64,000 nucleotides of DNA from positions 57,660,001 through 57,724,000 of the forward strand of contig NC_083287.1 in assembly GCF_963506605.1 (NCBI RefSeq), in the 5' to 3' direction. The translations under genes were made by a program, and so were the position numbers. The notes below the pieces were generated by a model. It was not told the origin of the DNA, did not search any database, and saw only the letters and a list, made by a program, of their open reading frames with translations. Shown in pieces: positions 1 through 64,000 of this stretch. Source of the DNA: Zootoca vivipara (lineage: Eukaryota). Numbering within the stretch: the stretch's first letter is position 1; each line of letters starts with the position of its first letter.

Positions 1-392
1 AACCACAGCTAAAGGATCTCTGACAGGCGGCCATCCAACCACCAACAAAGGAGAGTCCAGCAGCTTCTGAGTGCGTCTGTTCTACCGTCAAACGGCTCTT
101 AGCGTCAGAAAGGTCATCTTAATATTTAGCCAGAATCTCCTTGTTATTTGAACCTGTCCTCTGGGGCAGCAGAAAACAAGCTTTCTCGCTCCTCCATGTG
201 ATATTTAGAGATGTTGAAGGCTGCCGAAAAGATATCTTGGGCCCTCGGCAATGACTTTTAAAAAACAACAACAGCTTTTATCCTATTTAGATACCATTTT
301 ATCATTATTTAACATCATTTATTTTTGTCTCGGCAGACTAATGGCAATTGGTTGGTTTGAGCTTTCATACAGAGGTGCCTGGTGTCTGAATT

Positions 393-1024
393 CATAGAAT
401 CATAGAATCATAGAGTTGGAAGAAACCACAAGGGCCATCCAGTCCAACCCCCTGCCAAGCAGGAAACACCATCAAAGCATTCTTGACATATGGCTGTCAA
501 GCCTCTGCTTAAAGACCTCCAAAGAAGGAGACTCCACCACACTTCTTGGCAGCAAATTCCACTGTCGAACAGCTCTTACTGTCAGGAAGTTCTTCCTAAT
601 GTTTAGGTGGAATCTTCTTTCTTGTAGTTTGAATCCATTGCTCCGTGCCCGCTTCTCTGGAGCAGCAGAAAACAACCTTTCTCCCTCCTCTATAGGACAT
701 CCTTTTATATATTTGAACATGGCTATCATATCACCCCTTAACCTTCTCTTCTCCAGGCTAAACATACCCAGCTCCCTAAGCCATTCTTCATAAGGCACCG
801 TTTCCAGGCCTTTGACCATTTTGGTTTCCCTCCTCTGGACACGTTCCAGCTTGTCAGTATCCTTCTTGAACTGTGGTGCCCAGAACTGGACACAGTACTC
901 CAGGTGAGGTCTGACCAGAGCAGAATACAGTGGTACTATTACTTCCCTCGATCTAGACGCTATACTCCTATTGATGCAGCCCAGAATTGCATTGGCTTTT
1001 TTAGCTGCTGAATCACACTGTTGC
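393..1024 (-). mobile_element. CR1 LINE, 5'-truncated 3' fragment (ORF2 C-terminus + 3' UTR)
   Basis: ORF 472..1041 has the CR1 ORF2 C-terminal motifs ([19 protein letters not shown]...RLRGDMI...WNLLP). Octamer tail (ATTCTATG)n on the minus strand at ~393-415. Confidence 0.95.
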
Positions 1025-1244
1025 CTGCTGGTGCCCAACATTTTTTTTAATGCTGAGTTGGATTTGAATTGTTGCTGGGTTGGTGCCCCTTTGCTTTATT
1101 GGTGATTTGTTGTGTTGGTTGTGTTTTTCAGTTATGTTTCATATGACCACTGCATGCCACCTCGAGAATGCATTGTCGACGAGGCGGTCGATAAATGCAA
1201 CTAACGGAAAACAAATGCGGGCTACAGGAACTGAAGCTGATCAC

Positions 1245-1358
1245 TTACCACTCTTCCGGGAGCCCCTTGAGAAATGCAAATTGTCCGATGTGGTAGCGCT
1301 GCTCCTCATATGCCTCTTTGACTGCCTCACATTCCTGATTCTGCTTCCTCCTCACTTC
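1245..1358 (-). CDS. RARRES2: Chemerin (RARRES2) last coding exon: EVRRKQNQECEAVKEAYEEQRYHIGQFAFLKGLPEE(W*)
   Basis: Acceptor ...tcccatag|GAA at 1358, phase 0. Contains the sixth Cys and a chemerin-9-like YHIGQFAFL (human YFPGQFAFS). Stop TAA at 1247-1245 overlaps a GTAAGT donor. Not in the ORF track; translated manually. Confidence 0.9.
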   Translation of the reverse strand, partial: EVRRKQNQECEAVKEAYEEQRYHIGQFAFLKGLPEEW

Positions 1359-1543
1359 CTATGGGACATTCAGAAGGGAAAAGGTGGGCCATGAGCTCCT
1401 GAGTCAGGGCTTCCCAAACTTTTGGGGGTTACCTGCTCCTTGGTTCCAGAAACTCACGCCCAGTGCCCCCTACTCAATAAAAGGCATTGCTCAGAATAGC
1501 GGTATCCACCAAGGGAGATAATAACACCCTAAGATTCAAAATA

Positions 1544-1906
1544 AAAAGGTAAAGGGGCCCCTGACCATCAGGTCCAGTTGTGTCCGACCCTGGGGTTGCG
1601 GCGCTCATCTCGCTCTATAGGCCGAGGGAGCCGGCGTTTGTCCGCAGACAGCTTCCGGGTCATGTGGCCAGCATGACAAAGCCGCTTCTGGCGAACCAGA
1701 GCAGCGCACGGAAACGCCGTTTACCTTCCCGCCAGAGCGGTCCCTATTTATCTACTTGCACTTTGGTGTGCTTTCGAACTGCTAGGTTGGCAGGAGCTGG
1801 GACCGAGCAACGTGAGCTCACCCCGTCGCAGGGATTCGAACCGCCGACCTTCTGATCAGCAAGCCCTAGACTCTGTGGTTTACCCCACAGCGCCACCTGG
1901 GTCCCT
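1544..1906 (-). mobile_element. Sauria SINE, full length with target-site duplication
   Basis: tRNA-like head with B box (GGTTCGAATCC on minus) and (ACCTTT) tail. TSD taagattcaaaata at 1530-1543 and 1907-1920. Confidence 0.92.
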
Positions 1907-2008
1907 TAAGATTCAAAATAGTAACAATTAATTACAGATTTATTCAAAATCAGATTATTCAGAAGTCAGGTCCAGGAGCATTTCTGTCAAAGTATGAAGG
2001 TGACCCAC

Positions 2009-2113
2009 CTGGAAGATTGGGTTCTGCTCTGAGAGGCACCTCTTGGACTCGTCCAAAATGTTATGAGGGTCACTGGAGTTAAACTTGAAGCAAGCCAGGC
2101 ACTTCTGTTTCCT
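2009..2113 (-). CDS. RARRES2: Chemerin coding exon 3: RKQKCLACFKFNSSDPHNILDESKRCLSEQNPIFQ
   Basis: cag|AGG acceptor and CAG|gtgggt donor, 105 nt, phase 0/0. RKxKCLACxK matches chemerin RKRKCLACIK. Confidence 0.92.
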
Positions 2114-2659
2114 CTGGGCAGAGAAAAGAAAGGAAAAGGAATGAGGTCTGTTTTCACAAGAGAGGCCCAAATAAGGTTTCGGTTTGCTCCCAAACTATAA
2201 CACCAGCAACACACCCCAAAACTGCAAAGGCTGCTTTTGCAAGAATATCGCTGCAGCTTGCTTTCTGAAATGTGTCTCCAATCGTGCCCTCGGAAGGGGG
2301 TTATAATGCCTGTAAATTCCACCCAAAGAGGAGCAGCGATTTTAAAACAATTGGACACAATGGTGAAGCGGGAGGCACAAAGCTTCGATTCGCCCTGAAT
2401 CGGAATCTGGATTCAGACTCAAAGCAAACAGGGCTGCGTCTTAACCTGTCCAATCTGAACCCGGCTGGTTTTTCGAAGTGCTGGATCAGGATCCAAAATG
2501 AACCTTGTTGTACGGCTGGTATTTATCTCCAGTAAAGTTAGCAAAAATGTATAAGAATTTATCCAATGTATGCTGGAAGTGTAAAGATAAAGTGGGTACA
2601 TCTTATCATATGTGGTGGTTGTGCAAAAAGGTAACAGGTTTCTGGGAAATTATTTATAA

Positions 2660-3287
2660 CTAGTGTCTTGAAGCCCGTTAAAATAATGGGTGCTAGAACA
2701 GTGAGCTAAGGAAGGAAGGAAGGAAGAAAAGAGGGAGCAGGAGGGAGAGAGGAAGGAAAGAGGGGAGAGAAAGAAGAGTAGGAAAGAAGGAAGGGAATAA
2801 AGAAGGAAAGAAAAAGAAAGAGGGAGAGAAGACAGAAAGGGAGAAGGAAGGAAGGAAGGAGCAGGAGGGAGAGAGGAAGGAAAGAGGGGAGAGAAAGAAG
2901 AGTAGGAANNNNNNNNNNNNNNNNNNNNNNNNNNNNNNNNNNNNNNNNNNNNNNNNNNNNNNNNNNNNNNNNNNNNNNNNNNNNNNNNNNNNNNNNNNNN
3001 NNNNNNNNNNNNNNNNNNNNNNNNNNNNNNNNNNNNNNNNNNNNNNNNNNNNNNNAGGGAGAGGAAGAAAGATGGGAAGGATGGAAGGGGGAAGCCGTTG
3101 AGGGAGAGAGAACCGCATTCTCCCCCCCCCCCCGCTCGAGGGCGCGAGTGAGTGCGCGGGGATGGGGAGTGTGCGGGGACTCTGTGTGCGTCCAGTCCCT
3201 GTGCCTGTGGGGCATATGCGCAGTAGCACAAACCCAGGGACACAGGGAATACTGGATGCAGAGACACTTGCACTTTATTATATAGGA
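2660..3287 (-). mobile_element. Non-autonomous Helitron (copy 1) with purine-rich tandem-repeat interior
   Basis: Minus strand 5'-TC(CTATATAATAA)...GCACCCATTATTTTAACGGGC hairpin...CTAG-3', inserted between A and T with no TSD. Removing it restores the L1 reading frame. Confidence 0.88.
2909..3055. other. Assembly gap (147 N) within GA-rich tandem repeat
   Basis: Run of N flanked by (GGAA/GAGA)-rich repeats. Confidence 0.99.
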
Positions 3288-4475
3288 TGAATTGAAGAAA
3301 ATGTTTAAGATAACTTTTGTTAAAAAACAGAGGCCTTTATATTAGGAATAGCAGGTGAAGACATACCAAGAAATGTTAAAAGACTATTTATGTATGCAAC
3401 TACAGCCGCCAGGATGCTACTTGCCCAGAAATGGAAAGAAGAGAAAGTAGCAATGAAGGAGGAATGGATAACTAAGATGATAGACCATGCCGAAATGGCA
3501 AAGATGACTGTGAAAATCCGGGACCAAGATGAAAAAAAAGTTTACACAAGACTGGATTAAATTTATAGAATATCTTAAGGTTCATTGTAAAGACTTAAAA
3601 ACATTAGCAGGATTTATATAGCATCTATGAAGCAATGTGAATTGTGGTTATCAAGGGACTTGTAACTGAATGGAAAACTAAGGATGTGTAAGGTAACAGA
3701 GGGGAGAAATTGGAAACGGCGGTGGGGAGTCTAGAAGGGATGAATAAGTAATTAATTTGAATGTTAAATTGTTAAATTATTGAGAATTGAAAATAAAATA
3801 TGAAAAAAACAAAATGAACCTTGTGGTCAGTGTACTTGCTTACTAAAAACATTGAACGTTCCTAAGAGAAGCTCATGCCTCCTCAAATCCTTTTGCTTTG
3901 TGACTCTTGTTCTACAGGGGCTAGCCCAGCTTTCACCAACCTGGAACCCTCTGGTTTTAAACTACAACTCCCAGCCAGACCAGCATAACATAAGCATAAC
4001 AACACAGCATAACCGGACCCTTGGGCTCCCTTCGAACTCTACAATTCTATGATTCTATGAACAGTAACAGAAGAACATACGTCAGGTCTGCTGCATCTGG
4101 CCAGGGGCCCATGTGATCCAGCATCCTGTTCTCAGAGTGGCCAACCGGGTGCTCAGAATCATGGCTAGTAGCCTTCAAGAGATCTCTCCTCCTCCATGAA
4201 TTTGTCTAATCCTCTTTTAAAGCCACCCAGGTTGGTGGCCGTCGCTGCCTCCTGTGGCATTGAGTTCCACAGTTTAACAATGCGCTGTGCAAATGAGAGA
4301 AGCTGACCACATAACTTGCTCACTGTGGGGGGGAGCCTCATAAGGATCTCACTTTGGGTTCCTCCTCTGTAGGCTTCCTGCCTCTTTGTTTATGATGTTT
4401 TAGACTTTGAATTAATTTTAAAAGGCATAGAGAGTTCAGCTTGGCGGTGGATAAATTAGCACGTTCCTGGCTCAC

Positions 4476-4580
4476 CCCGCCTGGCTTGATCCGGCAGTTT
4501 TGCATCCCTCGCTGCTGCTTCCGGCAGAGGGTCTGCACAAGGTCAACTTCCAGCTGGACATAGGTTCCCCTTGGGAATTC
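4476..4580 (-). CDS. RARRES2: Chemerin coding exon 2: EFPRGTYVQLEVDLVQTLCRKQQRGMQNCRIKPGG
   Basis: cag|GAA acceptor and GGG|gtgagc donor, 105 nt, phase 0/0. Matches human PFPAGIFVRLEFKLQQTSCRKRDWKKPECKVRPNG. Confidence 0.93.
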
Positions 4581-6023
4581 CTGCAACCAAAGAAAGCCGA
4601 GCTCAATGTGGGAAATAACTCCTTGCCAAACTAGAACGAGAGGAGTTCCCCAGTGGAGAATCGCCTTCCATGGGAGCGTGACAAGGGCAATCAAGGGTCT
4701 GGAGGAACGGTGGAGGAACTTGGGGATGTTTAAATGATGCATTCAAATGAGAAGAAAGGAGGTCCCCACTAAACATCAGGAAGAACTTTCTGACAGTAAG
4801 AGCTGTTCAACAGTGGGACGGTCTAGGTGGAGACTCCTTCCTTGGAGGGAGCCATTGCTTCGAGTCCTACCCTCCAGAGCAGAGGAAATAAGTTTGCTTC
4901 ATCTTCCACATGACAGCCCTTGAGCTATGGCTCTCATATCTCCTCTCAGCCTCCTCTTTTCCAGGCTAAACATACCCAGATCCTTCAACTGTTCCTCATA
5001 AGGCATGGTTTGCCTTGACCGTGAACAATAAATAAAACATCAAAGAATACACAACCAGACTGAACAGTTTTCACATCGAAAAGGGACCAACAAAATTACA
5101 GTAATATTGATAACAGCAACAGCTTCAGTGCCCCGACAAAAAACCCCTAAGCAATAACACAGCCAATGAGTCTGTGTTTTATAGCTGCAGCCCAGGTCCC
5201 ACCCTCCCAGGCCAGGTGGGAAGAGGCCTGCCGAGGGGGGGCAAGCTTGTTTTCTGCTGCTCCAGAAGGGAGGACCTAAACCGATGGATTCAATGACAAG
5301 AAAGGAGATTCTGACTCAACAACAGGGAGAACTCTCTCACGGCAAGAGCTGTTGGACAGCAGAATGGACCTCCTTCAGAAGGTGGTGGACTTGCCTTCCT
5401 TGGAGTCTTCTAAGCAGAGGTCAGACGGCCGTCTGCCAGGACTTCTTCAGCTGTGATTCCTGCCTTGCAGCGGGTTGCGCCAAATGACCCGCGGACGTCC
5501 CTTCCTGCTCTCCGGTTCTAGAATCCTGTGATTCTAGAGTGATCAGTAGAACTCTGATAATCTAGGAAGCAGGGATCCAATCCCAGACTTGCAGAAGGAG
5601 AAGCAGAGTCTTGGGACCCCCTTAAGTTGAATGCACATCCTGCAACCTTTCTCCGAGGAAACCAGGGACACCCTCCAAAATTCTCTGATGAAAATAGGGG
5701 CATCCTATTCTATACCTTCCAACATATCTTCGATGAAAATAGGGATGTCCTAAGGAAAAGCAGGACATTCCGGGACTCAGAAACTGGGACAGCTTCTGTA
5801 AATCAGACTGTCGCTGGAAAACAAGGACACTTGGAGGGTCTGCTAACATCCCCAGCTTATCCAGCAAATTGGGAAGTTCATTCCCTGTCACTATTTCACA
5901 CAGCGGGCAAGTTTTATTGGGCATAGGTGGGTGGCAGTCTGTGGTGCTTTGTTATATGGGGTGACGATCCTCTGCCTCCCCCTCCGGCCCCATGCACGCT
6001 CCCCCCTCCCATGTCCCGCTCAC

Positions 6024-6188
6024 CGTCTCCGTGACGTGGGTCACGGCTTGCTCCTTGAACGTCGCCTGCACGAGGTCCCTGCTGTGGAAGAAATCTAGCA
6101 CCAGCTCCAGAGCCCTTTGCTGGAGGGGCGACCGGTTGGCATCCGCCAGGACCAGGAGGCCCAAGCACAGCACTAGAAGCCCCTTCAT
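6024..6188 (-). CDS. RARRES2: Chemerin first coding exon, signal peptide MKGLLVLCLGLLVLADA + NRSPLQQRALELVLDFFHSRDLVQATFKEQAVTHVTET
   Basis: ATG at 6188, hydrophobic signal peptide, ACG|gtgagc donor. Resembles human QRRGLQVALEEFHKHPPVQWAFQE. Confidence 0.93.
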
Positions 6189-7584
6189 CCCCCTTGCCCG
6201 CGTCCCCAGTGGATCTGTTGCCCACACCCTGCCCTTGAGAACTCCCCTGCCGGTCTGTTGATCTTGGTCGGTCATTAACTTGTTCCCATGAGAGCTGCCC
6301 CAGACGCAGGCCCCCTCGCCTGCCCTCTGCCCTCTCCTGTGGCTGTTTGTTGGCTGATGCCCGGGAGATGAAAGGGAGGGGTGGGTAAAGGGCACCCATG
6401 CAGGGAAACAACAGGAGGAGGGGTCCCTTTGGCCACCCCTCCCAACTGGCTGCCAAAGATGCGGGGTGTTTTTCTCAGGTCTGCTTTCCCTTTGGGGCTG
6501 GCACAAGGGATGCAGGATCTCTCCTTTATGCCAGTGGCTCCCAAAGTGGGTGGTACCTGCTGCATAAGAGCATAAGAGCCTGGTGGATCAAGAAGAATGC
6601 TTTTAGCAGGTGCCAGAAAGAGCACAGAGAATTCAGAGGAGGCGCCTACCTGGTATCAATAGGCAGGGAGTTCCCAAAGTGCGTGTCGAGTTTGTGTCTA
6701 CATGCATGCAGGCAAATTGGTCCCATGTTTTAAAGGGCTTTGTAGACTTATTGCCACACCTTGATCCTGGCCCGGTAGCAAATCAGCGACCAGTGCAGAT
6801 CTTTGATTTCAATTTTCTGTTTTACAATTTAGAATATTCATTTAAACAACCTTAAAATATCAATGACTTCCCTTCTTCTCTTTCCTTGGTTCATTTTGCA
6901 TATCATTGCTACGGCACATTTTACATAAACTAAACCATTCAGCATTCCATTATAGTATTACATCCATTAAAACTAATTTACACTGCTGAATTTATCCAGG
7001 TTGTTTCCCCTGAAACAGCTCTGATGGACAATATTGATATTAGAGATTTGGCCTTTCCCATTCCACCTGCCACTTCGTTGTCGCCCCCACTGATCCCAGT
7101 GTTTGATCTACAAAGTCCACAGCTTTCACTCCAGGAACACATAAGCAAACAGAAACGTCTGGAGCCTTGCAGTTTCCCAACATCTGCTGGGCAGCCGCCT
7201 CTTTCATGAACCTGGCATTTTGGTGGTCAAGTTGCTGGTGGCCAGTTTGGTCCCCTTCCTAGCCAGAGAAGCCAGGATGGCAGTGACAAAGCCAAAAGCA
7301 GGTTTGTTCATATTTTAAAGTGGGGAATGGCTTCAATGATTCATGCATGCTGGTATTTAGAATGCACAAGTTTTGCTGGCTATGTTCTATTAAAATGTTT
7401 GTGGAAAACATAAAAGGTTAGTACATTTTGTGCAAGAACAGCATGCAGGATCAGGCCAGTGGTCTATCCAGTCCAGTATCCTCTTCGGAACCAGAGTGGG
7501 AAACTCTAAAGCTGGTGGAATTACCCAGTGGGGTGCTATTAAGTGGGGGGAGGGAGTGGGGCTCTGGAGGTGTAAATACTGTAA

Positions 7585-8785
7585 CTTCTTCTTTGGCAAT
7601 CACTCGTAGCTGAGTAAGATTGTCTTCCACAAACAAGGTTTTAACAGTGCGTCGGTAAGTGATGGTGGAGGCCGATTCTGGATCCACATGTCCTTCCACA
7701 GTGGGGGACATAGGTTTCCGGGTGGGAGTTGATCATGGTGAGGGTTTGCTAACTGTGCCTTCCTCTTAGTGCGTTTCTCCCTTTTGTCCCGGGTTCGAGT
7801 GTCTTCAAAGCCCATGACACCTTTGGTAAAGGCTGTTCTCCAACTGAATCATAGAGTTGGAAGAGACCACAAGGGCCATCCAGTCCAACCCCCTGCCAAG
7901 CAGGAAACACCATCAAAGCATTCCTGACATATGCCTGTCAAGCCTCTGCTTAAAGACCTCCAAAGAAGGAGACTCCACCACACTTCTTGGCAGCAAATTC
8001 CACTGTCGAAGAGCTCTTACTGTCAGGAAGATCTTCCTAATGTTTAGGTGGAATCTTCTTTCTTGTAGTTTGAATCCATTGCTCCGTGTCCGCTTCTCTG
8101 GAGCAGCAGAAAACAACCTTTCTTCCTCCTCTATATGACATCCTTTTATATATTTGAACATGGCTATCATATCACCCCTTAACCTTCTCTTCTCCAGGCT
8201 AAACATACCCAGCTCCCTAAGCCGTTCCTCATAAGGCATCGTTTCCAGGCCTTTGACCATTTCGGTTGCCCTCCTCTGGACACGTTCCAGCTTGTCAGTA
8301 TCCTTCTTGAACTGTGGTGCCCAGAACTGGACACAGTACTCCAGGTGAGGTCTGACCAAAGCAGAATACAGTGGTCCTATTACTTCCCTTGATCTAGATG
8401 CTATACTCCTATTGATGCAGCCCAGAATTGGTATTTAGTATTTCAGTAATAATTTAGTCTGACCAGAGCAGAATACCTGTACTGGAGCGCTTGCAGGCCA
8501 GTGTTTCCCAGTTGTCGATGTTTTTTAAAGATTTGCCTTGAGGCAGTCTTTAAACCTCTTTTGTTGACCACCAGCATTACGCTTTCAATTTTTAAGTTTT
8601 AATTAGAGTAATTGCTTTGGAAGACGATCATCAGGCATCTGAACAACATGACCAGTCCAACAAAGTGGATGTTGAAGAATCATTGCTTGAACACGGGTGA
8701 TCTTTGCTTCTTCCAGTATACTGACTTTAGTTCGCCTGTCTTCCCAGGTGATGTGTAAATTTTTTTCGGAGACACCGTTGATGGA
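7585..8785 (-). mobile_element. RTE-clade LINE 3' fragment, interrupted by CR1
   Basis: Minus-strand RT C-terminal remnants (QKRFKDCLKANL, NWETLACKRS, KGVMGFEDTR...) and a (GAA)n tail at ~7585. The halves join at ...ttctccaact|ggagcgc... once the CR1 is removed. Confidence 0.75.
7846..8430 (-). mobile_element. CR1 LINE 3' fragment nested in RTE
   Basis: ORF 7913..8359 is nearly identical to the CR1 at 393-1024. Confidence 0.95.
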
Positions 8786-9346
8786 ATTTTGCTGAACTGA
8801 TTGAACTAAATAGTTTTAACTGGATTTTGAATAAATGTGCAATTAATTGTTATTGTGTTGTCATCTTCCTTCGTGGGGCGTGCAAACTGCTGTTCTGAAT
8901 AATGCTTTTTAACAGAGTGGGGGCCCAGGAGATGAGTTTATGGTACTGTTATAAAATCATATTGGGGGGGGGGTTGCAGGACACCATTATTAATGAACAG
9001 AGAGGGGTGACAGAATTTGACAGCTGCAATACCCAGAATCCTGTTCAATGCCATCTTCCCTGTCTCCCCACCCCTCCCGCTAGGACACGACCCTGCCTGA
9101 AGGAAGGCTTAAGGATCTGCATATGCACAACAGTTAGCATAAACTCACACATTTCCCCTCTCCACCTCCCCTCTGCCCAGAACAAAACAATGTTTCCAGA
9201 AGGAGGGGGGGGGGAAACCGCCCAAATCCAAGGTGACACTTTTCTACTCAAGTTAATAATACAGCCTATTATATGTTCTCTTACCATGAAATCTCTATCC
9301 GCTGCCTCTGTATTAGAATTGCTGTTTTATATCTTAGAACTGTATA

Positions 9347-9934
9347 TGTCAGGACTGCTACCTTTTAATTAGAAATCCCTGTATTAGGTATGTTTTCCAG
9401 GTATATTTTCTGTATGAACCCTGTATGATCCCAACCCACCTGAACCTTGCCCTACTACTACCACCCTATACCCATTCAAGGACACACGGACAATAGAGGG
9501 ATTAGCTGGAACAACTTTATTCAAATAAATTGCCATCCTCAACGTAGCCCACCCTTCCATGGCCTGGAGGAAAACACCTGCCGGGCGGACTTCCACCCCA
9601 TGGAAATCGCCAGGAACTGCCCCACCTCTGCACCCATCTCGACTGATTGCCCCTCCTGCCAAACAACAGGGAGCACCATCAGCGACAGGAGAAGAGCAAT
9701 TGACATCCCGCCATCTGAAAGAAAAAGTCATCTCCCCACCCAGCTAATCCGATCGCCACCCATCCTCCTTGTCCTTCCCCTCCCTCCCAGTCCAGGGATT
9801 TTCACGCAGGGACAGGAGGGCATAAAAAGGGGCTTCACCATTTCCCGGGGTTCCTTCCTTCTTTCCAGAGGCAGGGACCCTACAGCTGTAGCTTTGCATT
9901 CTGCAATAAAGGGATCAGTTTGTTTTTCCTGACA
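9347..9934 (+). mobile_element. Probable solo LTR (~590 bp)
   Basis: Ends TGTCAGGA...TCCTGACA (8-bp terminal inverted repeat, TG...CA), TATA-like CATAAAA at ~9821 and AATAAA at ~9905. TSD only partially matches (gtata/gcatc). Confidence 0.6.
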
Positions 9935-10379
9935 GCATCGTGTGGTCTCTGTCATTTTCCCGGCGGAGCTGAACTTAGTGCAAATTTTCGAGCTTCCGAC
10001 CCGCGTCTGTCCTTAAAAGGCAACGCATTTTGGGGTACATTTTTCATAACACTACCAAGGGGCCTGTGGCCCCCGATTGTTTGGCAGCCACTGGAACTGG
10101 CACATGAGATTGCCTCCTTTCCACACCACACATCTAAAGCACATGCTGCAACCATTCAAAGCGCAGAATTTTCCCCAAAGAACTCTCGGAACTGTAGTTT
10201 CCCGTCTCACAGAGATACCATTCCCAGCACCCTTAGTAAACTACAGTTCCCAGGATTCTTTAGAAGTCATGTGGTTTAACTATCTGGTTGCGCTTGAAAC
10301 GTACGGCGTTGGCTTTGCTCCTCCTCCTTTCTCTCCTTCTCCCCAACGCAAAGGAGTTGAGGCCTTCCGATGCAGGCCT

Positions 10380-11200
10380 CAGGCACATCCCGCAGAACTA
10401 CTTTTCCCATGGTGCCCTGCGCGGAAGATCCTCTCGCGAGAGGTAAGCCGCGAAACCCGGACGCCATCGCGAGAATCCCCTCCCACGCTTCTCGGGCAAA
10501 CGGGACGGCCCCCCATTTCCTGCCTCAGCGCCCGGCGGGAACTCGCTCTCCCATGATACCGCGCGGCGGGTTACTTTCCGCCAATCTCCTTTCAGAGTCC
10601 GGGCGGGGGTAAGAAAAAAAGGGGGGGGAAAGGTCCGTGAGGAGAAGCAGGGAAGCGGAAGTGCGTGCATTGTGGAGGGCGAAAAGGGGCGGGGCTTGGG
10701 GGGAAGAGAGCGAGCGGGCCTTTCCGGTTCCTTCATCCGGGTCCTTTTTGCTCTATTAAAATAAAAAAATTATCTATACATATATATGTATATATAACAG
10801 CGCGTGAGGAGACGGCAAGAAGGAGGGGGCAAAAGGAAAAGAAAAGACGAGGCCTCGCCCCTCCGCCGCTTGACGTCATCGCGTGAGGTCACCGGGCCCG
10901 ACGATGATGCGTCGGTGACGCGGGCCTCGCGTCCGCCACGGCCGGGGACCGTCACGGTGTTGCTATGGCAACACCGCCTGCTGGGTCAGGGGGTCACCGC
11001 GCGGCCTGGTGAGCGGGGCGGGGGGGAGGGAGAAGAGGGTCGGGGGGCCGCCCTGGCGGTGGGGTGGGGGGCGAGGGAAGGGCGGGTCGGGGGGCCCCGT
11101 GGGTGAGGGGAAGGAGCAGCTCCCGAAACAGGGAGAGGCCTCGCGGATGGGGGGGGGCGCCTGAGGTGTGTGTGTGTGTGCAGGGGAAGCTCCTCCGCGG
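10380..11200 (+). promoter_or_regulatory. CpG-island promoter and first exon of zinc-finger gene 1
   Basis: ZNF143/THAP11 motif 10397-10421, TCTCGCGAGA 10432-10441, ETS GCGGAAGTG 10655-10663, GC box ~10686, CRE TGACGTCA 10871-10878, RFX X-box GTTGCTATGGCAAC 10959-10972, candidate donor ctg|gtgagc at ~11008. Confidence 0.85.
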
Positions 11201-14200
11201 GAGGTGGGAGGGGGCCCTCCCTGCGTAGCTGGATAAAACCCAGGTCTGGACCCTTCACCCCCCTCAAAGGGTCCTGCTGGAGGTGGGGTCTCAAAAGTCC
11301 CTCCCTCCTTCCGTCCCGTGGGAGTAAGTGGCAGGCTCTCTTTCTGCTTCCCCCCCCCCCCGAGTGCTGCTCCCCCTCCTCCCCATGGCACCCCTTTAGG
11401 GCGGTGTGTGCTCCCCTCTGCGTCCGCGTGCATTGAATGCATTTCGCCCCCCCCTTTCCCCCACCTCAGCCCCCCTTTCCCAGTCCCTCCCGAATTCCTG
11501 AAGTTTCCTCTGCACAAAAGGCTGGCTCCAGAGCAGATTGCCCGGGGAGCCTGTTTCCCTACCCAGGGTCGATGGGTGGGCCCTGGGGCACCTTTGGGTG
11601 GTGCCACCCGCCCACCTTATTCGTTCATTTTGACCTAACGTTGTCCTGGGGCTTTAGGGTTTCGGTTGAGGCTTCCCAGCCCTCCTCCTGGGCCTTGAGA
11701 GGACAGGGCTGGCTGCCCTTAGCCATGGCAAAGATTGGCTTGGGGGCCTTCCGAACTTGTGGAAATGATGGATGCAGTGGGTAAGAGGGAGACCGTGCCC
11801 TTTTTTATCTGAATGGTCGAAACCTGGAAATGCCTGTAATCCAAAAAGGGCTTCTCTCGGTAGGCATTCATATTCATCTGAACTTTGGCAGTTTTATACT
11901 GTACCTGTAAAATGGGGCTTATTAGGTGCCCATTCACATTTTTCCCATAGATGGATGTAGCCTCTGGTCGCCCCTGGAGTAGTGGAGTAGGGCAGTAGTG
12001 GTAGAATTATAGGACAATCCTTTGCATGTCTACTCTGAAGCAAGTTTAATCAAATTAAGTGGGAATTTCTCCTGGGTAAGTGTTTTAGCTGTTGAGTGTG
12101 AACCACCCCCAACCTATTATTTCAAGATACAGGTAGAGAACTGGAAATTTCAAAGGTTGATGTTTGCACAATCCTGTGCACGTTTACTTGGAGGTAAATT
12201 CCATTGTGTCCAGCAAACCAACCTTCCTAGCTAAAGCAGGTGCAGCATTGCTGCCTTAAATGGCCAACTCTTTTGACTTAGTGATTTGCCAACCCCAAAT
12301 CAGAGCCAAGTTGAAAAATAGTTGAAAATCGACTTGCCTAGTTGCCTTTGAAAGGTGATGCTGGTAATCAGAACCTGAGGGTTTCTTCCAACCTGGCTAG
12401 GCTGGTGCTGGAAAAAAAAAGTAGCAGGTAGTTGCCAGAGTGGGGAAAAGCAAAGACTTCTCTCTAGCCCTTGAGCCTTGGCAGAAAGTTGCCCTTGCAG
12501 TTCAGTTGGAAAACGTGCGGATGGCAGAGGTCAAAAAGATATTTGCAGCCTCTGGGGACAAGTGAGGGAATTGCTGTTGTATTTCTGGGTCCGCTGCTAA
12601 AAATGGCTTGTTTTCTGCTTTGTGGGTTGTGCTGGGAAGGCTGAAGTGGGGCTGGCTGGCGGGTGGGGCTTTGGCGCTGAGTTGGAGGAGATTGGGCTGT
12701 CAAGGAGTGGAGCTTTGTTCACTGTCGGGCCTGTTCTCCAGTTTCTTTCCTGGATCCTTAACTAGCTTCTAGATTTTCCTTGAGTGCTTCTGGCCGTGGT
12801 TTGAGTTTCCCATCTTGACAGCAAAGTGTGGCAGGAAGCGATTAACCTCAGCTTGCTAAGGTTAACTGCTGCACAACTTTCAATTCCTTAAACATTTTGT
12901 ACTAAGAAGGGATTTGTCTTTTTATTCCCCCCATTAATCAGTTCAGATTTCAAAGCTTTTGTCTGAAAGAGAGCACCTTTCCCAAGTGGAATAAACCTTA
13001 TGTGAAAGTTTTTGTAATTTGCTTTTGGGCAAAAACTATCTTGGCGAGACATGTTCCTCTGGCTGTGGGAATGGGTCTGTGCCTTTGAATGGACATGGCA
13101 GAAGAACTGTGGAATGGCTGCAACAGCAGATCCTGCTCCCACCTGTCTTCCAGAGAAGGCAGTTTTGGAATGGGATATCTCCAGAGACTGTAAGGAGCAG
13201 CCTGAGAAGGAATGATGGGGCAGGCTGGGCAGCTGCTCCCTCCTCATTCTGTCTGCCAGGCTGGACCAAGAGAGAGTGGGGACTTGGGGTGGCATTGCTG
13301 GAGGCAATTCCGTCCTTTCCTCACCCCCTGCAGACTATATTTTGTGCTGATTCCTGTCCTTGGAACAAGGCATCCCCTCTCTCTTGGTCAGAGTGTTTCA
13401 CTGTGTCCTTCACATTCACATTCCCAGTTCAGTGGGCAGGCTATTAAGTTTCAGTTTTGAAACCCAGGTTCACCACATTGGAAGGTGGTGGACTTTCCTT
13501 CTTTGTTTGAGGTTTTTAAACAGAGTTTGGATGGCCGTCTGCCAGGGATGTTTAGCTGTGATTCCGGTATTGTAGCGGATTGGACTAGATGACCCTTTGG
13601 ATCCTCTGCAATTCTGTGATGCTGTGATCCCCGCTCAGTTCTAGCATTTGCTTTGCTACCTTTGACTCTGTCTAAGCCTCCATGCGGATGAAAAGCAACT
13701 TTCCTAAGGGCCAGGGACTTCTGTAGGAACCTTTTTGAAGAAAAAAGAAGCTCGACATTCAGGATGCTGGCTTCTTTGTCCAAGATTCCAAGGCTGTGTT
13801 TTCTGGGTCAGATTCCGCAGTGCCCTGAGATCTTGGGATCAGGCAGTTAAAGTAAGGATGGGAAGGCAGTGGACCAGAAGGCAGAAGAAGTGTCGGCAGA
13901 GGCTCAGGGGGGAAAGCCTTGCTGTGTCAGGAAGTCCCCAAGTGGGAAATGAAAGCAAGAACTCTCTCGTGAGCTAGTGCCTCACAGCCAATGGTATTCT
14001 GTGGCATCCATGAGACTGCAGAAAGCCACCATGACTAGTAGCCATTCAGTAGCCTTCAAGGATTTGTCTAATCCTCTTTTAGTAGCCACCACTGAGTCTT
14101 CTGGCAACAAGTTCCACAAGTGAATTGTCCAAAGAAGTCCTTTCCGTTTCCTGTCTTGAATCCCTTGCCCATAAATTTCATTGTATTATCATGTTATTTA

Positions 14201-15365
14201 TGTGTCTAAGGTTACAAATCCTTTTCAAGGTGTACAAGTAAAATAAAAACCCCACAGTGGGGTTGCTATGAAGCAGTGGCAAAGCATAAAAACAGAAAAC
14301 CTCGCCAGGACCCTCCTTGCTGAGCATTGGTGGCAGAACTCTCTCTGCAGCAGTCGGGAGCAGAGGGTGTTACTTTGGCCTGCCTGCCTCTGCCCTCTAT
14401 CATTGCCTGAGGTAGTAGTAGGGGGGGTGAGATTCCCTCCCTCCATTTTCTTATAGAATCATAAATTTGTAGGCACGGAAACAACCCAAAGGGTTATCCA
14501 GTCCAACCTGCTGCAATGCATACAGTAATTTTTACCATGCATAATTTTATAACCATCCACCATATCCCTTCTTACTCTTTTTTTTAAAATAGTGGACGGT
14601 CTCCCCATTAAAAACAAAAACAAATAGTGTACAGCCAGAAAAGATGAAGAAAACTCATCAGGAAGAGGCTTCTGCTCGTTTGGGTTGTGGTTTCCTTCAC
14701 CTTTTCTTTGTTTTTGGATGTGGAGTGACCCCGACCCCTTAGCATATGAAACACAGCAGCTTTAGCATCATCTATTTCTGGGCAGGAATCGTAGAATTGC
14801 AGAGTTTGATGGGACCCCCAAGGGCCATCTAGTCCCTGACTCTGCCACTGTAGTCCTCAACCTGTTCTTTGGCACCGGCTGCTGCTTCCTTTGGTCTTGC
14901 AATTCACATGTCTCTCCCCCCTCCCCCCCTATCCCAAGTGGTGTCTGTGTGTCTGCAAATGGAGAGGAGACCTGGCAGCATGTCGGTGCTTTTGTCTCCC
15001 TGGCAAGCATTTCCAGGTGAAAGGGTACCTTTTATTGGGCCAGCTTGTCTCCCAGAGGCTGCAAATGAGCTTATGAAATGTATATTCTTTCTTGAGTTTC
15101 TGTGTTCGGTATGCAGTAATGAACATAAGAAGAGTCTGCTGGATCAGGCCAGTGGCCCTTCTCGTTCAGCATCCTGTTCTCACGGCAGCTGGCCAGATGC
15201 CCTAACGGTTGAATCTAGTGCTTTCAAAACAACAACAACAAGCAGTTAGCTTTTCCACAGAGACTCGGAGCAATTGAGCAAAGCTAGATGATTTGCAGGG
15301 GGCTTGGGCTACACTGGGCCTCAGCACCCTGTTTGCTTAACCTCTTCTCCTCCCGGTTGATGCAG

Positions 15366-15505
15366 GGCCTTTCAGAAGGAGCAGCAAAAATAAACCGCCA
15401 GAAGGATGGTCAGACTCGCAGGACGAATCCTGTTGCCGAGGAGAAACATGGTCTCCCCTCCCTGGATAACTGTCCTAGGAAATGCCTGCAAGGGGGGCTG
15501 CCCAG
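15366..15505 (+). other. Upstream exon of ZNF gene 1 carrying the ancestral start MPARGAAQ (15482-15505) and a second ATG at 15406
   Basis: Pyrimidine-rich tract ...tgcag| acceptor and CAG|gtaggg donor. The 24-nt ATG..CAG phase-0 segment has the same layout as REPIN1 MAGGSLAQ. Confidence 0.65.
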
Positions 15506-16640
15506 GTAGGGTGAGGGCAGGGGAAGTCTGAGCCGTGGGTTGGAGCTCTCTGGGGCAGCTGCCTTGCTTGGGGAAGGCTCCTCAGCCCTGAACACTGACC
15601 ATTCTGCCTGGGGCTGATGGGATGCCATCATCTTCTGGAGGCCACCATGTTGACCATCTCCACCCTGTGCACTTTGATGGGCATGGCTTGGCTCCAGCGG
15701 ATGCCACCATTTGATGATGGTGACTAGCGCTAGGCGTGTAGGGCTTCCTCCCACAGATAGGGTGGGGGTGGGAGCCCCCCCAATGCGAAGCACACACAAC
15801 ATAGGCATAGAACCTAAGAAGTGCCTGCTGGATCAGGCCAGTGCCCCACCCAGTCCAGCTTCAGGACGGCTCCTCCTCCTATAAGCTTGAATATTTTATC
15901 TGGCAACAATAGTTTACAACAGTCTTCAAAAAACAGACGTTAAGCCAACCAGCCTGTAATTTCCAGGATCCCCCTTAGATCCCTTTACAAAAACCGTTGT
16001 CACAATGGATACTTTCCAATCCTCAGGTATGGAGGCTGATCTGAGGAACAAGTGACATATTTTTTTTGTTAGAAGATCAGCCGCTGCACATTTGAGTTCT
16101 TTGAGAACTCCGTGAGAGGTGCTGCGTCTAATCTTTCTCCCCATCATGAACTTGTAGCGTTCCCACTGGGTCCTCGGTGGCACAACACCTGCTTTGAATG
16201 CAGAAAGCCCCAGGTTCGGTCCTTGAAGGCATCTCCTGTCATTCCTGGCCGCTGGCCATAAACATCCCGTTCTCACTTTTGCCCCCTAGATGCCTCGGTG
16301 GGAAACCAGGGAGCAGAGCATGAGCACCAGAGCCCTCTCCCCCCCCCCCCGGTGGTTTCCAGCATCTGGATGCATTGTAGCCATCCTGGTGGGGCTGATG
16401 GGAGTTATAGTCCAGCCACATCTGGGGAGCACATCCCTGCTGGTCCGAGGCTGTGGCTTTGGTATAAAGGGGCTCCTGCCGCTCCCGGGTTGGGCTTCCT
16501 GGTCCTGAAGTGGCTTCCTCAGAGCAGGGCAAGCGCTGACCGGTCCATCTTGTCGCAGCAGGTGACGTCTGAGCCTCCCCTGGTCTGCGTCTCCCCGGAG
16601 GAGGTCCCGGAGAATCCGCAAGGAGTCGCTGGGTGTGGTG

Positions 16641-16671
16641 ATGGAGAACTACGAGCTGGTCACTTCCCTGG
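16641..16671 (+). CDS. ZNF gene 1 probable start (MENYELVTSL-G) within a frameshifted KRAB-A relic exon (16559/16562-16671)
   Basis: ENYELVTSLG is the KRAB-A C-terminus. Strong Kozak gtgATGG, in-frame TGA upstream at 16563-16565, donor G|gtaaga phase 1. Confidence 0.7.
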
Positions 16672-16853
16672 GTAAGATGCCACTGGTTTTGTTTGGGGGA
16701 GGCGGTTGCTTGCCAAAAGCTTTGTTGGCTTGCCTGTTGGGAGCCTCAGAAAGGCTCGTCTCCTCATTCACGCTGGCTCTGCTCAAGAGGGGCGAGCTTC
16801 CTTCACCAGGCAATGCGGAACGAGGCAGAGAAACTACCGTACAACTGCAGATA

Positions 16854-17096
16854 CAGTGGTACCTCGGAAGTCAAACGTTCTGGAACTCCGTTTAACTTCT
16901 AAAACATTTGGAAACCATAGTGCGGCTTCTGATTGGCTGCAGGAAGCTCCTGCAGCCGATTGGAAGCTGCGTAAGCTGCATCGGACATTTGAATTCCAAA
17001 GAACGTTCGCAAACTGGAAAACTCACTTCCGGGGTTGCAGTGTTTGGGAGCCAAAACGTTTGAGTCACAAGGCATTTGGGATCCAAGGTACGACTG
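16854..17096. mobile_element. Tc1/mariner (Tigger/pogo-like) MITE
   Basis: TA|CAGTGGTACCT...AGGTACGACTG|TA terminal inverted repeats with TA TSD. Confidence 0.85.
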
Positions 17097-17739
17097 TATT
17101 GTGAGGGCCAGAGAGTCAGTCAGCCTCTTTCCTCCCAATTGTTAGGTCTCCACTCCAGGCAGCAGAGGGTCCCCAGGTGAAGAGCCAGCACAGCTTCCCC
17201 CTAGCATGTGACGCTGGAGCCCAGCTCTGAGGTTTCAACAGCATGCTTGGTGGCGGCTGGCTGAGTCTGCTTTGGTGCAGGAGTTCATTGGGGTTACTTA
17301 ACATAAGAAGAGCCTGCTGGATCCGGCCAGTGGCCCATCCAGCCCAGAATCCCGATGGCCCCACCAGATGCAAGCAGAATCCGAGCTCAACAGCAGCTCT
17401 CCCCCATCCCTTGGCTTCTGGCAACTGGGATTCCGAAGCATTGCAATCTGACTGTGGAGGCAGACTAGAGCCAATAGCCATTAACAGTCCTCTTCCTCCA
17501 TCCGTTTGCCATACATTTGCTTTCGTGTGTAGATGTGATCCTGCGGTAGATATGTTTACTGGAAAGAAGCCCTCTACCTTTAAGATCCTGCCCTGGGGTG
17601 TTGTGGGGTACAGAGGGGGCCGCCTCTCCAATGCATCTGCCTTCAAGGAGTGCTCCTTTCTCTGTGCCAGGTGTGGAAACCTGAGTCAGCCTTTTAAAAG
17701 CCACCGCAATGGAGCGTAATGGTGTTCCTCCTTCTCCAG

Positions 17740-17850
17740 GCTACCCGGTTCTCAAACCTGATCTCCTGTCTCGGATCGAGCGTGCTGGAGAGCAGTGTGT
17801 TGGTGATCAGCTGGACTCTAGCAGAGGGATTCCAGCAGATCCCTGCCCAG
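17740..17850 (+). CDS. ZNF gene 1 KRAB-B-like exon 1: (G)YPVLKPDLLSRIERAGEQCVGDQLDSSRGIPADPCP
   Basis: cttctccag|G acceptor, CAG|gtaagc donor, 111 nt, phase 1/1. KPDLLSRIE is a KRAB-B motif. Confidence 0.85.
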
Positions 17851-18475
17851 GTAAGCCACCAAGCAGAGTGGGAGCACTGGATCACCTTCATCAGTTTTGT
17901 TGAATTAATCGAACTAAATTTAGATTTGGAATATTTGTGCAATTAATTGTTAACGGTTTCTAATTTTATTGCGCTATCATATTCCTTGGTGGGTCGTATT
18001 CAGAACTGCTGTTCTGAATAATAAGCTTAAGAGTAGGGTTGGGGGCGCTGGGGTTGAGAACAGTGTTTGAGAACAAGGCGCAGTGTTTGAGAACAACTGC
18101 TCTGGAGGGCACCAGTTTGGGGGTGGCTGTTACAGAATGTGGTGGTGATATTATAACTGTGACCCTTGAAAAGGTGGAGGTTCTCTTCTTGCTGCTGCTC
18201 CCCCCCCCCCAGTTTTCTCTTGCACTGCTGCAAATATGCCTTGCTGTCACTTCAGCCCACCTTCCAGAAACAGAGATAAAAGCCACGGAGGCCACGGCCA
18301 GAGTTTCTGGAGGCCCTTGTCACACAGTGCCTGTGGTACCTTTTGGCTTCGGTCCCTCTGCAGGTGTGGCCCCTTCATCTTCTTCTGAGTCTCCCTGTTG
18401 GCTAAGAAGGCGAGTGCAGGTTTTTCACACACAGAGAGCAGGCAGCAAAACTTAACCCCTTCTTCCCTGCGCCAG

Positions 18476-18589
18476 GCTACCGGTTCTTCAAACCCGAGAG
18501 CTTATCCTGGATCGAACGGTGGGAAGAGCTTGGCGTCACGGATCGCCAGAAGCTGGAGGAAGGCAAGCTGTGCACAGGCTCCTGCCAAG
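18476..18589 (+). CDS. ZNF gene 1 KRAB-B-like exon 2: (G)YRFFKPESLSWIERWEELGVTDRQKLEEGKLCTGSCQ
   Basis: Branch/pyrimidine tract ...gccag|G, AAG|gtgagg donor, 114 nt, phase 1/1. KPExLSWIE is a KRAB-B motif. Confidence 0.78.
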
Positions 18590-19607
18590 GTGAGGGTGTT
18601 GCCTATTGGCTGACTCCAGGAGCAGTGTTGGGTTGCCAGGCCAATGGGGAAGGAGCCTGTGGCCCTTTGGGTGACATTGGACTTCAGTTCCCATAATCCC
18701 TGGCCAGAGACTATGCTGGCGAAGGGAACTGATGGGAGTTGGGAGCCGGACGATATTTGGGAGAGCCACTTCTGTTCTAAAATAATAAATAACGAGGTAT
18801 CCATTTATTTACCATTCTCTGCAGCCACAGCAGGTGCTGCGATTTGCCGGCTGTTTGACCTCACCCCTCGAGGTGCACTCCATTGTCTCTTGAGGCAGAC
18901 GGATAAGAACAACCCCTTTATTCTAAAAATAAAATAAAATGGTTTGCTCCCCTCCCAGCCCTGAATGTACATGCTGGATGTTGTCTGGATCGTTGCCTGC
19001 GTAAAAATATGGCATGTTGTGGACCTTTTCACTCCCCCAGCAGCCTGGCCCTAAACATTCACGGCATACTTCCTTATTCTTATTCTTTAGTTGGTTTTTT
19101 TATTGTTTACATATTTTATTTTGTTGTTGTTGTTTACATATATTTATAACATGGCAAGTATAGCAATAGAGGCCAAGTAAAATAAGAAAGGAATAACTAG
19201 AAATAAACATATAGGAACAAAGTTCCATACCAAAATAAAATAATAAATACCACCAGGTTTCAAGTAACACAAGTGAAGTGGGCTCACATTATCCTGGACC
19301 TTATTACTTCAGTATATTGTAAAAACAGTCCATTAATTGATAAATACATTGCCTTGTCGTCTGCCCTGTCTGGTTCTCACCATATATGTAAGCTTAACCC
19401 TGCCTACCATACCCCAGATTGGGTTATACATTCTCTCATAAGCTTAGGAGTGGCCTTTGATTCTTTTCCCGAGAGAATTTGTGCACAAAACGAAGCTTCT
19501 CCCTTCTTCTGCAAAGGCCTCCTTGTGCTTTGTTCCTCTCGCCCCTTCTCATGCTTCATTTCCACCTCTTTTCTCCCTCCCCCTTTCTCTCTTCCCACCC
19601 CCTTCAG

Positions 19608-20655
19608 GAGCAGCCGGCCGCGGCAAGGCCATCAAGGAGGAGGAAGGTGGCCAGAAGGGCTTTGTGGCCAGCTTAGAGCGCTACCAGCTCTTCCCCGACA
19701 GCTCCCGAGCGGGCCTTTTCCTGGCGCCCAACGCTGCCCAGCTGCGGGCACAGCAGCCTCGTGTCAAGAAGGAGGAAGCGGCCTCATGTGAGCCGGGCCT
19801 GTGTGGCCCCGGGCGCCCCTCTCAGGGCCTGGGCTCGGGCCCCTTCGCCTGCGTGGTTTGTGGGAAGTGCTTCCGCCAGAAGCAGGGTCTCATCACGCAT
19901 GGGCGCATCCACACGGGCGAGAAGCCCTACCCCTGCCTAGAGTGCGGCAAGCGCTTCCGCCAGCGCCCCAACCTGCTGACGCACCAGCGGGTGCACACAG
20001 GCGAGCGGCCCTTCCCCTGCCTGCGCTGTGGCAAGCGCTTCAGCCAGAAGGCCAACCTGGCGGCTCACCAGCGCACCCACGCCGTCCAGGAGGGGCTGAT
20101 TGCCCCAGAGCCCAAGACGCCCGTGCCGCGGGGCAGCCGCCAGACGGAGAAGCCCTTCCCCTGCAACGTCTGCGGGAAGAGCTTCAGCCAGCGGCCCAAC
20201 CTCATCACCCACCAGCGGATCCACACGGGCGAGAAGCCTTTCGCCTGCACCGAGTGCGGGAAGCGCTTCAACCAGCGCGCCAACCTCATCACCCACCGCC
20301 GCATCCACTCGGGCGAGAGGCCCTTCCCCTGCGCCACCTGCGGCCGCCGCTTCAGCCAGAAGGGCAACCTTGCTGCCCACCAGCGCACCCACTCCCAGCA
20401 GAGGCCCCACGCCTGCTCCTGCTGCCCCAAGCGCTTCAAGGGAGAGTCGGCCCTCCGAGCGCACCAGAGGACCCACCGGCAGGTCCTGGGCGCTGACCCG
20501 CTGGCCGGAGCCCTCTTGGCGGTGGCTCCTGGCCTCCAGCAGCAGGCCCCCCTCCCCGGGGACCCCACCTCGGCCGCGCAGAGGGCCACGCCGGCCCCCC
20601 GCCAGGATCTGCCCGGGGACCCCACTCCGGGCGTCCATCGGGCTGCCCCCTCCGG

Positions 20656-20687
<32 letters not shown>

Positions 20688-20689
20688 CA

Positions 20690-20721
<32 letters not shown>

Positions 20722-21238
20722 GCACGGAGCCCCTCATGGGCCACAGAGTCTTCCCGCGGACCCTCCACCTGGTCCCCACGCAGCAGCGGGCCCCACTGGA
20801 CACCTCCAGGGTGTGGCCCCCGGCTCGGAGCAAGGGCCGAAGCTGAGTGCCCCGCCGGCCGTGATGGACCCCCACGCCGAGATGCTCCACTGCCAGCGCC
20901 GGCTGAGCCTGCCAGCGCTGCCCACCTCCAGCGCCCATTCCGTGGTGCCCATGGGGCAACCGCAGCCCATCACCACCAAACCCAAGAGCCTGGTGGGGCC
21001 GCGGCTGGACGCCCCTGGCGAAATGCTCCACTGCCTCTGCCACGCCAGCAGGGCCTCGCTGGTCATTCCTCACCCGCCCCACCTGGGGCAGCTCCAGGCG
21101 GGGGCCAGGGATGCACCTGGCCGCGCCTGGCTGGGCATCCCGTGCCCGGCCCGCACCCTGCAGCTCCAGCAGGGGGCCCAGGGCCACCCCGCCGCCCCCA
21201 ACCCCAGACTCTGCTCCATCCCGGATTCCCTGCGATAG
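19608..21238 (+). CDS. ZNF gene 1 terminal exon: 7 C2H2 fingers (3+4) followed by a Pro/Gln-rich tail with Q10-P-Q11
   Basis: Long pyrimidine tract ...ccttcag|GA, phase 1, in frame with ORF 19457..21238. TGEKP/TGERP linkers; stop TAG at 21236-21238. Confidence 0.93.
20657..20722 (+). repeat. Coding CAG/CAA repeat (Q10PQ11)
   Basis: Read directly from the sequence. Confidence 0.97.
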
Positions 21239-24200
21239 CTTCCTCCTCCCCAAAGACGGGCGCTGTGCAAGCACAGATTGGTGGGGGCTGGGCTTGGCCC
21301 TCCCCACAAAGGACCTCCCACACATAAACAGCCCCCGGTGGTGGGGCGAGGTGGTGGGGCTCATGCATGTATTGTGGACAGGAGAGCCCTCAGCCTGCAC
21401 CGACCCCCAACCCCCAAATCTTGAGACACGTGCAAAAAACACCTCTTTGCTCCTGCATCTCCTGGCACAGAAAAAGATTGATATTTCTTGCAGTGCCACC
21501 AGACTTCTCCCCCTAGAAGCTTGAGCCCGCGGGGGTGTCATTGTGCCAAGTGTATTTTCTTCATCCCTACAATCTCTCCCCCCGCCCCCATGTATCACAC
21601 CCTCCTCCCTCCACCCCAGGAACCAGCGGAACTGCTCGACTGCCTCGTGCAGCACAGATGTGGCGGAAACCTACGAAAGGGGCCATCCTGCGAGCAGACA
21701 GCGTCTCCAGACTGGCAGGCAGCAATGTTATAGGGCCTTCCTTTGAAAAGAGGACTCTGGAGAGGACTTGCTTTCTTCCCCTCCTTCCACATGCCTGCTG
21801 TCGCCTAGCAAATTCCAGCTGGGATCTCTTGCCTTCGGGGTCCAGAGTGGCAGGTGCAGGATGAGGACAACACCCTACGTTTTTAACTGGGAGATGCCTT
21901 AGCTGCCGTGCCGTGCGAGGCCAGCCAGAGTTGACCAGCACAAAGGAACCATGGGAACAGCTGCCGCTGGGCTCTGCAGGCAACGGGCTAACTGGGGATC
22001 TCGCTGCCTACCAGATCCCGGGCTCCTTTCCCTCGTTCGCCCTGTGCAACCGACTATACCGAATGCAGGAGATTCGGGTGATGAGGAACATTACCAGTCT
22101 GCTGCAGGAGCTACACCGATGGTTGGATTTTCCGGGGTGGGGTGGGTGGGGGTGGCGAACTTGTGCCAAGAACCCTTGCCCATAATCTCCATGCTCCCCT
22201 TTTGCTTCCTCGCAGGCAGAGCAGACTCTTGGCGCCTCTCCTGCCCGATGGAACTCTGCATGCTTTGCCTTTTCACGGAGAAGCGGGGCGGGTGGTTGAA
22301 GGAGGGAAAGACACCCCCCCCCAACCTCCAATGACTGGGAGAGGGGGGGGAGGACTTAAGCATGCTTCAGAAGCGGCGTGTTGCTACGGAGCGGTCCGGA
22401 TCCTGGGCGCAAGCAGCAAAGTCCACTCTGCGAGGAGAGCTGGGCTTCCTTTGTCTTCAGCCTGCGGATTGGGGAGGGGGTGCTGGTGGGAAGCAGCCCC
22501 TCCACAAGGCCGTCCAGTGAGCTCTGGGCAGCTGTGAAGAGGGGAGGTGGCTGCTCTGTCCCCAATCCTGGGTGCAACTGGTGGCCTAGAAGCACCCAAA
22601 GCTGCCTTCCCCAGGCCTGGTGCCCTCCGGGTGTTTTGGAGCAGAAACCCCATCTCCGCTGGGACTGAGTTGTGTTGCAAAACACCCGGAGGGAGGCCAC
22701 CAGGCTGGGACCAAGGCTGGTCTGTAGCGTAGGCGTGGATGAAGTATGGAAGCGTTGACCAAAGAGGAGGAGGAGTGGAGGGATGTCCAGGGGTCCCTCC
22801 CCTCGGGAAGGCTGGGTTGTGGGGCAGGAGAATCAGCCGAAGCACTTTACACGTGACCCCCGTTTGGCCCCCTTGACCTCGGTTCTGCCTTCTGCCATGG
22901 GGCTTGCCTCTCTGGCTTCCCCACTGTGTGTTGACTCTGGTCTGCAGAGACCGGGCTGGCTTGATGGGCTAGAGAGCTTGCTGCATTGGCTCAGTGGGCA
23001 GCCATGTTGGTTTTGGGGCGTGCCAGCCGGCTGCTTGTTCCTCCCCTGCTTTGCAAGCTCCCCTCGGGATGCCACCCCTTGGAAAAAGGACCCCAGGCAA
23101 CGAGAGGGGGAATCTGTGCCTTAAGCTCTCAGATCCCCGGCCCACTTTGTCGACCCATCCTGGTTGGAGGGTGGCATCGTGGCGGGGAGGGTGTTGACTG
23201 CACATAAAACCGGGTCGGGTGCTTTAGAAGCCGTGGGCAGGGCACAATCAGGTGGCAGAGGAGAGAGTTGTGGGGTATAAGAGGCATGAGAGCCCCACAG
23301 GAGTCCAGGCTCCCATAGCGGGGAGAAGGGGGGGGTGAAAACTGCATGCCCCAGACAACGCTGGCTCTTGAGGGGCTGCAGGCTGTCAGGTCGTCTTGGC
23401 CAGACTGTGCCCAGCTGAGGCCCAACAAGTGCTGTTGGATTCCCAGCTCCCGCCAGGCCCAGCAGGCAAAGGCTGGTTGAGATGCTGAAACTCTGTGTCT
23501 GGAGGGGAGGCCCAGATGTGGGGGGGGGCAAGGACCCCCGTGCCAGAAAAGTGCAAAATGCCCAAGGAGAAAGCGGGTGGAAAGAGAAGCATGAGAGAGC
23601 CAGGATCCATGCAACACAGCTGATAAAGTGATTGGATCGTCTAAGGTGTCTGCATTTCGCCATCCCTCTGGCTATCAGCCGTTTTTTGTGTGTGGCTTGG
23701 GGGGGGCAGTGCAAAGGGTTAACGTACTTATGTGCACAAACAAAGGGGCAGCTCCCTGTGGCTGCAGTGCAGGGGGAAAGCGGGACGCTGCCCCGACTCG
23801 TAGCAAGGCTGGAGAATTTATGTTCGGTCCTTTAGCATTTGGGGAATGGTTTGTTTCCCCCTCTCAAGGACCCGCTCTGGTGTCTCTGGGGGTGGGGGGG
23901 GAGTACCTCGGGTGCCAAGATGCAAGGGTCTCCTGCAGTCGGGAGGGATGCAGCCCTTGCCCCCAACCTCTGCACTGTGCAGCTTCCTGGCTCTCAGTAA
24001 AAGTCACCCCTTCCCCAGGAGGCTGGAGAAAAACCTGGGTCAGCTCTGGCCACAGGAATGTCAAACGCCTCCCCCCTCCAAGGCTCCTCCTCCAGGCTGG
24101 GCATTTGTTCCAGGCTAAGGCGACACTCCTAAACTACCTGAGCTGCTATGGAGGGATCCCGACTGGAGAAGGTAGCTCTCCTCTCTGCAGAGGGCAGTCT

Positions 24201-27200
24201 TGGAAGCTCACAAGGGCCCCTTCTTGCGCAGGGTTTTAGGGAAGCCCTTGGTGGCAATCCCAGGTCCAGGGCACCTGTGGGGAAAAGAGATGCTCTGCTT
24301 GTGCCTGGCGGATCTTTTTGGACTGGTGACTTAAATGCAATATTTGTGTTTGTTAGGAGGAGGCATGGGCGCTAACCCCTTTGGGGAGGAGGGAGCAGAA
24401 GAACAATTGTTGGGAGGGGGGGTTGTGGGCAATGGCAGCAGCCAAGGAAGCTCTTTTCGGTCCTTGTGTTTGTGTCCAGTTGTTTGGCCTTCACCTTGGT
24501 GTTCTGTGCTGTGGGGAGGGTTCTGGGGTGGGGCGGAACACGTTGGCACAGGTGTGCTTCCTTGGCATTTCCCCGGTTGCATGCTGAAACCCAGGCGGGT
24601 GGGCGTGAGAGGGGGCGGTGGCAGGGGGAGGCAGGAGCAGAGGGAGCTGGCTGCCAGCCTCTGCAGTGTGCTGTCTGCAAAACTATTCAGCTGGGGGAGG
24701 GGGTGGCCCAAGGATGCGGGAGGTGGGCTGCCCAGCTCCCTGCGCCAGTGTTTCCGCGCATCTCTGGCCCATTTAGAACCAGACAAGGTGGTACTTGGCT
24801 GTGACAGGAGCACCCTCCCCACTTCTAGTAGCACTGGCACCCCTGGTGCGGCCGCATAAGAACTTGCGCTCCTTTTTCTCCCTTCGGAGCTACCGGTGGC
24901 TGCCCAAGCCGCAGGTGGGGTGTCAGATAGACTGGACTCTTGTGTGCCCCAGTGAAATTCTGTTGCCTTTGGGGGGGGCTGTGTGTGCGTCTTGTTTTAC
25001 GGGGAGCCGTTTCCTCCCCACCCTGCCTTGCCATGCATTTTTGCTTACCCCAGCTTGCTTGAGCGTCCTCTTGACGCTCTCTGTCCTGCAGACGAAATGT
25101 CCTGAAGTGCCCTTGCCCTCTTGCTCATAGCCCAGATTAGGTAGGCAAAGGGGTCTTGGTGGGTGAACCGTCTTTCCTTGAGGCCTGGTTGCTTGGACCT
25201 TGTTGAGGAGTTTCTGGCTCCTCCTAACTTTACATTTTCCCCCTTGCCATCAGCGATACCCAGTCAGTTGTGTTTGGGGTGGTGTTAGTTCCTCGATTGA
25301 TGCAATACTTACCAAGAAGACTTCTGTTGCAGGCTCTGGGTCACTGGAATCCCACCCCCCTTGGTTCCTTGCGACCCATAGTAGCTTAAGTGTTTCTTTC
25401 ACAGCTGCAGAGAGACCCCGACTCACCAGGATCCCTGCTGCATGTTGCAGCCCCCCCCCTTGTGGTTCCAGGCAGCAGCCAGCAGGCTCTTAGCCCTCTT
25501 TCAACCTGGTTTTGCTTATAAGGAGCTTCACCAACTGGGCAGCAGCCTCGGAGTGTCCTCAGCATCGCACGTCTTGCTACCCCGTGGCCACTTCTTGGCT
25601 CCTGCTGCCTCCCTAGTTGCCGTCCCACCCGCATCCTGGACGGCTGTGTTACAGGCAGAAAATGCAACAGGCGAAGCTTATCGCATGCTGCTCAAGACTG
25701 CAGCTGCCAAATGTTGGCCTGTCACGGACCTGCTTATTGAGGAGTGAAGGGGGAAACTGGTGTGGGCAGACGATGGGGTCTTGCTTGTGCCGTTCCCTGC
25801 TGCTCCTTACAGTCCAACCGCAGGTTCCTCGCCAAGGCAGAATATCTGAGGATATGAAGGGGGGGGGGACCACAAACCCCATGCCAATACTTAAGCAAGT
25901 GTAACGGGAAGAGAAGGAGGGTTGTTGGCTGGGTCGAAGTGGTCCTCACTTCTTCCTGCCCTGCAGTTTGACAAACAGGATGAACTGAGCAATGGCTGGG
26001 CGCGTGGGATCCTTGGAAGAAAGAGTGCAAGACGACCAGGTGGTTCTGAGCACCCCCTGCGCCAAGTCCAGCCTTTAAGTGCTTCAATTAGAACCTCCCT
26101 TTTTGGATCTGCCTCCATCGTACATTTTAAACTGGCTCGGAACCTGTCTAACTGCCTTTGCACCTGAGTAGGAGACTTTCTGGGGTCCCAGTTTGGCTAG
26201 TTGTGACAAAGACCCATTGAAAGCGATGGGACTTTCATCCTTCACGAAAACTAGGCGACTCGGTTCCCCTCCCCCCCCTCAGTTGAGGTAAAACGTGTGT
26301 AAAGAAAATACAGTTTATATTACAATGACATTAACATCTCATAAACGCAGTAATATAAATCCTTGATGGACCAACCTGTCAATCGAAATTCCTCGGTGGC
26401 CGCCTTGTTGAAAACATAGCATTGCATTGTGATAGAGCTTTGATTTCTGATCTGCGGTTGCTTAAAGGAGAGCAAAAAGTGTCCCAAATGCACTTTGGGA
26501 AGTTTCCCAGTGAAGGCCTTCGACATTTTAAGCCTTCTCAGGTGGAAGATGCTGGAAATATTTGACTCGGGGAAGTTGATTTGTTGGGCATGTCATGGTG
26601 CTAGCAAACCAGAACTCCTTTGCATGTTGGAGCAAAGTGTATTGTGTTCTCCTTCATGTAGTTGCAAATCAGAAATCAAAGGCTATTGAACTGTGATGCT
26701 AGGTTTTTTTAACAAAGCCATCAATGAAGGTGTTACTTGGCCCATTAAGGATTTCCAGCAGCAGGTCTCTTTGTGATACCCCCCCCCCCGAAATAAAAAA
26801 CAATTATTTTCTCTGTGTGTTATTTTAACTCGGTTTCCCCAGCCCCAGTTCAGCAGGGCTTAAATCATGAGTTTGATCTGGACTGTTGCTTCTATGAAGA
26901 TGAGGCTTCCTAAAATATAAACCTCTACAAAATCTCACTTCTCCAGGATTCCTGTGCGCAGGACCTCCCAGTGGCTTAAACCGGTTTTGAACAGGCTTTT
27001 GTGCATCGCCAATGTAGGCCCTTGTAGCTTCTGTGCTTGTCTGTCGTTTTGTTCTGTGGCTTGGAGGGGGCGACTAGGCAGAGGCAGAAAAGGCCTGAGA
27101 GGCTGGGGATCTTTGGGGAGCAGCGTGGGCCCAGCCGATCTGGGGGAGAACCGCTTCCGGCCCTCCTCCGCTCTGGAGCTTGAAGCCAAAGCCTCGTGCC

Positions 27201-28039
27201 TGACACCCCCTTGCCCTGGACATTTGCAGTTTGGGCGCGGCAGATGAACCCACAAAAATTAAGTAGGATCGAAGAACACCATTGCCTTGCAGGATCAGAA
27301 CCAGGTCCCAACACTCTGTCTCCAGAAGAGACGAAAACCCACGAGCGAATAGCCCCGTTGTGTGCTGAAAATACTCTTTGTTCCTCCAGGACCCTCTGCC
27401 GACCGCTTGCATTGGACTTGCTTGACCCATCCGGATTTCAGCTGGACATTTGGGGGTGGGAGATCCCTGACCCCCCCTATAAATCATGACTCCCTCTGTA
27501 GCTTGGAGGAGGAAGGTTTCTATCTGGCAATGTTGGGTTCCTCCTAGTTCTGGCCCAGGCAGGCAACAGGCTGATGCAATGAGGTTGCAGTTGGGTGGGC
27601 GGCAGCCAGCCTGGAGAGGGAGACGGGTGGACAAGCCAACATTAGTTGGCTGGAAACATTTCTGTGACATTGCCAGAAAGCCCCCCCCCCCGCCTTGCCC
27701 TCTCCTTGCCCCCCCTCCCCCTGCCTCCTCCATGAGTTGCCTCCTTTTACGACATGTCAATAACTTCATCCCCATTAACCCAGACGGGCCCCTTAGGGCT
27801 ATTCCAGATGTATTATTATAATAATTATTATGTTTTATTATTATTTTCTGAGCTATGTTTGTTTGCAATAAAGGCTTTCTTACAGTTGCTGGAGCGAGCG
27901 TCCTGCTTGTGTGCGAGACACTGGAACGGTCTTGTGGGTAGAAGACATAGAGCCCTAGAATTGTAGGGTTGGAAGGGAACCTGGGGGGTCATCAAGTCCA
28001 ACCCCCTGCAATGCAGGAATTGCAACTCAAGAATCCCTG

Positions 28040-28468
28040 ACAGATGGAACTGTGCCCCCGAAGGAGCAGGTGCACAGTCCATGGAGGCTCAGGTCAGTTC
28101 TGTATCCAGGGCAGCTGTTTACCAGCTCCATCTGATACGCAGGATGAGACCCTACCTGCCCGCGGACTGTCTCGACAGAGTGGTGCACTGAGGTCCAGTG
28201 CCAAGGGCCTTCTGGTGGTTCCCTCACTGAGAAGCAAAGCTACAGGGAACCAGGCAGAGGGCCTTCTCAGTAGTGGCGCCCACCCTGTGGAACACCCTCC
28301 CGCCAGATGTCAAGGAAAATACACCTGAAGGCAGCCCTGTTTAGGGAAGTTTTTAATATTTGATGTTTTATTGTGCTTTTAATATTTTGTTGGGAGCCAC
28401 CCAGAGTGGCTGGGGAAACCTAGCCAGATGGGTAGGTATAAGTAATAAATTATTATTATATTATTATC
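28040..28468 (+). mobile_element. L2 LINE 3' fragment (internally deleted) with (TTA)n tail
   Basis: Shares sequence with the L2 at 48612-49400 (gaaggcagccctgtttaggg...ccagagtggctgggg). Confidence 0.8.
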
Positions 28469-28657
28469 ATCCAACCCTCTTATTAAAAAAACCCTAATGA
28501 AGGATAGCCTACCACCTTCCGAGGGGGTCCTTTCCACTGTCAAACAGCTCTTAATGTCAGAAAGCTCTTCCTAAGGTTCACTCAGAATTCCCTTTCTTCG
28601 AATCCATCGGTTTGGGTTCTCCCCCCTGGAGCAGCAGAAAAACCTTATTTGCTATTT

Positions 28658-28987
28658 GGTGCGTGGCGCTGTGGTCTAAACCAGAGCCTAGAGCTTGCTG
28701 ATCAGAAGGTTGGCGGTTTGAATCCCCGCAACTGGGTGAGCTCCTGTTGTTCAGTCCCTGCTCCTGCCAACCTAGCAGTTTGAAAGCATGTCAAAGTACA
28801 GCGGGAAGGTAAACGGCGTTTCCGTGTGCTGCTCTGGTTCGCCAGAAGCGGCTTTGTCATGCTGGCCACATGACCCGGAAGCTGTCTGCGGACAAACGCT
28901 GGCTCCCTCGGCCTATAGAGCGAGATGAGTGTGCAACCCCAGAGTCGTCTGCGACTGGACCTAATGGTCAGGGGTCCCTTTACCTTT
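28658..28987 (+). mobile_element. Sauria SINE
   Basis: tRNA head with B box and ...ggggtccctttaccttt tail; reverse complement of 1544-1906. Confidence 0.9.
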
Positions 28988-29341
28988 ATAACATAAAAAT
29001 AAGATGGCACTTACTTTTAGGCTAGGTTGGTCCGTTCTCCAAGAGCTTTGAGGAATACCAAGGTGCAACTTCCCTCAAATTATGGCACTGCCTGGGTAAC
29101 CTGCACACCACAAATGCTCCGATAGGAGATGAGGGGCTCCCAGGAAATATTTTACTGCATTTACACCCCACCTTTTTCTCTAAGAAGCTCAAAGTGGTGT
29201 ATGCGTATTATTATTATTTAGAAGACATCTGAAGGCAGCCCTGTTTAGGGAAGCTTTTAATGTTTAGCAGACCATTGTATTTTAATATTTTGTGCCCAGA
29301 GTGGCTGGGAAAACTCAGCCAGATGGGCAGGGCATAAATAA

Positions 29342-29387
<46 letters not shown>

Positions 29388-30519
29388 ATTCGTGGTTCTC
29401 CACCTCCTCCTTGAATCCCCTTAACAACAAACCTTGCAAGGTAAGTTAGGCTGGGAGTTGGTGAACGGCCCGAGTCCACACTCCGCGACCTTCATCCCCA
29501 ACTGGGGATTTGAACCCCTGCCTCTCCCGGGTCCTGGCCTGCCCCCCCAAACCACTAGGCAACATTGCCTCTCTCCTGGAAAGAAGATGGGACATTCTAC
29601 CTAGGCAGGGAATGGGGTCTTAATGGACGTAGGCAGCTGCCCCATCTTGGGAAGAAAATGTCATGAGATGAAGTCCAGGAATCTGGGTGGATGAGCTCGG
29701 AATCCCAGGACCAAGATTTTCCTTTGGATCTGCTCCTTCCAAGGTGGTTCCCCGGATTACATTTTGGAGAGGGGTGTTGCTGCAGCGTTGGCTGATGGAG
29801 CATTCAGTGGCCGCCCACCGAGAGGAAAGTTGCGTTTCCTTCCCCCCCACTGAGATTTAATCTCTGCGTGGGAATCAGGGAAGCTCTTGAACGCTTCCTG
29901 TATCTCAATGTGTGTAGCGACCTGTTTCATAAAGTGAATAAGACTCGTTTCAACGCTTCCCCTGATGCTCGCTGCTACATGGGGCAGCTTCACTCTGCAT
30001 TTATGGCCTGGTGATTTATGGCTTCTTATGTGGGATTTGAACTTTGCTGGATAAGGCCAAATACCCATCTAATCCACCATTTTCCATTTTCCTGGCCTCA
30101 CAGTGGCCAACGGATGCCACAAGCAGGATTTGAGCACAAGAGCAACTCCCCCCCCCCTTCCTGGGGTTTCCTGCAGTTGGGATTCAAAAGCATTGCTGAC
30201 TCAGACTGTGGAGGCAGCGCATAGCCATTGTGGCTAGGAACCATCGAAAGCCTTCTCCTCCCTGAATTTCTCTGATTTTTTTAAGCCATCTCGGTTGGCC
30301 TCACTGTCTCTTGTGGGAGGGAGTTCCACAGTTTAACTAGTAGGCAGTAAGGTAAAGGACTCCTGGATGGTTAAGTCGAGTCAAAGGCAACTCGGGTTGC
30401 AGTGCTCATTTCGCTTTCAGGCCAAGGGACTTCTGGCGCAACAGGACACCGTGACGGAAACCAGAGCACAAGGAAACGCTGTTTACAGGTTTTCTTAAAA
30501 AAAATTAAAAACTTTCAAA

Positions 30520-30688
30520 TCCTTCGACGATCAGCCTTCTTGATGGTCCAGCTCTCACTTCCATACATCACTACTGGGAAAACCATAGCTTTAACTATAT
30601 GGCCCTTTGTCGGCAATGAGATGTTTCTGCTTTTTAACATGCTGTCTAGGTTTGTCATTGCTTTTTTCCCAAGAAGCAGGTGTCTTTT
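30520..30688 (-). mobile_element. BovB (RTE) fragment
   Basis: ORF 30515..30718 (LLLGKKAMTNLDSMLKSRNI...VVMYGSESWTIKKADRRRI) matches the BovB at 60286-61510. Confidence 0.9.
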
Positions 30689-30694
30689 GACAAT

Positions 30695-31031
30695 AAAGGT
30701 AATGGGACTCCTGACCATTAGGTCCAGTTGTGACCAACTCTGGGGTTGCAGCGCTCATCTCGCGTTATTGGCCGAGGGAGCCGGCGTACAGCGTACAGCT
30801 TCTGGGTCGGGCCAGCATGACAAAGCCGCTTCTGGCAAACCAGAGCAGCACACGGAAACACTGTTTACCTTCCCGCTTGGAGCGGTACCTATTTATCTAC
30901 TTGCACTTTGACGTGCTTTCGAGCTGCTAGGTTGGCAGGAGCTGGGACCGAACAATGGGAGCTCACACCGTCAAGGGGATTCGAACCGCCGACCTTCTGA
31001 TCAGCAAGCTCTAGGCTCAGTTTAACCCACA
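30695..31031 (-). mobile_element. Sauria SINE (5'-truncated)
   Basis: Homologous to 1544-1906. Confidence 0.88.
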
Positions 31032-31156
31032 ATAGGGGTGTCCTATTTAATAACAATAGCAGCAATTTATTTAAAGCCTGCATATCCAACTGGGTTGTGC
31101 CAGCCTCTCTAGGTTACCCCAGCTTCCAACATACGTATATAAAAACATAATAAAAC

Positions 31157-31157
<1 letters not shown>

Positions 31158-31226
<69 letters not shown>
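31158..31226. repeat. (TA)n microsatellite
   Basis: Read directly from the sequence. Confidence 0.97.
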
Positions 31227-31230
<4 letters not shown>

Positions 31231-31324
31231 TTCCCTATCCAGGGCTGCCAGATGTCTTCCAAAGGTTGTATAGTTTTATACTGTAGTTACTTATTTCCTC
31301 GGCTTGGGGGTCAGAAAGCTCCAT

Positions 31325-31609
31325 ACACTCAGGTCCAGCTCTGAGTCTTCTGCTGGTTCCCTCCCTGCGAGAAGTGAGGTTACAGGGAACCAGGCAGAGG
31401 GCCTTCTCAGTAGTGGTGCCCGCCTTGTGGAACGCCCTCCCATCAGATGTCAAGGAAATAAACAACTATTTGACTTTTAGAAGACATCTGAAGGCAGGCC
31501 TGTTTAGGGAAGTTTTCAATGTCTGGTGTTTTAATGTATTTTTAATCTTTTGTTCGAAGCCCCCCAGAGTGGCTGGGGAAACCCAGCCAGATGGGCAGGG
31601 TAGAAATAA

Positions 31610-31663
<54 letters not shown>
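31325..31663 (+). mobile_element. L2 3' end with (TTA)n tail
   Basis: ORF 31374 RAFSVVVPALWNALP...FRRHLKAGLF is the L2 ORF2 C-terminus. Confidence 0.88.
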
Positions 31664-31666
<3 letters not shown>

Positions 31667-31879
31667 CTCCAACATTTCTCTGATGAAAATAGGGACGCCC
31701 TAAGGGAAAATGGGACATTCTGAGATCAAATCAGAAACTGGGGCGGCTTCTGTAATTCCGGGGCTGTCCCTGTAAAAAAGGGACCCTTGGAGGGTCTGAA
31801 ATTCATGGAAGAGGAGCGGACTGTAGATGGTTTCTAGCCAGGATGGCTGTGCTGTGACTCCACAGTCCGAGTTCTAGTT

Positions 31880-31980
31880 TCAGTGTGTCCGAAGAAGTGT
31901 GCATACACACGAAAGGCTCACACCAATGACAAACTTCGTTGGCCTCTAAGGTGCTACTGGGAGGAAATTTTTCATTTTGT
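31880..31980 (+). mobile_element. Penelope-like terminal fragment
   Basis: Reverse complement of part of the Penelope at ~52900-53000 (gaagaagtgtgc...ctctaaggtgctactgg). Confidence 0.7.
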
Positions 31981-32149
31981 TCAGAAGCGATCCTTCTGCA
32001 CGAAACCCCAGAAGGAGAGCGCTGCCCTTGTGTTCGAATCCTGCTTGCGGATTTCCAACTCTGGGCAGATCTATGCTGGACCAGATATGGGCCGTTGCTG
32101 GCCTGATCCAGGAGGCGCCTCCTATAAGTTCTTGATGCGAAGTCGTCTG

Positions 32150-32660
32150 CAAGAACAGCAAAGGCTGCGAGATTTCTCTGGCTGAGCTGAGCAAGTCGAA
32201 GAAGGCGAGGCGCAGGAGGTTTTCCCTGCGCACCAGGCGCGCAGGCGGGCCTCTGGGGAGACAGCTGAGCCACGCTCACCAACCATCCCTGGGATTTCGC
32301 AGCAGCAGCAGCAGAGTCTGCCCTCTCCTGCTTGCGGAGGAACTACACTTCCCAGGGTGCAGCGCCGGAGCGTAAATCTTCAAAGGCTAACAAAAGAGCA
32401 GCCGGCAAAGCTGACAGGCGGAGGGCAGAGGAGGAGGAGGAGGAGGAGGAGGAGGAAGGAGAGCGAGACCAGGGCGAGGAGAGCACAACAGCTGGCCTCT
32501 CCTGCGGCCCAGGGAGGGCGGATCGCGGCCTCTGACAGCTGGGTGGGGTGGGGGGTTTGGAGGGGGAGAAGCTGCCCCCTCTCCTGCCCCTGCCACCCCG
32601 GCTGCTTGCTGCAAAGGGAGCTCTGGAGGATGGCCGGAGGGAGCCTGGCTCAGGTAGGCC
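32150..32660 (+). promoter_or_regulatory. CpG-rich promoter/5' UTR of REPIN1
   Basis: CpG cluster, ZNF143/THAP11 motif ACTACACTTCCCAGGGTGC at 32342-32360, (GGA)n leader ending in the ATG exon. Confidence 0.75.
32630..32653 (+). CDS. REPIN1: REPIN1 first coding exon MAGGSLAQ
   Basis: Kozak aggATGG and CAG|gtaggc phase-0 donor, compatible with the KRAB-A exon. Confidence 0.75.
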
Positions 32661-34188
32661 CTGCAGAGAGAGAGAGAGAGAGACCTCCAGCATCCTGTTT
32701 TCTTCCGACTGGCAGCCTGATCTCTCTCTCCCACCCACCCCCCCTCCTGCAAAAAGGGGCTCAGGGGTTGGGGTTGGGGTGCAGAATCCGGATCCGTCTC
32801 CTCCTGCGGGGAGAAGATCAAATTACAGCCTCTTGAGCCGCTGCCAGCCCCCCACCCCCACCCCACCCGCAGCTATTCAATGCTGCTTTGGGGTTTCTTA
32901 AAAGGCACGCAAGGGGGGGAACCCCCCACCTTACCCCCACCCCAGACTTCCTGCTTTTCATACGGAGGAAACCGCCCCCCCGGGCAGTGCCCGTCTCAAT
33001 GCGTTTTGGCAGCAACAGCAGCAGCAGAGCTTAAAATGACCCCCACCCCACCCCACCTGCGCGGCTCTGCCCCAGATTTAAGGGGCTCCGCAGAGGGGTG
33101 CAAAGGCAGCCCCTATGGGACCCCGATCTCCCCGTCAAACTCAAGGGGTGATGGATGGATCTGCGTTAGAAGCAGCAGCAGCAGCGAGGGGCGTTGGGAT
33201 GAAATGAGACCCCAGGGGGCCCTTCAGAAGGGGAGACCCCCCCCCTTAATTTCTTACTCCCATCCAAACCACGGGTTTCATTTCTGGGTAAAGGCAACCC
33301 ACCCAGCCATGCCACCATCTTCAAAGGAATCGGGTGCTTGACGGTGCCCTAACCTGCAGGCAGGCCAGGGCAGCTGGAAAAAAAGAGGTGGAGGGGTCCC
33401 CCTGGCATATTTTTCCCCCACCCCCCAAATATCAGAAACTAGCCCCCTCTCCCTCCCCCCAAAAAGGTCAGAGTTAATTCCCCAAAGCCCAGTGCCGGTT
33501 CGGCTTGAATATTATTGTTGATCGTCTGAGAAAGGGCTCCCACGGGGGCGGATCAGCTGGGAAAAAAGCAGAGAAATATTGGGAAAGGCTTCTGAAGCCC
33601 CCCCCCCCCCGTCTCCTCGCCATGGCCCTGTGAGTGACAGGTGTCCCCCCTCCCTGCAACGACCACAGAACCTTTTGTTTGTTCACAAGGTCGAGGCGGT
33701 CCCGGCGGGCCACTTGAGTGCCACACACCTGTCGCGGTGACGGGGACCGGGCTCTGTGGCAGAGCTGCGCTTTCTATGCAGAAGGCTCACTCCCCGATGG
33801 CATCGCCAGGTAGGACTGGAAATGCCCACCCCCTTGCCCAAAACCCCAGGAATAAAAGAGAGGGGGACAGAGAGAGAGCCCCGAGGCAGCGCCAAGCTTA
33901 GATGATGCCCCAAGGGCCTGTCTCCGTGCTCTGTGGCAGGACAGTTGCCCTGCATGCAGAACATCCCAGACTCCGTCCCCAGGCAGGGCTAGGAAACCCG
34001 GTTCACGGGCAGGCTGTCCTTGGGCGAGAAGGGGCCACAATCGGTGGCCTCTGCGGCCCCCGGAATGCGTGGTCCTTCCTCCAGGATGGGATTCGGCTGG
34101 CCAGGGTTGGTGGCAGCCCCTCCGGCGGTCTTCCCGAAACAGGGACGGATCCTGCGGTGCTGAGAGAGGGGGCTTCTCCTCGTTGCAG

Positions 34189-34315
34189 GTGCCCGTGGCC
34201 TTTGAGGACGTGGCGGTCTATTTCTCGCGCGAGGAGTGGGCACAGCTGGCAGAATGGCAGAAGGAGCTATACCAAGACGTAATGGCAGAGAATTACGAGC
34301 TGGTCTCCTCGCTGG
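34189..34315 (+). CDS. REPIN1: REPIN1 KRAB-A exon [42 protein letters not shown]
   Basis: Canonical 127-nt KRAB-A exon, ttgcag|GTG acceptor, G|gtaaag donor. Confidence 0.9.
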
Positions 34316-35085
34316 GTAAAGTCGACGTGTATACTGTGACTGGGTGGGCGCCAACTACCGACCTTAGACGTGGCGATTCCTGCTTTGCAAAGGGGGGGTT
34401 GGACTAGATGACCCCTGGGGGTCCCTTCCAATTCTATGACGTCCGGACAGAAAGAGCTGTTCGACCGGGGAACAGGCTCCCAGGGATGGGCGGCAGGCTC
34501 TCCTTCGTTGGGGGTTTGTAAGCAGAGGTTGGGTGGCCTAGGGTCAGGGATTCAGAGACATGAGGACTAGAACCTTGCTGGTTTCAGTAGGAAGGGCTGC
34601 AGCTCAGAAGGCCCCAGCTTCCATCCCCTCCCCAGTTAGGGCTGGGAAGGCTCCTTGCCTGAAAGCCCAGAGGAGCTGCTGCAAGCCAGTGCAGACAGTA
34701 CTGTGCTAGATGGGCCAATGGGCCTGACTTTCTAGTTTAGAGAAAAGGTGAGGAAAACGCAACAGAAGAGGGGTAAAGAGAGGGCGATGGAGGGCTACCA
34801 GCCAGGACGGCTGTGCTCTGCCTTCATAGTCGGCTGAACCATTAGGGCTCTTCTGACCAGTAGGTCTATTACAATAGCAGAACCTCCCTATCCAGGAGCA
34901 GTCTACCTCTGAATAACTAGATAATGGGGAACAACAGTTGGGAGAACATTGCTGCCCTCAGGTCCTGCTCTTGGGTATCTGTTTGGCCATTGTGGAAACA
35001 GGATGTTGGACCCCGGGGGGGGGGCTCTTTTGTGTTGTTCTACCCCCCCAACTAACCCCCTGCCTCTTGCTACTGTCCTTTGCAG

Positions 35086-35190
35086 AATGCCTGCTCTCTA
35101 TCCCTGAACTGCTCTCCCGGCTGGCACGGGGAGAGGCGCCCCACCCTGCTACAGACCCCCCACCCTCTGCGGTAAACGCCGACTCCCCAG
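35086..35190 (+). CDS. REPIN1: REPIN1 KRAB-B exon (E)CLLSIPELLSRLARGEAPHPATDPPPSAVNADSP
   Basis: CTAAC branch at ~35052, tttgcag| acceptor, CAG|gtaaga donor, 105 nt, phase 1/1. Confidence 0.85.
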
Positions 35191-35327
35191 GTAAGAGCAC
35201 GAGACTCTTAATCTCAGGATCGTGGGTTCGAGCCCCACGCTGGGCAAAAAGATTCTTGCATTCCAGGGGGTTGGACTAGATGACCCTCGGGGTCCCTTCC
35301 AACTCCACAGCACTAAGAATTCTAAGA
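35190..35327 (+). mobile_element. tRNA-Lys(CTT)-derived SINE with CR1-type 3' tail, 5'-truncated
   Basis: GGTAAGAGCACGAGACTCTTAATCTCAGGATCGTGGGTTCGAGCCCCACGCTGGGC matches the 3' two-thirds of tRNA-Lys-CTT (anticodon 35207-35209, B box 35225-35234). It is followed by gggggttggactagatgacc...cccttccaactc, a CR1 tail. Confidence 0.85.
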
Positions 35328-36269
35328 AGGCCAAGGACCTGAGAGAGATGTGTAAACTTATGCACAGCATGAATAAAGGGGACAGAGAAGAGTTATCTGC
35401 AGTAGTAGCTATACTTGGGACGGCAGCGGAAGCTGAACGTTGCAAGACTCAGGGCAAAAGAAAGGACTTTGTTTTCCTACTTTCAGTGCATAGCTAAAAT
35501 GTGAAATTCACTCCCCACAAGATGTAGTGACGGCACTCCCTTGGGTGGTTTTAAAAGAGGGTGGGGTGAATTCATGGGGGAGAGGGCGATCAATGTCTCC
35601 TAGTAGCCCCAGTGGCCAAATATTGCTTCCTGAATAACGGCGGCTGCGATTCACAAGTGGGGGGGGGGAGTGTCTTGCTTTTCCTCTCAGGCCCGGTTTG
35701 TGAGTTTAAGAACATAAGAGGAGCCTGCAGGATCAGGCCAATGGCCCACCTAGTCCAGTCTCCTGTTCTCGCAGTGCCCAACCAGATGCCTGCGGGGGAA
35801 CCAGCAGGATTGGAACTCAGGAGCCGCTCTCCCCCAGATGTGGAGGCAGAACAGAAAGCATCCTGGCTAAGAGCCATCGATGGCTTTATTGTCCTCCATG
35901 AATTTGTCTCATCCGCTTTTAAAGCCAACCATCCCTGCATCCTGTGGCAGCGAGTTCCGCAGATTAACGCTGCGCTGTGTGAGGAAGGGCTTTCTTTTAT
36001 CTGTCTTGAGCATCTCATAGAATAATAGAACTGTCGATTTGGAAGAGAGACTGATGGCTCTCTAGTCCTGCAAAGCAGCCATCTCAGCACAAGGAACCCC
36101 ATCCAATTTGAAACCAGACCAGAGCCTGCTTAGCTTTGCAAATGTGCTGGCAGTTTTATTGCTGCACTGCTCCCCCTGGGCGTAGCCCCCCCAATCAATA
36201 AAAATCAATAAAAATACATAGCAAACTGAGCTTCTGCTCCCCCCCCCAACCAGGCTGAGGCTTGTCTGC

Positions 36270-36793
36270 TCTGTGGAACGCCCTCCCGTCAGATGTCTAA
36301 CTTTTAGAAGATATCTGAAGGCAGCCCTGTTTAGGGAAAGTTTTAATGTTTGAGGTTTTATTGTGCTTTTCATTCTGTTGGGAGCCGCCCAGAGTGGCTG
36401 GGGAAACCCAGCCAGCTGGGCGGGGTATAGATAATAAATTATTATTATTATAAATTATTATTATTATTATTATTATTATAACAAAAATCCTAGCTACACC
36501 CATGCCTGTGGCTTCCAGGGCATGGGTCCCTTTGGGCCTGATCCAGGTAAAGAGCTCCCCTCCAACATTCCTTCTCAACATAAGGATGTCCTGCTCAACA
36601 ACAACAACAATTTCATTATTTGTACCCCGCCCATCTGGCTGAGTTGCGCAGTGTTATTACCGCTCTGGGCGGCTTCCAACACATATAAAAACATAGTGAA
36701 ACATTAAACATTTAAAAACTTCCCTGTACAGGGGTACCTTAAAATGTCTTCTAAAAGCTGTATACTTCCTTATCTCCTTGGCTTGCGGGTGGG

Positions 36794-36843
<50 letters not shown>

Positions 36844-36975
36844 TCATTATTTATACCCCGCCCATCTGGCCGGGTTCCCCCAGCCACTCTGGGTGGCTTC
36901 CAACAAAACATTAAAATACAGAAATCAAACATTAAAAGCTTCCCTAAACAGGGCTGCCTTGAGATGCCGTCTAAA
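36270..36975. mobile_element. Cluster of L2 3' ends in both orientations with (TTA)n/(AAT)n tails
   Basis: Repeated gaaggcagccctgtttaggg / ccagagtggctgggg motifs. Confidence 0.8.
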
Positions 36976-37207
36976 GGTCTGGTAATAACTCCATCCCTTC
37001 CAACATTTCTTCAGTGAAAATAGGGACGTCCTAAGGCAAAGCGGGACATTCCGGGATCAAATCAGAAATCCAGGACTATCCCTGGAAAATAGGGACCTGC
37101 CTTCTGCTTTTAGAAAAGACCAGGAAATGGAACGATGTTAAGTGTCCCCCTCGGAGGTGGCCAGATGAAAGCCCACATTTCCCCTCTCTTCTGTTTCCTT
37201 CCTGCAG

Positions 37208-38691
37208 CTGACGTGATTGAGACGCAGCCCCAAAAGCCGCCCGACACCCCAGTGGCCTCCGTGGAACCTGCTGCAGACTCGGCAAAGACCCCCTGCCCTC
37301 GGCCCGCCAAGAAGGGCCCCAAGAGAGGGGCGTCGCAGGCCGCTCGGGGGCCCTCAGGGGCCGGCCGGGCCCCTGCAGACCGGCCGAAGACGACCCCCAA
37401 GCGGGAGAAGCCTTTCAAGTGCCCCAAGTGCCAACGCCGTTTCCTGGGCCGCCTGGCACTGACCGCCCACCGGCGCCTGCACGTCCGCAAGTGGCCCCGG
37501 CCGGGCCCCCAGAGCGCGGGAAGGGCCCCCCAGGCGCCGGAGCTCGCCGTCCCCCAGGAAGGCCAGCCGGGTGCCAGCCCCAGCCCTTTCCCTTGCAGCC
37601 AGGGCGAGGGCACCCTGCCCTTCTGGCCGGAGATGGCTCTGCACCAGCAGTCTCCTCTGACGCACGGCTTCAACCCCTGGTCACTGGGCTACGGCCCCCA
37701 GCCCTTGCCCGGCCACCAGGCGCCCGGCCTGCCCGGCAACGGAGAGTTCATCTGCGACCAGTGCGGCTGGAGCTTCCACGGCTGGGAGGAGCTGGTGACA
37801 CACCAGATGGCGCACATGGCGGCCGAGGGCATCGCCGGCTCCGTGCCCAAAGCGGGCGCCCTGGCGCAGCTGTCGGGCGACCGCCCTTACGCCTGCGCCC
37901 AGTGCGGCAAGAGCTTCCGCCACAAGCCCAACCTGCTGGCGCACCGGCAGGTGCACACGGGCGAGCGCCGCTACCAGTGCCAGGAGTGCGGCAAATCCTT
38001 CGGCAGCAAGGCCTACTTGGCGTCGCACCAGCACATCCACACCGGGGAGAAGCCCTACGTGTGCGCCCAGTGCGGCAAGAGCTTCCGCCACAAGCCCAAC
38101 CTCATCTCCCACCAGAAGATCCACACGAGGGAGCCGCTGCCGCCCAGCCACCCGCTGGATGCCTTCGACGGCGGAGACGCCTTCCAGAACCCGCGCGCCG
38201 CGGCTGACCCCCTTGGGCTGGACGCCTTCCGGCGGCCCATGCCGCTGCCGCCGCCGCCCCCGGTGCCGACCGATGCCCGCCTGGCCTGCGCTCAGGGCGA
38301 CACTCCTCTGCCGCCGCTGCCCGGCCTCCTGCCGCCGCCTCCCCCGGCAGCCGAGCGCCCCTTCGTGTGCCCTGTGTGCGCCAAACAGTTCCGCTGCAAG
38401 CCCTACCTGGTGGCACACATCCGCATCCACACGGGGGAGAAGCCCTACGCCTGCAGCCGCTGCCCCAAGCGCTTCTCCCAAAAGTCCAACCTGGTGTCGC
38501 ACGAGCGCCTGCACACGGGGGAGAAGCCCTACGCCTGCCCGCTCTGCCCCAGGGTCTTCAGCCAGGGCTCCAACATGCGCGCCCACCAGAGGAGCCACAG
38601 GAATGTGGCTGCCCCCGGAGAGACGGGTGTCAGCCTCCGACAGGGGTACGTGGTGAGGCAGATCCAGCCGCCGCCGCCGCCCCCAAACTAG
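37208..38691 (+). CDS. REPIN1: REPIN1 terminal zinc-finger exon (8 intact C2H2 fingers + degenerate ones)
   Basis: Fingers FRHKPNLLAH, SKAYLASH, FRHKPNLISH, KPYLVAH, FSQKSNLVSH and WEELVTH recall human REPIN1 (FRHKPNLIAH, NKPYLTSH, FRHKPNLLSH, KPYLAAH, FSQKSNLVSH, WDQLVAH). Gene order RARRES2-REPIN1-ZNF775 matches human. Acceptor cctgcag|CT, phase 1. Confidence 0.88.
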
Positions 38692-40777
38692 GCCTCGGAG
38701 GCCTGCTCCTCCATAGCTGGGGTGGCCTCTGCCTCTTGGCCCTCCGCCCTCCCTGCCTGCCTGGGAATCGTTTGGTGCCGTTCCTGCGTCGCAGCGGGGT
38801 TGGGCTGGATGACTTCTGGAGTGTCCCTTCCGACGCTACGGTTCTACACTGCACCCATGTTTCCATTTGGTGTGGTTCCTGAATTGCAGCGGGGTTTGGC
38901 TGGATGACCTCTGGGGTGTCCCTTCCGACGCTGCAGGTCTATGGCACAAAAACGTTTCCCTGCGGCCGCGTGAACTGGGCAAAGGCTGCGGTGCCCTCCC
39001 GTCCCTTGGGGAGTCTGCAGATTTCCCACCCGAAAGAGGTCCTCTCCTCTCGCTGCCCCCGCCCTGCCTTAACCTCAGAATTTTGCTTTGGCAAACTTCG
39101 CCCCGTCCTGAGAAATCAAACAAGGCAGGAGGGACCCCAGACTCCCGTTTCCGGAAAGAGAGTCGCCATGCCTCCGGCCTCCCGGGAGTATTTTCCTGCT
39201 GTCCTGGAGAGGCTGCCAAGAAAATTCACTCTGCACGTGTTTGGCAACACACTCTTCTTTTTGACGGAGCATGGAGCGTGTGGCTTAAAAGGAAACAGGG
39301 GTCCACAGCTCAGAGGTGGGGCACAGGATTTGCAGCCTCAGTCCCCGATATCTCCACTGAAATGGATCATACCCTTGGGGGAGGGGCAGCGCTCGGCTCT
39401 GTGGTCCCGTGGGCTGAGTCCGAATTGGGTGGGCGGGGGCGCTTCCTTTGCTTTGTGTCTTCAGCAGGGGCAGCGAGCAGACTGAGATCGAGAGCAGAAG
39501 AATTAGGAAAATTAGAAGATAAGAAGAGCCTACTGGATCAGGCCAATGGCCCATCTAGCCCAGCAAGCAGGAACGGGGCAGCAATTTTCTCCAATTGTTG
39601 TCCGCCATGATCTGGTTATGCAGAGGTAGACTGCCCCTGGGCATGGAGGTTCCACTGTCATAATAGACCTCCACAATAAGCCCTCTCCCCTCCTGCAGTT
39701 TCTGGCAGCGACGGCCACCAAATGCTTGGGGACAGATTCACGGAGGAGAAGGGGGCTGCCGAGGGCTCCAGCAGTGGAGCCACCCTGGCTAGAAGCCGTC
39801 CCCAGCTCTCTCCTCCTCCAAGAAATTGTCTAATCCCCTTTTAAAGCCATCTAGGTTGGTGACCATCGCCGTCTCCTGTGGGAGGGAGTTCCGCAGATGA
39901 ACTACGAGAGTCGAGGGACCGCAGAAGCCCTGCAGCCAACAGAAGCCAGCTTTAGCTCTAAAAATAAAATAAAAGCTCTGGACCTTTGCTGCTTCTTTGC
40001 AGACGGACGGTTTCAGTGAATGGGCCTTGGCAGAATTTGGGGCAGGGATGTGCCTGTGGACAGAGAGCGAGAGAGCAAGAAAAAGGATTCTCACCCACAA
40101 CTGACACAGCATGATAGATTTTTAAAATAATTAGAAGCAGGCCTGTCTTGTCGTGACTTTGGGGGAAATTCCCCGCAGAAGCAGGCAAGATTTCTTTTGG
40201 TTTGTTTTTTTCCCCTTTTAGGATTGCAGCTTAATTTTTTAAAAATAGAAAATAAGCAGGTGGCTAGTCCTCATTGCTGGCGAGACACGATCCGAAGATG
40301 TGCGAGTCGTCTCTCCACGAGGTTCAAAATCCACGGCGAGGAGGAGCTGCCGGCCGGCCTTGCATGGTGACCTGTGTCTCTCGCCTGCCTTCCAAGTCCT
40401 GTTCTCCTACCTCTGTCCTCAAAGCCTCCTTCAACTTTTCACCTTCGGCTTCTGCAGCACCGCATGCAAGCGGAGCAAGGGGGGGGGGAAGCTTCTCTGC
40501 ATCTATTTGCTTAATTTGGCGTTATTTATAACCAGGGCCGGCTATGGGATTGGGCCGTTTGTGTGTGCGTGTGAAGACTTGTGGACAAGGAGACCACATC
40601 CTAAACTCCTCATGCTAACTTTAAGAAAATAATGCAAGGTAATAACACTGCCCTTTCTAGATGCCCTGTTTTAGACACAAGCCAATTTCATTTTCAACCG
40701 GTTTCCTATTGTATACTCTTTTAAAACAAATAAAGCGGTAGATGTTAATTTTAAAAACACAGCTCCTTGCAGTGTGT

Positions 40778-41860
40778 CATAGAATCATAGAATCATAGAG
40801 CTGGAAGAGACCACAAGGGCCATCCAGTCCAACCCCCTGCCAAGCAGGAAACACCATCAAAGCATTCTTGACATATGCCTGTCAAGCCTCTGCTTAAAGA
40901 CCTCCAAAGAAGGAGACTCCACCACACTCCTTGGTAGCAAATTCACACTGCTGACTCATGTCAAGTTTGTGGTCTACCAAGACTCCTAGATCCTTTTCAC
41001 ATGTACTGCTCTCAAGCCAGGTGTCTCCCATCCTGTATTTGTGCCTTTCATATTTTTTTTTTGCCCAAGTGTAGTACTTTACATTTCTCCTTGTTAAAAT
41101 TCATCTTGTTTGTTTTGGCCCAGTTGTCTAATCTGTTAAGGTCATTTTGAAGTGTGATTCTGTCCTCTGGGGTGTTAGCCACCCCTCCCAATTTGGTGTC
41201 ATCTGCAAACTTGCTCAGGATGCCCTCAAGTCCATCATCTAAGTCATTGATAAAGAAAACTGGGAAGACAAAACCCTGTGGCACCCCACTAGTCACTTCT
41301 CTCCAGGATGAGAAGGAGCCATTGATGAGCAAGCACCCTTTGGGTTCGGTCAGTCAGCCAGTCCACAGCATTCGCTTCATCTACTAGGCTTGTAATTCTG
41401 TCAAAAAATGAGATCAGATCAGATTAGTCTGACATGACTTATTTTTTAGAAACCCATGCTGACTTTTACTGATCACAGTGTTCCTTTCTAGGTGCTCACA
41501 GACAGTTTGCTCAATGATCTGCTCTAGAATCTTTCCTGGTACAGTATTGATGTCAAGCTGACTGGGCGGTAATTGTTTGGGTCCTCTCTTTTCCCCTTTT
41601 TGAAAATAGGGACAACATTTGCCCTCCTCCAGTCTGCTGGAACTTCGCCTGTTCTCCAGGAATTCTCAAAGATTATTGCCAGTGGTTCTGAAATCACCTC
41701 TGCCAGTTCTTTTAATACTCTTGGATGTAGTTCATCTGGCCCTGGAGACTTGAATACATCTAAACTAGCCAAGTATTCTTGTACTACCTCCTTACTTATT
41801 CTGGGCTGTGTTTCCCCTGCTGAATCATCTGCTCCATATTCTTCAGGTCGGGCATTGTTT
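40778..41860 (-). mobile_element. CR1 LINE with several internal deletions
   Basis: RT motifs ([42 protein letters not shown]) and octamer tail. Confidence 0.92.
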
Positions 41861-42289
41861 TCTTTTTTCTGTCGACTGTGGCCACTTGGCCTCTCGCTTC
41901 CCCCCCAAAACCAGTTGAATTAAAGTCACCTCGGGGGGACGGGGGACTTGCAGGTGCAATGGACTGCAATTCCCATCAGCTCCTTCCAGCATGGTCAAAT
42001 GTTTTAACAGGAGGAAATACAGCAATGAGGGGATGTGAGCTTCCGGCTTACACAGCATTTTGCATACAGATTCCCAATAATCTGGATCACTCCCGTGGGT
42101 CACGTTTATCTGTACGGTGGCGCTAAAAGTCTATGTGCAGGCAGCCTTCTTCCCAATACAGTGGTACCTTGGTTCTCAAACTTAGTCCGTTCCAGAAATC
42201 CGTTCCTAAACCAAAGCATTCCAAAACCAAGGCACGCTTTCCCATAGAAAGTAATGTGAAACAGATTAATCCGTTCCAGACTTTTAAAA

Positions 42290-42407
42290 TAAGATTTTTT
42301 TTTTCAATGAATCTGGGGAGACTTTTCAACTTCAATGGATTTTGCCAGGGGACTGATTGGTAAATCCGGGGACTGTCCCCAGGAAACGGGTTCGTCTGGT
42401 AACCTTA
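42290..42407. mobile_element. Small hAT-type MITE nested in the mariner MITE
   Basis: 8-bp TSD ttttaaaa (42282-42289 and 42408-42415); ends taag...ctggtaacctta. Confidence 0.65.
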
Positions 42408-42466
42408 TTTTAAAAACAACCCCTAAAACAGCAGTTTAACATGATATTTGCTCTTTAAAGAGACCA

Positions 42467-42965
42467 TCTATATATAAAAAAATGTAAAAATGGTGAAAGT
42501 GTGGGCTCCACTTTTCTCGGTAGCCGCTTGACCGATCCCCCTGAAATTTGGACACAACGATCCATGCCACTTCCTGAGTGTTTGCAGAACCTCGGTTGCC
42601 TCACATCTCATACCTGCGCAGGTACAAACCTGTTTTTCAACAAAGTAAAACAGCGCCCTCAAGTGGATTTCCTCCCACAGTACACCCCCTCCCTTCCTGT
42701 GAAATCTACACCACACCCACAAACCCCGCCTCCACCACAAGATCCACCACTCACATATATCCATCCTTTCCCTCTCACACTCCCTCAATCATCCTCATAA
42801 TCCTCTCACCATCCTCCTATCCTTATCCTCTCACAATCACAAATCCCCCCTGAGGGCCCATTTCACAGACTAAGCCACAGTAGGGCCTGCAGGGGGATTT
42901 GAAGGGGGACTCTGGGGGCCCATTTCACAGACCAGGCCACAGCAACGCGTGGCAGGGCCAGCTAG
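42467..42965 (+). mobile_element. Non-autonomous Helitron (different family) nested in the mariner MITE
   Basis: A|TCTATATATAAAA...GCCAC-agcaacgc-GTGGC hairpin (42936-42953)...CTAG|T with no TSD. Confidence 0.85.
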
Positions 42966-43619
42966 TTGATTCATAAAATGAAAGCAATAAACAATGTACT
43001 GCAGCCACACAATCAATCAGTAGTTGAACTGGGTTTCACACAGTCACAAAAACAAAACTGCAATATAAATAGCAAAATCAAACAGACCTCAGCGTAACAC
43101 TCAAATCGAAAGCATAACACTCAAAAAGGAGCATGTTCGGCTTCCAAAAAAAGTTCACAAACTGGAACACTTACTTCCGGGTTTGCAGTGTTTGGGTTCC
43201 AAGTTGTTTGGATGCCAAGGCGTTTGACAACCAAGGTACCACTGTACGATAAATATCCTTCGCATTAATGCCAGCGTTCTTACAAAGCCCACAGTTGCCT
43301 TCCTGCTGAAGAATGCTGATCGTGAGAATACTTAGCACCGATGTTGTGTATTTCAGGGGCAGCCTGCATTTCTTCAACAGAAATCGGCCCGGACTACTTG
43401 CAGGTGGTCCATCCAGACATAATTATTACCACCGTCGTCATTAAGTTAATTATTTGATTTGTATACTGCCCTTCATCTGAAGATCCCCGGACAGTTCACA
43501 TCAAGAAAATGCAAAACGAGAATGCAAAAATGCCCTCTTGGCAGATGGGAGCTGCAAGCTGAGAAAAGGTGACCTCTCCCAAGGCCTTGTGAGTTTGAGT
43601 TCATGGCAGAGGCAAGAAG

Positions 43620-43740
43620 GGCCATAGTTGAGGGCAGAGAGCATCTGTTTGCAAGGCAGAAGGTCCCAGGTCCAATCCCTGGGAAAGAGTCCTGCCCGAA
43701 CCCTGGAGAGCTGCTGCCGGCCAGTGCAGACACAATTGCT
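43620..43740 (+). mobile_element. Squamate tRNA-derived SINE (Squam3-like) fragment
   Basis: gagcatctgtttgcaaggcagaaggtcccaggtccaatccctg...ccctggagagctgctgcc. Related pieces at ~34590-34730, ~45055-45130 (-) and ~63160-63280. Confidence 0.6.
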
Positions 43741-44149
43741 CTCCAGCCTTGAGTCCCCAGATGTGGTTGGAGTAAAACTCCCATTGCTCTGACCATTGGT
43801 CATGCTGGCTGGGGACGATGGGGGATTTCAGTCCCACAACACCTGGAGCCCCAAGGTTCAAGCATGGAGGCATGCAGACAGCAATTTGGGGGTTTCTAAA
43901 CAGAGGTTGGGGGGCGCCTGTCAGGGATTCCTTAGTTGTGATTCCAGCATTGCAGCGGGTCAGACTAGATGACCCTTGGGGGTGCCAACTTCACAATTCT
44001 ATTTTAAATAGTTATTTCAAAAACAACAATCCGCGGGGAACAACGCAACAGAGGAAACAATCCATCACCTTAAAACAATATATATACAGTATAGGTCGTA
44101 CTCCTTTTCGCGATTCTGCTCCTTCAACTGTACAGTATTCTGTTTCACT

Positions 44150-44820
44150 TTCCGCTGGACGCTCAGGGGTTAAGCCTTGACCTGCGGAGGAGGGGGAGGA
44201 GCGAGGTGCACCAGCCACCTTCCTATTGGCTCTCCCTTTCTCCAATGGCGCCGGTTCGGCTGTGCGACGCAGCCAATCGCAGGCGCCTCCCCGTGCTCCC
44301 TGCGCGCCGGCGTCCTTTCTCTCCTGCTCTCGCTTCTGCCGTCTGCGCGAAGTCTTTCCACCGCGGTCCCGCCCCGCCCCGGGGATGAGATTGGCAGGCG
44401 CCGCGGCCAATCATTGCACCGGAGCTGCTTAAGGTGGCATTGCATTCTCTTTGGCCAGTGCAAACAGAGGAGCCAGCTGGTTGCAGAAGGTGGGGATTGG
44501 CTTGCAGAGCCAAAATCACCAGGTAGGAGCACTTGGGGGGATTTGGCATGCTTAGCGCTGCAGATCCACCGGATCCCAGCAGGATCTCGGGATCTGTTGG
44601 GGGGAATCCAAGCAGAAAGCCCCCGGAGCCTTTTGCTGGCTGCATGGAGGGAGCCTGCCCTGCCCAGGCGCGCAGCCGAGCCAAGCGGGTGCTTAGTCTC
44701 GGCCTTGGGCTCCTGGGTCCTCCGGCAATTTCCTTTGGTTTTGGCATTTGCAGATTCGCAGCAGCTGCCAGATCCAGGAGGGGCACCCTCTCCGGGCTTC
44801 ACCTGGCAGCGGTGAGTGTG
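44150..44820 (+). promoter_or_regulatory. CpG-island promoter / 5' exons of ZNF775
   Basis: Six CCAAT/ATTGG boxes (44225, 44242, 44273, 44390, 44407, 44496), GC boxes at ~44367-44380, candidate donor at 44522 and candidate exon 44754-44811 (cag|...G|gtgagt). Confidence 0.75.
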
Positions 44821-45599
44821 GGCTGCCTGCCTGTGCAGGAGGAGGAGGAGGTCGTGCCCAGCTGGCAGCCTCCCGAGTCAGACCGTATGGGTCCACCTAG
44901 CTCAGGGCCGTCTCCTCCGACCGGCAGCATTTCAGGCAGGGGAGTCTTCACACACCCACCCCAACCTGGACATTCTATTGGGGATTCGAACTCAGGACCT
45001 TCTGCATGCTAAGCAATTGCTACCACCAACCCACACCCCTTCCCTAATAAGAATATAGGAAGCAGCCTTATGCAGAGCCGTATCATTCCTCCGCCGAGCT
45101 CAGTATTGTCTGCACTGGCTGGCAGCAGCGCCAGAGCTTCATGCGGGATGCTGTGTATCTACCCCAAAGAAAAAAGCCCCCCCCCAGCAGATTGTTCTTA
45201 GAGCTGGGAAACGGTGGAGGTCTCCTCTTCCTAGCACTGTCAACTTTTCTGGCCCAGGTCTTCAGTTGCTCTGACAGCTGTAAATTCAGCTGGTCAAGCC
45301 ATTGCTTCCCTTTGTTTCTTCTCCACAGGGGTGGAGAAAAAAAGTTTCGCTCCTTTTGGCTGCCCCACAAGGAGCAGGAGTCTATATGGGAATGAAGTCT
45401 TGTGTCCAGATTAAGAAAAGTCACATCCCTGCTCTCTTCTGCCTTGGCCAGCCCCACCTGGAGTCCTGTGTCTAGTTCTCGGCACCACAGTTCTAAGGAT
45501 GATTTGCATAGCTGTCAACCTTCCCTTTTTTTGCTGGAAATTCCCTTATTCCAGCGCTGTTTCCCGCTGCTATCCTGGATTGTTAGATATACCGTAGAC

Positions 45600-45735
45600 C
45601 AGGCACCCCCAAACTTCGGCCCTCCAGATGTTTTGGACTACAATTCCCATCATCCCTGACCACTGGTCCTGTTAGCTAGGGATCATAGGAGTTGTAGGCC
45701 AAAACATCTGGAGGGCCGCAGTTTGGGGATGCGTG
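45600..45735. mobile_element. Palindromic hAT MITE nested in another MITE (45509-45806) within a CR1 fragment
   Basis: CAGGCACCCCCAAACT...AGTTTGGGGATGCGTG; 8-bp TSD ccgtagac/ccatagac. Confidence 0.8.
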
Positions 45736-47603
45736 CCATAGACTGTCCCCGGGACAGGTTAGACTGCTGCTGATCCCTTATTTTCAAATCCGAAAGTTGA
45801 CAGCCAAGAGATTTGGACAAGCTGGAAGGTGTGCAGAAGAGATGACTTAAGAGAAACGTTTGAAGGAGCTGGGCATGTTTATCTTGGAAGAGGAGGCAGA
45901 GAGGAGAGACGAGAGCCACCTTCCAATATCTGAAGGGCTGTGGCATGGAAAATGGAGCAAGCTTCTTTTCTCCTGCTCCAGAGGGTAGGACTCGAACCCG
46001 TGGCTTCAGGTTACAAGAAAGGAGATTGAAACTAAACTTACCGAAAAGCTTTCTGACAGGCAGAGCTGTTCAACCGTGGAACGGTCTCCCTTGGAAGGTG
46101 GTGGACTCTCCCTGGAGGTCTTTAAGCAGAGAGGTTGGACGGCCGTCTGGCATGGATGCTTTAGCTGAGATTCCTGCCTTGCAGGGGGTTGGACTAGAGG
46201 ACCCTCGGGGTCCCTTCCAACTCTATGATTATATGATGCATATTTTGCCTGTGGTCATAGAGGTACCTCACGGGGGTTGCCGTTCCCCCTCCCTAAACAG
46301 AGGTGATGTGACATCAGACAGCTGCAGAGCAAGGGGGACTCGAACAGGTGGAGCTTTCTCCATGGTGGGGGGACGTGCACCTGTTGTGCTTGACAGCTGG
46401 CCAGATTTTATTTTAGTTTATCTTGCTGCCTTGGTCACTTGCAGAGGTGGAGGGTGCAGAGACACAGAAATGGCTGTCGTTGTGCCAGCATTGTGCACTA
46501 AGATCCATAAAGGGTCTCTCCAACTATGATTCCTGGCCAGAGGTGCTTGCTGTACCTTTAATTTTTTAATAATAATAATAATAATAATTTATCAATGTAA
46601 CCCAAGTAACAAAATAGAACTTTATGGGATAAACACATGAAAACCAAGCCAGGGCCATCATGGGATGTTACATTCACAAGACAAAATTATAAAGCTGGTT
46701 ATCTGGATAATTGCGATGAGATGCAGGCAGGTAAGGGGAAATGTCAGAGAACAAGATGTGGGGCACACCTAACATAAAAACACAAAACTTAAAAAGCGAT
46801 CTTTAGAGACATAAAGAGCACCAAGAAGAAAAGGGCTCTATATTACATCAAGAAAAGAAATTCAACCAATTTGATGTTACTTGTTCCAAATTTCTTGAGA
46901 GATTTGTGGAAGAGAAAATGCATTTTCCTTCCTTCCTTCCTTCCTTCCTTCCTTCCTTCCTTCCTTCAATAAAATCCCACCAAACAGAGACAAAAGAGGT
47001 TTCCTTTGTATACCACCAGGTCAGTTTTTCATGTAATGCAATTTTCCATATCTTATTCTACCATTACTGGGGTGTTGAAATCAGGCAATGTATTCAATCT
47101 TTGGGTAATCGAGAGACTCCTGTTGACTTTTCACATTAGGATTGCAAGGAAAGGAATTGAAAGTAAAACTGCCCATTTCATAATGCTGTTAAACATATCT
47201 ATGGTGTGGCTGCATTGGGAGCCCTGGGTAACGGTTCTGGTTGCCTCGCCTCAAAAATGATGTTATAGAGTTGGGAAAGGGCAAATAGATACAGTAGATA
47301 GAGGGGATGGAGCGACTCTCCGATGAGGAAAGGGTGCGGTGTTTGGTTTGAGTTTAGGGAAAAGGTGAGTAAGAGTCGACATACTAGAAGTTTGTAAAAT
47401 TACTCCTGGCAAGGAGAAAGGGGATAGAGAAAAAAGAGGGGGAAGGAAGTCAATTTTTGAAATGTCAAATTGATTGTAAAACTAATGAAATGTATACATT
47501 TGAAAAGTATAAATAAAAAACTAAAAAAGAGAGAAAAGTTGTTCTCCCTCTCTCATAACACTAGAACTCGTGGACATAGAATGGAGCTGAATGTTGGAAG
47601 ATT

Positions 47604-58614: not shown

Positions 58615-60062
58615 CAAGGTGCCCCATTATATTCTTGTAAAGAAGCTGGTAAAATGCGGGCTAGACAATGCTACCATTCAGTGGATTTGTAACTGGCTGA
58701 CTGAGCGAACCCAAAGGGTGCTCATCAATGGCTCCTCTTCATCCTGGAGAGTAGTGACTAGTGGGGTGCCACAGGGTTCTGTCTTGGGCCCAGTCTTATT
58801 CAACATCTTTATCAATGACTTGGATGATGGGCTTGAGGGCATCCTGAGCAAGTTTGCAGATGACACCAAATTGGGAGGGGTGGCTAATACCCCAGAGGAC
58901 AGGATCACACTTCAAAATGACCTCAACAGATCAGACAACTGGGCCAAAGCAAACTAGATGAATTTTAACAGGGAGAAATGTAAAGTACTACACTTGGGCA
59001 AAAAAAAAATGAAAGGCACAAATACAGGATGGGTGACACCTGGCTTGAGAGCACTACATGTGGAAAGGATCTAGGAGTCTTGGTAGACCACAAACTTGAC
59101 ATGAGTCAGCAGTGTGATGCAGCAGCTAAAAAAGCCAATGCAATTATGGGCTGCATCAATAGTATAGCGTCTAGATCAAGGGAAGTAATAGTACCACTGT
59201 ATTCTGCTCTGGTCAGACCTCACCTGAAGTACTGTGTCCAGTTCTGGGCACCACAGTTCAAGAAGGATACTGACAAGCTGGAACGTGTCCAGAAGAGGGC
59301 AACCAAAATGGTCAAGGGCCTGGAAACGATGCCTTATGAGGAACGGCTTAGGGACCTGGGTATGTTTAGCCCGGCGAAGAGAAGGTTAAGGGGTGATATG
59401 ATAAAGGTAAAGGGACCCCTGACCATTAGGTCCAGTCGTGACCGACTCTGGGGTTGCGCGCTCATCTCGCATTATTGGCCGAGGGAGCCGGCGTATAGCT
59501 TCCAGGTCATGTGGCCAGCATGACAAAGCCGCTTCTGGCAAACCAGAGCAGCACATGGAAACGCCGTTTACCTTCCCGCTGTAGCGGTTCCTATTTATCT
59601 ACTTGCATTTTGAGGTGCTTTCGAACTGCTAGGTTGGCAGGAGCTGGGACCAAGCAACGGGAGCTCACCCCGTCACAGGGATTCGAACCGCTGACCTTCT
59701 GATCAGCAAGCCCTAGGCTCAGTGGTTTAACCATGTTCAAATATATAAAAGGATGTCATATAGAGGAGGGAGAAAGGTTGTTTTCTGCTGCTCCAGAGAA
59801 GCGGACACGGAGCAATGGATTCAAACTACAAGAAAGAAGATTCCACCTAAACATTAGAAAGAACTTCCTTACAGTAAGAGATGTTCGGCAGTGGAATTTG
59901 CTACCAAGGAGTGTGGTGGAGTCTCCTTCTTTGGAGGTCTTTAAGCAGAGGCTTGACAGGCATATGTCAAGAATGCTTTGGTGGTGTTTCCTGCTTGGCA
60001 GGGGGTTGGACTGGATGGCCCTTGTGGTCTCTTCCGACTCTACGATTCTATGATTCTATGAC
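58615..60062 (+). mobile_element. CR1 LINE 3' portion (RT C-terminal half + 3' UTR) interrupted by a Sauria SINE
   Basis: ORFs 58619, 59029 and 59733 ([18 protein letters not shown]) and (TTCTATGA) tail. Confidence 0.95.
59403..59731 (-). mobile_element. Sauria SINE inserted in CR1
   Basis: Splits CR1 ggtgatatgata|...|catgttcaaa. Confidence 0.9.
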
Positions 60063-60285
60063 AGCATTAACACCCCAAGAAGGCCTTGCTTCTCCCATGG
60101 CCAAAGCCTTGGATCCAAGCAGAAATCAAGCATGGCTTTTTCTCTGCCTTTCCGGCCTGCAGCTTTTGCCTCCAGCTTCTAGCTCACCGTTCAACTCTCA
60201 ACTCTTCCCTTTTGTCTTTCTAACTAACCAGGAAGGGAGCCCATCTGTTTGCCCTCTGGCACAGAGCTACACCCTTTGTTTCCTT

Positions 60286-61510
60286 GTTGTTGTTGTTGTT
60301 TAGTCGTTTAGTTGTGTCCGACTCTTCGTGACCCCATGGACCATAGCACGCCAGGCACTCCTGTCTTGCACTGCCTCCCGTAGTTTGGTCAAACTCATGT
60401 TCGTAGCTTCGAGAACACTGTCCAACCATCTTGTCCTCTGTCGTCCCCTTCTCCTAGTGCCCTCAATCTTTCCCAACATCAGGGTCTTTTCCAAGGATTC
60501 TTCTCTTCTCATGAGGTGGCCAAAGTATTGGAGCCTCAGCTTCACGATCTGTCCTTCCAGGGAGCACTCCGGGCTGATTTCCTTAAGAATTGATAGGTTT
60601 GATCTTCTAGCAGTCCATGGGACTCTCAAGAGTCTCCTCCAGCACCATAATTCAAAAGCATCAATTCTTCGGCGATCAGCCTTCTTTATGGTCCAGCTCT
60701 CACTTCCATACATCACTACTGGAAAAACCATAGCTTTAACTATACGGACCTTTGTCGGCAAGGTGATGTCTCTGCTTTTTAAGATGCTGTCTAGGTTTGT
60801 CATTGCTTTTCTCCCAAGAAGCAGGCGTCTTTTAATTTCGTGACTGCTGTCACCATCTGCAGTGATCAAGGAGCCCAAGAAAGTAAAATCTCTCACTGCC
60901 TCCATTTCTTCCCCTTCTATTTGCCAGGAGGTGATGGGACCAGTGGCCATGATCTTGGTTTTTTTGATGTTCAGCTTCAGACCATATTTTGCGCTCTCCT
61001 CTTTCACCCTCATTAAAAGGTTCTTTAATTCCTCCTCACTTTCTGCCATCAAGGTTGTGTCATCTGCATATCTGAAGTTGTTGATATTTCTTCCGGCAAT
61101 CTTAATTCCTGCTTGGGATTCATCTAGTCCAGCCTTTCGCATGATGAATTCTGCATATAAGTTAAATAAGCAGGGAGACAATATACAACCTTGTCGTAAT
61201 CCTTTCCCAATTTTGAACCAATCAGTTGTTCCATATCCAGTTCTAACTGTAGCTTCTTGTCCCACATAGAGATTTCTCAGGAGACAGAGAACTTGCCATA
61301 GTTTGCTGTGGTCGACACAGTCAAAGGCTTTTGCATAGTCAATGAAGCAGAAGTAGACGTTTTTCTGGAACTCTCTAGCTTTCTCCATAATCCAGCGCAT
61401 GTTTGCTATTTGGTCTCTGGTTCCTCTGCCCTTTCGAAATCCAGCTTGCACTTCTGGGAGTTCTCGGTCCACATACTGCCTAAGCCTGCCTTGTAGAATT
61501 TTAAGCATAA
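60286..61510 (-). mobile_element. BovB (RTE) LINE, 5'-truncated, uninterrupted 402-aa RT ORF
   Basis: FIDYAKAFD, RQGCILSP, YADD and BovB C-terminus HGVTKSRTQLND; (CAA)n tail; 13-bp TSD cctttgtttcctt (60273-60285 and 61511-61523). Confidence 0.96.
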
Positions 61511-63339
61511 CCTTTGTTTCCTTAAGGGCTCCTACTTAGCAGGCCATCAGCAGGCTGGCCTGGCTATCTCAGCAATTGGATCCATGCTGGTTGCAGGAAT
61601 TAGAAGGGGAAGCATTTGGCATTTGTATGTTGTCTGTTGTCAATGGAGCGCGCCTTCAGGGGTGAAGTCAGATTGCTGCATTAGCAGCCTGGAGGTGACC
61701 TCTCAGGGGTGCAAGCCTGGGCAGTGTGCCTGGAGGTCCTGGGCTCCCCCCTCTCAGCCTCGCTGATGGGGTCCAAAGGAAAACAGAGCAAGATGTTTGG
61801 CCCCAGGAGGCGTACAAGGCACCATGCAACCGTCTTAGGGACTCCACTCTGGAATTGTGTAGGGTTTATTCCTGAGCCCTTTCTTCTTCCAGAGATGTCC
61901 CACAAGGCAACAGAGGTTTCTCCTTCTCCTAGTTGGGCTCCCTTCCCTCTACAACAAGTGCAGAAACCGCCTGCTTGAATGTTGAACCCACTCTTGGTCT
62001 CGCACACGCCATCCGCCGGAGTCTGTCTTCGCACACAGGGAAAGCCCCCAACTCACTGAGGGTTTGAGAGTCATTGGCTCCCCTCACCTGGTCTAGCTGG
62101 CCAGTTGAAGCCCTTCCCGTGATGTGGCCGCTGTCTCATGCCGGCAGCATTTGGGAACCACAGGTGGGAGTGAAGCTTAGGGACCAAAGGGGAACAAACT
62201 ATCCCAGAAGGAGCATGACCCAGAGGTATGACCCCTCCCCTAACACCCCATTCAGCCTAATCCCCCCTCCTGCAAATCAAAGAATTCTAGACTTGGAAGG
62301 GATCCCAGGGGTCATCTAGTCCAGCCCCCTGCAATGCAGGAATCTCAGCTAAAGCACCCATGACAGATGGCCACCCAGCCACTCAGTGGTGACCTTGGGG
62401 GGGGGCAGTCTCTGCCCTTCTCTCAGCCCCACCACCGGCCTCAGCGTGTCTTCGTGGGAATTAAAGGAGGAGGAGGGGGGGAGCAGATAAGCAACTCCAA
62501 GCTCCAGGGAGGGAACAGTGGGAAATAAATGCAATGAACAGACAGACAAAGACTTTATTTTGTCTGTCTGGAGAAGGAGCGAGGCTGATTGGCGAAATGC
62601 TGCTGGGAAGATTTCTCCTCTGCTTCTTGCATCACCCTGAGAGAGGCGGCCCAGGCCTTCTCCAACTTGCCAAGGCCACTTGCCCAAGAGCCAAGGCTCC
62701 GGATCAGCACCATACCGTGGCAGGGCCTGCAGATGGCAGGGAGGGGGGCGGTGTGCCAAATCTGCTCCTGCTCCCCCTTGTCAAGGACAAAACTCTCTGC
62801 CTAGTCACACACAGGAAGGTCTCTGCTGGGATCAAAAGCCTTAAACCAAACACACGTTTCATTGGAGAGGCAGCGGCCGTAACCCAAGGCCACCCAGTGA
62901 GCTTCATGGCCAGCTGGGGATTTGAACCCTGGTCTCTGCCACATCCTAGCCCGACACTCTAACCCTTACTCCACACTGCCTCGCTCTCGATTGCCTGCTT
63001 CTGGCTCGCAGATTGCTTTATCCTACAAAATCTTAATAGGTCACTGGGGCAGGGTGGGTGGGTGGGGGATAGACCTCTGGAGTGCCCCTCCCAACGCTAC
63101 AATCCTGTGGTCTTGTGTGTGGCATTGAGGACACCCCCAGTTCCGGGGGGGGGGGCGCGCTATTGGGCCGTCACTCAGTTGTAGAGCCTTGCAAGCAGAA
63201 GGTTCAAACCTCAGCATCTCCTGATCGGATAGGTCAGTGGTCTGACTTGATGCAAAGCCTTTTCCCTACGTTAATAGCTCAGCCCTTTATTCGGGATCAT
63301 GAAGACTAGAATATTTAGAGGACTGGCTGGGCAGAGCTA

Positions 63340-63588
63340 ACAGCCCAACCCTTGGCGAGCCGCTGCTGCTGCTGCCGGTCAGTGTGGCCCCCACTGAGCT
63401 ATATTGGCTCGGCGAGGTCAGGCATCTCGGCGCGCTCCTCTCGGCGCAGCGCAGCAGAGGAAAGCGGCGCGGGGAGGGCAGAGAGCTCTTGCCAGGAGCC
63501 GCCACCGTCGCCGCGGCTTCTCCTGCAGCTGCAGGAAGTGGATAGTGGAACCTCCCCGAGGCTGCGGTTGCGGTTGCTGCTGCTGTTG

Positions 63589-63623
<35 letters not shown>

Positions 63624-63960
63624 GGATGTCTTGCAACAAACCTCGCGCGGCGCCGTTGCTGGGCGAAGCTGAGGAGGAGCGCGGAGCTGCCGCCGCCGCT
63701 GCTGCAAAAGGTACGTTGTTGCAGCAAATAAAAGGCGAGGAAGGGAGGCAGCGCCGGCCCTCCCCTCCCCTCCGCCAACCCTGCGGGCCGGATCCTGCCT
63801 GCAGTGCCTCGTGCAAAGCGGAGCAGCAGCAGCAGCAGCCCGGGCACGGTGAGGCACTGCTAGGGTGGGAGGGGGTGCCCCCCCCCGCAGCTGCCGTGTG
63901 AACGGAGCGTGCGTGGGGAAGGCGATCCGGAGCAAGGCTATTTTTTTATTGGGGGGGGGG
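63340..63960 (+). promoter_or_regulatory. CpG-island promoter/first exon of an unidentified downstream gene
   Basis: High CpG, ATTGG at ~63403, ETS CAGGAAGTG at ~63532, (GCCT)n and (GCA)n, donors AAG|gtacgt (63710) and ACG|gtgagg (63848). Confidence 0.6.
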
Positions 63961-64000
63961 TGTTGGATAGAAGCAGAGGACCCCCCCCCTCCAGTCTTCC

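What the first reader, a model, noticed from the sequence alone, without database searches (positions are those of the whole stretch)
15482..17760. Frameshifted KRAB-A turns the ancestral start of ZNF gene 1 into an overlapping uORF
Seen: the KRAB-A relic exon is 110/113 nt instead of the 127 nt in neighbouring REPIN1. Its 5' half reads VTSEPPLVCVSPEEV (cf. [15 protein letters not shown]) in one frame and its 3' half RKESLGVVMENYELVTSLG in another. The upstream exon ends in ATG..CAG (MPARGAAQ), the same layout as REPIN1 MAGGSLAQ. That start now gives a ~52-aa peptide (MPARGAAQ-VTSEPP...GHFPG-LPGSQT*) overlapping the strong-Kozak internal ATG 16641 that opens the finger ORF. Known: KRAB-A recruits TRIM28/KAP1; human ZNF467 at 7q36 starts similarly (MRETLEALSSLG). 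Inference: a repressor converted to a KRAB-less factor under translational control by its own fossil ORF.
Basis: partly seen in the sequence, partly recalled or inferred. Interest (0 to 1): 0.75.

Follow-up and report, generated by a model that had tools for sequence, protein, structure and literature searches.

The report
Decayed KRAB exon leaves upstream ORF
In this lizard zinc-finger gene the repressor (KRAB-A) exon is broken but still spliced, so the old start codon opens a short overlapping frame and the protein likely starts at a later ATG, as predicted in other lizards and snakes too; the overlapping frame is likely a leftover that dampens translation, not a conserved switch.

Summary
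The sequence observation holds. The KRAB-A relic exon (16559/16562-16671, 113/110 nt against 127 in REPIN1) is spliced to the upstream exon and to KRAB-B in own-species RNA reads (1-2 reads per junction) and in contigs of two other species, with no gap, so it is no assembly error. ATG 15482 gives a 51/52-aa frame that overlaps the 628-aa main ORF by 53 nt. It is very likely the ancestral start: two neighbouring paralogues have the same layout and bird orthologue models use it. The regulatory reading is unshown. Of 46 squamate orthologue records, 39 start at the internal Met, but gecko and viper models imply other relic lengths, hence other frames. The frameshift therefore looks like lineage drift in a leader after the start had moved. 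Gene 1 is not ZNF467, which lies about 30 kb upstream and carries its own in-frame KRAB-A relic. Bird models lack KRAB-A altogether. Verdict: real, a new member of a known kind (KRAB loss plus overlapping uORF), modest interest.

The parts
10870..11009 (+). Candidate promoter and first exon of gene 1 (GC-rich; exact start and donor not shown)
   Evidence: Matches the gecko model P0165 at 81% over 26 and 59% over 32 translated positions; no junction to 15366 among the joints shown
15366..15505 (+). Leader exon with three ATGs (15406, 15448, 15482)
   Evidence: AG/GT ends; covered end to end by contigs of X18 and X20 and spliced to the relic exon
15482..17761 (+). Overlapping uORF of 51/52 aa from the likely ancestral start; overlaps the main ORF by 53 nt in the mRNA
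   Evidence: junctions; ancestral identity
16559..16671 (+). KRAB-A relic exon, 113 nt (110 nt from 16562); first 79-82 nt are leader, last 31 nt code for the first 10 residues of the main protein and one base of the next codon
16641..21238 (+). Main ORF, 628 aa: KRAB-A tail, two KRAB-B-like exons, seven C2H2 fingers, Gln/Pro-rich tail
   Evidence: Identical to P0004, named zinc finger protein 250 [Zootoca vivipara] by its source; seven fingers
17709..17739 (+). Alternative in-frame start at the end of the intron; would bypass all leader uORFs
   Evidence: Three Podarcis isoform-X2 records start here; the window keeps the ATG with G at -3 and +4; one X20 contig covers 17670-17768
17740..17850 (+). 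First KRAB-B-like exon; holds the stop of the overlapping uORF
   Evidence: Similar to the segment after KRAB-A in turtle KRAB proteins; no Pfam hit; spliced
18476..18589 (+). Second KRAB-B-like exon, shared with bird orthologue models
   Evidence: the KRAB-B label rests on resemblance to the first such exon
19608..21238 (+). Finger exon
   Evidence: junction 18589>19608 in X18 and X20
32630..34315 (+). Comparator: REPIN1-like gene, 8-codon first coding segment (32630-32653) and intact 127-nt KRAB-A exon (34189-34315)

Best explanation
Gene 1 is a seven-finger zinc-finger gene whose KRAB-A exon is still spliced but out of frame and degenerate, and whose protein likely starts at the internal ATG 16641, as predicted across squamates; the old start at 15482 is likely a leftover that now opens an overlapping frame and would only dampen output. 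Shown: exon sizes, junctions, the three leader ATGs and their frames. Inferred: a KRAB-A lesion and move of the start in early squamates, later lineage-specific indels in the freed part of the exon (frame differs in gecko, lacertid and viper models), and access to the main ATG by leaky scanning or by reinitiation after the 22/36-aa uORF. Ribosomes that start at 15406 or 15448 would run through ATG 15482 out of frame, which would lessen its use. The protein is predicted not to recruit TRIM28.
For: Junctions and ungapped relic exon in three species. 39 of 46 squamate records start at the internal Met; the first 11 residues are identical in 41 of the 42 records that contain them. Exon start to internal ATG: 79 nt in the window, 77 implied by gecko P0165 (9 of 16 identities in a third frame, next best offset 5), 81 implied by viper P0149, which is open and in frame. 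Other viper isoform records of the same gene start at the internal Met, so an in-frame ancestral ATG is apparently not used there. KRAB-A alone contacts KAP1 and is necessary for repression (PMC9753469 passages). About half of animal mRNAs carry uORFs and overlapping ones repress by Kozak strength (PMC10123092 passages).
Against: Gecko and viper lengths come from predicted proteins, not DNA; the viper register is positional from the acceptor and was not recovered by the ungapped scan (best 4 of 16). Orthologue records are mostly automatic annotations and not independent. ATG 15482 has survived in this lineage, and the gecko and window relics share an 8-residue run in an off frame, which could mean constraint on the leader. 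No orthologue with an intact KRAB-A was found, so the ancestral state and the order of events are inferred from paralogues. Whether ATG 15482 is kept in organisms B and C is not shown: 4 of 6 and 4 of 8 differences in that exon were listed and 76 rows were hidden.
Confidence: 0.7

Rival explanations
1. The leader is a selected translational switch: the fossil overlapping ORF represses the finger ORF and the two stronger upstream ATGs shield it and allow reinitiation, so output changes with initiation stringency or stress.
For: The layout exists in the spliced mRNA; the 12-nt insertion seen in two other species keeps the uORF frame (one chance in three); overlapping uORFs repress in reporters (PMC10123092 passages).
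Against: Frame not kept in gecko and viper models; the two listed substitutions in the relic in other species both change the uORF peptide (16596, 16629; one search read); an alternative start at 17709 would bypass the leader; no translation data.
Confidence: 0.15
2. The frameshift itself knocked out KRAB-A in the squamate ancestor, the internal ATG rescued the gene, and later indels (viper) restored frame by chance.
For: Two of three lineages with information are out of frame; all three are 9-13 nt shorter than the intact exon less its first two codons.
Against: Viper is in frame; the neighbouring ZNF467-like relic decayed by an in-frame 15-nt loss, so frameshift is not needed; bird models lack the exon, so function may have gone earlier.
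Confidence: 0.3
3. The short exon is an assembly or individual error and the real exon is an intact 127 nt.
For: Own-species depth over the exon is only 1-5 reads and no DNA run was laid.
Against: Contigs from two other species span the site with 0 gaps and 1 and 3 substitutions; no squamate orthologue record carries an N-terminal Pfam KRAB among the 10 cluster representatives or the 5 scanned.
Confidence: 0.01

Closest known systems
[quoted passage not shown]
   Same: Same cluster; in this genome the ZNF467-like gene has the same 8-codon first coding exon and a shortened KRAB-A relic, and a gecko model starts it at the KRAB-A-tail Met.
   Different: Separate gene with 12 different fingers about 30 kb upstream; its relic is 112 nt and in frame, so it makes no overlapping uORF.
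Canonical KRAB zinc-finger proteins (PF01352 + C2H2), e.g. the lizard REPIN1-like neighbour
   Same: Exon layout: short ATG exon, KRAB-A exon, KRAB-B exon, finger exon.
   Different: KRAB-A is cut to 11 residues in the protein, the KRAB-B-like exon is doubled, Pfam KRAB is not detected.
Bird orthologue group (named LOC728743 homolog, ZNF585A-like and others by sources)
   Same: 18 of 21 helix positions in the first three fingers against at most 9 of 21 in 108 other hits; N-terminal alignment score 160 against 34 +/- 6 for shuffles; same 8-residue first segment.
   Different: Bird models keep the ancestral Met in frame and join it to the KRAB-B-derived exon with no KRAB-A (14 of 21 records directly, 3 with an unrelated insert, 4 partial or different); 16 fingers in the four bird records fingerprinted, against 7.
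Overlapping uORFs (ATF4 type)
   Same: Out-of-frame upstream ATG with a stop past the main ATG; extra uORFs in the leader.
   Different: In ATF4 (recalled; passages) the permissive uORF lies upstream and the layout is regulated and conserved; here the permissive uORF runs past the overlapping ORF's ATG, and neither regulation nor conservation is shown.

Membership tests
Canonical TRIM28-recruiting KRAB-ZFP | In-frame KRAB-A box of 40-50 aa | tested here: not met
   No Pfam KRAB in either relic frame or in P0004; 11 residues remain
Canonical TRIM28-recruiting KRAB-ZFP | Asp-Val pair at the start of KRAB-A | tested here: not met
   Pro-Pro at these positions by alignment to REPIN1, and outside the main ORF; role from PMC9753469 passages
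Canonical TRIM28-recruiting KRAB-ZFP | KRAB-B box and tandem C2H2 fingers | tested here: met
   Similarity to the post-KRAB-A segment of turtle KRAB proteins; seven fingers
Canonical TRIM28-recruiting KRAB-ZFP | TRIM28 binding and repression | not testable with these tools
   No binding test was run
Regulatory overlapping uORF | Upstream ATG on the spliced mRNA, out of frame, stop downstream of the main ATG | tested here: met
Regulatory overlapping uORF | Translated, and represses or gates the main ORF | not testable with these tools
   Needs Ribo-seq or reporters
Regulatory overlapping uORF | ATG and overlap conserved across species | tested here: inconclusive
   Frame differs in gecko and viper protein models; ATG itself not seen outside this genome (rows hidden)
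ZNF467 orthologue | ZNF467 finger array and position | tested here: not met
   The array annotated as ZNF467 in gecko P0165 maps 14-16 kb before the window at 74% identity, not to gene 1

The most novel reading that the evidence does not exclude
An ancient sauropsid KRAB gene shed KRAB-A twice by different routes, exon loss in birds and start relocation in squamates. In lacertids the abandoned start became the core of a nested-uORF switch, and the retained KRAB-A tail plus doubled KRAB-B, about 90% or more identical across squamates, became a new TRIM28-independent effector module.
Probability: 0.12. Interest if true: 0.62.

Novelty: new member of a known kind. Interest (0 to 1): 0.32.

Why it matters
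It is a clean fossil record of how a KRAB repressor gene becomes a ZNF-only gene: three paralogues in one cluster show an intact, an in-frame-decayed and a frameshifted KRAB-A behind the same start exon, and bird models show exon loss. It suggests that ZNF467, described as ZNF-only, descends from a KRAB gene. It also shows one way uORFs arise, from an abandoned start codon. If the leader proved to be a regulated switch it would be a direct case of dead coding sequence reused for translational control; nothing here shows that.

Tried and rejected
No orthologue from turtle, crocodilian or tuatara was found: 29 hits; the turtle hits are ZNF282/777-type paralogues; 22 hits, all bird-named but one unnamed record; top 150 swamped by many-finger proteins; 0 of 146 new ones had the gene 1 fingerprint; best score 0.82, lead only. 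These searches have length and word limits, so absence is not shown. (bird protein against the own genome at E 1e-45) was empty and uninformative. One search listed no holder on record as RNA; this is no evidence either way. The first read lay returned nothing, so the finger exon and 3' end have no read support, and no DNA run was laid. The count of ATG-N18-CAG|GT(A/G) sites (3 on + in 174 kb) is not above chance (1.3 expected, 2 on the minus strand, 0-3 for other spacers); only their placement, 3 of 3 within 2.4 kb upstream of a KRAB-A or relic exon, carries weight. Pseudonaja P0169 could not be registered on the 5' half of the relic and is not used for frame counting. Look-ups of earlier findings were empty. 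PMC4818764 is not held. No complex or structure prediction was run.

Full report
What is there. The window holds three plus-strand C2H2 genes. The first has exons 15366-15505, 16559/16562-16671, 17740-17850, 18476-18589 and 19608-21238. Its ORF from ATG 16641 is 628 aa and identical to P0004, which its source names zinc finger protein 250 of Zootoca vivipara. The relic exon and the linker-plus-finger region each have one full-length match in the own genome.

Check of the observation. The relic exon is 110 or 113 nt; the KRAB-A exon of the neighbouring REPIN1-like gene is 127 nt and scores Pfam KRAB at E 2.7e-22, while both relic frames score nothing. The two exons are homologous at DNA level (nhmmer E 2.5e-4 and 2e-3 in 174 kb), with an 11-nt internal gap and a later acceptor. 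From ATG 15482 the spliced message gives 51 or 52 aa ending at 17759-17761, 53 nt past the main ATG.

Splicing and the artefact question. About 6 in 100 of two own-species RNA runs were read. They gave 15505>16562 (one read each in X21 and X22), 15505>16559 (two reads, one start, X22), 16671>17740 (two reads, X22) and 17850>18476 (one read, X22). Contigs of two other species (X18 organism C, X20 organism B; RNA is the tool's guess, but the contigs are spliced) carry these junctions and 18589>19608. They span the deleted site with 0 gaps and 1 and 3 substitutions. Support per junction is thin, but an assembly indel is excluded by the other species. No DNA run was laid.

Is 15482 the ancestral start? 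Very likely. The pattern ATG-N18-CAG|GT(A/G) occurs three times on the plus strand of 174 kb. That count is near chance (1.3 expected), but all three sites lie within 2.4 kb upstream of a KRAB-A or relic exon: ZNF467-like, gene 1 and REPIN1-like. Bird proteins that are likely orthologues (18 of 21 helix positions against at most 9 of 21 in 108 other hits; N-terminal score 160 against 34 +/- 6) carry a matching 8-residue segment. Of 21 bird records printed, 9 begin at it, 14 join it directly to a KRAB-B-derived segment, 3 have an unrelated insert and 4 are partial or different. None of the 22 records lists Pfam KRAB.

How old is the internal start? Of 46 squamate records (10 cluster representatives and 36 further members; geckos, skinks, a cordylid, lacertids, an amphisbaenian, anguimorphs, Anolis, snakes), 39 begin at the internal Met. 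Three read upstream through the relic, three Podarcis isoforms begin at the equivalent of ATG 17709, and one unnamed record begins elsewhere. The first 11 residues are identical in 41 of the 42 records that contain them, and residues 1-165 are 88-96% identical in eight of the nine other representatives; the ninth lacks one exon. These are mostly automatic annotations and not independent, but they show strong constraint from the internal ATG on.

Is the frameshift conserved? Apparently not. The gecko model P0165 matches the relic's 5' half in a third frame (9 of 16, next best offset 5), implying an exon 2 nt shorter than in the window. The viper model P0149 reads 27 open codons from an acceptor-like position into the internal Met, in frame; this register is positional, and the ungapped scan did not recover it. 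Other isoform records of that viper gene start at the internal Met. Exon start to ATG is thus 79, 77 and 81 nt in three lineages, three different frames, against 90 for the intact exon less two codons. No DNA of these species was seen. The simplest reading is an early lesion, relocation of the start, and later drift in sequence that had become leader.

The leader exon has two further ATGs, 15406 and 15448, both A at -3 and G at +4, better than 15482 (G at -3, C at +4). They share a frame, run through 15482 and stop 68 nt before the main ATG. Scanning ribosomes meet them first. ZNF467 is not this gene: the array annotated so in the gecko fusion model maps 14-16 kb before the window. That gene has its own KRAB-A relic of 112 nt, in frame with its own 8-codon start exon.

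How it most likely works. Shown: the exons, junctions and frames. Inferred: the protein starts at 16641, reached by leaky scanning or by reinitiation after the 22/36-aa uORF; ribosomes that start at 15482 overshoot the main ATG and are lost, a constant dampening; transcripts starting near 17709 would avoid the leader. The protein keeps only the KRAB-A tail, and KRAB-A is what contacts KAP1/TRIM28 (PMC9753469, passages), so it is predicted not to recruit it. PMC3971581 (passages and section 16) warns that KAP1 binding cannot be assumed even for intact lizard KRABs, so 'a repressor converted' is itself an inference. No orthologue with an intact KRAB-A was found.

Known kinds and novelty. Older KZFPs with variant, TRIM28-free KRAB domains are known (PMC10547255, passages). 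uORFs are in about half of animal mRNAs and overlapping ones repress in reporters (PMC10123092, passages); PMC3486843 treats constraint on overlapping uORFs (search listing only). Searches listed no paper on this gene or on an abandoned KRAB start acting as an overlapping uORF; the library lacks most subscription journals, I judged from titles and abstract starts, and I read no supplements (the lizard and chicken gene-model tables of PMC3971581 may list the gene). Gene names REPIN1, ZNF775 and RARRES2 and the human gene order are recalled, not from a call.

Verdict. Observation confirmed; interpretation partly supported; a new member of a known kind; interest 0.32. The boldest reading not excluded, a nested-uORF switch plus a new KRAB-B-based module, has probability about 0.12.

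Noticed in passing
G000:C12 about 57638590-57641080 (L010-L011; 21.4 to 18.9 kb before window base 1): The ZNF467-like gene has an 8-codon ATG exon and a 112-nt in-frame KRAB-A relic five codons short; a gecko model starts at the relic's Met. It suggests KRAB ancestry for a gene described as ZNF-only.
   Followed up: partly
window 16635-16643: In the ungapped alignment the start Met lies one codon after the usual KRAB-A Met, which reads GTG here; this gives the new start G at -3 and +4. The two Val codons before it are kept in the three models that read upstream.
   Followed up: no
window 17709-17739: In-frame ATG in strong context at the intron end, used by Podarcis isoform-X2 models; it would bypass the leader uORFs.
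   Followed up: partly
window 15431: Both other species carry 12 extra nt here, so the window's lineage has likely lost them; the uORF frame is kept.
   Followed up: no
window 10870-11000: GC-rich stretch conserved with a gecko, with CRE-like and X-box-like motifs (names recalled); likely the gene 1 promoter, facing away from a chemerin-like (RARRES2, recalled) exon on the minus strand near 5950-6590.
   Followed up: no
window 20658-20724: A polyglutamine run in gene 1 that is absent from the Varanus, gecko and snake orthologues shown.
   Followed up: no
window 50236-51993 and L013 (about 66.5-67.3 kb from window base 1): The ZNF775-like gene and a fourth finger gene just past the window showed no KRAB-A motif or relic in the motif and nhmmer scans. 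One pigeon model (P0079) ends in a finger like the fourth gene's, perhaps a fused model.
   Followed up: no
P0151, P0165, P0173: Annotation fusions of gene 1 with its neighbours in Candoia, Paroedura and Gekko kuhli confirm the same gene order in boas and geckos.
   Followed up: partly
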